Positions 1-29,806 of a stretch of 29,806 nucleotides of DNA are shown one piece after another. Each line of letters opens with the position of its first letter. Within the stretch, counting starts at the first letter, position 1. Location: positions 1 to 29,806 of the forward strand of contig DXAT01000041.1 in assembly GCA_019116965.1 (NCBI GenBank), read 5' to 3'. A program made the position numbers and the translations under genes. The notes under the pieces were generated by a model. That model was not told where the DNA came from. It searched no databases and saw only the letters and a program-made list of their open reading frames with translations. This stretch comes from Candidatus Coprenecus pullistercoris (lineage in GTDB: Bacteria > Bacteroidota > Bacteroidia > Bacteroidales > UBA932).

Positions 1-104
1 GAGTTACTCTAACTGCTTTTTCTTTTATCTCCTGATACGGTTTGACAGTCTGCAATTAAACCCCATTTGTCTGTGTTGCCGGAAAGTTGTAACTTAGCTG
101 CGTT

Positions 105-698
105 ATGGCAGTAAGGACTGATTTGCCGCAGGTGGCGGCTTTGAGACAGGCCGTGGAGAAGCGGTTCGGGCGTACGGTTGGAAGCCGTGCGGATTTTGCT
201 CTCCTGGCATCGGAGATAGAGTGTATAACCAGTGAGCATATCGCCGAGAATACGCTGCGGCGGATATGGGGCAGTCTGAAAGGTTATGAGACTGCGTTTG
301 ACAGGACTTTGGATGTGCTGTGTCACTATATCGGATTCAGCGGCTGGGAGGCTTTCTGCAAGCATGTCAGGGAGGTGAGCGGAAAGGAGTCGGACCTGGT
401 CTCCGGCGGCAGGTCGGTGAGGACGGATAGCTTGCAGGCAGGGGACCGGCTTCGGATAGGCTGGCTGCCGGACCGGCTGTGCGTGGTGGAACTGGAGGAC
501 GGACGCACATTCAGGGCGGTGGAGGCGGAAAATTCCACGATACGGCCCGGAGATACTTTTGAATGCAGCCTGTTCATCCTGGGTTATCCGCTGACCGTTG
601 ACAATTTCGTGCATGACGGACAGGCGGTGCCCCGATATGTGATGGGTATTGACCATGGGCTTACGACTTTGGAACAATTAAAATCATCTGATTTATGA
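105..698 (+). CDS. Hypothetical protein. Stop overlaps the start of the downstream kinase (ATGA), suggesting a co-translated partner.
   Basis: 197-aa ORF in the track. Its TGA (696-698) overlaps the ATG (695-697) of the kinase gene. No family recognised from sequence. Confidence 0.5.
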   Translation: MAVRTDLPQVAALRQAVEKRFGRTVGSRADFALLASEIECITSEHIAENTLRRIWGSLKGYETAFDRTLDVLCHYIGFSGWEAFCKHVREVSGKESDLVSGGRSVRTDSLQAGDRLRIGWLPDRLCVVELEDGRTFRAVEAENSTIRPGDTFECSLFILGYPLTVDNFVHDGQAVPRYVMGIDHGLTTLEQLKSSDL

Positions 699-1975
699 AA
701 ATACATTCCGGTTCGGTAGATGTTTCCGGTGTTTCGGGACAGGATGGTATCGTCATCTTGGGGTCAATAAGCGAGGGGCGGATGTTCCGTACCCTGAAAG
801 CCAGGCACGGAACGAGATATGTGGCTCTTAAAGCGGCCGTTGAGGACAATGCGATGTCTGTCTCGCTTCTCAGGCGGGAGTATGAGCTGTGCAGGGACCT
901 GTCGCATCCATGCGTGGTGAGTATTTTAGGGTTCGAGGAGGATACTCCTGCCGGTCCCGCAATCGAGATGGAGTACATCTCGGGGCGTACTCTGGATGAG
1001 TTCGTGGCGACGGCTCCTTCTGCCGCTCAGCGCAGGGCAGTGCTCAAGGATATTCTGGACGGAATGGATTATCTGCATCACCGGGGAATCCTGCACAACG
1101 ACCTCAAGCCGGACAATATCGTGGTCAATGCCAACGGGGCCGCCCGTATCATAGATTTCGGGTTGTCGGTCAGCGAGGACAGTGTCTATGCCGGGGCGGT
1201 GGGAGGCACTTGCGGCTACTCCGCTCCGGAAGTCCTTCAAGGGGATGGCTCTGCCGGAGCCGCATCGGATATCTATTCGCTCGGCCTGATAATCAACCTG
1301 CTTTTCGGCGGTCGCCGCTACCGCAGGCTCGCCCGTCGCTGCAGCCGTCCCGAACCGGCAGAGCGCTTCCAGAGCATCCCGGATCTGAGAAAAGCTCTGA
1401 CTGCGACGGACCGTCGTCCCTTTATCTGGGCAGGAACAGGAGCCTTGCTGCTTGTATTGTCGGCCGTGGTGTATGCCCTTGATGTAAAAAACAAAAATGC
1501 CGGCGAGCAGATCGAGACTTTCAGCAAGCAGGTTCTGGAAGAGACCGGACAGATGTACCGCGATGCGGTGGACGAGATGAAAACGGCCGTTGACAATATA
1601 CCCGTGGACTCTGTCGTAGACAGCCGTATGCAGCAGAAGGCGGATGATGAGACCGCCCGCTTTGAGAGATTCATGAAGCAGGCCATGACGGAGACCGAGC
1701 AACTATACCGCAGTGCTGTTGACTGCATCAAGGCAGCACAGGATCAAAAGACTATAGATAGTGTAAGGTTCAGTTTCACTGATGACTTCGGAGAATATTT
1801 AATGTCGTTGCCGAAGAGGTATCCGGCGGCAGAGCCGGGAACATTTTCCCCGGAGGTTTGGGCGGCTCATGAGATATACAAGCTGCGGCTGGCTCAGTTT
1901 GACTCTGTAATGTCTGAGATTTATCCGTCATTACCATGGGATGCGGATGAAAATGAAGCGGCGGAATCCAGATGA
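695..1975 (+). CDS. Membrane-anchored Ser/Thr protein kinase (Hanks-type). N-terminal kinase domain, one TM helix, acidic C-terminal extracytoplasmic domain with an internal tandem repeat.
   Basis: Catalytic loop HNDLKPDNIVV, DFG-like IIDFGLS and GTCGYSAPE activation segment. Hydrophobic segment PFIWAGTGALLLVLSAVVYAL. C-terminal ~45-aa duplicated units (QMYRDAVDEMKTAVDNIPVDSV / EQLYRSAVDCIKAAQDQKTIDSV). Confidence 0.85.
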   Translation: MKIHSGSVDVSGVSGQDGIVILGSISEGRMFRTLKARHGTRYVALKAAVEDNAMSVSLLRREYELCRDLSHPCVVSILGFEEDTPAGPAIEMEYISGRTLDEFVATAPSAAQRRAVLKDILDGMDYLHHRGILHNDLKPDNIVVNANGAARIIDFGLSVSEDSVYAGAVGGTCGYSAPEVLQGDGSAGAASDIYSLGLIINLLFGGRRYRRLARRCSRPEPAERFQSIPDLRKALTATDRRPFIWAGTGALLLVLSAVVYALDVKNKNAGEQIETFSKQVLEETGQMYRDAVDEMKTAVDNIPVDSVVDSRMQQKADDETARFERFMKQAMTETEQLYRSAVDCIKAAQDQKTIDSVRFSFTDDFGEYLMSLPKRYPAAEPGTFSPEVWAAHEIYKLRLAQFDSVMSEIYPSLPWDADENEAAESR

Positions 1976-1990
1976 TATCCGCCGCTTTCA
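1958..1990. terminator. GC-rich hairpin overlapping the kinase stop codon, lying between convergent genes. Possible weak bidirectional terminator.
   Basis: GCGGCGGA-N12-TCCGCCGC 8-bp stem followed by TTTCAG. No long T-tract. Confidence 0.35.
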
Positions 1991-2013
1991 GTCAAACTGA
2001 AATCATATTGATG

Positions 2014-2694
2014 TTATAAGAGTATGTCCATCAGTTCCTGAGCGTCTTCCAGTGCTTCTTTGGCGTCCTGGAGGTCCTGCTCGAGATCTTCGTCAATGGT
2101 TTCATCGAATACATCCTTCAGGTCCTCCTCTATGCTTGTAGTGGATGTATTTCCGCTGTCATCGGATACCCTGTAGTAGGCGTAGATGTCAAAGGCAATA
2201 TCGAAATCTGCAATCTGGTCGATGATGCCGGTCTCGCCTAACAGGGCATAGCAGAAAGTCCAGTTGTAGCTGTCGCCTACGCTTGACCAGTTCAGCATTT
2301 TCTCCAAGTTTTCTATATTGACGAGTTTCATGTATATGCTTTCTCCGTCTGCATTCTTGATCGGATCACCCTGTGTGTCGTAGATCTGCAGTTCGAAATC
2401 CTCAGCCGATACCGATGAGGCCCAGGAATCCGGGAAATCCTTGATGACCTGAGCATATACGGATACATAGAGTTTGTCGTCTTTCACATAGAACTTGTAG
2501 GAGCCGTCCGGTACCGAGATGTAATCGTCTGCGTCATAAGTCTCGCTCTCTTCCGTGTCGGAGTTCTCATAGCAGATATCTCCGTAAAGCTCGACATCTC
2601 TGACGGCTACCTCTTTTGAGGTACCTCCTCCGCAGGATGTGGCAGCCATGACGGATGCGGCCGCCGCAATGATTGTGATAAAAGTTTTTTTCAT
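2014..2694 (-). CDS. Acidic lipoprotein, hypothetical.
   Basis: Signal peptide plus lipobox Cys (MKKTFITIIAAAASVMAATSCGGG). Highly D/E-rich C-terminal half. Confidence 0.7.
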   Translation of the reverse strand: MKKTFITIIAAAASVMAATSCGGGTSKEVAVRDVELYGDICYENSDTEESETYDADDYISVPDGSYKFYVKDDKLYVSVYAQVIKDFPDSWASSVSAEDFELQIYDTQGDPIKNADGESIYMKLVNIENLEKMLNWSSVGDSYNWTFCYALLGETGIIDQIADFDIAFDIYAYYRVSDDSGNTSTTSIEEDLKDVFDETIDEDLEQDLQDAKEALEDAQELMDILL

Positions 2695-2714
2695 CTTTAT
2701 TTAAATATTAAGTG

Positions 2715-4538
2715 TTAAAGTTGCTTTGCCTTTGTTATGTCGAATGATTCCGCACACAACCTCATCTCATTGTTGTATTTGATGCTGATCTGGTAGATTA
2801 TGGACGGATCCTTTTTCTTTTTCCCCTTCTTTATGATATTGCACAATACTGTCCGGTTGTCGGTATCCACATCGACAATCTCATATCCGATGATATCGCA
2901 GAACGGTTTGAGCCGGTCTGCAAAATCGGCTTGCCAATAAGATACTGTAGATTCGGTATAGAAGAAATCTTCGCACGAACCATTGTCTGTTGTGCTGTAA
3001 GCAATCTTTGATGCTTTGCTGGCATCTACCATGAATTCAAAGGGAGCGCGTAATGAATAGACGGTAATTTCCTTTGATATATTTTTCAATGTCGTGTTGT
3101 AGTCATTGATAGAATTCGTCTTGATGATAACTCTTTGCGAAATGTCAGGACTATAAGATAAAAGGCAGTAGTTGTCATTAAGTTCCATGAGCTGTAAGTC
3201 CTTGGAATCGCGCAGTGCAGAGGAAATAGAGCGCAGGATTTCCGAATCGCTTAAGTTCATTCCTAATTTGGTGGCTGTGGCTTTGCCCGAGTTTATTGAC
3301 TGCTTTATGTATGATCCGGCATCTACCTGATCGGAGCCGAAAATGGCTTGGCTCAATGTAACGGCCTGTGAGGCAATGGCTGCATTGATGCAGGAGTCTA
3401 CCGCATTCATCTGTTCCGAAGTGAGATATGCCTTGTGTTCATAGTTGGGAAGCTTTATTGACGGATTCTGTAGATAGTTTTTGAAACCATCCCAGTTCCT
3501 GATACTTATGTACGCCTGGTCTTCATCTGTATTGATGCACCAGTAAATATCGCCCTCTTTGCTGATTAGCGGATCAGAGTATCTATCGTCCAGTGTGAAC
3601 TTTTTGACGGTTTCAACCAGATATGCGGCTCCCTCATCGCTGATGTATGCTCTTTCAGTAAGATATTCATATTTTGGATTGTTCCTTTTGCTCAGGTTGT
3701 ACCCTTGCAGGCTTTCGAAATCGAAACCGTCCTTGAGGGACAATATAGCCATCCTGGCGTAGTTCCCGATGGTCAGACTGTCTTGTCTTATTGTATATCC
3801 GAGATTCAGCAGCTGCTCCTTGTTTATTTCCCCGGCAGCATATTTTCTTGACATCTCGGTGACGGCCGGTTTTGTAGAGGATTTTCTGGTCGTCTTGCTT
3901 ATCAGGACTCCGTCAATAAATTCGTATTTGTCGTTACCTATTATCCATGTTCCGGTAGGGATTCCTTCCGGGTTAAGGCTTCCCTTCACGGAAGTGGTCA
4001 TGCCCTCCCTGCCATATTTGTTCGGGCCGATGTATTCGTATGCGCCGGTCAATATTCCGTTGTCATAGTGAGCATTCAGCAGGACGGCTCCCCAAATGTC
4101 GTAATCTTCTAAGGAAATATTGTTTTTGACTTTGAAATCGCCATGTGGTATTCCTCCCTTTATGAAGTTTCCCGAAAAATTACATTGCATATTTACTGGA
4201 GTGTTGTTTAGACTTCCGGAGACTTTGCATGATGATGACGCCGCTCCATAGAGCCCGCCATTGGAAAATACCGCATCCAGTTTATATCTTACATCAAGAT
4301 TGCCCCAAAGTGTAAGGCGATTGAATTCATAAGATTCTTGTGCATTGATATTCAGGCTTCCGTCTTTGATGTTTGAACCGTTTTCTCCAATGATGTAATG
4401 ATAATTCGCTTTACCAGTAATAAGTCCGAGTGATGTGGCTTTGGTGTAAGTGACTGTGTTTTGTTTGCGTTGGGCAAAGGATGTCCCCAAGCACATCAGG
4501 CATGCAGTGCCGAGCAATAGGATTTTCTTCATTTTCAT
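2715..4538 (-). CDS. Secreted hypothetical protein (607 aa) with Gly-rich, MORN-like short repeats.
   Basis: N-terminal signal peptide MKMKKILLLGTACLMCLGTSFAQ. Long uninterrupted ORF. 20-bp spacing to the downstream lipoprotein gene suggests an operon. Confidence 0.75.
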   Translation of the reverse strand: MKMKKILLLGTACLMCLGTSFAQRKQNTVTYTKATSLGLITGKANYHYIIGENGSNIKDGSLNINAQESYEFNRLTLWGNLDVRYKLDAVFSNGGLYGAASSSCKVSGSLNNTPVNMQCNFSGNFIKGGIPHGDFKVKNNISLEDYDIWGAVLLNAHYDNGILTGAYEYIGPNKYGREGMTTSVKGSLNPEGIPTGTWIIGNDKYEFIDGVLISKTTRKSSTKPAVTEMSRKYAAGEINKEQLLNLGYTIRQDSLTIGNYARMAILSLKDGFDFESLQGYNLSKRNNPKYEYLTERAYISDEGAAYLVETVKKFTLDDRYSDPLISKEGDIYWCINTDEDQAYISIRNWDGFKNYLQNPSIKLPNYEHKAYLTSEQMNAVDSCINAAIASQAVTLSQAIFGSDQVDAGSYIKQSINSGKATATKLGMNLSDSEILRSISSALRDSKDLQLMELNDNYCLLSYSPDISQRVIIKTNSINDYNTTLKNISKEITVYSLRAPFEFMVDASKASKIAYSTTDNGSCEDFFYTESTVSYWQADFADRLKPFCDIIGYEIVDVDTDNRTVLCNIIKKGKKKKDPSIIYQISIKYNNEMRLCAESFDITKAKQL

Positions 4539-4559
4539 ATTCGATTAATTGTGAGTTGA

Positions 4560-4622
4560 TTGGTATATGCAAAGTTGCAAAAAGCGTCGTTTGGTTCAAT
4601 GGCCCTTTTTGGCCCTAATTCC
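4560..4622 (-). repeat. Truncated 3' part (~60 bp) of the X/20-mer repeat family. The 20-mer GGCCCTTTTTGGCCCTAATT (4601-4620) encodes the last 7 codons of the PD-(D/E)xK gene. A cAacTTTG -7-like box sits ahead of the 2715..4538 gene.
   Basis: About 55 bp align with 5680-5735 (tatgcaaaGttgcAaa...ggccctttttggccctaattcc). Confidence 0.7.
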
Positions 4623-5345
4623 TGCTTGGATGGTGGTAAGCAGGTATCTGAATCTGTCACCGTTCTTTGTAAGTGCGGTGATGGCAGTGTCGTCCCAGTG
4701 GCACAGGTAGCTGCCATGCAGCACGAAGTCCGGATGAGATCCGATGATTTTTTCAGAGATCTTTCCCCATTTCAGTAATCCGGGACCAATCCGATTCCCT
4801 TCATGTGTGGAGAATGCGCGATAGCTTACATCTGTACTGGGACCGTTCCAGTAGATTCTGTTGTTGGTGACGAGCAGGGCAACACCGTCGGTCATATTTG
4901 GGTAGCATTGATTCAAGGCCTCGATGCGGCGTATGTCTTTCCAGTAGTTGTACATAATGATATCTCCTGCGCCTTGGTTCTTAATGATCCGGCAACCTGT
5001 TTTCAAATCTTCTCCGAAACGGGAAGGTTGATTGATAACAGGGCATGTGGCATACTTAAATTCTACGGCGGCAAACCGGCCGTCTTTTTCCACCACCACA
5101 TCGATGGACAGGTCATTGTCCCATGGAAAATCTAAGCTCTCTTTTCCTACTTTCAGATGGCGGACGCATAATTCTTCTTTCGGCACGGCATACTCCATGT
5201 CCACTCTGTCGTAATGCTTCTTTTCTTTGAGCCACATGGTTATCCGCACCTGCAGGTCTCTTTCATTGAAGATGAGTTCCTTGTTGCTTTTCAGAAAATC
5301 CTCCAGGTCGCAACGCAGCAATGTCAACAGGTTGCTGTTTTTCAT
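4596..5345 (-). CDS. Stand-alone PD-(D/E)xK (restriction-endonuclease-fold) nuclease family protein.
   Basis: Motif SIDVVVEKDGRFAAVEFKY (D ... E-x-K with 13-residue spacing). Single-gene cassette bounded by the 20-mer repeats. Lower GC than the core genes. Confidence 0.65.
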   Translation of the reverse strand: MKNSNLLTLLRCDLEDFLKSNKELIFNERDLQVRITMWLKEKKHYDRVDMEYAVPKEELCVRHLKVGKESLDFPWDNDLSIDVVVEKDGRFAAVEFKYATCPVINQPSRFGEDLKTGCRIIKNQGAGDIIMYNYWKDIRRIEALNQCYPNMTDGVALLVTNNRIYWNGPSTDVSYRAFSTHEGNRIGPGLLKWGKISEKIIGSHPDFVLHGSYLCHWDDTAITALTKNGDRFRYLLTTIQAGIRAKKGH

Positions 5346-5398
5346 GTCGTTTAAAATTAAATGTGCAGGCGGACTCCTATCTCTGCCAATTTATTAAA

Positions 5399-5735
5399 AA
5401 GAAAGTGTGGAGCCGGTCCGTCTGTCTTTGAAGAGGTTCTGACAAAACCCGAATGTAGGCAGGCTGAACAATCCCCACACTCGTATCGATTGTGAGAATA
5501 CACAAGTCAATACAAGTGATGGTGCCGTCGTTGTCCTTACATTCGTTGAAACTGTCAGATTTCTTCAAAAGGACAGTGCGAAAACACTTTCACCAATATG
5601 TCCGCCACATGTTTTGTCACATGGCACTACAAATATACTAACTTTTTCCATAAAGCAGCACCTTGCAGGGATTGTTTCGTATGCAAATTTGCGAATATTT
5701 ATACAGATATGGCGGCCCTTTTTGGCCCTAATTCC
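5399..5735 (-). repeat. Full copy 2 of the ~330-bp noncoding element X plus the 20-mer (5714-5733). Candidate structured 5' leader or recombination module directly upstream of the PD-(D/E)xK gene.
   Basis: About 85-90% identity to 10966-11291 over ~330 bp. The reading frames of the small ORFs inside are not conserved between copies. Conserved hairpin ACTGTC-N15-GACAGT. Long-range helix AACAAUCCCUGCA/UGUGGGGAUUGUU on the minus strand. Confidence 0.8.
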
Positions 5736-6419
5736 GATTCAGGCAAGTATGGTGCAGTTCAAACATCAGCAGTCTGCAGGCATTTTGATATACCGTCGCC
5801 GGTCTTATGGATTATCGGTGTCTTTGGGGAGAGAAAAGGTATAAAACTTTTGGTACACCTCACTATCTGTAATCCGGTAATCGCCATAATGTGCACATAT
5901 TCAGCTGTTTGCTGCCGCAGCCTCATAACAGATACGGCGCTTTTTGCCTGGAATTCGCCTTAATACGGCCTTATCTGTTATGCAGATTTTGACATATGAT
6001 GCTAATATATAGTCATTTACATAAAGAATACAATAACAGATGCTAAGGTCTATTAGGTACGCGCCACGAAAATCCATCTGTCTACACCCCTGAAATCGGA
6101 TGCAACGGTATAATATGTAAGTGCGCGCACCTGATTTTGACAGATGTAATGGATAATCAGTTGGTTGTATTTGATGTAATATGCGCGTACTTTCCGTAAA
6201 TACACCGGCATAAGATGTCGTATGTGATGGATGTGGCAGGGAGGCAGGCTACAAGTCTTTTTGACCGCTTGCAGCCTGGCGCTCCACTCTCTGCCGAGGA
6301 CATGCTCTCTTGTATATGCTCCTTAGTGTGAGTAAGTTCCTATTTGCGACACAGGATAGGTCCCGCTGATATGGCCATGGACTTGGGCCCAGAGTCTTGT
6401 AAAGTGACAGCTGCGGAAT

Positions 6420-7067
6420 TCAGCGGAAAATGCCGAATTTAACAGAAGCGGTAACGCTGTCTCGGAAAGTCTGTCCACCTTTGTAGCGTTGATAATAAAA
6501 GAGGTGATATAAGGTACTGTTCCCTCAATTACGAAATCAGTGATTTCGCAATTAAATGGGTATAATTTTACTCTCCCCGTCAAGCATCTGAATTGGACAC
6601 ATAACCTGATACTTTTACAGCAGGTCAAAGACATACGGGCAAGGTATTGGCGCATGGTGCAATACATTGTGCCCCATTGGAATACCGCTATTTGCAGGAA
6701 GCCATTAAACTTGATGATTACGGCAAACACGGGGCTTTGGCAAACAATTTTACCGAAACCCTCCCTGCACCGGTATCTGGTGATTGAGCTGAAAGACACA
6801 GAGTTCATGCCGGAATATATCGGCAAGCTCAACTTCTACTGTTCCGCCGTGGATGATATACTCTGCCGTGAAGGTGACAATCGCACTATCGGCCTTTTGC
6901 TCTGCAAGACCAAGGACCGCATCAAAGCTGAATATGCCTTGCGCGATATTCAGAAGCCGATAGGGATTTCCGATTATGAATTGGGATAGGCTTTGCCGGA
7001 AGATTTTCGGGGGAGCCTGCCTACGATTGAGGAAATCGAAAACGAATTAGAGGCAAAACAATCCTGA
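6420..7067 (+). pseudogene. Degraded yhcG-like (DUF1016, PD-(D/E)xK nuclease) pseudogene. N-terminal region eroded, with an internal deletion and an in-frame TAG at 6987-6989.
   Basis: The 6540-6989 ORF carries LNWTHNLILL (N-domain motif) fused to YLVIELKDTEFMPEYIGKLNFYCSAVDD...TIGLLLCKTKDRIKAEYALRDIQKPIGISDYEL. The family C-terminus ALPEDFRGSLPTIEEIENELEAKQS continues in frame after the TAG, to 7067. Confidence 0.6.
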
Positions 7068-7353
7068 TATTCAGCAAAAATGTAGGAGAAAGTGGGTCAG
7101 TGGCGGTAGTCGCTGAGACCGAGATTCTTTCCCTTTTGGCTGCCATACCGAGCATGAGCATAATGTCCGGCTTCATGTACTGCAGTAAACCGGATACAAT
7201 TTCCGTTACTTTCCTGAAACTTACCGGTAACCGTACTGCCTTGACCCAATCTTTGAAACTGTCGCAGGATGCTGCCTCTGCGGCGACATCCCACGACAGA
7301 TTCCTGTCCCGGCCTCCGAACGGCTCAGATCCTGTAATCAATACCGATATCAT
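7021..7353 (-). pseudogene. pcp: Truncated pyroglutamyl-peptidase I (pcp) fragment. N-terminal ~85 residues are recognisable, then divergence or truncation.
   Basis: MISVLITGSEPFGGRDRNLSWD...LPVSF...KPDIMLMLGMAAKRERISV matches the Pcp N-terminus (VLLTGFDPFGG...NPSWE...PDIIICVGQAGGR..ITPERVAIN). The remaining ~130 aa are absent. The fragment overlaps the yhcG remnant convergently. Confidence 0.55.
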
Positions 7354-7448
7354 CAGAGCACTATCAACTGTAAATTAACAACATCTAAAACATTGCGTCA
7401 TACCTGTCAGTCGTTATTTAGCCTCTGTCCTCAGTTCATTAATTGTGT

Positions 7449-7793
7449 CTATGTATGCTTGGTCGTAAATCGTATAATTAAAATCATTATTAAAAGTAAT
7501 AATGCATTGACAATGATGTACAATGGTACAGAAAACTCAAAAAAAGCAAAGGTGAAATTAAGGACAAGCAGAATGAATAGAAAGATTCCACCAATAGTGT
7601 GCATGACAATACCGGCTCGCTCTGTATTGGCTTTTAAGGCAATAGTGAACAGGCCGGATACGACAAGTGCTATAAAAGTAGTAATCGTGGCAACCCATTT
7701 AAGGTCCTCAATTTTGACGATGCTGTATTCCCCCCAAGACAGTAATGCTGAGATGGCGACGGTGACTATTGTGTAGAAAATGTCTATTCTCAT
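7449..7793 (-). CDS. Small integral membrane protein (3 predicted TM helices), hypothetical.
   Basis: 114-aa ORF with three long hydrophobic stretches. Its start overlaps the stop of the upstream gene (7793/7795). Confidence 0.55.
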   Translation of the reverse strand: MRIDIFYTIVTVAISALLSWGEYSIVKIEDLKWVATITTFIALVVSGLFTIALKANTERAGIVMHTIGGIFLFILLVLNFTFAFFEFSVPLYIIVNALLLLIMILIIRFTTKHT

Positions 7794-7794
7794 C

Positions 7795-8124
7795 TCAATG
7801 TTTATTCAAGATTATTAATTTCATAATTTCAGGTATGAGTTTCGCCTGTGTCCAGCCGCTCATGCCTGGTTTCCACATTAAGGTGTCTTCTTTTATTTTA
7901 TAAGATGATACCAGTGTGTTTACTTCAGGCTCAGTAATGGGGCCAATCTGAACATTGTCCACGATAGCATAATATTGTGATTCTGTTTTTATGACAGGTG
8001 CTCCTGAACCAGGGGTTTGCATATTATCTATAACATGATTCATGGTCGCAATCATCTGCTGCGCGACGGCCATACTCATGCCGAACTCTAAAAGTCTGTC
8101 TAATGAATTAAACGAGTTGTCCAT
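7795..8124 (-). CDS. GYF_2 (DUF4339) domain protein. Paralog of the C-terminal domain of the SPFH protein.
   Basis: YYAIVDNVQIGPITEPEVNTLVSSYKIKEDTLMWKPGMSGWTQAKLIPEI parallels LAINGQQSGPFSIPQLQQLAQQGKINAQTYVWKPGMSEWIMAGQVDEL in the upstream gene. Confidence 0.65.
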   Translation of the reverse strand: MDNSFNSLDRLLEFGMSMAVAQQMIATMNHVIDNMQTPGSGAPVIKTESQYYAIVDNVQIGPITEPEVNTLVSSYKIKEDTLMWKPGMSGWTQAKLIPEIMKLIILNKH

Positions 8125-8144
8125 ATTGATTCAATTATGTTTGA

Positions 8145-9500
8145 TTATTGAGGCATTGGGGGCATCGGTGGTGGGGGAGGTGTGTTGGGTATAAATATGT
8201 TTTTAAGTTCATCGACCTGACCGGCCATGATCCATTCGCTCATGCCCGGCTTCCAAACATAAGTCTGGGCATTAATCTTTCCTTGTTGCGCAAGTTGCTG
8301 CAGTTGCGGTATGGAGAATGGACCGCTTTGTTGGCCATTGATTGCGAGCATATATGTCGGGATAGGTGGCGGGGGCGGGGTGTTCATGCCGTTTTGCATT
8401 GTCTGACCCATATTATTCATCATCCCTGCCATCTGACTGCCCATGGCTCCTCCCATCATCATGCCGGTCATCATTCCTGCGGCGTTCATGCCTCCTCCGT
8501 CTCCCATATAGCCCATGGCTCCGAGGTTTTCAGCTCCTGCCCGTAGGACACTAGCCTGCTGATCCAGTGCATGGGCCCCTATGAAATTGGTCTCAGTCTG
8601 CAGGCGTTGAGCACGCTGTGCTTCCTGTCGGTTGATACGCAAGGTCTCCTGCGTATTCTCTGCGTTTATAGCCTGTGTATCTGCCATATTCTTTATGCTG
8701 ACTTTGGTCTGTGCCTGGATTGTCTGCGCCTGTTGCATGGCGGTTACATGGCGGAGTTCCATATATCCATCGCTTTCTTTGTCTGGATCTATGCGGTTTA
8801 TATCCACTCGCTTGACATTTACGCCAAAATCTTCAGACAATTCCTTTGACAGCCGTTCTTGGAGAAGGTCTGATATCTCAGTTATTTTCCTTTCTATTTG
8901 CAGGACGGGGATGCCGTTGTCCTGAGGAGCGTTGCTGACAAATGACTTGACATATTTAGTGACGGCATCTTTTATTTGCTTGTTAAAATCTTCCAATGTG
9001 AAATTTATCATCCTGTTCAGCTTTATGAAAGCTTTATAGTCAGATATATTGAAAGTGATACTGCCTTGTACAGCCATCGGTACTGCGAAATCAAGAAACC
9101 GGGGATCAAATACATCAAAGAATGGAATTGTGAACTCGATTTGAATGTTTCGTGCAAGATTTATAAAATATATTTCCGCTTGGAAAGGAGACTCACCTCC
9201 ATAGGCTAAGCCTATAATGTTGGCCAAAACAGGAAAGTTTGCCGTTTCGATGGTCTCGTCATAAGGTCCTTCAATATAGTCTTGGAGTGTTCCGTCTTTT
9301 TGTTTGTACACAAAAACTGCCACTTCTCCGTCTTTTACCCTGAGGCTACTGCCAAAGCGGATGGAATTTTCCCTTGTGGTAGAATTTACATCTTGTCCTT
9401 CCGGTCTCCATTTCCAGACAAGATATTCTTTCTCATCACAGCGGATGACATTCATCATCCCCCCTGATTTTCCCTTTTTGCCAATTCCAAATAGTCCCAT
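8145..9500 (-). CDS. SPFH/Band-7 (Band_7_1, YdjI-like) domain protein with a Gly/Met-rich low-complexity linker, polyproline tracts and a C-terminal GYF_2 domain.
   Basis: N-terminus MGLFGIGKK...VIRCDEKEYLVWKW is typical of YdjI-type SPFH proteins. Coiled-coil Q-rich segment. GAMGYMGDGGGMNAAGMMTGMMMGGAMGSQMAGMMNNMG linker. TPPPPPIPT and NTPPPPPMPPMPQ tracts. Confidence 0.8.
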   Translation of the reverse strand: MGLFGIGKKGKSGGMMNVIRCDEKEYLVWKWRPEGQDVNSTTRENSIRFGSSLRVKDGEVAVFVYKQKDGTLQDYIEGPYDETIETANFPVLANIIGLAYGGESPFQAEIYFINLARNIQIEFTIPFFDVFDPRFLDFAVPMAVQGSITFNISDYKAFIKLNRMINFTLEDFNKQIKDAVTKYVKSFVSNAPQDNGIPVLQIERKITEISDLLQERLSKELSEDFGVNVKRVDINRIDPDKESDGYMELRHVTAMQQAQTIQAQTKVSIKNMADTQAINAENTQETLRINRQEAQRAQRLQTETNFIGAHALDQQASVLRAGAENLGAMGYMGDGGGMNAAGMMTGMMMGGAMGSQMAGMMNNMGQTMQNGMNTPPPPPIPTYMLAINGQQSGPFSIPQLQQLAQQGKINAQTYVWKPGMSEWIMAGQVDELKNIFIPNTPPPPPMPPMPQ

Positions 9501-9505
9501 GTTGT

Positions 9506-10342
9506 TTATATGCTCGGTTGGTTAAATAATGATATTAAAGCCTCTATGCCGCTTGATATTAGACATATCAGTAGGATTATGATTGTGACTTTCCATGCCC
9601 AGTGCAGGCGCTTGAACCATGCAAGAAAGCCAACCCCAATAACTTTTCGTTTAAATCTTGTGTAGTCATCAATAAACGGTTTGAAAATATCATCATTTTT
9701 GAAGCTGAGTTCTGCTTTGTTTATGCATTCCTGATATTTTTTCCAATATGCCATTCTGCATGGATCTGAGGAGTCTGTAATATGCGGCTTGGCGGATGTT
9801 AGAAAATCAAGCAAATCAGCCTTGGCATTTGGTATGGGAAAAGTCTCTATGATATTTATTCTTTTTTTTATATCCTCTACTTCTGATAATTTGTTTGATA
9901 ATTTTTCATAAGACATAGAGGCGTCAATGTTTAGGAACTCGTATCCGCAAGCTGTGCAAACAGGACTGAATGCTTTTACAAGGGCATTGCACTGAGGACA
10001 CCGGCGCACATCTCCGAATTTTTCAGATTTTGGAGCCGATAAATTAGACGGGGCGCTTTTTTTATTATTAATCTGGTTGTATTCGCTTAAGCGTGCATCA
10101 AGCACCATTTCAAATTCATCAAGGTCAATACCTTTTGCCTGGGCTTTTTTGAATAGTATTTGTTTTTCTTTTTCAGTTAAAGTACCGTCTATTATTGCGA
10201 GGTCAATGAGTTTTTCCATTTCTGCATCATAGAGTCCGGTCCGTGTTTGCGAGGATTGTGTTTTTCTCATTGTCATTTGTTGTGACGGAACTGAATTGAC
10301 CTCATCGTACAGTTCTTTAATTATATTTTTTAATGTAGACAT
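9506..10342 (-). CDS. Zinc-ribbon protein with an N-terminal TerB-like/co-chaperone-like helical domain and a C-terminal TM anchor.
   Basis: CPQCNALVKAFSPVCTACGYEF (C-x2-C ... C-x2-C). N-terminal LIDLAIIDGTLTEKEKQILFKKAQAKGIDLDEF. C-terminal hydrophobic VTIIILLICLISSGIEALISLF. Sits 5 bp upstream of the SPFH gene. Confidence 0.65.
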   Translation of the reverse strand: MSTLKNIIKELYDEVNSVPSQQMTMRKTQSSQTRTGLYDAEMEKLIDLAIIDGTLTEKEKQILFKKAQAKGIDLDEFEMVLDARLSEYNQINNKKSAPSNLSAPKSEKFGDVRRCPQCNALVKAFSPVCTACGYEFLNIDASMSYEKLSNKLSEVEDIKKRINIIETFPIPNAKADLLDFLTSAKPHITDSSDPCRMAYWKKYQECINKAELSFKNDDIFKPFIDDYTRFKRKVIGVGFLAWFKRLHWAWKVTIIILLICLISSGIEALISLFNQPSI

Positions 10343-10354
10343 AAGGATTATATT

Positions 10355-10915
10355 TTACAGCCAGGAAAATATTTGATCAAGTTGTCCCAATAGTTCAGAG
10401 TTGCCGGTCTTGTCCTTGATCATCTCACCCAAAAGTTGAAAATCAAGATATAGCTCTTTGCCGATACTCGGCAAAGACTGAGTTATATACTTGACATTTG
10501 ATGATGATGACAGGGCTTCTCTGGCAGTCATTGATTTGACAATATCTGTAATGTTTGTGAGTGATGTTGTTAGCTCAGCTAATTTCCCTGCAAGTTGAGT
10601 GACTTCTTTACCTAAGCCGTATAGTTCATCTATTGATGGCGAGGCACTTTTGTTTTCTGCATTATCTTCAAGATCAAAATAAGTGATATAGAAATTTTTG
10701 ATAATAGGACTGATTCTGATTGTTACATCAGCGATTTCTTTGCAGGTTTTTGCGGCATTGTCAATAATGTCAACCCCGCAGTCTTCTGGTAAGTCAAGAT
10801 TTTGCATTTTCTCAATTCGTTCTTCTGATTCTTCGCACCATTCTAATGACTGGGGGAAAGCCATTTGTTGGAAAGAGAGAATCATAACCAATGTTGCAAA
10901 AAGTGCTCTTTTCAT
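10355..10915 (-). CDS. Secreted hypothetical protein. First gene after element X copy 3.
   Basis: Signal peptide MKRALFATLVMILSFQQMAFPQS. 12 bp upstream of the zinc-ribbon gene. Confidence 0.6.
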   Translation of the reverse strand: MKRALFATLVMILSFQQMAFPQSLEWCEESEERIEKMQNLDLPEDCGVDIIDNAAKTCKEIADVTIRISPIIKNFYITYFDLEDNAENKSASPSIDELYGLGKEVTQLAGKLAELTTSLTNITDIVKSMTAREALSSSSNVKYITQSLPSIGKELYLDFQLLGEMIKDKTGNSELLGQLDQIFSWL

Positions 10916-10965
10916 TACTTTTAATTTTTAGGTCAGTCGGCTCCCAGGACTGACGGGCTTATAAT

Positions 10966-11291
10966 AAGAAAGTGTGGAGCCGGTCCGTCTGTCTTCCAAG
11001 AGGCTCTGACAAAGCCCGAACATAAACAGACTGAAACAATCCCCACACCTGTATCGCTTGTGATGAATACACAACCAATACGGGTGACGGTGCTGTCGTC
11101 GTCCTTACGTTCGTTGAAACTGTCAGATTTCTTGGAAAGGACAGTGCGAAAACACTTTCACCAATATGTCCGCCATGCGTTTCCGTGCATGACGCCACAA
11201 ATATACTAAATTTTCATGTAAACAGCACCCTGTGGGGATTGTTCCGCAGGCAAATATGGGAATATTATTGACAGCCTCCCCGGCCCTTTTC
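10966..11291 (-). repeat. Full copy 3 of the ~330-bp element X plus a 20-mer variant GGCCCTTTTCGGCCCTAATT (11272-11291). Lies between the hipT stop and the SPFH-module operon.
   Basis: Aligns with 5399-5735. Long-range 13-bp helix AACAATCCCCACA (11034-11046) / TGTGGGGATTGTT (about 11234-11246). cAtaTTTG -7-like box on the minus strand just inside the 20-mer. Confidence 0.8.
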
Positions 11292-11321
11292 GGCCCTAAT
11301 TTCGTCAAGCTTTGAGTTGTA

Positions 11322-12263
11322 CTATCCCAGCAGCTGCAGTCTGCCGGCAATTATTTTGATGAAGTTCTGCTGCATGTTCTCCGGAAGGAATGACAACCCT
11401 ATGAACATTTGCCATTTACTGAAGGCATTGTGGAATTTACTGAAGATATTCTCAATGATTTTCTCCTCCAGTCCGCAGGCCGACATCTCGGTGATGAAAT
11501 CAGCCTTTTTGATTTTACGTTTCTTGCCGTTGAGAGTCAATGCGAGTTCCTCGGTGTCTTCCGGCATAACCAACGCTGTGGACAGCATGTCGTATGCCGG
11601 TGTGAGAGTGTAGTTGCCGGCCAGCTTGCTGTAGAGGGAAAAGTTTTTCAGGTGCATATCGGCATTGCCTGTAATCCAGGAAAATACCACCTGCTCCCAG
11701 AAATTGACTAGATCAAGTTTGGGTACGGATGAGTATTTTCTTATGGTTTTCGCTATCTGGCCGTATGAGCCCCGGTATTTATGCTCTGTAAGACGTTCCG
11801 TAAGCTGGCACATGTCTTCCATTGCCAGTTTCCCTCCGTTGGCGGTGCGGTCGATGCGTCTGGTTATATAGCACAGTTCTCTGTCGGCGAAACGTATCAG
11901 GCTGTGCGGGACTACTTTCATTTTGGCCAGTTCAGCCAGATGCATGGTTAGGTCTTCCACTTCCGGAAGATTGCTGAAGCGGTCGGTCTGCGGCTTGAGA
12001 ATGTACCGGCCCCACAGTCCTACGATAGTGAAGCGCTCTTTTCCGCCCGGCCTGTCCTTGCAGATGTCCAGGGACAATTTGGCCTGAACTCCTGTCAAAG
12101 TGGTCTGGCTGCGGATTACCTGCTTCGCAAGGTCAGTGAGATTGTCCCGGGTGTACGGTAGCACCGGAGCCTCGGGAGCTCCGAATATTTTTTTCGCACA
12201 TTCCCTATGAAAATCCTTCTCATTCTCGTGCAGCTCCTTATAGCAGTAAAGACATTTGGCCAT
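11322..12263 (-). CDS. hipT: HipT-like kinase toxin (HipA C-terminal kinase core) of a tripartite HipBST system.
   Basis: 313 aa. HipA-family catalytic loop GNADMHLKNFSL. Lacks the HipA N-terminal subdomain, which is encoded separately upstream. Confidence 0.85.
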   Translation of the reverse strand: MAKCLYCYKELHENEKDFHRECAKKIFGAPEAPVLPYTRDNLTDLAKQVIRSQTTLTGVQAKLSLDICKDRPGGKERFTIVGLWGRYILKPQTDRFSNLPEVEDLTMHLAELAKMKVVPHSLIRFADRELCYITRRIDRTANGGKLAMEDMCQLTERLTEHKYRGSYGQIAKTIRKYSSVPKLDLVNFWEQVVFSWITGNADMHLKNFSLYSKLAGNYTLTPAYDMLSTALVMPEDTEELALTLNGKKRKIKKADFITEMSACGLEEKIIENIFSKFHNAFSKWQMFIGLSFLPENMQQNFIKIIAGRLQLLG

Positions 12264-12265
12264 GA

Positions 12266-12595
12266 TTATTCCTCCTTTTCTGTTATCGGTTCAACACCTA
12301 CAGCTCCTATGCAGTCCTTGCAGCAGGCCAGCAGCAGGGACATGCGGTCCCGTGCGTCAATTTTCCAATTCCTCTCAGCGATGTCAAGCAGCCAGCCTTC
12401 GGGAATCAGGCCGTCGAAAAAGGGAAACAGGACTTTGTCCCTATAGGGTCTGTCGGTCAAAGGCAGAGTAAGACTTATGGCCTCAGCCTTTTCTGATGTC
12501 AGAAATCCGCCGTCATACTGGAATGTGTAGCCGTTTTCATCTTCTGTAAGGATGCCGGCCCTCTCGCCGCGTAGATATACCGTCGCCTGTTTCAT
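12266..12595 (-). CDS. hipS: HipS-like protein (HipA N-terminal subdomain homolog). Antitoxin of HipBST-type systems.
   Basis: 109 aa, MKQATVYLRGERAGILTEDENGYTFQYD resembles the HipA N-terminus. 2-bp gap to hipT. 4-bp overlap with hipB. Confidence 0.75.
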   Translation of the reverse strand: MKQATVYLRGERAGILTEDENGYTFQYDGGFLTSEKAEAISLTLPLTDRPYRDKVLFPFFDGLIPEGWLLDIAERNWKIDARDRMSLLLACCKDCIGAVGVEPITEKEE

Positions 12596-12813
12596 AGATC
12601 ATCGGTGTTTTTGGAGAGAGGGACTGCGCCTACTTCGCTGCCGAATAGGTTGAGAATCAAGTTGACTTTGTCCAGTCGGAGAGTCTGTTTGCCCTGCTCC
12701 AGCTCCCGGACAAAGCGCAGGCCGACTCCGGATTTCTCCGACAGGTCTACCTGAGTCAGGCCGTATTGCTTGCGCATGGCCTTTACGTATCTGGATAAGG
12801 TTGTTTGCTGCAT
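12592..12813 (-). CDS. hipB: HipB-like XRE-family HTH transcriptional regulator.
   Basis: 73 aa, helix-turn-helix LTQVDLSEKSGVGLRFVRELEQGK. First gene of the hipB-hipS-hipT operon. Confidence 0.8.
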   Translation of the reverse strand: MQQTTLSRYVKAMRKQYGLTQVDLSEKSGVGLRFVRELEQGKQTLRLDKVNLILNLFGSEVGAVPLSKNTDDL

Positions 12814-12828
12814 GATTATACCCTTTGG

Positions 12829-12850
12829 GGTACAAATATAACAAAATATT
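12829..12850 (-). promoter_or_regulatory. Putative hipBST promoter (-7 box TATATTTG on the minus strand, 12843-12850) with an overlapping palindrome TACCC-N4-GGGTA (12829-12842). Candidate HipB operator.
   Basis: Bacteroidetes TAnnTTTG consensus 22 nt upstream of the hipB ATG. The inverted repeat overlaps the predicted TSS. Confidence 0.35.
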
Positions 12851-13017
12851 CCAAAGATATCCCCGATAAGGTATAAAATACTTTAAATCTAATATGATTA
12901 TACCCGTTCAGGCGTATTGCCCCAAAAATACATCTTGCCCATAATGGTCTTGGAGATTGTCGAGCGGCGGGAAAAAGAGAAAAGCCCCTGGTGCCTTGTG
13001 GCGCCGGAGGCCTTTTG

Positions 13018-13090
13018 TGATCTGCTTGGGGCTCGAACCCAAGACCCCAACATTAAAAGTGTTGTGCTCTACCAACTGAGCTAGCAGATC
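13018..13090 (-). tRNA. tRNA-Lys (anticodon TTT)
   Basis: Reverse complement GATCTGC-TA-GCTC-AGTTGGTA-GAGC-A-CAACA-CTTTTAA-TGTTG-GGGTC-TTGGG-TTCGAGC-CCCAA-GCAGATC-A gives a perfect cloverleaf with anticodon UUU. CCA not encoded. Coordinates +/-1. Confidence 0.9.
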
Positions 13091-13136
13091 GGATTTGGAC
13101 GGCAAAAGTAAGTAAAAAGATTCAATGCGCAAAATA

Positions 13137-13170
13137 TTTGTGCGGTTAAGAGGTGGTTTTCCTATTTTTG
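13137..13170 (+). promoter_or_regulatory. Bacteroidetes-type promoter for the 13175 gene: -33 TTTG (13137-13140) and -7 TATTTTTG (13162-13169).
   Basis: Match to TTTG-N19-21-TAnnTTTG about 5 nt before the ATG. Confidence 0.4.
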
Positions 13171-13174
13171 CGGC

Positions 13175-14032
13175 ATGGAAGGATTTCAGTCGGAAGTACG
13201 GGATTTCGTACGGGAATGCACGGGCCGGGAGCCGCTGGTGCTTGGTGTGGCCGGGGCTGATGCTCCGGGTTTGTGCCTGACTGCGGACGGGAGGCTGGCA
13301 GTGGTGACGGTGCCATTGGAATTTTTCCGCCGTGGAGGTGCTGTAGGGGAACTGATAGCATTGGAGGAGGAACCGGTTGTGCGTCAGGCAGGAGACAGGG
13401 TCTTTCTGTATGAGGACCGATGGCGCAATGACGGTGCAGCCGTCAGGTCCATGCTGCGGACAAGAATGGGGCTGGGCTTCAGGGTGTTTGCCCGGAATTG
13501 CGAGGTGCTGGACCTGTCTCCGGAAACAGCCGCGGATTTTCTCAGGCGTAATCATATTTATGGTTCGGCAAGGGCCAGATACAGGCTCGGCTTGTTCCGC
13601 AGAAGGGCAACTGGTATGGCGGAGGCCGGAATGGATCAGACACCTGTGCTGGCGGCGGTGGCGACATTTTCATCCGGAATACGGAAGGAGGACGGTACGG
13701 TGTCCTATGAATGGGTGCGGTATGCCTCGGTCAGAGGGGTGAGGGTTACGGGCGGCATGGGGCGTCTGCTGGATGCTTTTGTGACAAGAGTCAGGGGAAA
13801 CGGTCCGGTGGATGTGATGACCTACGCGGATCTGGAGTGGTATGATGGCCGCTCGTACCGGCGGCTTGGTTTCGAGCCGTGCGGTGATCGGGCTCCGGTA
13901 TGGTTCATGTGCAGGGTAGGGAGCGGTGAGCGGCGGGTCTGTCATGGCAGTGGGGAGCAGACAGCGCCGGGGGAGGTGAGGATATGCAATCCCGGCAGCC
14001 GGAAGTATATTCTCCCGGTGCGGGATTATTGA
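13175..14032 (+). CDS. Hypothetical protein (GC-rich). Possible acyltransferase-like fold. Converges on clpC and overlaps it by 7 bp.
   Basis: 285-aa ORF with an upstream consensus promoter. No clear family. High GC means the ORF length alone is weak evidence. Confidence 0.5.
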   Translation: MEGFQSEVRDFVRECTGREPLVLGVAGADAPGLCLTADGRLAVVTVPLEFFRRGGAVGELIALEEEPVVRQAGDRVFLYEDRWRNDGAAVRSMLRTRMGLGFRVFARNCEVLDLSPETAADFLRRNHIYGSARARYRLGLFRRRATGMAEAGMDQTPVLAAVATFSSGIRKEDGTVSYEWVRYASVRGVRVTGGMGRLLDAFVTRVRGNGPVDVMTYADLEWYDGRSYRRLGFEPCGDRAPVWFMCRVGSGERRVCHGSGEQTAPGEVRICNPGSRKYILPVRDY

Positions 14033-16530
14033 CCGGCGGTATGTGCGTTGGAATACCGGTGCGGAGCAGTGTGTACGGTAGTGACGGTGAGTGATTCCCG
14101 GCTTTCGTCCAAGTCGGCTTTTATCATCCTGTTGCCCTTTCTGGTGCCGGACAGTATGGCTTCCGCAATGGGGTCTTCGAGGTATTTTCTGATGGCTCTC
14201 CTGAGCGGTCTGGCTCCGTATGCAGGGTCATATCCGCGCCTGCACAGGAATTCCCTGGCCTGTTTTGTCAGGCGCAGGCTGTAGCCGGAAGCGGTCAGCC
14301 TTCTCTGCACTTCTGCCAGCTCTATGTCGAGGATGCGCCCGATGTCTTCTGAGGTCAGGCTGTTGAAGTAGATGACCTCGTCGATGCGGTTCAGGAACTC
14401 CGGTGTGAAGGAGCGCCCGAGCGCTTTGTCTATGAGTGTTTTGTGTTGCTTTTCCGTATTGGTGGGCATGCTGCCGTAGCCTATTCCGCGACCGAAATCA
14501 CGGATGTCGCGGCTGCCTATGTTCGATGTCAGTATGATGACGGTGTTGCGGAAGTCCACGAGCCGTCCGCTGTTGTCCGTCAGCCGTCCCTCGTCCAATA
14601 TCTGAAGCAGTATGTTGAATATGTCCGGGTGCGCTTTTTCTATTTCGTCCAACAGAACTACGGAGTAGGGCTTCTGTCTCACTTTCTCGCTGAGCTGCCC
14701 TCCCGTGTCCTCGTACCCGACATAGCCCGGAGGCGCTCCGAGAAGGCGGGTGACGGAGATTTTCTCCATGTACTCGCTCATGTCCAGGCGGATGATGGCG
14801 TCGCGGTTGCCGAAGAGCTGTTCGGCGAGTGTCTTGGCCAGGTGTGTCTTGCCCACACCGGTAGGGCCGAGAAAGAGGAATGATCCGATGGGCCTGCCGG
14901 GATCCTTGAGCCCGGTGCTGTTGCGCTGTATGGCCCTGACAACCGGCTCTATCGCCTTGTCCTGGCCGATAACCTTCTTTTTCAGTGCGCCGTAGAGCCC
15001 TTTGAGCCTCGCGGAGTCCGATGCCGTCATCTTGCTGACAGGGATTCCGGTCATGACGGAGACGGCCTTGAGTATGTCGGATTCCTTTACTGGAAGCGGG
15101 GCTTCGTGGGCCTGTTTTGACACCTTGTCGGTTATGTTGTCTATTTCGCTTTCCCTTTCCTGCTCCATCTTGAGCAGCTTCGCGCCCATCTCGAAGTTGC
15201 TGTTTTTCAGGTATTCTTTTTTGAGCCTGCGTATTTCATGGAGACTGTCGCTCATGGCCCGGATGTCCTTGGAAGGTGTGCTGTGCCGCAGGCGGACGGA
15301 CGCTCCGGCCTCATCCATTATGTCAATGGCCTTGTCGGGCTGGTTCCTGTCCACTATGTATCTGTTGGAGAGAGTGATGCATGCACTGACTGCCTCAGGC
15401 GTGTATCTGACGTTGTGGTATTGCTCGTATCGTCCTTTCAGAGTCTGAAGTATCTGCGCGGTCATCGTGTCGGACGGGGGCTCTACGGTGATTTTCTGGA
15501 ATCTGCGTGCGAGTGCTCCGTCCTTTTCTATGATCTTTCGGTATTCGTCAGAGGTGGTGGTGCCTATGCACTGGAACTCCCCTTTCGACAGGGCCGGCTT
15601 CATGATGGAGGCGGCATCCATGGTGCCTCCGGCAGCTCCGGCACCCACGATGTTGTGTATCTCGTCGATGAACAGGACGATGTCCGGATTGTCCCGAACA
15701 GTGTCCAGGATGTGTTTCAGCCTGTCCTCGAAGTCTCCGCGGAATTTCGTGCCGGCGACGAGGGCGCCCATGTCGATGGATATGATTCTCTTATGCATAA
15801 GGTCGGGCGGAACATCGCGCCCGGCTATGCGCATGGCGACGCCTTCTGCTATGGAGGTCTTGCCCACACCGGGTTCTCCTACAATCATAGGATTGTTCTT
15901 CTTCCTCCTGCACATGACGGACACGGCTCTCTCTATCTCCCTGTCCCTGCCTGTCACCGGGTCGAGCCGGCCGTCAGCGGCTGCGGCTGTAAGGTCGTAT
16001 CCGAACCGCTCTAAGATGTCCTCGCCGGTATCGAACCGGCCGGCCTCCTGCCCCTCGAAGTCCATCTCGGCATCATATGCGTCATCTCCCTCTCCGCCGT
16101 ATCCGCCGTCGCTGAAATCCAGGCCGAGGTCGTGGAGGATGTCTGATACGGTCGAGTTGTCCTCTTTGAGGATAATGCTCAGGAATACCATGGTGTCGGG
16201 AATGTGGTTGTTTTCGGGGGCCTGGGTGATGCCTGCCGCCTCGGAGGCTATCCGCTGCAGGTCGTTTCCGGCACGAACCTGTCCGGACACACCGTACGGG
16301 ACAGCGTATCCCCTGTCTATGTTGTCCAGAATCATGGCTCTTATCCGTGACAGGGAGAGCCCGTGTCCCGTCAGGAACCGGCAGCCCTCGTTGTCCTTCT
16401 GCCGTATCATCCCGAGTATGAAATGCTCTATGGTGACGGTCGTCCAGCCTGTCTTTATGGCTTCTTCTCTGGCATATCCGAATATTTTCTGCAACTTGTC
16501 GATTTCCCTCATACGCACATAAGATTTCAA
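14026..16530 (-). CDS. clpC: ATP-dependent Clp protease ATP-binding subunit (ClpC/ClpA-like AAA+ chaperone, two AAA modules).
   Basis: Clp_N repeats. Two Walker A motifs (GEPGVGKT, GPTGVGKT). The track start is a TTG at 16530. An in-frame ATG (MREIDKLQ) lies at 16512 and may be the true start. Confidence 0.9.
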   Translation of the reverse strand: MKSYVRMREIDKLQKIFGYAREEAIKTGWTTVTIEHFILGMIRQKDNEGCRFLTGHGLSLSRIRAMILDNIDRGYAVPYGVSGQVRAGNDLQRIASEAAGITQAPENNHIPDTMVFLSIILKEDNSTVSDILHDLGLDFSDGGYGGEGDDAYDAEMDFEGQEAGRFDTGEDILERFGYDLTAAAADGRLDPVTGRDREIERAVSVMCRRKKNNPMIVGEPGVGKTSIAEGVAMRIAGRDVPPDLMHKRIISIDMGALVAGTKFRGDFEDRLKHILDTVRDNPDIVLFIDEIHNIVGAGAAGGTMDAASIMKPALSKGEFQCIGTTTSDEYRKIIEKDGALARRFQKITVEPPSDTMTAQILQTLKGRYEQYHNVRYTPEAVSACITLSNRYIVDRNQPDKAIDIMDEAGASVRLRHSTPSKDIRAMSDSLHEIRRLKKEYLKNSNFEMGAKLLKMEQERESEIDNITDKVSKQAHEAPLPVKESDILKAVSVMTGIPVSKMTASDSARLKGLYGALKKKVIGQDKAIEPVVRAIQRNSTGLKDPGRPIGSFLFLGPTGVGKTHLAKTLAEQLFGNRDAIIRLDMSEYMEKISVTRLLGAPPGYVGYEDTGGQLSEKVRQKPYSVVLLDEIEKAHPDIFNILLQILDEGRLTDNSGRLVDFRNTVIILTSNIGSRDIRDFGRGIGYGSMPTNTEKQHKTLIDKALGRSFTPEFLNRIDEVIYFNSLTSEDIGRILDIELAEVQRRLTASGYSLRLTKQAREFLCRRGYDPAYGARPLRRAIRKYLEDPIAEAILSGTRKGNRMIKADLDESRESLTVTTVHTAPHRYSNAHTAGQ

Positions 16531-16599
16531 GCCCCTAAAATAATCAATATTTGAAAAATATTTCGTATTTTAGCGTTTTGTTTTGGAAATACGCGAAAA

Positions 16600-19095
16600 A
16601 TGGAAAATGAACAGATAAACCAGGGCAGGATCGTGCAGGTCGATATCGAGACCGAGATGAAAACCGCTTACATCGACTATTCGATGTCAGTGATTGTGGC
16701 ACGTGCGCTGCCTGATGTAAGAGACGGATTGAAGCCTGTGCACCGCAGGGTGCTTTACGGAATGAACGAGCTTGGACTTACCTCCGGCGGCCAGCATAAG
16801 AAGTCGGCCCGTATAGTCGGAGAGGTCCTTGGTAAGTACCATCCTCATGGCGACTCCAGTGTCTATGACGCGATGGTGCGTATGGCTCAGGACTGGAGCA
16901 TGAGGTATATGCTGGTGGACGGCCAGGGTAACTTCGGCTCGATAGACGGAGACTCGGCTGCGGCCATGCGTTATACCGAGGCGCGTTTCCGCAGGCTCGC
17001 CGAAGAATGTCTTGAGGATCTGGACAAGGATACTGTGGATTTCACCCCCAACTTCGATGAGACATTGAAGGAGCCTGTGGTGCTGCCGTCGAAGGCCCCT
17101 CTGCTTCTGCTCAACGGCTCGTCGGGTATCGCTGTGGGTATGGCTACCAATATGGCTCCCCACAATCTCGGCGAGGTGGCCGATGCCATCTGCGCATATA
17201 TAGACAACAATGACATCACCGTAGACGAGCTGATGCATTATATAAAAGGTCCCGATTTCCCCACGGGAGGTATTATCCAGGGTATTTCCGGTATCCGGGA
17301 TGCTTTCGAGACGGGCCGAGGACGCATCGTGGTGCGCTCAAAGACCGAGATTGAGGTGCAGCCCTCCGGAAGGGAGGTGATAGTGGTCACCGAGATACCT
17401 TACATGGTCAATAAGAGGGAGATGATCGAGAGCATAGCCAGGCTGGTGGAGGAAAAGAAGATAGACGGTATAGCATATATCAACGACGAGAGCGACCACA
17501 AGGGTATGCGAGTGGTCATCAAGCTGAAGATGGGAGCTGTTTCGAGCGTGGTGCTCAATACCCTTTTCAAGATGACATCGCTTCAGTCCAGCTTCTCAGT
17601 CAACAATATCGCTCTTGTGGACGGCCGCCCGAGGCTGCTCAATCTCAAGCAGCTCATCAAGTATTTCGTGCGTCACCGTCACAATGTGGTGGTGCGTAGG
17701 GCGCAGTTCAACCTCAATGAGGCCCGCAAGAAAGAGCATATCCTGGCCGGTCTGCTCAAGGCGATTGACATCATAGACGAGGTGATAAACCTGATAAGGG
17801 CATCGAAGAACCGTCAGGATGCCAGGGACGGCCTGTGTGAGAAGTTCGGATTCACTGAAATACAGGCCGGAGCCATCGTCGAGATGAGGCTCGGACAGCT
17901 GACGGGCATGGACCGTGAGAAGCTGCGGGCCGATTACGACGCCCTGCTCAAGCTGATCCATGAACTTACCGAGTTTCTTGCCGATGAGTCTCTCCAGTAT
18001 GCTCTCATCAAGAAAGAGACACAGGAACTTAAGGAAAAATACGGAGATCCCAGACGCACTGAGATAGTACCGGCTGCCGACGAGTTCAATCCCGAGGATT
18101 TCTATGCCGACGAGGATGTGGTGATCACCATATCGCACTCCGGATACATAAAGAGGACGCCTCTGACGGAGTACCGTCTGCAGAACCGCGGCGGAGTAGG
18201 CTCCAAGGGCAGCACTACCAAGGAGGAGGACTTCATCGAGCATATCTATGTGGCCAATACCCACAGCACCATGTTGTTCTTTACTGACAAGGGCAAGTGC
18301 TACTGGCTCAAGGTGTACGAGATTCCAGAGGGTACCAAGACATCGAAGGGCCGTGCTATCCAGAATGTCATCAACATCGAGCCTGACGATCATGTCTGCG
18401 CTTATATCAATGTGGGCAATCTTAACGATGAGGAGTATATCAACAGCCATTATATCGTGCTGGCCACCAAGAGAGGAACAGTCAAGAAGACCTTGCTGGA
18501 GGCCTATTCCCGTCCCCGTCAGAAGGGCGTGAACGCCATTACCATCAAGGACGGAGACGGTCTTCTGGAAGCTGTCCTTACGGATGGCACGAATGATATC
18601 CTGTTAGCGGCCCGTAAGGGAAAGTGTGTCCGTTTCCATGAGTCGCAAGCCCGTTCCATCGGCCGTACTGCTGCCGGAGTACGTGGTATCAGCATAGAGG
18701 ACGATGATGAGGTAATCGGCATGGTCTGCGCCCGTACGGATGAGGAATATCTGAAGACGCATCATATAATGGTGGTCAGTGCCAATGGATTCGGCAAGCG
18801 TTCTGCTCTTGAGGATTACAGGACGACAAGCCGTGGCGCCAAAGGGGTGAAGACCATCAATATCACAGATAAGACAGGAGACCTCATCGCCGTCAAGATG
18901 GTGTCGGATGACAATGATCTGATGATTATCAACAAATCAGGTATAACCATCCGCGTATCCGTGTCTGACATCCGGGTGGCAGGCAGGGCGACTCAGGGCG
19001 TCAAGCTCATCAACCTGCGCGAGGGAGACACTATCGCCGCAGTGTGTGTGGTGGACAAGAGTGAGGAGAAGCTCCAGGAAGTACCAGAGGAATAG
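16600..19095 (+). CDS. gyrA: DNA gyrase subunit A
   Basis: [24 protein letters not shown], active-site region and C-terminal beta-pinwheel repeats. 831 aa. Confidence 0.97.
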
Positions 19096-19135
19096 TTAAC
19101 TAACTAATTATAAGCACAACAATTATTATCAAATC

Positions 19136-20458
19136 ATGAAAAAGATTTTATTGACCGTTGCAATGCTGGCAGTTGCCGTGGCTGCCGGAGCACAGAACAA
19201 GGATCAATTGCTCTCATCCATCGAAAAGGCTGAGGAGGCCACTCTTAATGAAAAGAAGGCTGCCAGTCCAAATACCTGGATTAAGTACGGAGATGCGTTG
19301 ACCAAGGCTTATCTGAGTCTGTATGGAGACGCCAGGACCGGTTGGGATCTCATCACAGTGTCTCTGTATGACGGCAAGAGACCTCTCTCAGAGGAGCAGG
19401 TGGAGATAAACGGAAGGCCGTTCCTCGTACAGCACTTTGAATTCCGCGATTTCTACATCAATTCGGACCAGTTGCTCGAGGCTGTGATTATCACTCAGCC
19501 CATCTCTGACGAGAATCTTCTTGTTCAGGCCAGAGAGGCGTATCTCAAGGCTGCCGAGGTAGATGCCAAGGGGTCAAAGACGAAGGCCATCACGGAAAAA
19601 CTTCTTGCAGTAGAGGAAAGACTTGTGGAGAATGCCACCAGCTATTATGCTATCGGACAGTATGACGAGGCAGCGGAACTTTTCGAGGCTTCCGTGCTTT
19701 GCCGCGACAATGATGTGGTCAACAGCATTGACAGTGTGATGGTCTCGAATACTGCACTGACATACAATCTCGCCGGCAATATGCCTAAGGCCAAGGAGTA
19801 TTATAAGAAGTGCGTGGAGATCGGTTACGATACCAATGGTGAGAACTCTTCCGCTCTTGCCGATATTCTGACCAAGGAAGGTGATATCGATGGAGCCAAG
19901 GCATGTCTTAACGCCGCTTTCCAGAAGTATCCTTCGAGCCAGGCCGTGCTTGTCGCCCTCATCAATCTCTATATAGAGTCGGGGGATGATCCTCAGAAAG
20001 TGCTCGACCTTATCAAGGCTGCTCAGGCCAACGAGCCGGACAACGCTACCCTTGTCTATGCGGAGGGTAATGTCTACAATAGCATGAATCAGCCTGAGAA
20101 GGCCATAGAACTGTACTATAAGGCATTTGAGATTGATCCTACATATGTTTACGGAATCTACGCTGTCGGCAACACTTATTTTGAGATGGCCGTTGATGTG
20201 CAGGACGAGATGGACAAGCTGGACCTCAGTGATGTAGAGGGATATGAAAAGCTTTTGAAGGAGTTCGAGGACGACCTCATGTCGTCTGTGGAGCCTTTAG
20301 AGAAGGCATTTGCCATGGCTGAGGATCAGGATGTCAAGATCGCTGCAGCCAGCGCTCTCAAGCAGATATATTTCCGCTTCCGTGACAAGGATCCCAAATA
20401 TGCGGAGGGCTATAAGAAATACAATGATTTCCTGGCAGCAGCCGGAATCACCGAGTAA
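19136..20458 (+). CDS. Secreted tetratricopeptide-repeat (TPR) protein
   Basis: Signal peptide MKKILLTVAMLAVAVAAGAQ. Multiple TPR-like helical repeats (AIELYYKAFEIDPTY...). Confidence 0.8.
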   Translation: MKKILLTVAMLAVAVAAGAQNKDQLLSSIEKAEEATLNEKKAASPNTWIKYGDALTKAYLSLYGDARTGWDLITVSLYDGKRPLSEEQVEINGRPFLVQHFEFRDFYINSDQLLEAVIITQPISDENLLVQAREAYLKAAEVDAKGSKTKAITEKLLAVEERLVENATSYYAIGQYDEAAELFEASVLCRDNDVVNSIDSVMVSNTALTYNLAGNMPKAKEYYKKCVEIGYDTNGENSSALADILTKEGDIDGAKACLNAAFQKYPSSQAVLVALINLYIESGDDPQKVLDLIKAAQANEPDNATLVYAEGNVYNSMNQPEKAIELYYKAFEIDPTYVYGIYAVGNTYFEMAVDVQDEMDKLDLSDVEGYEKLLKEFEDDLMSSVEPLEKAFAMAEDQDVKIAAASALKQIYFRFRDKDPKYAEGYKKYNDFLAAAGITE

Positions 20459-20481
20459 TCGGATATCCGATACGGAATAAC

Positions 20482-20520
20482 AAAAAAAGAGTGCGTCATC
20501 ATAGTGGCGCACTCTTTTCG
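20482..20520. terminator. Bidirectional rho-independent terminator between convergent genes.
   Basis: AAAAAAAGAGTGCG-N11-CGCACTCTTTTCGTTT. A-tract and T-tract on either side. Confidence 0.7.
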
Positions 20521-20537
20521 TTTATATTATTAATATC

Positions 20538-21521
20538 TTATTTCTTGGTGAAAGTGATGGTGCCGGCAGGAGAACCGGAGTTCGCTGTCTGGTCATAGGG
20601 ATAGTAATAATATGAGCCGTTCTCAGTGGGAGATATTCCGGCGACATCAAAGGCGCAGATCTGCGTAGGATTGCCGTTGACTGTGTAGCTGACACCTTCT
20701 CCGCTCATCTCAGTGCAGTCCTGATTGGGAGTAAGGGTGTATGCGTAGTACAGATCGCCTCCATTGTAGAGGGGAATGATATCTCCGTTGTTGTCGTAGA
20801 AACCGCACCATGTGGCTTTGTATTCAGAGAGCATGAAGGAGGAATTCAATCTTGAAGGAAGCTCCCATCCGCCGACAAGACCGAATGTACCGTCGCTGCG
20901 TATCTGTGCAAAAGCCTCGACTTCATCTACTTCAAATCCGTATTCCTCTACAACTCTTGACATGCCTGTGATCTTGGCGCATTCTTCGTCAGCATCATAG
21001 GCTATGGTGACATCGAATGTCATAGGGGTATCGTTCAATGTCATGTCGTAATCAGATAAATCACTGTTCCATGTGCATTTGAGAGTCTTTGAGGATGTCA
21101 TGGTCCATTCGCCCATGAACGGTTCGTATTCCGCAGGAACCTCTACAGGCTCGTAGGGAACGAATTCGTAGGTAAGGGAACCCCATTCGGAATCACCGTA
21201 CTGAGAGCCTGTCTGGGCTATGGCACGTACGCCGAAGATGTATGTGCCGGGCTCGAGGTTCATGAAAGTAAAGTCAGTGCGGTCAGTAGCGGTAGTATCC
21301 TGACCGTTGATAGTGCAGAGATAAGAGACAGCGTGCTCAACGGCCTCCCATTCAATGGTAACGGATGTTTTTGTCGTGATGCTTACAGAGGGAGCAGGAG
21401 TCGCAAGGGGTGTCGTATCGCCACCACCGGGGATGTCATCAGGCTTCTCGTCATTGTTGCATGAGAGCAAACCGGCTGTAGCCGTAAAGGCCATAGCAGC
21501 ATAAAAAAGAATTTTTCTCAT
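20538..21521 (-). CDS. Lipoprotein with an Fn3-like domain, hypothetical.
   Basis: MRKILFYAAMAFTATAGLLSC lipobox. SVSITTKTSVTIEWEAVEHAVSYLCTINGQ is Fn3-like. Confidence 0.7.
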   Translation of the reverse strand: MRKILFYAAMAFTATAGLLSCNNDEKPDDIPGGGDTTPLATPAPSVSITTKTSVTIEWEAVEHAVSYLCTINGQDTTATDRTDFTFMNLEPGTYIFGVRAIAQTGSQYGDSEWGSLTYEFVPYEPVEVPAEYEPFMGEWTMTSSKTLKCTWNSDLSDYDMTLNDTPMTFDVTIAYDADEECAKITGMSRVVEEYGFEVDEVEAFAQIRSDGTFGLVGGWELPSRLNSSFMLSEYKATWCGFYDNNGDIIPLYNGGDLYYAYTLTPNQDCTEMSGEGVSYTVNGNPTQICAFDVAGISPTENGSYYYYPYDQTANSGSPAGTITFTKK

Positions 21522-21573
21522 AAGAAAATAATATTAATATTACTTATTGGCGCAAATATAAAAAGTTTTTCCT

Positions 21574-22728
21574 TTACTTGATGTTGCTTGTGAGTTTTTG
21601 GATGAATTTGGACTGTGACAGAAACTCACTTGCAATGACTCTCAGGACGGTATAGAATGGTACGGCGGCTATGATTCCGAAGATGCCGCCGATCTGGCCG
21701 GCTATAAGGATGACAATGAATATCTCCAACGGATGTGCCTTTACGCTGTTGGAGTATATCAGCGGCTGGAATATGTAGTTGTCTATGAGCTGTGTGGCCA
21801 CGAAGATGCCGAGGATGATCAGCAGGAATACCAGGAGGTTTATCTCCAGTCCGTTGTTGATGTGGTAGATGAGTCCCATGATCAGGGCAAGGATGTCTCC
21901 GATGACGGGGCCGAGGTATGGGATGATGTTAAGTATTCCGGATGAGAAGGCCACCACAATAGCCAGTTTGGGATCTACTTTGGCGATGAATATGAGTCCC
22001 ATGCCGTTAAGCAAGGCTACAAGCAGGGCCTCGAGCGTGATACCTATGAAGTATCTTGACAGCAGGTTGTTGATGGACTTTATGGACCGGCGGACTTTGT
22101 CCTCGTACTTGTCGGGGACGATGCCCGTCAGTGTGTTGGATATGATGCCGTTCTCCATGAGCAGGAAAAAGGCGATGAATATCACTGAGAATGCGCCTAT
22201 GCCGAAATCAGCCAGGAACGAGGCCAGGGATACCACTATGTTGGATATGGTATTGAGATTGATGAAGTCCTTCAGATAGTTGAACAGCATCACCTCTATC
22301 CTGAAGTCCTCTCCTACGGACGGATCCGAGCGTATTATGAATTCGTTGACACGGTTGAGCACCTCGTACGCACCGGTGTCGAGGCTCTTTAGGTTGACGC
22401 TGTTGATGAGCTGGACGAACTCTCCGATGATGGGGGCCATCAGCAGGAACAGCGAAAGGCACAGGCAGATGATGACTGCCAGGGAGAGCCCGGCCGCGAG
22501 CCACCGCGGAAAGTGACGGCCCTTTATCTCTATTTTCGTCAGGATCCTTACCAATGGCTTGCCGATAAGGGCAACCACGACAGCAAGCGCTATGTACAGA
22601 AGGATGGATCTGAAGTACCAGCCGAGAAACAACACGATGGCCGTGACTCCTGCTATCATGAGATATTTTGCGAGTTTGTCCATGTCCGCGGATGAGTATG
22701 TACCGCAAAAATAAAAAAGTTCCGGCAT
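21574..22728 (-). CDS. AI-2E family transporter (PerM/YhhT-like permease)
   Basis: 384 aa with about 8 TM segments. Family-typical NIIPYLGPVIGDILALIMGLIY motif. Confidence 0.8.
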   Translation of the reverse strand: MPELFYFCGTYSSADMDKLAKYLMIAGVTAIVLFLGWYFRSILLYIALAVVVALIGKPLVRILTKIEIKGRHFPRWLAAGLSLAVIICLCLSLFLLMAPIIGEFVQLINSVNLKSLDTGAYEVLNRVNEFIIRSDPSVGEDFRIEVMLFNYLKDFINLNTISNIVVSLASFLADFGIGAFSVIFIAFFLLMENGIISNTLTGIVPDKYEDKVRRSIKSINNLLSRYFIGITLEALLVALLNGMGLIFIAKVDPKLAIVVAFSSGILNIIPYLGPVIGDILALIMGLIYHINNGLEINLLVFLLIILGIFVATQLIDNYIFQPLIYSNSVKAHPLEIFIVILIAGQIGGIFGIIAAVPFYTVLRVIASEFLSQSKFIQKLTSNIK

Positions 22729-22750
22729 AATTCAAATCTGCCGGAACTCA
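22706..22750 (-). terminator. Rho-independent terminator after the RRM gene (minus strand).
   Basis: Minus strand: GTTCCGGC-N13-GCCGGAAC followed by TTTTTTATTTTTG. Confidence 0.7.
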
Positions 22751-22768
22751 TTCTGCGATGCGGGACGC

Positions 22769-23038
22769 TTATTCTGCCGTCTCTTCAGTTTTGGGCAGGG
22801 GTCTTTCGTTGCCCACTGCGACATTGATGGTACGCCCCATATATTCTGTCCCGTTAAGGGCCTCAATGGCTTTCATACCTTCTTCTTCGGACATCTCTAC
22901 GAAACCGTAGCCTCTCGACCTTCTGGTTTCCTTGTTGACGATGATTCTGGCAGAGGACACTTCTCCATAAGGAGTGAACAACGAAGCCAAATCCTCTTTT
23001 CTGACTCTGTAGTTCAAGTTAGATACAAAGATATTCAT
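22769..23038 (-). CDS. RNA-binding protein (RRM domain)
   Basis: RNP-2 IFVSNL and RNP-1 RGYGFVEM motifs. 89 aa. Confidence 0.85.
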   Translation of the reverse strand: MNIFVSNLNYRVRKEDLASLFTPYGEVSSARIIVNKETRRSRGYGFVEMSEEEGMKAIEALNGTEYMGRTINVAVGNERPLPKTEETAE

Positions 23039-23096
23039 GTGTACAGTTTGGTTATATTTGCTGCAAAGGTATGAAATTTAATCCTTTTAGCAAAAA

Positions 23097-24536
23097 CTAT
23101 TCGTGTCCGTAGCTGCTGCCGTCGAAACAATGGGTGCATATCATCTCCTTGGGCAGTCCGATTGCGGCGACAAGGTTCTCGATGGAGTTGAACTTCAGGG
23201 ATGCCACATTGACCTCGTTGCGGATGTATTCCACCATGGCGGCGTATTCAGCCGTATCGTTGCGCACATACTTGCCGAGATTCTTGTCATGGGCTCCCTC
23301 GTTCTTGAGAATGAAGCGGCGGGCAATGAGCTCCAGCGGAGTGCGTGACTCCGAGAAGTTGATGAACTCGCACGGATAGACCAATGGAGGGCAGCTGATG
23401 CGCACATGTACTTCCTTGGCTCCGTATTCGTACAGGTTGCGGACATTGTTGCGCAGCTGGGTGCCGCGGACGATGGAGTCGTCGCAGAATACCGGTTTAT
23501 GGTTTTTCAGTATTGCTCCGTTGGGAATCAGTTTCATCTTGGCTACCAGGTTCCTTCTTTCCTGACTGGTGGGGGTGAAGCTTCTGGGCCATGTCGGGGT
23601 GTATTTCACATATCCGTTGCGGAAGGGAACGCCCTTTCCGTCGGAATAGCCGATGGCCATGCATGTGCCGGAGTCGGGGATGGAGCAGATGGTATCCATA
23701 TCTGAGTCGTCCTGCTTGGCCATTCTGTAGCCCAAGTTGTAGCGTACCTCATCCACATTGATGCCCTCATAGGAGGATGCGGGATAGCCGTAGTATATCC
23801 AGAGGAAAGAGCATATCTGCATCTTTTTCTTTGGCTTGACAATCTGCTCGAGACCGTCGGCCGTCATCCTGACCGCCTCACCGGGGCCGAGTATCAGCTT
23901 CTCCTTGTATCCGAGATTGGGAAACGCGCATGTCTCGGAGGCTACTGCGTGGGCCCGCTCCCTTTCTCCGTTCTCGTCCACAATGTCTTTCTCTCCTATG
24001 ATGAGAGGAGTCCTTCCGTAGAGATCCCTGCATGCGATGACGCTGTCCTCCGTCAGGAGCAGGAACGAGCAGGAACCCTTGATCTTCTGCTGGACGGATT
24101 CGATGCCTTCCTCGAAAGAGGTCGAGCAGGTGAGTATCTGGGCTATCAGTTCAGTGGGATTGGTCTTTCCTGAGCTCAGTTCCGTGAAGTTCTTGTTCTG
24201 GGCCAGCATCTCTTTTTCGAGATCGGCGAGGTTGCGGATCTTGCCGACTGTCACTATCGCGAACCGTCCGAGGTGGGAGTTGACAACAATGGGCTGCGCA
24301 TCTGTATCGCTTATGACACCGATGCCTAAGTTTCCGGTGTATTTGTAGAGGTCATCCTCGAATTTGACTCTGAAGTAGGAGTTTTCCAGTGAATGAATGT
24401 CCCTTGCGAAGATTCCGTCGCCGTTATAGACGGCCATTCCGCCCCTGCGGGTTCCGAGATGTGAGTGATAGTCCACTCCGTAGAAGAGGTCATTTCTGCA
24501 TGGCTTGGTGGAGATGACTCCGAATATTCCTCCCAT
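23097..24536 (-). CDS. purF: Amidophosphoribosyltransferase (PurF)-like protein. PRTase domain intact, N-terminal glutaminase domain apparently lacks the Cys1 nucleophile.
   Basis: Aligns with PurF throughout (HLGTRRGG, GNLGIG...AQP, FCDDSIVRGTQ PRPP motif, C-terminal CTHC Fe-S-like ligands). Starts MGGIFG rather than MCGIVG. Confidence 0.75.
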   Translation of the reverse strand: MGGIFGVISTKPCRNDLFYGVDYHSHLGTRRGGMAVYNGDGIFARDIHSLENSYFRVKFEDDLYKYTGNLGIGVISDTDAQPIVVNSHLGRFAIVTVGKIRNLADLEKEMLAQNKNFTELSSGKTNPTELIAQILTCSTSFEEGIESVQQKIKGSCSFLLLTEDSVIACRDLYGRTPLIIGEKDIVDENGERERAHAVASETCAFPNLGYKEKLILGPGEAVRMTADGLEQIVKPKKKMQICSFLWIYYGYPASSYEGINVDEVRYNLGYRMAKQDDSDMDTICSIPDSGTCMAIGYSDGKGVPFRNGYVKYTPTWPRSFTPTSQERRNLVAKMKLIPNGAILKNHKPVFCDDSIVRGTQLRNNVRNLYEYGAKEVHVRISCPPLVYPCEFINFSESRTPLELIARRFILKNEGAHDKNLGKYVRNDTAEYAAMVEYIRNEVNVASLKFNSIENLVAAIGLPKEMICTHCFDGSSYGHE

Positions 24537-24624
24537 ATGTCGTGTTGTGTTAAAAATTGTGTCTGCAAATATATCCCGTTTTCGGGATTTTTTACAATAA
24601 AATTTACGTTTTTTGTGGGGAGGA

Positions 24625-25983
24625 TTATAAGTTGCTGATAGTGGCGTTTATGCATATGAACAGCTCAATGGTTTCCGTCAGAATGCGCTCTGGGGCATCA
24701 GTGAGGATGCCTCCGGTGTCCGGTGCTGCAAGCACTGCGGGAATCAGGAACATCGCCACGCTGACGAGTGGAGAGCAAAGCAGGTTGGCGATCAGTGAGT
24801 AGAAAGCGAAAGTGCCGAAGTGCAGCAGTATGACCGGTGCGGTGGTGGTCTGACATGCTATGGTCATGGCGCAGACATCCCTGATACTCCGCAGTATCTT
24901 TCCCCGGACTGGAACGAGGTCCCTAAGGTGCGGAAATATCAGGAATATGGCGGTCATAGCGGCATAAGAGAGCTGAAAGCTCACTCCCGAAGGCGCTGAA
25001 GAGTCTAAGGTCGTTATGATTATTGCGCTAAGAGCCAGTGCGTTGATTCCGTTGCGCTGCCGTCCGGCAATCACGCCGGCCTCGTAGATGGAGAACATGA
25101 CGGCGGCCCTGAGTATTGATACGCCGCAGCCGGTGAAGATGGTGAAGGCCCATAGTGCGAGAGTTATGATGACTGAACGGATGCGCCTGGCAGTCCGGGA
25201 GTTGCCTATAATGCACAGGAGTCTGCGCAGTACTCCGTAGAACAGCCCGAGATGCATCCCGGAGAGCGCCAGCAGATGAATCGCTCCGCTTTCCCTGAAA
25301 CTCTCTTCGATCTCCGGCGCAATCTCATCCTGGTAGCCGTATGCCAGGGCTTTCACGACAGCTCTGACCTGGACTTTGTCATCCCCCTGTATGGCCGAGT
25401 CGACGGCTGCCGAGAATCTTTTTCTCATTCTGGCCGGAATCAGTTTTACAGGAGGCCTGCCGCAGGCTGTCACGGTCATGGAGGAACCGTGTCCGTAGAA
25501 ACAGGTGTAGAATATCCCCTGCTTGGCCATGTAGCTTCTGTAGTCGAAGTCCTCTGTGAAATTCTCTACTTCAGAGCATCTGACGCTGGCTTTTACACTG
25601 TCTCCGGGCATCCATACGGTGTTTTGCGGAATATTATATATAATGGTGTTCTCGTTGCCGACGGATATCTCTAAAAATGGTCTGCCCGAGGATGACAGGC
25701 CGCCGTCCGTGATGATACCGCTGATGTCCAATAATCTGCTTTCGGTCAGGGATGAAGATTCCGCACCTGGCAACATGGCCGTATAGGTGGAGGCACCAGT
25801 GGCTCCGAGGAGTGGGAACAGTAGAATACGCAGTCCCGGAAAGCGCAAGCCGAGAGCCATGACTGCTATGGAGGACAATGTGCAGGCCAATGCCGTGATA
25901 TGCGGATACGCTGTGCCGGTGGCGGCCAGATTGCCGGCTACGAAAGACAGCGCGGCGGTGAACAGAAACATCTCTCTCCTCAT
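24625..25983 (-). CDS. ComEC/Rec2-family membrane protein (competence domain only, no metallo-beta-lactamase domain).
   Basis: Polytopic membrane protein. LLALSGMHLGLFYGVL matches the ComEC competence-domain signature. 452 aa. Confidence 0.7.
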   Translation of the reverse strand: MRREMFLFTAALSFVAGNLAATGTAYPHITALACTLSSIAVMALGLRFPGLRILLFPLLGATGASTYTAMLPGAESSSLTESRLLDISGIITDGGLSSSGRPFLEISVGNENTIIYNIPQNTVWMPGDSVKASVRCSEVENFTEDFDYRSYMAKQGIFYTCFYGHGSSMTVTACGRPPVKLIPARMRKRFSAAVDSAIQGDDKVQVRAVVKALAYGYQDEIAPEIEESFRESGAIHLLALSGMHLGLFYGVLRRLLCIIGNSRTARRIRSVIITLALWAFTIFTGCGVSILRAAVMFSIYEAGVIAGRQRNGINALALSAIIITTLDSSAPSGVSFQLSYAAMTAIFLIFPHLRDLVPVRGKILRSIRDVCAMTIACQTTTAPVILLHFGTFAFYSLIANLLCSPLVSVAMFLIPAVLAAPDTGGILTDAPERILTETIELFICINATISNL

Positions 25984-26109
25984 GCTTTCAACACTTTTCC
26001 CGGTCTTGGACTCAATTTGACTGCAAGGTAAGAATTCTTTGCTGAAATTCCTATTTTATGATTAACTTTGCAGGATTGTTGGAACAATTTTAAACGAAGT
26101 AAAAATATT

Positions 26110-27318
26110 ATGATTGTATTGGTAATCAACTGCGGAAGCTCGTCGCTGAAGTATCAGGTCCTCGACATGAGGAGTGACAATGACTATTCTCTGCTGGCCA
26201 AGGGTCTTGTGGAGAGAATCGGTCTCGAGATGGGAGAGATCACCCATCGTCCCGCCGGTAAGGACAAATTCATAATCTCCAAGCCTGTGCCTGACCATAC
26301 TGAGGGCATAAAATCTGTGCTCGGACTTCTGACGGATCCGGATCACGGTGTACTGAGCTCACTTGACCAGATAGAGGCTGTAGGCCACAGAGTGGCGCAC
26401 GGCGGAGAGCTTTTCCCCGAATCCTGCCTCGTGGACGACAAGGTGATAGAGGGAATCGAGAGCCTGTGCGAGCTGGCCCCGCTTCACAATCCGGCCAACC
26501 TTTTGGGAATAAGGGCTGTGCAGAAGCTCATGCCTCATATTCCGCAGGTGGCTGTTTTCGATACTTCGTTCCATCAGACCATGCCTGACTACGCTTATAT
26601 GTACGCTATCCCGTATGAGTGCTATGAGAAACTCCACGTGCGCCGTTACGGATTCCACGGTACAAGCCATAAGTTCGTGGCCCGCAGGGCATGCGAGTTC
26701 CTCGGCATGGACATAAACAATTCCAAAATAGTAACCTGCCATCTCGGCAACGGAGGCTCCGTTACCGCCATCCTCAACGGCAAGTCCGTGGACACCTCCA
26801 TGGGATTCACTCCTGTCGAGGGCGTGGTGATGGGTACCAGATGCGGCAGTATCGATGCCGGTGCGGTGACATATCTTCAGGAGAAGCTTAATCTCGACCT
26901 GGACGGTATCACCAAACTGCTCAACAAGAAGAGCGGTTTTCTCGGAGTGTCCGGAGTGTCTTCCGACTGCCGCGATATCGTGAGCGCATACGAGAACGGC
27001 AACTACAGGGCCGGTCTCTCGCTGAATATGTTCTACCATAGTGTCCGTAAGTATATAGGTGCGTACAGCGCAGTGATGGGCGGACTTGACGTGATAGTGT
27101 TTACCGGCGGTATCGGTGAGAACGACGGAGACGCGCGCAAGGAGATATGCTCGACCCTCGGTTTCTTAGGAGTGGAGTTCGACGAGGCCGCCAACAAGGG
27201 CGTGCGCGGCGAGGACAAGCTCATCTCCACGGCTTCTTCCAAGGTGAAGGTACTGACATTGTCCACAAACGAGGAGCTGGTGATTGCACGTGACACCATG
27301 CACCTCTCACGTAAATAG
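26110..27318 (+). CDS. ackA: Acetate kinase
   Basis: MIVLVINCGSSSLKYQ N-terminal motif and ASKHP-family motifs (HLGNGGS, VDTSMGFTP). The track ORF begins at 26068, but the canonical N-terminus is at the ATG at 26110. Confidence 0.9.
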   Translation: MIVLVINCGSSSLKYQVLDMRSDNDYSLLAKGLVERIGLEMGEITHRPAGKDKFIISKPVPDHTEGIKSVLGLLTDPDHGVLSSLDQIEAVGHRVAHGGELFPESCLVDDKVIEGIESLCELAPLHNPANLLGIRAVQKLMPHIPQVAVFDTSFHQTMPDYAYMYAIPYECYEKLHVRRYGFHGTSHKFVARRACEFLGMDINNSKIVTCHLGNGGSVTAILNGKSVDTSMGFTPVEGVVMGTRCGSIDAGAVTYLQEKLNLDLDGITKLLNKKSGFLGVSGVSSDCRDIVSAYENGNYRAGLSLNMFYHSVRKYIGAYSAVMGGLDVIVFTGGIGENDGDARKEICSTLGFLGVEFDEAANKGVRGEDKLISTASSKVKVLTLSTNEELVIARDTMHLSRK

Positions 27319-27351
27319 TATTTAATGTGTTAAACTTATAAACAAAGAATC

Positions 27352-28257
27352 ATGATTACAAATTTTGAACAGATTTACGAAATCTTACGTTCGAAGACAA
27401 GAAAACGTCTGGTTGCGGCCTGGGCCGTGGATGACCACACTATCACAGCCGCCTACAAGGCAGTGCAGCTCGGTATAGTCGACGCCACTCTCGTAGGTGA
27501 CGTGAACATGATCAAGAAAGTATGCGAGGCCGAGAAGATCGACCCTACCGTATTCACCATCATCAACAACGACAATGAGCTTGCGTCCATCGCACAGGCA
27601 GTCCTCATGGTAAGGGAAGGTCAGGGCGATATCCTGATGAAAGGCCTTTGCTCGACCGACAAGTATATGAGGGGCATCCTGAACAAGGAGAAAGGTCTGC
27701 TTCCTCCCAAGGCTGTCCTCAGCCATGTGTGTGTGCTCTCCAACCCCAATTACCGCAAGCTTATCGTGCTCGGAGACATGGCCGTTATTCCTCTTCCTGA
27801 CCTCAATCAGAAAGTGGCTATCGTGAAATACCTGGTCAACACAGCCAAGGCTCTTCAGATCGAGAAACCCAAGGTGGCCCTGCTCGCCGCTACAGAGCAG
27901 ATGCTTCCCGGTATGCAGGCCTGCGTCGATGCAGCCATCATCTCCAAGATGATTGACCGCGGTCAGATTCCCGGCTGCGTAGGTGACGGCCCTCTCGCCC
28001 TCGATGTGGCTATCTCTCAGGAGGCAGTGGAGATCAAGAAGCTCGTAAGCCCCGTGGCCGGCGACGCTGACTGTCTCCTCTTCCCCAACATCGAGTCCGC
28101 CAACACCTTCTATAAAGTCAACTCACAGCTCTGCAAGGGTGTTAAGCAGGCAGCTATCGTGGCCGGTGCCATGGCACCCTGCGTGCTCTCAAGCCGCGCC
28201 GACAGCATCGAGACCAAGTTGAACTCCATCGCCCTTGCGGCCTTAACAGCAAAATAA
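27352..28257 (+). CDS. ptb: Phosphate butyryltransferase / phosphate acyltransferase (Pta/Ptb family, short form)
   Basis: 301 aa, Pta/Ptb-fold motifs. Immediately upstream of buk (9-bp gap). Confidence 0.8.
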   Translation: MITNFEQIYEILRSKTRKRLVAAWAVDDHTITAAYKAVQLGIVDATLVGDVNMIKKVCEAEKIDPTVFTIINNDNELASIAQAVLMVREGQGDILMKGLCSTDKYMRGILNKEKGLLPPKAVLSHVCVLSNPNYRKLIVLGDMAVIPLPDLNQKVAIVKYLVNTAKALQIEKPKVALLAATEQMLPGMQACVDAAIISKMIDRGQIPGCVGDGPLALDVAISQEAVEIKKLVSPVAGDADCLLFPNIESANTFYKVNSQLCKGVKQAAIVAGAMAPCVLSSRADSIETKLNSIALAALTAK

Positions 28258-28266
28258 GCAGGAGGC

Positions 28267-29334
28267 ATGGCGTATATATTGGCAATAAACCCCGGCTCGA
28301 CATCGACAAAGATATCGCTTTTCGACGGAGCCAAGGAAGTATTTACCAAGACACTCAGACATTCTACCGAGGAGATTTCCAAGTATGAGAATGTCATCGA
28401 TCAATTCAAGTTCCGTGAGGAGACCATCGTGAAGGCCCTCGAGGACAACGGTATAAGGCTGGAGGACATCAAGGTGATAGTAGGCCGCGGCGGTCTGCTC
28501 AGACCCATACCCTCCGGTGTATACGAGGTCAACGAAGCCATGCTGGCCGACCTGCGCTCGGCATGTTACGGTGAGCACGCCAGCAACCTCGGAGGTATCA
28601 TCGCCAATGAGCTTGCCTCAAGGATCAGCGGCTGCAAGGCTTATATTGCGGATCCTGTGGTGGTGGACGAGCTCAGCGACGTGGCCCGTATCGGAGGACA
28701 TCCGATGTTCCCCAGAATTTCCATTTTCCATGCGCTCAATCACAAGGCCATCGCCAAGATGTATGCCAGGGAGATAGGCCGTGAGTACTCCGACCTCAAT
28801 CTCATCGTGGTACACATGGGCGGAGGTGTCTCCGTGGCCGCGCACAGCAAGGGCAGAGTGGTGGATGTGAACAACGCTCTTTACGGAGAGGGTCCTTTCA
28901 GCCCCGAGCGTACCGGCGGCATACCTGCCATGCAGCTTGCCGATGTCTGCTACAGCGGCAAGTACACTCTGGCCGAGATGAAGAAAATCATATCCGGCAA
29001 GGGCGGAGTAGTGGCTTTCCTCGGCACCAATTCCTTCAAGGAGGTTGAGGACCGTGTCGCAGCAGGAGACAAGGAAGCGAAGCTGATTACCGACGCATTC
29101 AACTACAATGTGGCCAAGGCCATCGGCGGTATGGCTGCCGCTCTCTCCGGCAAAGTGGATGCCATCCTTCTTACCGGCGGTATTGCCTACGGCAAGGAGA
29201 TGATGCGTGACATCGAGTCGATGGTGTCGTTCATCGCTCCCGTGAAGGTATATCCCGGCGAGGATGAGATGGCGGCTCTCGCAGGCAATGCTCTTGCAGT
29301 CATGGAGGGCCGTGAGGAAGTCAAGAAATACTGA
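28267..29334 (+). CDS. buk: Butyrate kinase
   Basis: MAYILAINPGSTSTKISLF N-terminal motif. 355 aa. ASKHP family. Confidence 0.9.
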   Translation: MAYILAINPGSTSTKISLFDGAKEVFTKTLRHSTEEISKYENVIDQFKFREETIVKALEDNGIRLEDIKVIVGRGGLLRPIPSGVYEVNEAMLADLRSACYGEHASNLGGIIANELASRISGCKAYIADPVVVDELSDVARIGGHPMFPRISIFHALNHKAIAKMYAREIGREYSDLNLIVVHMGGGVSVAAHSKGRVVDVNNALYGEGPFSPERTGGIPAMQLADVCYSGKYTLAEMKKIISGKGGVVAFLGTNSFKEVEDRVAAGDKEAKLITDAFNYNVAKAIGGMAAALSGKVDAILLTGGIAYGKEMMRDIESMVSFIAPVKVYPGEDEMAALAGNALAVMEGREEVKKY

Positions 29335-29356
29335 TTTCCGTATAGACGCAAAAGTA

Positions 29357-29396
29357 AAAGTTCCGGTGGGGAGATACTCTGCCGGAACTTTTTTGT
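29357..29396 (+). terminator. Rho-independent terminator after buk
   Basis: AAAAGTTCCGG-N15-CCGGAACTTTTTTG. Confidence 0.75.
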
Positions 29397-29407
29397 AATT
29401 TTGCGCC

Positions 29408-29806
29408 ATGAATGCAAGAGTTCCCACTGAGCTTGGAACGGAGAAGATATCCAAGCTGCTTAAGCAATATGCGATTCCAGCGATCATAGCAATGACTGCT
29501 TCCTCGCTCTACAATATGGTCGATGCGATCTTCATCGGCCACGGAGTAGGGCCTTATGCCATATCAGGTCTGGCGCTGACGTTCCCGTTCATGAACCTGG
29601 CCGCTGCGTTCGGCACGCTGGTCGGAGTAGGTGCGTCTACCATGGCGTCGATGCTCCTCGGACAGAAGAACTATGACATTGCACGCAAGGTGCTGGGCAA
29701 TGTCGTGGTGTTGAACTTTATAATAGGCTTGCTGTTCACGATAGTGGCCCTGGTATTTCTTGATCCGATTCTGTATTTCTTCGGAGCGAGCGACAATACC
29801 ATCTCG
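29408..29806 (+). CDS. MATE-family efflux transporter, N-terminal part (runs off the window end).
   Basis: MNARVPTELGTEKISKLLKQYAIPAIIAMTASSLYNMVDAIFIGHGVG is the typical MATE/NorM N-terminus. Open to the end of the window (133 codons). Confidence 0.8.
   Translation, partial: MNARVPTELGTEKISKLLKQYAIPAIIAMTASSLYNMVDAIFIGHGVGPYAISGLALTFPFMNLAAAFGTLVGVGASTMASMLLGQKNYDIARKVLGNVVVLNFIIGLLFTIVALVFLDPILYFFGASDNTIS

Follow-up and report, generated by a model that had tools for sequence, protein, structure and literature searches.

A structured RNA about 235 nt long precedes alternative accessory operons in a gut Bacteroidales genome and may act as their leader

JUMPStart/ops leaders head RfaH-dependent variable operons in Enterobacteria, and UpxY-dependent 5′ untranslated regions are found at the capsule loci of Bacteroides. 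In these systems a conserved non-coding leader, needed in cis, heads horizontally exchanged, strain-variable operons and doubles as a conserved upstream flank for swaps. Other structured 5′ leaders are the processive-antitermination RNAs, such as HK022 put and Bacillus EAR, and the riboswitch-type attenuators. A different arrangement is that of the integron platform, where a fixed promoter (Pc) and attI are followed by promoterless cassettes carrying attC. Within the Bacteroidales, a XerD-like recombinase at the 5′ end is the defining feature of the rAID-1 clusters (Ross et al., bioRxiv 10.1101/471110).

The locus described here lies in a stretch of 29,806 nucleotides (the window) from Candidatus Coprenecus pullistercoris and contains two copies, X2 and X3, of an element that we call X. 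Like the JUMPStart/ops and UpxY leaders, X heads variable operons; unlike them, it is a covarying RNA structure of about 235 nt and not a short DNA/RNA ops element, it has no linked NusG paralogue, its cargo does not consist of polysaccharide genes, and its requirement in cis is putative. X, as a putative 5′ leader, resembles the antitermination RNAs and attenuators in its structure and conserved fold, in the U-rich tract that comes after a long helix, and in the contact between distant loops, but it is much longer and rod-like, and no Rfam sequence or model matched it. As in integrons, a fixed promoter and leader are followed at a fixed short distance by interchangeable genes without their own promoter. 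However, there is neither IntI nor attC at the cassette 3′ ends, X occurs once per operon instead of one repeat per gene, the cargo comprises multi-gene operons, and the 20-nt sequence repeated in the window (the 20-mer) is a direct repeat lacking R/L box symmetry. The window resembles the rAID-1 clusters in its gut Bacteroidales host, its co-directional low-GC accessory genes, its recurring intergenic sequence and an organisation that hints at gene acquisition. It differs in that it has no XerD-like recombinase, its genes are not recognisable immunity genes, and the repeat is present two or three times and not before every gene.

The low-GC variable region extends from about position 1976 to 12962, with a GC content of 0.443 compared to 0.546 in the left flank and 0.527 in the right flank (Table 1). 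A preliminary description of this DNA had recognised the lower GC but started the region at 4560; the genes for the 607-aa and 226-aa proteins (GC 0.441) are members of the low-GC block, and their homologues adjoin the same kinase gene in relatives. That description had also assigned every gene to the minus strand, which does not hold for the YhcG/DUF1016 fragment. Its identification of tRNA-Lys(ttt), hipB, hipS, hipT, the SPFH-GYF protein and the GYF protein was correct, and so was the absence of integrase and transposase genes: Pfam, NCBIfam and PADLOC detected none among the region's sizeable ORFs. A tRNA gene adjoins hipBST at an accessory-DNA edge also in the tRNA-targeted integrative elements L038-40, where HipT is 78-79% identical. 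However, these elements encode a tyrosine integrase between hipT and tRNA-Phe, as well as Xis-like HTH_17 genes, and lack X and the 20-mer, whereas the window has no integrase, and the tRNA side of its hipBST is occupied by hipB and not by hipT. Positions 1976-12962 form a mosaic accessory neighbourhood prone to recombination and not an island built by an integrase.

Table 1. Location of features in the window (positions counted from its first nucleotide).
Feature	Positions	Strand	Remarks
226-aa lipoprotein	2014-2694	minus	low-GC member of variable region
607-aa secreted protein	2715-4538	minus	low-GC member of variable region
249-aa protein, cargo of X2	4596-5345	minus	likely PD-(D/E)xK-fold nuclease domain; last 9 residues junction-derived
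20-mer copy 1	4601-4620	minus	part of ~28-nt replacement at nuclease 3′ end
Leader, X2 to nuclease ATG	5346-5391	minus	contains hairpin 2
X2 structured RNA	5392-5629	minus	second copy, 86% identical to X3 over repeat blocks
-7 promoter box TATATTTG for X2	5630-5637	minus	
20-mer copy 2	5714-5733	minus	upstream element of X2 promoter region
Relic of second hipBST copy	5735-5846	minus	collinear pieces: hipT 3′ end, hipS-start/hipB-end junction, hipB upstream region
YhcG/DUF1016 nuclease pseudogene fragment	6540-6989	plus	
Pyroglutamyl peptidase (pcp) gene, truncated	7021-7353	minus	remnant of pcp and ion-channel genes
SPFH operon, cargo of X3	7449-10915	minus	
114-aa membrane protein	7449-7793	minus	SPFH operon
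GYF protein	7795-8124	minus	SPFH operon
SPFH-GYF protein	8145-9500	minus	SPFH operon
Zn-ribbon protein	9506-10342	minus	SPFH operon
186-aa secreted protein	10355-10915	minus	first gene of SPFH operon
Leader, X3 to ATG of 186-aa gene	10916-10957	minus	contains hairpin 2
X3 structured RNA	10958-11196	minus	5′ hairpin and ~200-nt rod, closed by GAAAGUGU/ACACUUUC, then U-rich tract
-7 promoter box TATATTTG for X3	11198-11205	minus	Bacteroidetes-type
20-mer copy 3	11282-11301	minus	AATTAGGGCCGAAAAGGGCC on minus strand; upstream element of X3 promoter region
Intact hipBST	11322-12813	minus	hipT 11322-12263, hipS 12266-12595, hipB 12592-12813
Right border of variable region	12963-13016	minus	tRNA-Lys terminator hairpin and U-tract, read directly from window
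Junction sequence AGCGGCGGGAAAAAGAG	12963-12979	minus	within right border
tRNA-Lys(ttt)	13017-13090	minus	

Element X is a structured RNA of the minus strand that is absent from Rfam. It was found in more than 40 gut-metagenome loci belonging to at least six lineages, most of the metagenome loci being from one species, so that lineages are thinly sampled, with about six represented. The family set comprised 26 metagenome loci, L001, L003, L048-62 and the two copies in the window. The fold includes 63-65 predicted pairs, 22 of them with compensatory changes, and 98% of the cells in the alignment are paired, whereas shifting the 3′ partner by 1-3 columns lowers this share to 35-48%. None of 500 shuffles matched the structure in any of five measures, and the result held again with extra lineages. 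The differences between the two copies in the window preserve pairing, and both fold stably (MFE -95.6 and z -5.75 for X3; MFE -87.4 and z -6.11 for X2). The count of 175 G.U against 9 A.C identifies the strand that folds. A single-stranded ACAUAUU linker is conserved within X, and none of its internal loops is larger than about 8 x 6 nt. Searches of Rfam 15, phage records, plasmid records and IMG/VR gave no match. A rod followed by U residues could equally terminate a free-standing sRNA.

The surroundings of X are as regular as its fold. In all loci with upstream sequence, a TAnnTT[T/A]G box precedes the invariant core by 43-46 nt (36 nt in one lineage). On the other side, the ATG of a co-oriented gene is always located 47-61 nt after X, and no TAnnTTTG box was found between X and this ATG in the loci compared. 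The first gene itself is variable, with at least nine unrelated ones across lineages. About 25 nt beyond the U-rich tract there is a small hairpin (hairpin 2) whose loop complements an internal loop of X. The hairpin 2 loop of X3, GGAGCCG (10938-10944), pairs with CGGCUCC (10976-10982) at all seven positions by Watson-Crick rules, which none of 500 shuffles equalled, and that of X2, GGAGUCC (5371-5377), is complementary to the internal loop (5409-5415) at six of seven. Where the loop complement is present, it nearly always lies 19-28 nt past X. It shows a double compensatory change in L025 and, which speaks against a leader role, is missing from L021. The start site and 3′ end of X, as well as read-through into the following gene, are predicted solely from consensus boxes and from base complementarity across the U-tract.

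In relatives, one promoter-X unit heads one cargo, which is either the SPFH operon or the nuclease and the genes that follow it. The modules proposed in the preliminary description are real units that occur singly, as hipBST-20mer-X-nuclease in L048 and as hipBST-20mer-X-SPFH operon in L054-56. L061 and L051, whose flanks are 99% identical, differ only in the cargo after X, and the left breakpoint is the 3′ end of X. Together with the single modules, this comparison indicates that the window stacks both alternative cargo alleles in tandem, each with its own X and the second with a decayed hipBST. The tandem order is repeated in independent Logan contigs. In the main metagenome group, homology stops 40 nt past X and the sequence beyond is mosaic. 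The operon downstream of X is likewise the SPFH operon in L054-59, with 96-98% identity, and in L060-62, with about 73-76%; in L057 and L059 it is followed by intact pcp and ion-channel genes, a stretch that in the window has undergone a deletion of ~2 kb at 7117/7122. The hipBST relic corresponds to the intact hipBST of L048, and its hipS-start/hipB-end junction (5787-5833) is 85% identical to 12574-12620. The other cargo protein, of 249 aa, had been labelled PD-(D/E)xK. Family models gave no match to it, and the label finds weak backing in the best PDB fold matches, all of which are PD-(D/E)xK nucleases (E = 0.008-0.1; AF2 model pLDDT 84.5); the protein thus likely carries a nuclease domain of this predicted fold. 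As described earlier, the first 20-mer codes for its C-terminal tail (...QAGIRAKKGH*). Of the two origins offered for this tail, creation of the ORF end by the junction proved right: the native end in L048-50 is ...TTIQ*, homologues lack the tail, and AGIRAKKGH was created by a junction at about 4626.

The 20-mer, GGCCCTTTTYGGCCCTAATT, has exactly three direct-orientation matches in the window, with 0 expected by chance. The three copies had been noticed before, the third being placed at 11272-11291, 10 nt away from its actual position 20 nt past the hipT stop codon, and had been taken as a site-specific recombination site delimiting cassettes. The 20-mer would then be the core site of an integron- or integrase-like system with a recombinase encoded elsewhere, and the modules would have been inserted serially beside tRNA-Lys. 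This would agree with the 20-mer marking where homology stops on the left in four different upstream settings (hipT flank, L001/L002 spacer, nuclease 3′ end and L060 gpsA flank), with the exact bracketing of X2 and the nuclease by copies 1 and 2, which are identical over 22 nt between unrelated flanks, with the replacement of the native nuclease stop at the junction, and with a 2.7-kb hipBST segment that L054, compared to L060, has precisely at the junction of the gpsA flank with the 20-mer. However, copies 2 and 3 form the 5′ edge of a ~450-bp repeat (hipT 3′ relic, 20-mer, -7 box and X) that continues through the 20-mer into the hipT/hipS/hipB relic, so the 20-mer is not their boundary. Nor does every module start with the 20-mer and X, as had been stated: only two of the three 20-mers precede X. 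Copy 1 resembles the others just in the 20-mer itself and, weakly, over some 65 nt, and what comes after it is a stretch similar to a promoter and then the 607-aa gene. At the corresponding nuclease-602aa junction of L051-53 the genes are arranged in the same way, but there is no 20-mer. The motif consists of two direct GGGCC repeats 10 bp apart and not of an inverted-repeat core. Its core, AGGGCCNAAAAGGGCCG, is invariant in 11/11 aligned upstream regions. These include the more distant L060-62 lineage (about 73% identical), which lacks hipBST and in whose single-copy, non-arrayed loci the core keeps a fixed distance from the X promoter, the latter starting about 95 nt downstream. The 20-mer is not the common genomic motif that was considered at the outset; in a collection of 185,579 species with one genome each, the exact sequence occurs at 3 loci, each with X, and the sole viral match sits inside an unrelated ORF. 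The 29.8 kb of the window encode no recombinase and contain no tRNA-derived direct repeat. The idea of a tRNA-targeted island also failed, since in 97%-identical relatives the block lies beside gpsA, where ARAGORN found no tRNA. We consider a site-specific system of this kind quite improbable. The 20-mer core would rather be a clade-specific upstream cis-element of the X promoter, and probably a protein-binding site. It may resemble a module boundary because insertions would be tolerated only outside the functional unit. Selection on this unit explains only loosely the left homology limit in four contexts and the 22-nt identity of copies 1 and 2 between unrelated flanks.

X itself could be a free-standing gene for a trans-acting RNA, an sRNA or a 6S-like RNA with its own promoter and terminator, which would stand before variable genes solely because it is used as a conserved anchor for recombination or as a target for islands. 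Its -7 box, closing helix and U-rich tract would suit such a gene, as would the strong sequence conservation that includes the ACAUAUU linker, the two copies in one genome, the persistence of X when the cargo changes, and L013, where an X cut at CCACACTT lacks the downstream hairpin and precedes unrelated genes, a Gabija-like operon ~500 nt on. The constant orientation and spacing of the next gene without an intervening promoter box, and the conserved, covarying loop complement beyond the U-tract, speak against an independent transcript; in addition, the Rfam 6S and Bacteroidales-1 models did not match X, and it has no large central bubble. A trans-acting RNA is therefore rather unlikely. X might instead function as DNA, whether as an invertible promoter flanked by a 15-bp inverted repeat (GGAACAATCCCCACA/TGTGGGGATTGTTTC), a MITE-like repeat or an attC-like folded recombination site. 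In favour of this are the long imperfect palindrome that X forms, the cargo breakpoints at its 3′ end, and a 15-nt complement of its interior that lies on the upstream side of the promoter at a distance of about 215 bp, enclosing the -7 box. A role as DNA seems highly improbable, since the G.U excess shows that one specific strand folds, X has the same orientation in all ~40 assemblies, the inverted repeat matches at only about 10/15 positions at the DNA level in the main group, the unit ends show neither terminal inverted repeats nor target duplications, and there is one X copy per locus and not an array.

We find it reasonably likely that X is a cis-acting 5′ leader that also serves as a recombination anchor for variable operons. 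As a leader it could work by attenuation, through protein binding or in an antitermination-like way, and would be needed to express the operon behind it. The conserved sequence of X would at the same time provide the upstream homology arm through which strains exchange cargo by ordinary recombination, and the stacking observed in the window may be the outcome of two alleles recombining or of a Campbell-type insertion.

Element X, a structured RNA of ~235 nt, occurs twice in the window, ahead of the nuclease gene (X2) and ahead of the SPFH operon (X3). On the minus strand it folds into a 5′ hairpin, then a rod of ~200 nt closed by GAAAGUGU/ACACUUUC, and then a U-rich tract. The two window copies had minimum free energies of −95.6 kcal/mol (z-score −5.75) and −87.4 kcal/mol (z-score −6.11). 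RNAalifold analysis of 18 distinct X sequences gave 65 pairs, 22 of them with compensatory changes; when the sequences from loci L048, L054, L060 and L061 were added to the alignment there were 63 pairs, 22 of them compensatory. The predicted structure had 98% of its cells paired, as opposed to 35–48% when the 3′ partners were slid by 1–3 columns, and none of 500 column shuffles matched the observed value on any measure. The central helices exist in two fully compensated versions within one species, e.g., CUGAC/GUCAG and GUGGU/ACCAC. G·U pairs far outnumbered A·C mismatches (175 vs. 9) and, therefore, it is the minus-strand sense that folds and the structure acts as RNA. These results demonstrated both the RNA structure and its strand.

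A coding function for X was considered and rejected: indels of 1 nt between lineages interrupt the ORFs of 79 and 63 amino acids across it, and the substitutions preserve pairs and are not codon-periodic. The window had no match at gathering score to the Rfam 15 models, which include 6S, Bacteroidales-1, riboswitches and HEARO; X2 had no match at E ≤ 1, and in five loci that represent different lineages no match at E ≤ 5 covered X. The 6S RNA is a rod of ~180–200 nt with a large central bubble, and is the product of a housekeeping gene that is usually single-copy. X is also rod-like, but its largest internal loop is ~8 × 6 nt and its two window copies lie in variable DNA, so that an identity with 6S RNA was discarded. 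A search of the literature did not find a description of this RNA. The 21-nt X core used as query was found in 26 metagenome contigs; there was no match of X in phage and plasmid records, or of two X blocks in IMG/VR. One copy per locus was detected by nhmmer, and two in the window, with no extra or degenerate copies.

Coordinates of the features described in the text (window positions)
Feature	Position	Strand	Remark
Low-GC block	1976–12962		GC 0.443; 0.546 to the left, 0.527 to the right
20-mer, copy 1	4601–4620	minus	
20-mer, copy 2	5714–5733	minus	
20-mer, copy 3	11282–11301	minus	
X2	5392–5629	minus	
X3	10958–11196	minus	
−7 box of X2	5630–5637		
−7 box of X3	11198–11205		
Blocks of the long repeat	within 5395–5735 and 10962–11303		~86% identical
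hipBST relic, hipT 3′ end	5764–5785		
hipBST relic, hipS-start/hipB-end junction	5787–5833		85% identity
hipBST relic, hipB upstream region	5833–5846		
Deletion after SPFH operon	7117/7122		~2 kb
UGUGGGGAUUGUUUC	11035–11049		inside X
GGAACAATCCCCACA	11231–11245		just upstream of the −33 region of the X promoter
Corresponding stretch in X2	5463–5479		inside X2
Tandem duplication in hipT	11414–11450		ATTTACTGAAGGCATT / ATTTACTGAAGATATT, 21-nt spacing
Palindromes upstream of hipB	12815–12835 and 12893–12910		GATTATACCC-N3-GGGGTA / GATTATACCCGTTCAGG
AGCGGCGGGAAAAAGAG	12963–12979		17-mer, start of variable DNA
tRNA-Lys(ttt)	13017–13090	minus	

The surroundings of X were compared among loci from other genomes, metagenomes and Logan contigs. 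Promoters of Bacteroides have the consensus TTTG at −33 and TAnnTTTG at −7. Wherever upstream sequence was present, a −7 box (TAnnTT[T/A]G) was located 43–46 nt before the invariant X core (36 nt in L008). X is co-oriented with the next gene in every locus, and a co-oriented ORF begins 47–61 nt after the closing helix in all loci but L013 and L022 (37 nt in L021). These data demonstrated a constant arrangement of promoter, X, leader and ATG. The first genes after X are mutually unrelated, coding for a 186/193-aa secreted protein, a nuclease-like protein, lipoproteins, a DUF2158-like small protein and other small proteins; a Gabija-like OLD-ATPase/UvrD pair is found further downstream of X in L013. 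Past the closing helix, at 19–28 nt and usually in the loop of a small hairpin of the leader, there is a heptamer complementary to the invariant X internal loop, CGGCUCC. This contact was scored per sequence because the MAFFT alignment put the loops in two registers. The heptamer GGAGCCG of X3, L054, L060 and L009 forms seven out of seven Watson-Crick pairs, and none of 500 shuffles was as good. Those of the main metagenome group (L004–L029), GGGGCCG or GGGGCUG, form seven pairs of which one or two are G·U, that of X2 (GGAGUCC) pairs at six of seven positions, and in L025 both partners have changed together (AGACUCC with GGAGUCU). The loop complement was absent in L021 and L013. The contact bridges the U-tract and is the principal reason for believing that the functional RNA reads on into the following gene's leader.

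Taken at the sequence level, these features fit those of a structured cis-regulatory 5′ leader, i.e., a covarying structure in the sense strand directly upstream of a gene. Such a leader would control read-through or translation of the following gene; transcription would start ~7 nt after TATATTTG, and the transcript would pass through the U-tract into the 186-aa protein and nuclease genes. Alternatively, X may be an sRNA, a discrete molecule of ~235 nt followed by genes with separate start sites. No −7 box was found between X and the first ATG in the loci compared, which together with the covarying complement beyond the U-tract argues, if indirectly, that X and the gene share one transcript.

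Another potential pairing was observed around the promoter. The 15-nt sequences GGAACAATCCCCACA and UGUGGGGAUUGUUUC are reverse complements located ~215 nt apart, and they enclose the −7 box. Their pairing is retained in most lineages, often via G·U, with minimal covariation; as a 15-bp inverted repeat, it is present in the window clade and degenerate in the main metagenome group. Read-through transcripts might use it as an alternative pairing, or else the inverted repeat may be vestigial. An invertible promoter is characterised by flanking inverted repeats and by the occurrence of both orientations in populations; the promoter segment of X had the same orientation in all ~40 assemblies.

The preliminary description had divided the region into modules, and these were recovered as units in relatives: hipBST-20mer-X-nuclease stands alone in L048, and hipBST-20mer-X-SPFH operon alone in L054–L056. 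The L048 locus has the order hipB-hipS-hipT-20mer-X-nuclease (240 aa), then two other genes, and is 95% identical to window positions 12780–10963 and 92% identical to 5785–4626. This locus represents the X2 module in un-duplicated form, with hipBST intact. The L054–L056 loci are 97% identical to 12878–6821 and lie beside gpsA; ARAGORN found no tRNA in them. Two other loci, L057 and L059, have intact pcp and ion-channel genes after the SPFH operon, a stretch in which the window has suffered a deletion. A lineage ~73% identical (L060–L062) has gpsA, 40 nt, and then AGGGCCAAAAAGGGCC-X-SPFH operon with no hipBST. One of its members, L061, shares 99% identity with L051 over the X 3′ part as well as over a 238aa-89aa-kinase flank; the DNA between these flanks consists of the SPFH operon, pcp and the ion channel in one locus, and of the nuclease and a 602-aa gene in the other. 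This is an allelic replacement of the cargo (the genes following X) with its left breakpoint at the X 3′ end. Strains of the main metagenome group are all collinear as far as 40 nt past X; beyond that point they are mosaic. In light of the single-module relatives and the L061/L051 replacement, the window therefore holds both alleles in series, stacked, with the second hipBST decayed. Independent Logan contigs reproduced the junctions at 100% (L032, 11165–5578; L033, 5597–1), with breaks only inside X, and all contigs returned by exact look-ups of window proteins break inside X or inside the tRNA. Conservation of X would supply an upstream homology arm for cargo exchange, and the stacking would have resulted from recombination between alleles.

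Several of the compared loci have particular features. In the L004–L029 group, from one human-gut Bacteroidales species, the order is hemN, a divergent AAA ATPase, X, a ~3-kb mosaic and an Rpn/PD-(D/E)xK-transposase-like gene. The mosaic consists of alternative small proteins and BIG2/leucine-rich-repeat or collagen-like lipoproteins, and looks like a strain-variable surface-protein locus. In L051 and L052 (positions 23–199 and 71–247) X is without its first ~60 nt, which contain the 5′ hairpin plus the closing helix's 5′ strand, and has no promoter. This shortened X, still followed by the nuclease gene, may be a decaying copy or may be expressed from elsewhere. In L021, X lies ~6.4 kb from a tmRNA gene whose 3′ end faces the cargo; the flanks hold GC-rich spurious ORFs typical of rRNA, or else the contig may be chimeric. 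In L013 (X at ~10834–11069, minus strand) a 344-bp segment with promoter and X is 100% identical to that of L005 in another context. There, X is cut off at CCACACTT, and after it come a small HTH-like ORF, then the Gabija-like pair, a 570-aa OLD-type ATPase and a 475-aa UvrD-like helicase as judged by eye only, and an AbiEi-like gene.

The 20-mer, pattern GGCCCTTTTYGGCCCTAATT, was found three times in direct orientation, as the preliminary description had reported (0 expected by chance), the third copy being 10 nt away from the position assigned to it. It had been proposed as the site delimiting cassettes. Copies 2 and 3, however, are the 5′ end, in the minus orientation, of a far longer repeat, and homology at copy 2 runs on upstream of the 20-mer into a hipBST relic. 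The upstream pieces are all collinear and, therefore, the duplicated unit is hipBST-20mer-X, of which the distal hipBST, upstream of X2, has shrunk to ~110 nt. What copy 1 has in common with the others is limited to the 20-mer (identical to copy 2 over 22 nt) and to ~65 nt whose similarity is weak and promoter-like. The core AGGGCCNAAAAGGGCCG, ~95 nt upstream of the −7 box, was invariant in 11 out of 11 aligned upstream regions, including those of L060 and L061; in the main metagenome group the 20-mer is absent and the upstream region is different. The possibility that it is a common genome-wide motif did not hold, as the exact form was found at three loci of the genome collection, all with an X sequence, in Ca. 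Coprenecus stercoravium (Rikenellaceae) and an uncultured Bacteroidales bacterium. A relaxed form had one match in viral contigs, within an unrelated ORF. The 20-mer consists of two direct GGGCC repeats 10 bp apart. Its only possible stem, GGCC, has at most 4 bp and there is no T-run, so that a terminator hairpin was rejected.

We read the 20-mer as a candidate clade-specific upstream cis-element that marks the 5′ edge of a functional unit; it is probably a protein-binding site, to which a regulator would bind. In four contexts (hipT flank, L001/L002 spacer, nuclease 3′ end and gpsA flank) homology extends leftward no further than the 20-mer, and a gene without X follows it in L002 and at copy 1. 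Because this sharp boundary recurs and copies 1 and 2 are identical over 22 nt, a recombination site is still considered, at a low probability. The 20-mer is not evidence for a new integrase-less cassette system. As a whole, the initial observation was confirmed in part, and its interpretation as a cassette array was borne out only in part.

At copy 1 the end of the nuclease gene has been modified. The native end is CAA TAA in L048–L050, and in the window the sequence after CAA is replaced by GCAGGAATTAGGGCCAAAAAGGGCC, which creates the tail AGIRAKKGH, missing from homologues and disordered in the AF2 model. The same order of nuclease and 602-aa genes, with a homologous promoter-like spacer and no 20-mer, is found in L051–L053. 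The 249-aa protein encoded by this gene is a candidate PD-(D/E)xK nuclease, a type defined by a restriction-endonuclease-like fold with a D...(D/E)xK motif; its motif IDVVVE...VEFK is conserved in the alignment with homologues. This protein had no match in Pfam, NCBIfam or PADLOC; the top PDB matches in a fold search were all PD-(D/E)xK nucleases, although weak (E = 0.008–0.1, TM 0.2–0.3).

The region had been proposed to be a low-GC island adjacent to tRNA-Lys, starting at about 4560 and devoid of integrase. The low GC was verified, and so was the tRNA position; the start was not. The block begins at the convergent gene boundary near 1976 and, therefore, includes the genes for the 607-aa and 226-aa proteins. 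Its sizeable ORFs, analyzed with Pfam, NCBIfam and PADLOC, include hipB/hipS/hipT, genes for an SPFH-GYF protein, a GYF protein and a zinc-ribbon protein, a plus-strand YhcG/DUF1016 fragment and a truncated pyroglutamyl peptidase gene. None of them codes for an integrase or transposase, in agreement with the original claim, and Phage_integrase (IntI-type tyrosine recombinase) had no match in the sizeable ORFs of the region or flanks. PADLOC found no known defence system beyond weak HipA-like matches. The flanking genes code for a Ser/Thr kinase on the left, and a ClpC-type ATPase and GyrA on the right.

The variable DNA starts at AGCGGCGGGAAAAAGAG, directly after the terminator hairpin of tRNA-Lys. 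This 17-mer overlaps the terminator U-tract and, therefore, a boundary shared at this point may reflect constraint instead of integration. Neither a second copy of the 17-mer, the att core candidate, nor a tRNA-derived direct repeat at the far border was found in the window, and no empty site at tRNA-Lys was found among the relatives compared. Close relatives hold the block at gpsA. The evidence does not support tRNA-targeted integration in the window. In the Ca. Coprenecus locus L002, different DNA starts from the same ~15-nt junction after the tRNA-Lys terminator, with part of an ORF found complete in L001, a spacer of 380 nt, the 20-mer and a further gene. The sequence GCGGCGGG(G)AAA(A)GG is common to the tRNA-Lys flanks of the window (12963–13016) and L002 (~826–845), where the same bases are the end of the terminator U-tract, and is also present inside a membrane-protein ORF of L001 (~755–770). 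In L002, the L001 locus seems to have been joined with the tRNA-Lys flank at this 15-mer, either through microhomology or in a site-specific event.

HipBST systems comprise the HTH antitoxin-like HipB, HipS, which corresponds to the HipA N-terminal domain, and HipT, which corresponds to the HipA C-terminal kinase domain. Three consecutive genes of the window matched HTH_3 (1.4e-9), Couple_hipA (3.5e-28) and HipA_C (2.6e-48), the gene layout of a putative HipBST tripartite toxin-antitoxin. A general pairing of hipBST with X was rejected, since HipT proteins 78–79% identical occur in three other contexts without X or the 20-mer. In L038–L040 hipBST is followed by an integrase at tRNA-Phe, in an orientation opposite to that of the window. 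Such hipBST genes (L038–L041, L044–L046) are located at the integrase end of a tRNA-Phe integrative element, which also includes a type I R-M system plus two HTH_17 genes, and are also found inside a glycosyltransferase-rich polysaccharide locus; therefore, hipBST moves between very different accessory contexts. The two palindromes upstream of hipB, conserved in L003 and L054–L056 and unrelated to the 20-mer, are likely HipB operators. Upstream of these operators, a ~200-nt inverted repeat (hairpin) with a weak, generic miRNA-precursor match in Rfam was found at L003 3423–3619, L054 ~2280–2830 and the equivalents in L055 and L056, and is absent from the window.

A more far-reaching possibility, which we consider improbable, is that X and the ~50-nt leader constitute the fixed expression platform of a gut-Bacteroidales gene-capture system. 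Promoterless cargo of diverse origin would be placed at a set distance, and the RNA would license expression and guide exchange, perhaps along with a partner protein, encoded in trans and also recognising GGGCC-N5-GGGCC, in an integron-like logic without a linked integrase. In integrons, an IntI-type tyrosine recombinase adjoins the array and an attC-like imperfect inverted repeat lies at the 3′ end of each cassette; here there is no such recombinase in the sizeable ORFs of the region or flanks, and the 20-mers, each made of two direct GGGCC repeats, number two or three per region and lie at the 5′ side of operons. The rAID-1 (recombinase-associated acquired interbacterial defence) elements have at their 5′ side an XerD-like tyrosine recombinase (>44% identity to BF9343_RS08045) and then at least two co-directional genes of GC ≤41% (bioRxiv 10.1101/471110), whereas the window is without recombinase and its region has a GC of 0.44, only the SPFH operon reaching ~0.41. 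X has its closest analogues in the JUMPStart/ops and UpxY-type leaders that precede variable operons. Looser ones are the integron Pc/attI platform and rAID-1, whose defining recombinases were sought in the window and were absent.

As an apparently undescribed structured RNA and probable leader heading swappable accessory operons in gut Bacteroidales, X is well supported, and so is its standing as a candidate RNA family, not present in Rfam, of ~235 nt with 22 covarying pairs and a long-range loop contact. A class of strain-variable loci would be explained as cargo exchange behind a conserved RNA anchor. Surface lipoprotein genes, the SPFH/GYF operon, genes of nuclease-like proteins and a Gabija-like system are among the cargo found behind X. 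Should X act in cis as a leader, these strain-variable genes of abundant gut Bacteroidales would share a regulatory input.

What the first reader, a model, noticed from the sequence alone, without database searches (positions are those of the whole stretch)
5399..5735. Repeated ~330-bp noncoding element X: candidate structured 5' leader RNA on the minus strand, supported by wobble-preserving substitutions
Two full copies (5399-5735 and 10966-11291, about 85-90% identical) and one truncated copy (4560-4622) each sit immediately 5' of a minus-strand accessory gene: the PD-(D/E)xK nuclease, the SPFH-module operon, and the 607-aa secreted protein respectively. The small ORFs inside are in different frames in the two copies, so the element is not coding.

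Read on the minus strand, each copy begins with a -7-like box (cAaaTTTG, cAtaTTTG, cAacTTTG in the three copies) just downstream of the 20-mer. That predicts a transcript whose first ~15 nt (GGAACAAUCCCCACA) pair with a segment ~185 nt downstream (UGUGGGGAUUGUU).

Copy 2 differs at two positions in this helix (CCCCACA to CCCUGCA). On the minus-strand RNA these become G-U and U-G wobble pairs. On the plus strand they would be C-A and A-C mismatches. This asymmetry argues for selection on a minus-strand RNA structure.

A conserved local hairpin ACTGTC-N15-GACAGT is present in both copies. A downstream CUCCACAC could alternatively pair with the 3' arm, giving a switch-like architecture. The element could be a novel cis-regulatory leader or riboswitch-like RNA specific to mobile or defence cassettes, or the regulatory arm of a recombination module.
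Basis: seen in the sequence. Interest (0 to 1): 0.8.

Follow-up and report, generated by a model that had tools for sequence, protein, structure and literature searches.

The report
New Bacteroidales switch-like leader RNA
The repeated ~330-bp "element X" is two copies of a widespread, apparently undescribed Bacteroidales promoter-plus-leader RNA that can fold either into a long rod or into a transcription terminator, and that sits in front of very diverse surface-protein and accessory genes.

Summary
Two full copies (core 5352-5637 and 10920-11205, minus strand) and one promoter-only stub (4570-4622) each lie directly 5' of a minus-strand gene.

X is not peculiar to this window. No Rfam 15 family matches.

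About 110 members share:
- a Bacteroides-type promoter (TAnnTTTG) inside X;
- a ~230-nt rod of nested long-range helices with heavy covariation (94% of cells paired against 37-53% in slid controls);
- a covarying helix to a GGAG loop downstream;
- a mutually exclusive fold, a GC-rich hairpin (GUGUGGRG...CUCCACAC) followed by UUUCUUUUU, which looks like an intrinsic terminator.

G·U pairs outnumber A·C pairs by 161 to 29, so the RNA is the gene-sense (minus) strand.

It lies upstream of the main promoter, occurs in about 60% of loci, and pairs with the terminator's 5' strand.

Best reading: a transcription-attenuation leader whose effector is unknown. Downstream genes are diverse (BspA-type LRR, BACON, nucleases). 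Termination itself is inferred, not shown.

The parts
5352..5637 (-). X copy 1, core element: internal promoter to end of leader, directly upstream of ORF 4596-5345
   Evidence: nhmmer with the family profile, E 3.4e-51. Covariance model R1 scores 142 bits on 5398-5594. MFE -97.6 kcal/mol, z -5.66.
10920..11205 (-). X copy 2, core element, directly upstream of ORF 10355-10915 (first gene of the SPFH/GYF_2/Zn-ribbon operon)
   Evidence: nhmmer E 1.8e-51. R1 scores 139 bits on 10965-11162. MFE -103.7 kcal/mol, z -5.63. Pfam of the operon.
5630..5637 (-). Copy 1 internal promoter P2, -7 box TATATTTG (copy 2: 11198-11205); -33-like GGTGCTG at 5656-5662 / 11223-11229
   Evidence: TAnnTT[TA]G lies 40-55 nt upstream of the GAAAGUGU block in 110 of 113 family loci. 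TTG lies 15-26 nt upstream of the box in 74 of 109. Coordinates. Promoter activity is inferred from the Bacteroides -33/-7 consensus (my own knowledge).
5684..5691 (-). Upstream -7-like box P1, CAAATTTG (copy 2: 11251-11258 CATATTTG; stub: 4570-4577 CAACTTTG)
   Evidence: AnnTTTG lies within 24 nt upstream of the 5' arm in 26 of 63 arm-bearing loci, against 0 in a control window.
5664..5676 (-). 5' arm AACAAUCCCUGCA (copy 2: 11231-11243 AACAAUCCCCACA); pairs with the 3' arm
   Evidence: Family: 63 of 109 loci have at least 8 of 12 Watson-Crick pairs at the fixed position. Non-Watson-Crick cells are 56 G·U against 2 A·C. 79% of cells paired against 43-55% slid, covariation 0.388 against 0.11-0.15.
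5608..5623 (-). 5' hairpin H1, CAUGU-GACAAA-ACAUG (copy 2: 11174-11191 CAUGC...GCAUG, compensatory change)
   Evidence: The sequence is variable across the family but a hairpin is present in most members (alignment).
5578..5603 (-). Invariant block GGACAUAUUGGUGAAAGUGUUUUCGC, containing the H2 5' strand GAAAGUGU (5584-5591; copy 2: 11146-11171, H2 at 11152-11159)
   Evidence: A 40-nt run is identical between the two copies. The columns are nearly invariant in the family. H2 is 99% paired.
5553..5576 (-). 5' strands of rod helices E (5572-5576), B-outer (5562-5569, UUUGAAGA) and B-inner (5553-5559, UCUGACA); copy 2: 11121-11144 with UUCCAAGA
   Evidence: Highest mutual-information pairs in the family, with all four Watson-Crick types. 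Helix statistics. Copies 1 and 2 differ by a double compensatory change, UG/CA to CC/GG.
5528..5544 (-). F 5' strand GAAUGUA (5538-5544) and region 2 AAGGACAACGA (5528-5538), the alternative partner of region 1 (helix H3); copy 2: 11096-11112
   Evidence: F is 95% paired, and 7 of 7 pairs show changes on both sides, in the model-fitted alignment. H3 core (7 pairs) is 80% paired and its two short extensions 73% each.
5478..5518 (-). Helix C (CACUUGUAU / AUACGAGUG) enclosing a variable hairpin; copy 2: 11046-11086
   Evidence: 88% paired on the MAFFT alignment and 92% on the model-fitted alignment. Coordinates.
5467..5480 (-). 3' arm GUGUGGGGAUUGUU, which is also the 5' strand of the terminator-like hairpin; partner of the 5' arm, of CUCCACAC and (GUG) of helix C; copy 2: 11035-11048
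5422..5457 (-). 3' strands of rod helices F (5451-5457), B-inner (5438-5444), B-outer (5427-5434) and E (5422-5426); the same stretch forms the loop and inner stem of the terminator hairpin; copy 2: 10989-11024
5396..5414 (-). Hub GGCUCCACACUUUCUUUUU: GGCUCC (5409-5414) pairs with the downstream GGAG loop, CUCCACAC (5405-5412) is the terminator 3' strand, ACACUUUC (5401-5408) is the H2 3' strand, UUUCUUUUU (5396-5404) is the U-tract; copy 2: 10963-10981
   Evidence: Invariant in every aligned member, though part of that follows from the search pattern containing CTCCACACTTTC. At least 7 T in the 10 nt after CUCCACAC in 108 of 113 loci. H5 is 99.6% paired.
5365..5386 (-). 3' hairpin with GGAGUC in its loop (GGAGUC at 5372-5377); the loop pairs with GGCUCC; copy 2: 10932-10954, GGAGCC at 10939-10944
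   Evidence: The NNCUCC/GGAGNN helix is 92% paired and two of its pairs covary (GC:32/AU:19 and AU:24/GC:18). The flanking hairpin stem is only weakly supported: median run of 5 pairs against 4 in shuffles.
4570..4622 (-). Promoter-only stub: 22-mer (4601-4622), P1-like box CAACUUUG (4570-4577) and a degenerate 5' arm, about 32 nt upstream of the ATG (4538) of the 607-aa ORF; no X core
   Evidence: There is no nhmmer or R1 match here.
5714..5735 (-). 22-mer GGAAUUAGGGCCAAAAAGGGCC upstream of P1 (also at 11282-11303 and 4601-4622); strain-specific companion of P1, not part of the family core
   Evidence: Three matches against 0.00 expected. Among fetched loci it occurs only in same-strain Logan contigs.

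Best explanation
X is a member (two paralogous copies) of a large Bacteroidales family of portable 'promoter + structured 5' leader' modules. The RNA is the minus (gene-sense) strand.

Shown:
- a conserved -33/-7 Bacteroides-type promoter (P2) lies inside X;
- the transcript can fold into a ~230-nt rod of nested long-range helices (H2, D, E, B-outer, B-inner, F, C);
- a further helix joins NNCUCC to a GGAGNN loop about 25-30 nt downstream;
- the same nucleotides can instead form a 5' hairpin (region 1:2) plus a GC-rich hairpin, GUGUGGRG-UAUUGUUUAUUUG...CAGAUAAACGA-NN-CUCCACAC (region 3:4), followed directly by UUUCUUUUU;
- the ORF starts about 50 nt after that.

Inferred mechanism: transcription attenuation with trp-attenuator-like logic.
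- State {1:2 + 3:4} makes an intrinsic terminator, and the gene is OFF.
- State {2:3 + 1:4}, the rod, sequesters both terminator strands, and the gene is ON. The downstream GGAG helix then locks this state in read-through mRNA.
- Equilibrium folding favours the rod, so I infer that an unknown trans factor, either a protein or a small ligand bound to the invariant loops, tips nascent RNA toward termination or releases it.

It is present only in transcripts that start at the upstream cAnnTTTG promoter (P1) or read in from upstream. It pairs with the terminator's 5' strand, so I infer that it is a built-in antiterminator that lets such transcripts bypass attenuation.
For: Family size.

Promoter. 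The P2 box is present in 110 of 113 loci at a fixed distance.

Rod fold.
- On an alignment not fitted to the structure: 86% of cells paired against 37-46% slid, covariation 0.344 against 0.07-0.10, 0 of 500 shuffles as high.
- On the model-fitted alignment of 103 sequences: 94.1% paired, 35 of 49 pairs changed on both sides, 894 such cells against 247 in shuffles.
- The top mutual-information pairs are the B helix, with all four Watson-Crick types.

Strand. G·U against A·C is 161 to 29.

Alternative fold. 87.9% paired against 42-53% slid. H5 is 99.6% paired, with G·U alternating with A-U. The main eight-pair run of H5b is 92.7% paired.

Folding predictions.
- The isolated 3' part folds as that hairpin in 109 of 109 members, median -27.7 kcal/mol. 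The full-leader MFE is the rod.
- Window copies: -27.1 kcal/mol (z -1.8) and -34.8 kcal/mol (z -4.1).

U-tract and spacing. At least 7 of 10 T in 108 of 113 loci. The ATG lies 45-60 nt downstream in 65 of 108.

5' arm. Covaries, 56 G·U against 2 A·C, and a P1 box is enriched 26 to 0.

Within the window. Copies 1 and 2 differ by compensatory changes in H1, B-outer and F.
Against: - No transcript data: neither the transcription start sites nor premature termination have been seen.
- The terminator hairpin is kept mostly by sequence conservation, with only modest covariation (76 cells against 44 in shuffles). Its loop is about 35 nt, and the simple terminator scan did not flag it.
- Equilibrium folding of nascent-length transcripts predicts the rod in 82-92 of 109 members and the terminator stem in only 2. 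Termination therefore needs a kinetic trap or an unidentified factor.
- The rod's own closing helix is also followed by U's, so which state terminates is not settled.
- Downstream genes share no pathway that would point to a ligand.
- 37 of 63 arm-bearing loci have no recognisable P1 box, so how the arm gets transcribed there is unknown.
Confidence: 0.55

Rival explanations
1. The leader acts after transcription. The rod, the NNCUCC-GGAG helix and the 3' hairpin control mRNA stability, processing (for example by RNase III on the long helices) or translation initiation of the ORF about 20 nt downstream. The terminator-like hairpin is only a co-transcriptional intermediate or a minor conformer.
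For: The rod is the predicted equilibrium structure at all transcript lengths tested. The best covariation is in the rod and in the helix that reaches beyond the U-tract. Spacing to the ATG is constant.
Against: It does not explain why GUGUGGRG/CUCCACAC, the GUUUAUUUG/AGAUAAAC pairing and a U-rich tract of at least 7 of 10 T are all kept together. GGAG lies about 18-25 nt from the ATG, too far for a Shine-Dalgarno role, which Bacteroidetes rarely use anyway (my own knowledge).
Confidence: 0.2
2. X encodes a stand-alone, rod-shaped small RNA of about 235 nt with its own promoter and terminator. It acts in trans, for example by titrating a protein, and downstream genes are expressed only by read-through.
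For: X has its own consensus promoter and a terminator-like end. It forms a very stable rod with invariant internal loops. It is present in several copies per genome.
Against: The covarying helix pairs NNCUCC with GGAGNN downstream of the U-tract, so selection acts on the read-through RNA. 108 of 112 elements are followed by a co-oriented ORF, with a sharp peak at 45-60 nt. No Rfam small-RNA or 6S match was found.
Confidence: 0.12
3. The element is a ribosome-dependent attenuator. A mini-ORF (RUG-AAA-GUG-U.., peptide MKVF/Y..) that starts in the invariant block is translated, and a ribosome on region 1 decides between the 1:2 and 2:3 pairings.
For: ATG, GTG or TTG sits at the same position in 96 of 107 members, preceded by an A/U-rich stretch. 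Region 1 lies inside the ORF.
Against: 11 of 107 members lack a start codon. ORF length ranges from 3 to 89 codons with no conserved stop or register. The block is conserved at all three codon positions and pairs with ACACUUUC, which fits an RNA constraint rather than a coding one.
Confidence: 0.05
4. X is a DNA-level element: an invertible promoter flanked by the 13-bp inverted repeat, an integron- or rAID-like recombination site, or a MITE that carries a promoter.
For: The 5' and 3' arms flank promoter P2. X is repeated within an accessory island next to tRNA-Lys. Bacteroidales rAID-1 arrays have repeated intergenic sequences (bioRxiv 10.1101/471110).
Against: 110 of 113 loci have the promoter segment in the same orientation, and the other three are truncations or lack the box, not inversions. 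The arms tolerate G·U-type but not A·C-type mismatches, 56 to 2, which a DNA crossover site would not distinguish. No recombinase is found in the window or among upstream genes. Family members are about 62% identical, with compensatory changes rather than copy-paste identity.
Confidence: 0.03

Closest known systems
Terminator/antiterminator leaders: the trp-type attenuator 1:2/2:3/3:4 logic, and riboswitch expression platforms
   Same: X has four mutually exclusive segments. One pairing set ends in a GC-rich hairpin plus U-tract just upstream of the ORF. The other set sequesters both terminator strands.
   Different: There is no conserved leader peptide, no known aptamer and no coherent gene function. 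The antiterminator state is a ~230-nt rod closed by an extra 1:4 pairing. The module carries its own promoter. An upstream 'region 0' (the 5' arm) can block the terminator only in longer transcripts.
Bacteroides capsule-locus 5' leaders acted on by UpxY (NusG-like) antiterminators (PMC11685472)
   Same: Both are Bacteroidales leaders in which expression of surface-structure genes is controlled after initiation, by suppressing premature termination in a long 5' UTR.
   Different: X is not followed by upxY/upxZ or polysaccharide genes. It is a conserved structured RNA rather than a locus-specific sequence. Any link to a NusG paralogue is untested.
Bacteroides invertible promoters (invertons)
   Same: Short inverted repeats flank a TAnnTTTG promoter upstream of surface-protein genes.
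   Different: No inverted orientation was seen in 113 loci. The arms show RNA-type wobble tolerance. No recombinase lies nearby.
Processive antitermination RNAs (HK022 put, Bacillales EAR)
   Same: Both are cis-encoded structured leader RNAs placed at the start of accessory or surface-polymer operons.
   Different: There is no sequence or structure match in Rfam. X contains its own terminator-like alternative fold. RNA polymerase modification is untested.
rAID-1 / integron-like cassette arrays of Bacteroidales (bioRxiv 10.1101/471110)
   Same: Both involve repeated intergenic sequence in front of diverse small accessory genes on one strand, in a variable island.
   Different: There is no XerD-family recombinase here. 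X precedes only two transcription units rather than every ORF. X is a ~290-nt promoter plus structured RNA, also found next to housekeeping genes.
Rfam Bacteroidetes motifs (Bacteroidales-1, Bacteroides-1/-2, Bacteroid-trp; Weinberg 2010, PMC2864571) and 6S RNA
   Same: Same taxon. 6S RNA is also rod-shaped.
   Different: None of the 4227 Rfam 15 models matches either window copy, even at E up to 10, or 18 diverse members at gathering score.

Membership tests
Any Rfam 15 RNA family | Match to a curated covariance model (gathering score, or any hit with E up to 10) | tested here: not met
   Whole window: tRNA only. Region 5300-5800 at E up to 10: no hits. 18 family loci: tRNAs only.
Intrinsic-terminator attenuator leader | GC-rich hairpin directly followed by a U-tract, between promoter and ORF | tested here: met
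   H5 is 99.6% paired and the main run of H5b 92.7%. The hairpin is predicted in 109 of 109 members, median -27.7 kcal/mol. At least 7 of 10 T follow it in 108 of 113 loci. Caveat: the loop is about 35 nt, and the simple scan did not flag it.
Intrinsic-terminator attenuator leader | A mutually exclusive alternative structure that sequesters terminator strands | tested here: met
   Rod helices H2, D and E use ACAC and AGAUAAACGA, and helix C uses GUG of the terminator 5' strand. The rod is strongly covarying and is the predicted MFE.
Intrinsic-terminator attenuator leader | Signal-dependent premature termination actually observed | not testable with these tools
   No transcript 3'-end data are available. 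Equilibrium folding favours read-through.
Riboswitch | Conserved covarying fold with invariant unpaired nucleotides, upstream of an expression platform | tested here: met
   Invariant loops (GACAUAUU, GAAAUCUG, CAGARCCUC, UGGGGUAUUG) lie between covarying helices.
Riboswitch | Association with genes of one pathway or transport function that suggests a ligand | tested here: not met
   The 100 downstream proteins hit 57 Pfam families. The commonest are BspA LRR (13), BACON (8) and DUF4988 (5), with nucleases, zinc ribbons and many with no hit.
Riboswitch | Direct, selective ligand binding | not testable with these tools
   Needs in-line probing or ITC.
Invertible promoter (inverton) | Inverted repeats flanking a promoter | tested here: met
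   The 5' arm lies 33-50 nt upstream of the P2 -7 box and the 3' arm about 150 nt downstream.
Invertible promoter (inverton) | Both orientations occur among genomes or assemblies | tested here: not met
   110 of 113 loci, found through the outside flank, carry P2 in the same orientation and at the same distance. The remaining three are truncated or lack the box.
Invertible promoter (inverton) | Arms match at the DNA level, with a site-specific recombinase nearby | tested here: not met
   Mismatches are 56 G·U-type against 2 A·C-type. No recombinase is found in the window ORFs or among the 95 upstream ORFs.
Leader-peptide (ribosome-dependent) attenuator | Conserved short ORF with start and stop in fixed register over region 1 | tested here: not met
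   A start codon is present in 96 of 107 members, but ORF length is 3-89 codons with no conserved stop, and 11 members have no start.
rAID-1 / integron-like array | XerD-type recombinase at one end and a repeat between all cassettes | tested here: not met
   No recombinase domain is found in the window ORFs. X occurs twice only. Family members also sit beside housekeeping genes.
MITE / Correia-like repeat | Near-identical dispersed copies with terminal inverted repeats and target-site duplications | tested here: inconclusive
   The copies are diverged: 76% between the window copies over the aligned core region and 79% over the element itself, with a family median of 62%. They carry compensatory changes, which argues against copy-paste spread. 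Target-site duplications were not examined.

The most novel reading that the evidence does not exclude
X defines a new class of riboswitch-like (ligand- or protein-sensing) attenuator. It travels as a self-contained promoter + sensor + terminator cassette and puts dozens of unrelated, fast-evolving surface-protein and accessory genes per Bacteroidales genome under one common signal. A second, promoter-choice layer applies: transcripts from an upstream promoter carry a 5' arm that disables the terminator.
Probability: 0.3. Interest if true: 0.9.

Novelty: new variant of a known kind. Interest (0 to 1): 0.78.

Why it matters
Gut Bacteroidales (Alistipes, Rikenellaceae, Muribaculaceae, Bacteroides, Phocaeicola) vary their surface proteins extensively. 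The known controls are invertible promoters, NusG-like antiterminators, and sigma/anti-sigma and hybrid two-component systems.

A conserved ~290-nt promoter-leader module, attached at fixed spacing to more than 100 unrelated genes in more than 100 species, would be a further RNA-based layer of control for BspA-type LRR proteins, BACON lipoproteins, nucleases and many proteins of unknown function. It could also define a regulon for those unknown proteins.

The fold is large, rich in covariation and bistable, and it matches no Rfam family. That makes it a good candidate for an orphan riboswitch or a protein-binding RNA, and it is directly testable by Term-seq, in vitro termination assays and in-line probing.

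It may also be useful as a portable expression or regulation part for engineering Bacteroidales.

Tried and rejected
1. Coding. All frames carry stops, Pfam finds nothing, and the two copies lose frame at indels. The MKVF mini-ORF is not conserved in length.
2. Known RNA family. Rfam searches were negative at gathering score and at E up to 10.
3. Plasmid or phage origin. No plasmid hit. Two partial hits in unverified 'Bacteriophage sp.' faecal contigs, which turned out to be ordinary family members. Only 10 hits in 2.9 million viral contigs.
4. Inverton. No inverted instances, and RNA-type wobble asymmetry.
5. rAID-1 or integron repeat, or recombination arm. No recombinase, and upstream genes are heterogeneous.
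6. Defence-system context. PADLOC and NCBIfam find nothing for the downstream proteins in the window.
7. Transcript ends from Logan contigs. Same-strain Logan contigs all stop inside X, but at the 40-nt and 30-nt blocks that are identical between copies. These are k-mer assembly breaks, not RNA ends.
8. Full-length covariance model. A 200-position rod model was built instead.
9. Literature. Full-text searches for the invariant sequences and for related terms found no description of this element.
10. The 22-mer as a family feature. It is strain-specific.
11. First covariance-style scan. It was swamped by one-sided R/Y variation and was replaced by APC-corrected mutual information.
Full report
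**1. Observation**

The window holds two long direct repeats on either side of about 5.57 kb. The blocks are 5508-5646/11076-11214 (139 nt, 86%), 5395-5468/10962-11035 (74 nt, 86%) and 5467-5495/11035-11063 (90%). Aligned end to end, 5395-5740 and 10962-11308 are 79% identical, with 42 transitions, 27 transversions and 3 gaps. Two runs, of 40 and 30 nt, are identical.

A family profile finds exactly two copies, at 5352-5637 and 10920-11205, both on the minus strand.

The third, 'truncated' copy is only a 22-mer (4601-4622), a cAacTTTG box (4570-4577) and a degenerate 5' arm. It runs straight into the ATG of the 607-aa ORF.

Each copy abuts a minus-strand ORF. All six frames of both copies contain stops, and their small ORFs have no Pfam match.

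The only slip is which copy carries CCCUGCA: it is the 5399-5735 copy. Both copies fold far better than shuffled controls (z = -5.6 and -5.7, 0 of 200 shuffles as good).

**2. Context in the window**

The copies lie in a variable island between a Ser/Thr kinase gene (695-1975) and tRNA-Lys (13017-13090). Beyond the tRNA come core genes: clpB, gyrA, and acetate kinase/phosphotransacetylase.

- Copy 2 follows a hipBA-like module and precedes a six-gene SPFH/GYF_2/zinc-ribbon operon.
- Copy 1 follows a remnant of the same hipBA junction (5787-5833 matches 12574-12620 at 85%) and precedes a 249-aa protein with no recognisable domain.

The two copies are each other's closest relatives (76% over the aligned core region, against 72% or less to any other member), so they look like an old segmental duplication.

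**3. X is a large family**

BLAST against phage records gave two partial hits in unverified human-faecal contigs. Read by eye, these showed the same blocks with compensating differences.

I built a strict pattern from the 3' part, CAGARCCTC-N14-26-CTCCACACTTTC, and scanned one genome per species. The genera include Alistipes, Rikenellaceae, Tidjanibacter, Rikenella, Muribaculaceae, Bacteroides and Phocaeicola. One hit (L037) is a chance match. A few sit in Firmicutes-labelled MAGs and look like binning errors.

Several assemblies carry 2-3 copies, and some 8-kb loci carry two. Only 10 viral contigs carry the pattern and no plasmid does. Median pairwise identity is 62%, which is a good depth for covariation analysis.

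**4. Not a known RNA**

Rfam 15 gives nothing for the window copies, even at E up to 10, and nothing for 18 diverse members. Full-text literature searches for the invariant sequences and for related terms found no description.

**5. Anatomy of the family**

*(a) Promoter.* A TAnnTT[TA]G box lies 40-55 nt upstream of the invariant GAUGAAAGUGUUU block in 110 of 113 loci. TTG lies 15-26 nt further upstream in 74 of 109. This matches the Bacteroides -33/-7 promoter consensus, which I take from my own knowledge. I call this promoter P2.

*(b) Rod.* APC-corrected mutual information on a plain MAFFT alignment puts the two halves of one long-range helix (B) at the top, with all four Watson-Crick types (for example AU:37, UA:33, GC:18, CG:16).

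A nested set of helices was scored, together with the downstream GGAG helix described in (c), on a 66-sequence MAFFT alignment that was not fitted to any structure:

| Helix | 5' strand / 3' strand |
|---|---|
| H2 | GAAAGUGU / ACACUUUC |
| D | short, variable |
| E | UUUAUC / GAUAAA |
| B-outer | variable, covarying |
| B-inner | UCUGNNA / UNNCAGA |
| F | variable, covarying |
| C | CACUUGUAU / AUACAGGUG |

Results on that alignment: 86% of cells paired against 37-46% when partners are slid, covariation score 0.344 against 0.07-0.10, and no shuffle out of 500 reached the observed value.

A 200-position covariance model of the rod alone (R1) re-aligned 103 members. There, 94.1% of cells pair, 35 of 49 pairs change on both sides, and 894 cells show such changes against 247 in shuffles. 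Helix F becomes 95% paired, with 7 of 7 pairs covarying. This second alignment is fitted to the structure, so it leans towards it. The unfitted results are the independent evidence.

*(c) A helix reaching past the U-tract.* NNCUCC, just 5' of ACACUUUC, pairs with GGAGNN about 25-30 nt downstream. It is 92% paired, and two pairs covary (GC:32/AU:19 and AU:24/GC:18). Relative to H2 this is a pseudoknot. GGAG sits in the loop of a small hairpin whose own stem is only weakly supported.

*(d) Strand.* In the well-aligned helices there are 161 G·U cells against 29 A·C cells. The RNA is therefore the strand co-directional with the downstream gene, which is the minus strand in the window.

*(e) Downstream ORF.* 108 of 112 elements are followed by a co-oriented ORF of at least 50 codons, and 65 of these start 45-60 nt after CUCCACACUUUC.

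**6. A second, mutually exclusive fold**

The same nucleotides can pair differently:
- Region 1 (UCGCUUUUAUCCUUG) pairs with region 2 (CAAGGAUAACGA).
- Region 3 (GUGUGGRG-UA-UUGUUUAUUUG) pairs with region 4 (CAGAUAAACGA-NN-CUCCACAC).
- UUUCUUUUU follows immediately.

On the unfitted alignment this set is 87.9% paired against 42-53% slid. H5 is 99.6% paired, and its only variation is G·U alternating with A-U. The main eight-pair run of H5b is 92.7% paired. Covariation is modest (76 cells against 44 in shuffles) because the strands are highly conserved.

The window copies show what that conservation hides. Against the family consensus (GUUUAUUU / AGAUAAAC / UUAUC), copy 2 has GUCUGUUU / AGACAGAC / CUGUC. 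All three partners of the shared 3' strand changed together.

ViennaRNA folds the isolated 3' part into this hairpin in 109 of 109 members, median -27.7 kcal/mol. The window copies give -27.1 and -34.8 kcal/mol. The 10 nt after CUCCACAC contain at least 7 T in 108 of 113 loci.

The layout is thus that of a four-segment attenuator: {1:2 + 3:4} makes a terminator-like hairpin plus U-tract, and {2:3 + 1:4} makes the rod.

**7.

The 5' arm (consensus ACAAUACCCCA) lies 33-50 nt upstream of the P2 -7 box, directly 5' of the -33 element. With Watson-Crick-only scoring at that fixed position, 63 of 109 loci have at least 8 of 12 pairs with UGGGGUAUUGUU. The non-Watson-Crick cells are 56 G·U against 2 A·C.

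The arms covary:

| 5' arm | 3' arm |
|---|---|
| CAAUACCCC | GGGGUAUUG |
| CAAGACCCC | GGGGUCUUG |
| CAAUGCCC | GGGCAUUG |
| CAACACCCC | GGGGUGUUG |
| CGAUGCC | GGCAUCG |
| CAAUCCCC | GGGGAUUG |

Scored over all loci, including those without an arm, 79% of cells pair against 43-55% slid, and covariation is 0.388 against 0.11-0.15. The window for that test was chosen as the best of 18 positions, which gives a mild bias.

An AnnTTTG box lies within 24 nt upstream of the arm in 26 of the 63 arm-bearing loci, against 0 in a control window. Both window copies have it.

The helix is therefore selected at the RNA level, but it can exist only in transcripts that start upstream of P2. Its target is the 5' strand of the terminator hairpin.

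It uses nucleotides that belong to helices E and B-inner, so it is at best a folding intermediate.

**8. Gene associations**

The first downstream proteins (100 scanned) hit 57 Pfam families:
- BspA-type LRR_5: 13
- BACON: 8
- LRR_8: 6
- DUF4988: 5
- Lcl_C: 4
- REase-ARP nucleases: 3
- also collagen-like, fimbrillin-like and Big_2 domains, PD-(D/E)xK, zinc ribbons, FHA and CHAT, and many with no hit.

A crude test finds signal-peptide-like N-termini in 65 of 108. Upstream neighbours are unrelated to one another, ranging from housekeeping to mobile genes, with no recurrent recombinase or regulator. Their orientation is mixed, 62 to 33. X therefore belongs to the gene downstream of it and behaves as a portable expression module.

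**9. Mechanism: shown and inferred**

Shown:
- a sense-strand structured RNA;
- two conserved, mutually exclusive pairing sets;
- a terminator-like hairpin plus U-tract about 50 nt before the ORF;
- a helix that spans the U-tract;
- an optional upstream arm complementary to the terminator's 5' strand.

Inferred:
- transcription attenuation, with the rod as antiterminator;
- the GGAG helix locking the read-through form;
- the 5' arm letting P1 or read-in transcripts bypass the terminator.

Equilibrium folding of transcripts cut at three nascent lengths gives the rod in 82-92 of 109 members and the terminator stem in 2. The rod is about 12 kcal/mol more stable overall. The default is therefore probably ON, and an unidentified factor or a kinetic trap would be needed for termination. 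I cannot name the effector. The invariant loops (GACAUAUU, GA-AA-UCUG opposite CAGA-RCC-UC, and UGGGGUAUUG) are the obvious binding sites.

**10. Rivals**

- *Post-transcriptional control of stability or translation* (0.2). It fits the dominance of the rod but leaves the terminator features unexplained.
- *A stand-alone rod-shaped small RNA* (0.12). It conflicts with the helix across the U-tract and the fixed spacing to the ORF.
- *A leader-peptide attenuator using the MKVF mini-ORF* (0.05). It fails on ORF conservation.
- *DNA-level readings: inverton, recombination site or MITE* (0.03). They fail on orientation, wobble asymmetry, the absence of recombinases and the divergence of copies.

**11. 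Verdict**

X is a new family. It matches nothing in Rfam 15, and I found no description in the papers searched. It works like a known kind of element, the terminator/antiterminator leader, with three unusual features: a built-in promoter, a very large rod-shaped antiterminator with a further helix across the U-tract, and a bypass arm that depends on which promoter is used.

- Confidence that it is a conserved structured sense-strand leader RNA: about 0.9.
- Confidence that it acts by attenuation as described: about 0.55.

Noticed in passing
window 4601-4622, 5714-5735, 11282-11303 (minus strand): The 22-mer GGAATTAGGGCCAAAAAGGGCC (a GGGCC-N5-GGGCC direct repeat) lies about 25 nt upstream of each cAnnTTTG box. 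It occurs 3 times against 0 expected, and among all fetched loci only in same-strain contigs. It could be an activator or repressor site for the upstream promoter.
   Followed up: partly
window 5787-5833 vs 12574-12620; hipBA-like genes 11322-12813(-): An 85%-identical remnant of the HTH/HipA-N junction lies upstream of copy 1. This indicates that [hipBA + X] was duplicated and hipA was then deleted. The intact HipA_C / Couple_hipA / HTH_3 module sits next to tRNA-Lys (13017-13090).
   Followed up: partly
window 6540-6989(+) and 7021-7353(-): Gene debris lies between the two cassettes: a broken YhcG/DUF1016 PD-(D/E)xK nuclease ORF, and a 110-aa fragment matching only positions 2-79 of the 204-position pyroglutamyl peptidase (Peptidase_C15) profile.
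   Followed up: no
window 7449-10915(-): A six-gene operon lies downstream of copy 2: an unknown 186-aa protein, a zinc-ribbon protein, an SPFH/Band_7 + GYF_2 protein, a GYF_2 protein and an unknown 114-aa protein. There is no PADLOC or informative NCBIfam hit. It may be an uncharacterised membrane-associated accessory system.
   Followed up: partly
family-wide; window 5592-5594 and 11160-11162 (GUG): A potential start codon (AUG, GUG or UUG) opens a mini-ORF, MKVF/Y.., at the invariant block in 96 of 107 members. ORF length varies from 3 to 89 codons, and 11 members lack a start.
   Followed up: yes
L102 5086-5311 and 5514-5714; L015 3683-3881 and 7291-7511; L064 1849-2050 and 7281-7461: Some genomes carry two copies within 8 kb. 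In L102 a degenerate second copy (52 bits) lies directly downstream of a full one on the same strand, as a tandem leader. In L015 and L064 the two copies are on opposite strands.
   Followed up: no
L001-L009 (Logan contigs of SRR12763687-94): Same-strain contigs from several runs all end inside X, at the 40-nt and 30-nt blocks that are identical between copies 1 and 2. These are k-mer repeat breaks in the assembly, not transcript ends.
   Followed up: yes
window 12908-13555(-): A 215-aa mechanical ORF overlaps the tRNA-Lys gene (13017-13090) and is almost certainly spurious. The 285-aa ORF at 13175-14032(+) has no family hit.
   Followed up: no
window 22769-23038(-): A single-domain RRM_1 RNA-binding protein gene lies among the core genes. 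It belongs to the protein class of Bacteroides RbpB, a global RNA binder. No link to X was tested.
   Followed up: no

Follow-up and report, generated by a model that had tools for sequence, protein, structure and literature searches.

Which cellular process is served by the five tightly packed open reading frames (ORFs) at positions 7449-10915, on the minus strand, of the window (the whole stretch of 29,806 nt from Candidatus Coprenecus pullistercoris analyzed here), and do these ORFs form a functional unit at all? A first-pass annotation had described them as a membrane module, compared them with the pspA-ydjGHI membrane-stress operon of Bacillus subtilis, and raised the possibility of a role in defence or abortive infection. 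The SPFH proteins, one of which is encoded in the locus, are universal, and their roles in bacteria are poorly understood; the YdjGHI/SamGHI system of B. subtilis is the only studied system in which a soluble SPFH protein is combined with membrane anchors. In this work, domain searches, structure models and comparison of the locus across species were used to choose between these readings. We lean, with moderate confidence and largely by analogy, toward an SPFH scaffold placed under the cytoplasmic membrane, encoded by a four-gene core conserved across Bacteroidota and comparable to YdjGHI/SamGHI.

Results

Layout and composition of the locus

All five ORFs start with ATG, and the co-directional cluster was recovered at the coordinates first assigned to it (Table 1). 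The intergenic gaps from g1 to g5 are 12, 5, 20 and 1 nt; the first three agree with the annotation, and the fourth, given there as an overlap of 1 nt, differs trivially, the g5 gene starting 1 nt past the stop codon of g4. The GC content of the module genes (37-46%) lies below that of hipA, clpB, gyrA and the kinase gene (50-56%), which agrees with the placement of the cluster in a low-GC island. The repeat named element X, which was correctly placed next to g1, is ~82-86% identical to positions 5395-5736; only these two copies were found in the window, although the annotation had spoken of a copy 3. Element X marks the upstream edge of an exchangeable cassette of g1 and g2, and a TAnnTTTG-like motif, read in it by eye, is a possible promoter element.

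Table 1. Genes, protein segments and repeat of the five-gene locus, in positions of the window.
Feature	Residues	Position	Strand	Length	Description
g1		10355-10915	minus	186 aa	ATG-started ORF; secreted accessory protein, putative Sec-type signal at residues 1-22
g2 (ZN)		9506-10342	minus	278 aa	ORF; bitopic membrane protein
g2 TerB-like helical hairpin (tentative)	38-96	10055-10231	minus		
g2 zinc ribbon	113-135	9938-10006	minus		CxxC...CxxC
g2 helical domain	140-213	9704-9925	minus		Conserved; FPIPN motif
g2 C-terminal TM helix	249-272	9527-9598	minus		
g3		8145-9500	minus	451 aa	ORF; soluble SPFH protein
g3 Band_7_1 domain	43-239	8784-9374	minus		
g3 long helix	244-329	8514-8771	minus		
g3 Met/Gly-rich segment	330-372	8385-8513	minus		Conserved
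g3 first polyproline tract	375-379	8364-8378	minus		PPPPP
g3 GYF_2 domain	383-432	8205-8354	minus		
g3 second polyproline tract	441-445	8166-8180	minus		PPPPP
g4		7795-8124	minus	109 aa	ORF; stand-alone GYF_2 protein
g4 N-terminal helix	5-36	8017-8112	minus		Met-rich, conserved
g4 GYF_2 domain	51-99	7828-7974	minus		
g5		7449-7793	minus	114 aa	ORF; small integral membrane protein
Element X		10962-11304			Repeat directly upstream of g1; 3' flank of the hipBA cassette

Conservation of the operon

The conservation of the module was assessed in 80 species loci, mostly from Bacteroidota and representing several orders of this phylum. Across this set, the core gene order ZN-SPFH/GYF-GYF-TM (TM, transmembrane) is kept together with its orientation and tight spacing. 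The GYF paralog (g4) follows the SPFH gene in all 80 loci, the small TM protein of the g5 family is present in 73, and the ZN protein (g2) in 69; in 56 of the 80 loci the ZN gene immediately precedes the SPFH gene. The median intergenic gaps of the core operon are 13.5, 21 and 4 nt, the last of these separating the GYF and TM genes. Because order, orientation and spacing are conserved in 80 species, the arrangement is non-random, far beyond chance; the alternative that unrelated small genes merely came to lie side by side, with no functional module, is refuted by the same conservation over several Bacteroidota orders, and its probability is practically nil. Judged by gene arrangement, the five genes of the window are a real operon, in which g2-g5 represent a widespread and uncharacterized four-gene core of Bacteroidota. 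The annotation of a genuine membrane-associated module is thus supported by co-inheritance across the 80 loci.

The SPFH-GYF_2 protein g3

The SPFH and GYF_2 assignments of g3 held up in searches with hidden Markov models, in which the protein scored 83.3 bits against Pfam Band_7_1 (PF13421, cut-off 24) and 73.8 bits against GYF_2 (PF14237, cut-off 25.8), both far above the thresholds. A hydrophobic or TM segment was looked for in g3, and none was found. In the AF2 model, an SPFH alpha/beta fold is followed by the long helix, with a core pLDDT of 82-92, and Foldseek matched this model to stomatin, prohibitin (PHB), HflK/C, flotillin and QmcA at E = 1e-6 to 1e-4, and also to the GYF domain of GltJ.

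With the HflK/C-FtsH, prohibitin and QmcA-YbbJ cages among these matches, g3 could be viewed as an HflK/C- or prohibitin-like cage regulating a membrane protease or protein quality control, a view also suggested by the JGI name of its homologs, “membrane protease subunit, stomatin/prohibitin family”. We consider it quite unlikely, because g3 lacks the TM anchor of HflK/C, the operon encodes neither FtsH nor an NfeD-type protease or partner, the pyroglutamyl peptidase gene beside the module is lineage-specific and truncated in the window, and the JGI name is an automatic COG label rather than a tested function.

The Met/Gly-rich linker and the polyproline tracts of g3 had been regarded as unusual. 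On the contrary, the architecture of g3 is common, being found in at least 8000 homologs, and both the linker and the tracts are family-wide features: residues P375-377, G342, G346, G350 and G354 are invariant across the family, and two proline runs occur in 63 of 78 orthologs. The GYF domain is present in 43 of the 48 full-length representatives of the g3 clade, throughout which it is flanked by polyproline tracts, while in two representatives (P0248 and P0279) zinc ribbons replace or accompany it. The proposal that the tracts serve as GYF ligands is reasonable in view of the clade-wide flanking and of the precedents (binding by GltJ and a proposal of 2007, both discussed below); the contact is a predicted one, and the tracts are of low confidence in the AF2 monomer (pLDDT 41-49).

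The proteins g4, g5 and g2

The g4 protein proved to be a stand-alone GYF_2 paralog, as proposed: it scored 51 bits against GYF_2 (cut-off 25.8) and is paralogous to residues 356-439 of g3, i.e., the Met-rich segment and the GYF domain (BLASTP, E = 2e-11). The g4 protein of this genome is devoid of a polyproline tract.

For g5, which had been annotated with three TM helices, four are more likely: the profile of its family (74 sequences) contains four hydrophobic segments, so that g5 probably has four TM helices, and its charge distribution, a positive-inside pattern, fits an N-in/C-in topology. The g5 protein matched no Pfam, NCBIfam or PADLOC family, and neither an NfeD nor an OB-fold domain was found in it.

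In the annotation of g2 as a zinc-ribbon/TerB-like protein, the zinc ribbon was confirmed, and the TerB-like part is tentative. The zinc ribbon of the window protein itself scored 19.9 bits in Pfam, under the cut-off of 27; however, residues C115, C118, C129 and C132, forming two CxxC knuckles ~10 residues apart, are invariant in 49 homologs, and the zinc-ribbon model UPF0547 was matched by 49 of 50 family members. Strands are predicted at residues 112-123 in the AF2 model of g2 (mean pLDDT 82). Weak evidence for calling the preceding region TerB-like comes from low-scoring matches to TerB (PF05099) and TerB-like models, including a DjlA match of the window protein (E = 4e-4) and sub-threshold matches to TerB in 30 and to DUF533 in 43 of 50 family members. 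Only ~6 residues follow the TM helix of g2, a region that is highly variable across the loci, as are the accessory genes.

The exchangeable g1-g2 cassette

The g1 protein has a Sec-type N-terminus, in agreement with its annotation as secreted, and matched no Pfam, NCBIfam or PADLOC family; the cysteine pair C46/C58 is conserved in all three known g1 homologs. Homologs with 55% and 67% identity are encoded directly upstream of short ZN alleles of 63% identity (loci L090-L094), and g1 is absent from all 80 species loci (0/80). Thus g1, which had been counted among five members of the module, is a real partner of one class of ZN alleles and not a universal member: it is lineage-specific, is co-inherited with short-tailed ZN alleles only, and stands outside the universal module. 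No homology between g1 and the C-terminal domains of the long ZN alleles was detectable (hhalign probability 0.2%). The whole g1-g2 cassette is swapped between strains that are ~95% identical elsewhere.

Genomic neighborhood

In the window, the module lies in a region of lower GC, flanked on one side by hipBA (a toxin-antitoxin pair) and on the other by PDDEXK nuclease fragments, a setting that the annotation had called mobile or defence-like. An anti-phage or abortive-infection system, whose membrane complex would sense infection and kill or arrest the cell, would also accord with the exchange of the g1-g2 cassette between closely similar strains and the variable ZN C-termini and accessory genes, a pattern frequent in immune loci. 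Nevertheless, most of the evidence points away from such a role, which we hold to be very improbable. The five proteins yielded no PADLOC-DB v2 match (best E = 0.019-0.029, i.e., noise), and no effector domain (nuclease, protease, NADase or known pore-former) is present in the module. Among the 150 nearest neighbors of the module sampled from 80 species, only a handful match any defence model and none recurs more than twice, so no enrichment is seen; neighbors differ between species and, in other genomes, often belong to the housekeeping class, as do thrS-infC-rplT, argS, dxs, alaS, groES and lpxK. A close homolog was found in 1 of 50,697 phage records, on two IMG/VR contigs and on 0 plasmids. 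The hipBA genes and the nuclease remnants are lineage-specific, whereas the position of the module beside a Ser/Thr kinase gene, seen here and in other Bacteroidales, is stable across families of this order. The module therefore adds no new defence system.

Stomatin-type SPFH proteins regulate channels, and an SPFH/GYF complex that gates or clusters an ion channel or transporter is another reading of the locus. It draws on an Ion_trans channel gene that the sister lineage has two genes downstream of the module and on Castor/Pollux-RCK-type K+ channel genes, which make up 3 of the 150 neighbors, the K+ channel family (634 aa) being found at four Flavobacteriales loci (L052, L054, L071 and L079). 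Such genes, however, are adjacent to the module in a small minority of loci and never belong to the conserved core, and the window has lost the channel gene but kept the module whole, which makes this reading unlikely.

Discussion

Proposed function of the module

What is set out here for a submembrane SPFH scaffold, namely its protein-protein contacts, oligomeric state and physiological role, is what we infer from the features described above. As in other SPFH proteins, the SPFH domain of g3 and the ~85-residue helix would be expected to mediate assembly into rings or cages. Having no TM segment, g3 is unable to serve as its own anchor. Presumably the bitopic g2, with its cytoplasmic head of tentatively TerB-like, zinc-ribbon and helical domains, and the putative four-TM protein g5 bring it to the cytoplasmic side of the membrane and would thus play for g3 the role that YdjG and YdjH (SamG and SamH) play for YdjI (SamI). 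The GYF_2 domain of g3, bracketed by the two polyproline tracts, may bind tracts of neighboring protomers or its own in cis and thereby promote or gate assembly. In turn g4, a copy of the g3 tail without the SPFH domain that is probably translationally coupled to g5, could compete for or bridge GYF-polyproline contacts at the membrane. The allele of the window has the predicted secreted protein g1 in place of the post-TM region of ZN; g1 and this region would jointly represent the envelope-facing and input-specific part of the system. The likely output is membrane organization or surveillance, such as of envelope stress, rather than immunity directed at nucleic acids.

A bolder version of the scaffold reading, which we put forward as rather unlikely, is that the ZN-SPFH/GYF-GYF-4TM module is an undescribed transmembrane surveillance machine of Bacteroidota. 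In it, a conserved cytoplasmic SPFH cage, with its assembly switched by GYF-polyproline contacts and by a competing GYF-only paralog, would be linked to an input module open to exchange, comprising the ZN C-terminus and variable secreted or lipoprotein accessories such as g1. Recombination between strains would swap this module under diversifying selection, imposed at the envelope by, for example, phages, bacteriocins or host factors.

The clean exchange of the partner cassette among near-identical strains amounts to a natural experiment that could show where the system faces the environment, and the scaffold reading predicts that GYF-polyproline contacts, titrated by the GYF-only paralog, control scaffold assembly.

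Comparison with known systems

The operon would represent a second, independently built version of the YdjGHI/SamGHI arrangement in gut and environmental Bacteroidota. YdjI, which we take to belong to Pfam Band_7_1 as g3 does, is likewise soluble and combines an SPFH domain, a low-complexity segment and, at the C-terminus, a small adaptor domain. In B. subtilis, YdjG and YdjH anchor the soluble YdjI, which consists of an SPFH domain, a low-complexity segment and a zinc finger (PMC8581546), and YdjH is a TPM-domain protein and YdjG carries an NTF2-like domain (PMC11237479), along with two zinc ribbons and a TM helix; a role as membrane stress sensor has been ascribed to the SamGHI complex (bioRxiv 10.64898/2026.02.06.704340). 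YdjI relies on membrane proteins from neighboring genes, including one with a zinc ribbon (PMC8581546; PMC11237479), and g3 is predicted to do so as well. The two g3-clade members mentioned above, with their zinc ribbons replacing or adjoining GYF, tie the family to the YdjI architecture.

There are also differences. The C-terminal zinc finger of YdjI is replaced in g3 by a GYF_2 domain flanked by polyproline; g2 has one zinc ribbon, a tentatively TerB-like region, a helical domain and a TM helix instead of the two zinc ribbons and NTF2-like domain described for YdjG; and in place of the TPM-domain protein YdjH there are a GYF-only paralog and a small protein of probably four TM helices. Since the published descriptions give YdjH as a TPM-domain protein and YdjG as one with an NTF2-like domain, g2 is unlikely to be a homolog of YdjG, and g5 of YdjH; no TPM_phosphatase match was obtained in the five proteins or among the recurrent neighbor families. 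Besides belonging to a different phylum, the operon is without pspA: no PspA was seen among the window ORFs scanned, and no PspA family was matched by two or more of the 150 nearest neighbors. PspA recruitment, the output in B. subtilis, may therefore not apply here. Thus, the initial comparison with pspA-ydjGHI is valid for the logic of a soluble SPFH protein with a zinc-ribbon membrane protein, and fails for pspA and the TPM-domain protein.

The SPFH-NfeD pairs (QmcA-YbbJ, stomatin-NfeD and flotillin-YqiJ/YuaF) share with the locus an SPFH gene located beside a gene for a small polytopic membrane partner, QmcA being also a fold match of g3. However, g5 is unlike the partners in these pairs in its domain content, NfeD being unmatched in g5 and in the other module genes, and g3 lacks their N-terminal membrane anchor.

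The combination of SPFH/Band 7 and GYF domains was already listed in 2007 by Balaji and Aravind in their paper on the RAGNYA fold, which also noted the proline-rich flanks and neighboring TM proteins and proposed the GYF-polyproline idea (PMC2034487). That report covers the architecture only, from a planctomycete, and not the four-gene operon, the GYF-only paralog, the ZN family or the cassette variation. The sole solved sequence relative of the GYF_2 domain considered here is that of GltJ from the Myxococcus gliding machinery (PDB 7z3c, E = 6e-7). Micromolar binding of a proline-rich sequence has been shown for a bacterial GYF_2 domain, and zinc ribbon (ZnR) and GYF domains often act together (PMC11135422). 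In GltJ, the GYF domain binds a proline-rich sequence (GltJ-AglZ), and ZnR and GYF are parts of one membrane-associated system, as in the locus described here. Whereas GltJ contains a ZnR-linker-GYF switch, in our case ZnR and GYF reside on separate proteins, GYF is joined to an SPFH scaffold protein that also contains the candidate proline-rich ligand, and the carriers are mostly non-gliding gut Bacteroidales. If the proposed scaffold reading is true, the operon would provide a second functional context for bacterial GYF_2 domains besides Myxococcus gliding.

Organization of the five-gene module

The source of the window is a chicken-gut MAG (Rikenellaceae, Bacteroidales), of which it represents a contig in full (29,806 bp). 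The first-pass annotation described five tightly packed co-directional genes, and the corresponding open reading frames (ORFs) were indeed found (see table): a secreted accessory protein (g1), a ZN-family protein with a zinc ribbon and a TerB-like region (g2), an SPFH protein with a GYF_2 tail (g3), a GYF-only paralogue of this tail (g4), and a small transmembrane (TM) protein (g5). They lie head to tail on one strand, with gaps of 12, 5, 20 and +1 nt. Opposite-strand ORFs across g1-g5 were rejected as shadow frames that nothing supports. The GC content of the five genes is 37-46%, and that of hipA, clpB, gyrA and the kinase gene is 50-56%. A scan for sigma-70 promoters and terminators was uninformative, as Bacteroidota promoters differ from the sigma-70 model; the single terminator-like site, within g1, is below chance expectation.

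Features of the window
Feature	Position	Strand	Product	Remark
Ser/Thr protein kinase gene and gene for ~190-197 aa	105-1975	+		kinase with one predicted TM helix
Three packed genes	2014-5345	-	249, 607, 226 aa	co-directional with the module
Decayed genes on the downstream side	6540-7353			truncated pyroglutamyl peptidase gene (pcp) and YhcG PDDEXK-nuclease fragments
g5	7449-7793	-	114 aa	ORF, ATG start
g4	7795-8124	-	109 aa	ORF, ATG start
g3	8145-9500	-	451 aa	ORF, ATG start
Met/Gly-rich segment of g3	8385-8513		aa 330-372	14 Met and 13 Gly in 43 residues
g2 (ZN)	9506-10342	-	278 aa	ORF, ATG start
g1	10355-10915	-	186 aa	ORF, ATG start
tRNA-Lys(TTT)	13017-13090	-		just past 12879

Conservation of the operon

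At least 8000 homologues of g3 share its Band_7_1 plus GYF_2 architecture. A locus scan with one genome per species yielded 312 confirmed loci, and the best 80 of these were used for counting; their labels are mostly Bacteroidales, Flavobacteriales, Cytophagales, Chitinophagales and Kapaibacteria, with Firmicutes in two. All 80 loci have a GYF-only gene directly behind the SPFH gene in gene order, 73 have a member of the small TM family and 69 a ZN gene, usually directly 5' of the SPFH gene; g1 occurs in none. The median gaps are 13.5 nt (ZN-SPFH), 21 nt (SPFH-GYF) and 4 nt (GYF-TM). The data show the anatomy and conservation of the operon, and a chance juxtaposition of the genes is excluded. 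Near-identical module loci (L006, L018) come from assemblies with Oscillospiraceae and Lactococcus garvieae labels, for which binning contamination is the likely cause. One homologue in the cluster (P0436) carries a Spirochaetaceae label.

Domain architecture of the encoded proteins

The SPFH and GYF_2 assignments proposed for g3 and g4 hold in Pfam: g3 scores 83.3 bits with Band_7_1 (cut-off 24), and GYF_2 scores 73.8 bits in g3 and 51 bits in g4 (cut-off 25.8). No hydrophobic segment is present in g3, and one is found in g2 (aa 249-272), about six residues before the C-terminus. The zinc ribbon of g2 scores under the Pfam cut-off, but none of its four cysteines varies among 49 homologues. 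The N-terminus of g1 is of the Sec type, and two cysteines of the protein form a conserved pair. Neither g1 nor g5 was matched in the PADLOC, NCBIfam and Pfam scans. A word-indexed homologue search with g5 matched only two proteins, and its family was gathered by clustering the ORFs of the 80 loci. The resulting profile of 74 members contains four hydrophobic segments, with a positive-inside pattern that fits an N-in/C-in orientation; g5 is therefore probably a 4-TM protein rather than the 3-TM protein initially proposed.

The Met/Gly-rich linker and polyproline tracts of g3, originally regarded as unusual, proved to be family-wide. An alignment of 20 sequences shows hardly any variation in the Met/Gly segment, with its glycine-zipper-like pattern GxxxGxxxGxxxG (G342, G346, G350 and G354), or in the prolines on both sides of the GYF domain; two proline runs are present in 63 of 78 orthologues. 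The segment is more likely a functional element, either membrane-interacting or self-associating, than a spacer. Among 48 full-length sequences that represent the wider clade (to ~34% identity), 43 have a C-terminal GYF domain, mostly bordered by proline runs; in one, zinc ribbons take its place, and one combines a zinc ribbon with GYF. The SPFH plus GYF architecture, with its proline-rich flanks and TM-protein neighbours, has been on record since 2007 (PMC2034487). Since g4 aligns with g3 residues 356-439 (E=2e-11), it copies both the Met-rich segment and the GYF domain; its Met-rich N-terminal helix, related to the g3 segment, carries a motif conserved between species, RLxEFGMxMAxAQQM. Candidate proline-rich peptide ligands for the GYF domains of g3 and g4 are NTPPPPPIPTY and NTPPPPPMPPMPQ.

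Exchange of the g1-g2 cassette

The most intriguing feature of the operon is a strain-level exchange of its 5' cassette. Common to the ZN proteins is an N-terminal stretch of ~200 aa made up of a TerB-like hairpin, a zinc ribbon and a helical domain that bears an invariant FPxPN motif; one TM helix comes next, and then a post-TM part of 0 to ~220 residues, often TPR-like. In a sister lineage (L082-L084, L095-L100), the SPFH-GYF-TM genes are ~94% identical to the window at the DNA level and hipBA is 95% identical, whereas unrelated DNA stands in place of positions 9504-10961, which carry g1 and g2. This replacement encodes two or three small or mid-sized proteins (82, 82 and 369 aa, or 82 and 359 aa) and a long ZN allele of 427-442 aa, which has only the first 128 residues in common with g2 (55% identity). 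One breakpoint precedes the g3 start codon by 3 nt, and the other coincides with the edge of the repeat upstream of g1 (10962-11304).

Homologues of g1 (55% and 67% identity) were found in two other lineages directly 5' of ZN alleles that are 63% identical to g2 and are the only others of the short-tailed kind. The g1 gene is thus no intruder in the module, and the five genes represent a variant of the four-gene core. The possibility that g1 is a split-off C-terminal domain of the long ZN alleles was rejected, as neither phmmer nor hhalign detected similarity; that it substitutes for this domain functionally is speculation.

The repeat directly upstream of g1 (element X) constitutes the 3' flank of the hipBA cassette. 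Only two copies are detectable in the window (5395-5736 and 10962-11304). About 50 bp from the first copy, positions 5787-5833 match the hipB/hipA-N junction at 12574-12620, which makes this copy look like the remnant of a second hipBA locus from which the hipA genes are gone. Synteny with the sister lineage stops at 12879; beyond it, a 215-aa ORF (12908-13555) that overlaps the tRNA-Lys(TTT) gene is probably spurious.

Genomic context

In other genomes the genes that flank the module include thrS-infC-rplT, a pantothenate-kinase-like gene, argS, dxs, groES, alaS, tdk and lpxK. Among the 150 nearest neighbours from the best 80 of the 312 loci, the most frequent Pfam family was DUF6591, with six occurrences, and no PspA family was among those matching two or more neighbours. 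Only a few of these neighbours matched PADLOC models (PD-T4-3 and PDC-S26 in two each, AbiEii, PDC-S01 and PD-T4-6 in one each), and none of g1-g5 did. A close homologue was detected in one of 50,697 phage records (an unannotated metagenomic 'Bacteriophage sp.'), in two of 2.9 million IMG/VR contigs, and in no entry of the plasmid collection searched. The setting of the module is chromosomal and neither mobile nor defence-linked, contrary to what its surroundings in the window had first suggested. A role in defence or abortive infection, against which these context data speak and for which the operon offers no effector domain at all, is highly improbable.

Lineage-specific genes in the window are the hipBA pair, the truncated pcp gene and the YhcG fragments. 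The pcp product has 110 aa, compared with 191 aa in the sister lineage, and its gene abuts the YhcG fragments; in the sister lineage a 568-aa Ion_trans channel gene, deleted in the window, lies between pcp and YhcG. Ion-channel genes of the K+ Castor/Pollux-RCK and Ion_trans types adjoin the module in a minority of genomes, namely L052, L054, L071 and L079 (Flavobacteriales) and the sister lineage. This sporadic adjacency is the sole point in favour of a stomatin-like channel regulator, which we consider unlikely.

A membrane Ser/Thr kinase gene accompanied by a gene for ~190-197 aa is located beside the module in 17 of the 80 loci (including L002, L010, L013, L014, L046, L047, L056, L069, L072, L076 and L080); the kinase and 197-aa genes also adjoin it in the window, L085, L086 and L090-92. 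Across loci the pair occurs on either side of the module and on the opposite strand, and this proximity could reflect retained synteny or a functional link. Many flanking genes, among them those for lipoproteins and WG-repeat proteins, are co-directional with the module (87 of 117 upstream, 91 of 137 downstream), as are 26 of 27 genes inserted inside the core, so that variable accessory genes tend to travel with the operon. The 249-, 607- and 226-aa proteins of the window, none of which matched Pfam, NCBIfam or PADLOC, may belong to this accessory pool; homologues of the first two are encoded a few kb upstream of the module, co-directionally, in L001, L045 and L037.

Proposed mechanism and comparison with known systems

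An AF2 model of g3, built from a shallow 20-sequence alignment (mean pLDDT 65; unreliable over the first 100 residues, in the Met/Gly segment and at the polyproline tracts), shows an SPFH core with a helix of 85 residues. Its structural matches are the cage-forming proteins stomatin, prohibitin, HflK/C, flotillin and QmcA, together with the GYF domain of GltJ. Regulation of a protease in the manner of HflK/C appears rather improbable, as there is neither a protease partner nor a TM anchor. YdjI/SamI of B. subtilis, a soluble SPFH protein that combines a low-complexity segment with a zinc finger at its C-terminus, reaches the membrane only with YdjG, which has zinc ribbons and a TM helix, and YdjH (PMC8581546; PMC11237479), and the SamGHI complex acts as a membrane stress sensor (bioRxiv 10.64898/2026.02.06.704340). 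Micromolar binding to a proline-rich sequence is documented for a bacterial GYF_2 domain, and a switch function was proposed for ZnR-GYF pairs (PMC11135422). From these model matches and precedents we infer the protein contacts and physiological role of the operon: g3 would form a scaffold beneath the membrane with g2 and g5 as its anchors, and GYF-polyproline contacts would drive or gate assembly; g4, tightly coupled to g5, might modulate these contacts, and the variable part of ZN and accessory proteins such as g1 could provide envelope-facing input.

The operon is neither an SPFH-NfeD pair nor a known defence system, and is best filed as a solid, common and uncharacterized operon of Bacteroidota, no description or characterization of which was found in the literature searched. 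The likeness to YdjGHI noted in the first-pass annotation stands for the logic of the system, the comparison of g2, g3 and g5 with YdjG, YdjI and YdjH being made through published descriptions of the latter; B. subtilis YdjI, queried with an N-terminus derived from published primers, was not among the 150 best representatives. Although four traits that define YdjGHI/SamGHI are absent, namely a zinc-finger tail, a YdjG-type partner, a TPM-domain protein and pspA in the operon, the system would work in a similar manner.

Follow-up and report, generated by a model that had tools for sequence, protein, structure and literature searches.

Comparative analysis of a 29,806-nt contig (the window, meaning the whole stretch of DNA analysed) revealed three adjacent genes that, with a probability of about 0.8 judged from sequence comparison, constitute an intact, self-contained type II toxin-antitoxin operon of the tripartite HipBST type, within the HipBST_Lp (Legionella-like) clade, which is abundant in Bacteroidota. 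The family is already known and very widespread, the cassette is one of its ordinary members, and the window holds no system of a new kind. What is new is modest in extent, namely an array of candidate operators and, on HipT, a CCHC motif at the N-terminus that does not vary. The three genes are tightly packed and co-oriented on the minus strand in the order hipB-hipS-hipT:

12592-12813, minus strand: hipB, 73-aa Cro/C1-type HTH protein, likely autorepressor
12266-12595, minus strand: hipS, 109-aa homologue of HipA N-subdomain 1, likely antitoxin
11322-12263, minus strand: hipT, 313-aa Ser/Thr kinase core of the HipA type, lacking N-subdomain 1, likely toxin

A preliminary description of the DNA had read these genes as an HTH protein, a HipA N-subdomain-like protein, and a HipA kinase core of 73, 109, and 313 aa with abutting or overlapping starts and stops, and the coordinates and gene features held in full, with a 4-nt overlap (ATGA) between hipB and hipS and 2 nt between the hipS stop and the hipT ATG. 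Its assignment of the locus to the HipBST type is supported by the protein domains, the gene order, the matches to solved structures, and 80 related loci, and its designation of the small HipS as the likely antitoxin and HipT as the likely kinase toxin was supported at the points open to in silico analysis. Neither outcome that it had named as refuting was observed, the 109-aa protein matching the HipA N-subdomain profile and HipT retaining the catalytic Asp, the Mg-binding Asp, and the Gly-rich loop. The top PDB match of each protein was the matching component of the Legionella pneumophila HipBST (HipT, 5e-53; HipS, 2.5e-15; HipB, 5.8e-6). An exact look-up of HipT retrieved a sole match, a 1.9-kb Logan contig carrying the same three genes.

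The hipB-hipS-hipT order as separate genes was retained in all 80 related loci (57-79% identity), with mostly overlapping junctions and median gene sizes of 71, 109, and 313 aa. Across species-representative genomes, 246 hipBST loci were verified, almost all from Bacteroidota, and HipT was matched by at least 8000 protein clusters; HipBST is among the commonest kinase toxin systems of gut Bacteroidales. The preliminary statement that such systems are not characterised in Bacteroidetes stands for experiments and fails for distribution, as Lin et al. (bioRxiv 10.1101/2022.11.26.518041) had already reported HipBST_Lp homologues to be widespread across the FCB/Bacteroidota group. These comparisons also bear on the reading of the locus as a decayed two-gene hipBA, in which a frameshift or stop codon would have split hipA into 109- and 313-aa pieces and left a pseudogene. 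The summed length of the two pieces is close to that of HipA (440 aa) and the hipS and hipT open reading frames lie 2 nt apart in different frames. This reading is nevertheless scarcely credible, since the identical split, with a start codon of its own for the kinase and near-constant gene sizes, recurs in 80/80 related loci, both pieces are evidently constrained, and the solved proteins nearest to them are genuine HipS and HipT that exist as separate chains.

The predicted toxin HipT carried a HipA_C domain (PF07804, 2.6e-48) spanning residues 55-283, and its structural matches extended from the Legionella HipT (8ezr_B/7vkb_A) to HipT of E. coli O127 (7ab3_C, 3.7e-15) and HipA (8e-10). The catalytic motif singled out in the preliminary description, GNADMHLKNFSL, was located at residues 199-210 (GNADMHLKN at 199-207), and the active site comprises K90, the catalytic D202, and the Mg-binding D225 (the Asp of PAYD). 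Residues K90, D202, H204, K206, G58, Q60, and K62 were present in 80/80 HipT homologues and N207 and D225 in 79/80. An alignment check for autophosphorylation serines in the Gly-rich loop had been proposed; the loop was present at residues 54-62 (T54-T55-L56-T57-G-V-Q-A-K62), with Thr rather than Ser at the predicted phospho-acceptor positions, such that T55-L-T57 aligns with S57-I-S59 of E. coli HipT and S54 of L. pneumophila HipT. T57 occurred in 78/80 homologues and T55 in 61/80, with Ala in the other 19, so that the second Thr of the Thr-x-Thr loop of Bacteroidota HipT is the conserved one.

The N-terminus of HipT contained the motif C4-x2-C7-x11-H19-x2-C22, invariant in the Bacteroidota family (80 homologues), which is probably a zinc knuckle and is absent from both solved HipTs. 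The N-terminal 53 aa gave no meaningful match in the PDB. An AlphaFold2 model of HipT (46 homologues, 75-97% identity) had a mean pLDDT of 50.4 and a pTM of 0.45 and was too poor for use.

The predicted antitoxin HipS matched the HipA N-subdomain profiles Couple_hipA (PF13657, 3.5e-28) and TIGR03071 (1.3e-32) and, in addition to HipS(Lp), the solved structures of HI_0666 (1.1e-13), HipS of E. coli O127 (1.9e-11), and residues 5-106 of HipA (4.6e-8). The HipS motif P65-E-G-W68 was invariant, with W68 in 81/81 sequences aligning with W65 of E. coli, the Trp wedge known from E. coli HipS. The CCHC kinase motif, the Thr-x-Thr loop, and this E. coli-like Trp wedge may together mark the Bacteroidota systems as a distinct HipBST subclass rather than mere copies of the Legionella one, a proposal that is put forward tentatively and is less likely than not. 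Were it correct, the metal site might contribute to regulation or to the recognition of a target, and the kinase might act on a new cellular target.

HipB contained an HTH_3 domain (1.4e-9) and scored 82.1 bits against TIGR03070 couple_hipB (cutoff 71.65), and its nearest solved relative was HipB(Lp) 8ezt_A. The gene was located upstream of hipS in 79/80 related loci, the remaining locus being cut off. HipB contains no Trp and hence does not have the C-terminal Trp used by E. coli K-12 HipB. This is relevant to whether HipB would be the antitoxin as in classical HipBA, with HipS merely an accessory kinase subunit, as is suggested by HipB being the antitoxin in the HipBA of E. coli K-12 and Shewanella and by HipB joining the complex in both characterised HipBSTs and augmenting HipS neutralisation in E. 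coli O127. Such an arrangement is very unlikely, since HipS alone and not HipB alone neutralises HipT in three gammaproteobacterial HipBSTs and in L. pneumophila (known from E. coli O127, H. influenzae, T. auensis, and L. pneumophila), the HipB of the window has only 73 aa and lacks the Trp that K-12 HipB inserts into HipA, and the PEGW interface motif of HipS is invariant.

Upstream of hipB, three candidate operators and two candidate promoter elements were identified, together with a hairpin adjoining the tRNA gene:

12819-12832, unstranded: candidate proximal operator O1, perfect palindrome TACCCTTTGGGGTA, TACCC-N4-GGGTA
12833-12840, minus strand: -7 promoter box match TATATTTG to the Bacteroidetes consensus TAnnTTTG, abutting O1 (pattern match only)
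12852-12859, minus strand: second -7 consensus match TATCTTTG, abutting O2 (pattern match only)
12860-12873, unstranded: candidate degenerate operator O2, TACCTTATCGGGGA on the minus strand, differing at 2/10 specified positions, 41 bp upstream of O1
12901-12914, unstranded: candidate degenerate operator O3, CGCCTGAACGGGTA on the minus strand, with an intact right half-site GGGTA, 41 bp upstream of O2
12972-13011, minus strand: terminator-like hairpin directly after the tRNA (-20.8 kcal/mol, z = -2.77), followed by the U tract UUUUCUCUUUUU

The O1 palindrome begins at -19 and stops 5 nt short of the hipB ATG, and it occurs once in the window compared to 0.01 occurrences expected from shuffles. 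Relative to the hipB ATG, an O1-like site (at most one mismatch) was located near -18 in 60/77 related loci, a conserved site at about -59 in 57/77, and a site at about -100 in 47/77, with further sites near -140. The dominant spacing was 41 bp (94/126 intervals in the related loci), and the upstream regions of 74 loci encoding HipB with Arg33 contained a mean of approximately 2.6 sites per 200 nt versus a background of 0.09. Residue 33 of HipB is a residue in the recognition helix. HipB R33 in these 74 loci was accompanied by ACCC..GGGT sites and N33 in three loci, from at least two lineages, by ATCC..GGAT sites. Conserved, phased palindromes that covary with HipB residue 33 argue strongly for HipB binding, and the earlier suggestion that TACCC-N4-GGGTA is a HipB autoregulation operator is thereby strengthened on comparative grounds. 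The change from Arg33 with ACCC/GGGT to Asn33 with ATCC/GGAT would give a simple protein-DNA code for HipB.

A TAnnTTT[GA] element abutted or overlapped the proximal palindrome in 53 related loci. In a sigma-70 scan, a TATAAT resembling a -10 box fell right on the start codon, and this promoter call was discounted because the host belongs to the Bacteroidales. The terminator-like hairpin after the tRNA implies that hipBST has its own promoter.

The cassette of this uncultured gut Bacteroidales bacterium adjoins a lysine tRNA gene, and the wider setting includes a repeat (Element X) and a probable remnant of a second cassette:

13017-13090, minus strand: tRNA-Lys(UUU), predicted by ARAGORN and matched by Rfam (68.1 bits), upstream of hipB on the same strand
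10962-11304, unstranded: Element X copy downstream of hipT, a neighbour outside the module
5764-5846, minus strand: probable ghost of a second hipBST copy, collinear scraps beside the other Element X copy

The adjacency to tRNA-Lys noted in the preliminary description was thus confirmed. Relatives with 93% identical GyrA align only from window position 13016/13017 rightwards and have an acetyl-CoA hydrolase gene 62 nt beyond the tRNA. Synteny with these relatives goes no further than the 3' end of tRNA-Lys, which places the cassette in strain-specific DNA. The GC content was 37-48% across 2000-11000 compared to 52-58% in the flanks, and the low-GC region carried unknown and fragmentary genes, as is typical of variable islands. 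No integrase domain was found among the island open reading frames (2014-10915), and the tRNA 3' end, allowing up to 3 mismatches, was not repeated elsewhere in the window; the left end of the island may lie outside. Adjacency to a tRNA was rejected as a trait of the family, as a tRNA was located within 1.5 kb in only approximately 7/80 loci and the tRNAs differed.

The repeat reported after hipT is real and begins 18 bp past the stop codon (17 nt between) instead of the 31 bp first given. Its second copy, at 5395-5736, is 82-86% identical to that at 10962-11304. Element X was rejected as part of the module, as it is absent from the 80 related hipBST loci and its core of approximately 205 nt was found in 26 metagenome contigs, none with hipBST. 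An Rfam search of the whole window returned the tRNA only, with no match for Element X at E <= 1. The probable ghost retains scraps of the hipT 3' end and of the hipS start with the hipB end, where ATG has become ATA, and may also include part of the operator region. Its segment 5787-5833 matched 12574-12620 (85%, E = 3e-10), and the collinear matches of 5764-5785 to 11331-11352 (82%) and 5833-5846 to 12865-12878 are each non-significant alone.

The position at the tRNA-proximal end of an island had been taken as that of an addiction module stabilising acquired DNA. In other Bacteroidota the cassette stands alone amid core genes or genes for capsule synthesis, no integrase lies within 7-10 kb of it, and it usually travels alone; stabilisation of islands is therefore no general property and is not to be assumed. 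Here the cassette could serve to stabilise DNA, to bring about dormancy under stress, or to defend against phages. That the machine serves mainly in phage defense (abortive infection) or stress dormancy and not as an addiction module of the tRNA-Lys island is possible, though the less probable case. This solitary placement is consistent with such a role, as are the presence of a homologue in only 15 plasmid records, the low-GC surroundings with their island-like gene content, and weak PADLOC matches of HipS to PDC-M03B (2.5e-5) and HipT to PDC-M03A (6e-5) over partial regions. The PADLOC matches are too weak to establish membership, however, and a search of phage records for a HipT homologue found none. 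The cassette here sits at the edge of strain-specific DNA and the deleted second copy nearby fits the turnover of selfish modules. We know of no defense phenotype for any HipBST, which also counts against a primary role in phage defense.

Under the preferred reading as a HipBST toxin-antitoxin operon, HipB dimers would bind TACCC-N4-GGGTA and repress the operon, with O1 placed at the likely -7 box and start site and the weaker O2 and O3 41 and 82 bp upstream. Free HipT, as a HipA-type Ser/Thr kinase, would arrest growth, the most likely route being phosphorylation of a translation factor, for instance an aminoacyl-tRNA synthetase. HipS rather than HipB would neutralise HipT by docking at the place of HipA N-subdomain 1 and keeping the Gly-rich loop ejected and unable to bind ATP, with the invariant Trp68 probably acting as Trp65 does in E. 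coli HipS. Activity or neutralisation is probably tuned by autophosphorylation at T55, T57, or both. All of these functions (toxicity, neutralisation, DNA binding, and target) are assigned by homology, with HipT 35% identical to a Legionella HipT and more distant from that of E. coli. Experiments on both E. coli O127 and L. pneumophila showed neutralisation of HipT by HipS, and repression or binding of the promoter by HipB (PMC6581861; PMC10627512; PMC9325769; bioRxiv 10.1101/2022.11.26.518041). The mechanisms of these two systems differ and the locus mixes both sets of features, so that their details cannot simply be transferred.

The module may alternatively have been domesticated, with HipT a non-toxic regulatory kinase or permanently inhibited and no toxin-antitoxin behaviour. 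Two observations are in line with domestication, namely the very wide spread and stable chromosomal location of the cassette in Bacteroidota and the lack of a known target even for HipT_Lp, the closest characterised relative. Domestication is improbable given that the catalytic residues and antitoxin interface are all invariant and tight autoregulatory operator arrays are maintained, and the ghost copy lost toxin and antitoxin together, which would be the only safe route of loss for an active pair. For the study of such operons, the comparisons supply hypotheses in the 41-bp-phased operator, the specificity-switching residue of HipB, the key residues of HipT and HipS, and the clade-specific probable metal site.

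Comparison with known systems placed the locus closest to the Legionella type. The weak PADLOC matches suggest that the candidate system PDC-M03 also has a HipA-like kinase and a HipS-like domain, but its architecture differs (B component of 245 aa) and the locus is not a member. E. coli K-12 HipBA shares the kinase fold family, the catalytic motifs, and an HTH autorepressor with repeated palindromic operators, and differs in having N-subdomain 1 fused to the kinase, HipB as the antitoxin, GltX as the target, and an operator sequence and spacing unlike those found here; the K-12 hipBA operon has four TATCC-N8-GGATA sites. Kinase and N-subdomain are separate in all 80 relatives of the present locus and its HipB has no Trp, in contrast to the two-component HipBA.

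The HipBST of E. coli O127:H6 (EPEC; PDB 7AB3-5) shows the same tripartite order. Its HipT likewise has a Ser/Thr pair around an aliphatic residue (S57-I-S59, compared to T55-L-T57 here) and an interval of 23 residues between the catalytic and Mg-binding Asp (D210/D233, aligning with D202/D225), and its HipS carries the PEGW Trp wedge. The similarity is far weaker than to Legionella, the E. coli HipT lacks the CCHC motif, and its target is TrpS. E. coli HipB is also longer, at about 107 aa.

The L. pneumophila HipBST (Lpg2368-Lpg2369-Lpg2370; PDB 7VKB, 8EZR, 8EZT) has the same order, similar sizes (72/102/~312 versus 73/109/313 aa), a similarly short HipB, and an ATP site in which K85, Q59, K61, and D219 align with K90, Q60, K62, and D225. 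It differs in a HipT loop with one serine (S-V-Q), Ile/Met at the position of the HipS Trp68, and a HipT in which C4 is the sole residue present from the C4/C7/H19/C22 motif. E. coli relies on the Trp wedge and L. pneumophila does not, S57 is essential in the former whereas S54 is dispensable in the latter, and the targets of the two systems differ, that of HipT_Lp being neither TrpS nor GltX. A Legionella adelaidensis locus, with homologues 35% (HipT) and 42% (HipS) identical, has a different operator, TAC(C/T)G-N6-CAGTA, with 71-72 bp spacing. The Bacteroidota systems were placed in the Legionella clade in the earlier survey (Lin et al., bioRxiv 10.1101/2022.11.26.518041).

The three genes under study were arranged head-to-tail on one strand of the window:

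12813..12592, minus strand: hipB, ORF of 73 aa
12595..12266, minus strand: hipS, ORF of 109 aa
12263..11322, minus strand: hipT, ORF of 313 aa

Coordinates and profile matches agreed on the gene order given in the preliminary description, i.e., a helix-turn-helix protein, a HipA N-subdomain-like protein, and a HipA kinase core, and its overlapping or abutting stops and starts were borne out by a 4-nt overlap (ATGA) between hipB and hipS and a 2-nt spacer between the hipS stop and the hipT ATG. HipB matched HTH_3 (1.4e-9) and TIGR03070 "couple_hipB / Y4mF family antitoxin" (82.1 bits; cutoff 71.65), the 109-aa HipS was recognized by both Couple_hipA profiles of the HipA N-terminal domain (PF13657, 3.5e-28; TIGR03071, 1.3e-32), and HipT matched HipA_C (PF07804, 2.6e-48) over residues 55-283, including GNADMHLKNFSL at residues 199-210. 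The hipBST reading of the locus is correct and its interpretation sound. As an ordinary member, the cassette belongs to an already known, very abundant family; the target and toxicity of HipT and the biological role of the cassette are inferred. HipT relatives formed at least 8000 clusters in the protein database (nearest 97% identical), and a short Logan contig carrying this three-gene set encoded an identical HipT. What is new comes from comparison: an operator array covarying with HipB Arg33, a mosaic of residues typical of the E. coli O127 and Legionella pneumophila systems, and a clade-specific CCHC motif.

A scan for HipT relatives in 185,579 species, each represented by one genome, confirmed 246 loci, nearly all in Bacteroidota. 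Among the best 80 of these (HipT identity 57-79%), hipS was directly upstream of hipT in 80/80 and hipB upstream of hipS in 79, the remaining locus ending at a contig end. Median sizes were 71, 109, and 313 aa for HipB, HipS, and HipT, and the commonest junctions were a 4-nt overlap between hipB and hipS (n=39) and a 4-nt overlap (n=24) or 2-nt gap (n=18) between hipS and hipT. A broken (split) hipA gene was ruled out by the separate hipS and hipT kept in all 80 relatives.

A tRNA gene was located upstream of hipB in the same orientation:

13017-13090, minus strand: tRNA-Lys(UUU)

A hairpin (-20.8 kcal/mol; z = -2.77) with a U tract behind it came next, such that hipBST needs its own promoter. 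The window GyrA was 93-95% identical to metagenome-assembly proteins and 79-84% to those of named Bacteroidales MAGs including Candidatus Coprenecus, which places the host among uncultured Bacteroidales. Contigs of the closest relatives (GyrA 93% identical) aligned with the window solely from 13016/13017 rightwards, sharing a 285-aa ORF, Clp ATPase, gyrA, a TPR protein, and further genes, and carried acetyl-CoA hydrolase and enolase on the other side of tRNA-Lys. As synteny ends exactly at the tRNA-Lys 3' end, strain-specific DNA starts there with hipBST as its first genes, which upholds the tRNA-proximal position previously assigned to it. In one relative (L085), a different insertion, among whose genes were a 1378-aa ORF and one for a GDPD protein, lay between the 266-aa ORF by its tRNA-Lys and the Clp ATPase gene, marking this neighborhood as a hot spot of variable DNA.

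The GC content was 37-48% across 2000-11000 versus 52-58% in the flanks, and this low-GC DNA encoded unknown proteins, SPFH/GYF proteins, and gene fragments. Truncated genes for a YhcG/PDDEXK nuclease (6540-6989, plus strand; C-terminal part, 7.8e-28) and a pyroglutamyl peptidase (7021-7353, minus strand; first ~80 residues, 1.5e-11) indicated decay within the region. A minus-strand run encoding a GYF_2 protein (7795-8124), an SPFH/Band-7 protein with C-terminal GYF_2 (8145-9500), and a zinc-ribbon protein (9506-10342) matched no PADLOC defense model. The GC-rich left edge encoded a eukaryotic-type (Hanks) Ser/Thr kinase (695-1975, plus strand; Pkinase, 3.5e-33) not related to the HipA family. 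Neither an integrase in the strain-specific DNA, nor a repeat of the tRNA-Lys end in the window, nor a far end was found for what is plausibly a genomic island at tRNA-Lys. Related cassettes occurred alone between lpxB and housekeeping genes, by frr and rsgA, and, in a group of Bacteroidales contigs (L116-L118), amid a capsule/glycan biosynthesis cluster co-oriented with glycosyltransferase genes. Since the cassette elsewhere stands alone, is seldom near a tRNA (within 1.5 kb in about 7/80 related loci), and had HipT homologs in only 15 plasmid records and in none of the phage records searched, island stabilization is possibly a local role rather than a family trait.

The hipT 3' side adjoins the non-coding repeat Element X (~345 bp), a second copy of which lies beside probable remnants of hipBST:

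10962-11304 and 5395-5736: Element X, copies 82-86% identical
5764-5846: scraps collinear with hipBST
5764-5785: hipT 3' end
5787-5833: hipB/hipS junction (85% identity, E = 3e-10), with ATA in place of the hipS start codon ATG
5833-5846: operator region, perhaps

A 22-nt end piece of Element X also occurred at 4601-4622. Its ~205-nt core (10966-11170) was found in 26 gut-metagenome contigs (L089-L114; 75-87% identity), where it usually separates small variable ORFs, pointing away from it, from a 375-aa ATPase-like ORF at a distance of about 513 nt. Inverted repeats form the ends of the core, and alifold predicts a long closing stem whichever strand is folded. No Rfam match was obtained; a MITE and a structured leader RNA are both possible identities of the element. 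A role as part of the module was rejected, as Element X was missing from the 80 related hipBST loci and the 26 contigs lacked hipBST. From sequence, the scraps look like the remains of a second Element X-hipBST unit from which a single deletion removed both toxin and antitoxin, joint loss presumably being the only safe loss of an active pair.

Upstream of hipB, candidate operators O1-O3 (numbered outward from the ATG) were identified in a 41-bp register:

12819-12832: O1, perfect palindrome TACCC-N4-GGGTA
12833-12840: -7-like box TATATTTG, directly before O1
12860-12873: O2, degenerate, 2 mismatches of 10
12901-12914: O3, degenerate, 3 mismatches

The palindrome, already noted at the predicted promoter, occurred once in the window versus 0.01 expected. 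Scanning the hipB upstream regions (200 nt) of 77 related loci for ACCC-N4-GGGT (≤1 mismatch) placed sites at about -18 (60/77), -59 (57/77), -100 (47/77), and -140 (14/77) from the ATG in otherwise variable sequence, against a background of 0.09 per 200 nt. Neighboring sites were 41 bp apart in 94/126 intervals (40-42 bp in 117/126), approximately four helical turns. Including the window (78 regions), 13 regions had four sites, 36 three, 14 two, eight one, and seven none, and the proximal-site consensus was TTgtACCCnAAAGGGTATAA. The Bacteroidetes -7 promoter box is TAnnTTTG, and a match abutted or overlapped the proximal site in 53 loci.

Operator sequence changed with HipB residue 33, at the recognition helix start within GVGL-R33-FVRELEQGK, which we take to correspond to Gln29 of the 434 repressor:

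Sites per upstream region by HipB residue 33
Arg33 (74 loci): ACCC..GGGT 2.65; ATCC..GGAT 0.04
Asn33 (L041, L043, and L058; at least two lineages): ACCC..GGGT 0; ATCC..GGAT 1.33
Phe33 (L074 only): ACCC..GGGT 0; ATCC..GGAT 0

Locus L074 had AT-rich repeats in place of either motif. Arg with G and Asn with A is a classic protein-DNA pairing pattern. This covariation is the strongest evidence for HipB reading the candidate sites, suggestive rather than proof because switched loci are few.

Comparison with solved structures gave the L. pneumophila proteins as best matches for HipT (4.8e-53), HipS (2.5e-15), and HipB (5.8e-6), with weaker matches to E. coli O127 HipT (3.7e-15) and HipS (1.9e-11). 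HipT also matched HipA (8e-10), and HipS matched HipA residues 5-106 (4.6e-8) and H. influenzae HI_0666 (1.1e-13). Lin et al. (bioRxiv 10.1101/2022.11.26.518041) showed Legionella-type HipBST to be a clade distinct from that of E. coli and "widely distributed" across the FCB superphylum, to which Bacteroidota belong. The earlier statement that these systems are not characterised in Bacteroidetes therefore needs narrowing: their occurrence there was already in the literature, whereas a full-text search found no experimental study of a Bacteroidota HipBST.

Structure-match alignments and residues named in published work on both systems equated HipT K90 with L. pneumophila K85, Q60 and K62 with Q59 and K61, the catalytic D202 with E. 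coli D210, and the Mg-binding D225 with E. coli D233 and L. pneumophila D219. K90, Q60, K62, and D202 were present in 80/80 homologs and D225 in 79/80, confirming the catalytic Asp. The Gly-rich loop T55-L56-T57 aligned with E. coli S57-I58-S59, with T55 opposite L. pneumophila S54; the expected autophosphorylation positions are thus present, but the predicted acceptors are threonines rather than serines. T57 was kept in 78/80 homologs versus 61/80 for T55 (Ala in 19), the reverse of the emphasis on the first acceptor reported for the E. coli clade. HipS P65-E-G-W68 was invariant in 81/81 sequences, and W68 aligned to E. coli W65, which wedges under the Gly-rich loop according to published E. 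coli work, whereas Legionella HipS has Ile/Met there. Judged by these alignments, the locus is Legionella-like overall and E. coli-like at two mechanistic positions, the T-L-T loop and W68.

HipT further carried an N-terminal motif:

about 12254-12198, minus strand: CCHC residues 4, 7, 19, and 22 of HipT

All four residues of C4-x2-C7-x11-H19-x2-C22 were invariant in 80/80 Bacteroidota-type sequences, whereas E. coli O127 HipT and Legionella HipT (N-terminus MKHCPITYEK...) have the first Cys only. The C-x2-C ... H-x2-C spacing suggests a small zinc site; the profile search placed no Pfam domain over residues 1-54, and the AlphaFold model was of too poor quality to bear on the motif.

The operator sequence is defined neither in two Legionella HipBST papers nor in the E. 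coli structure paper. On a plasmid of Legionella adelaidensis, the hipBST copy (L115; 35% identity to the window in HipT and 42% in HipS) was preceded by three TAC(C/T)G-N6-CAGTA palindromes spaced 71-72 bp apart, a pattern observed at this one locus:

L115 629-644, 701-716, and 772-787: palindromes upstream of hipBST

Given this different array, repeated operators may be general across HipBST, with the operator sequence being clade-specific.
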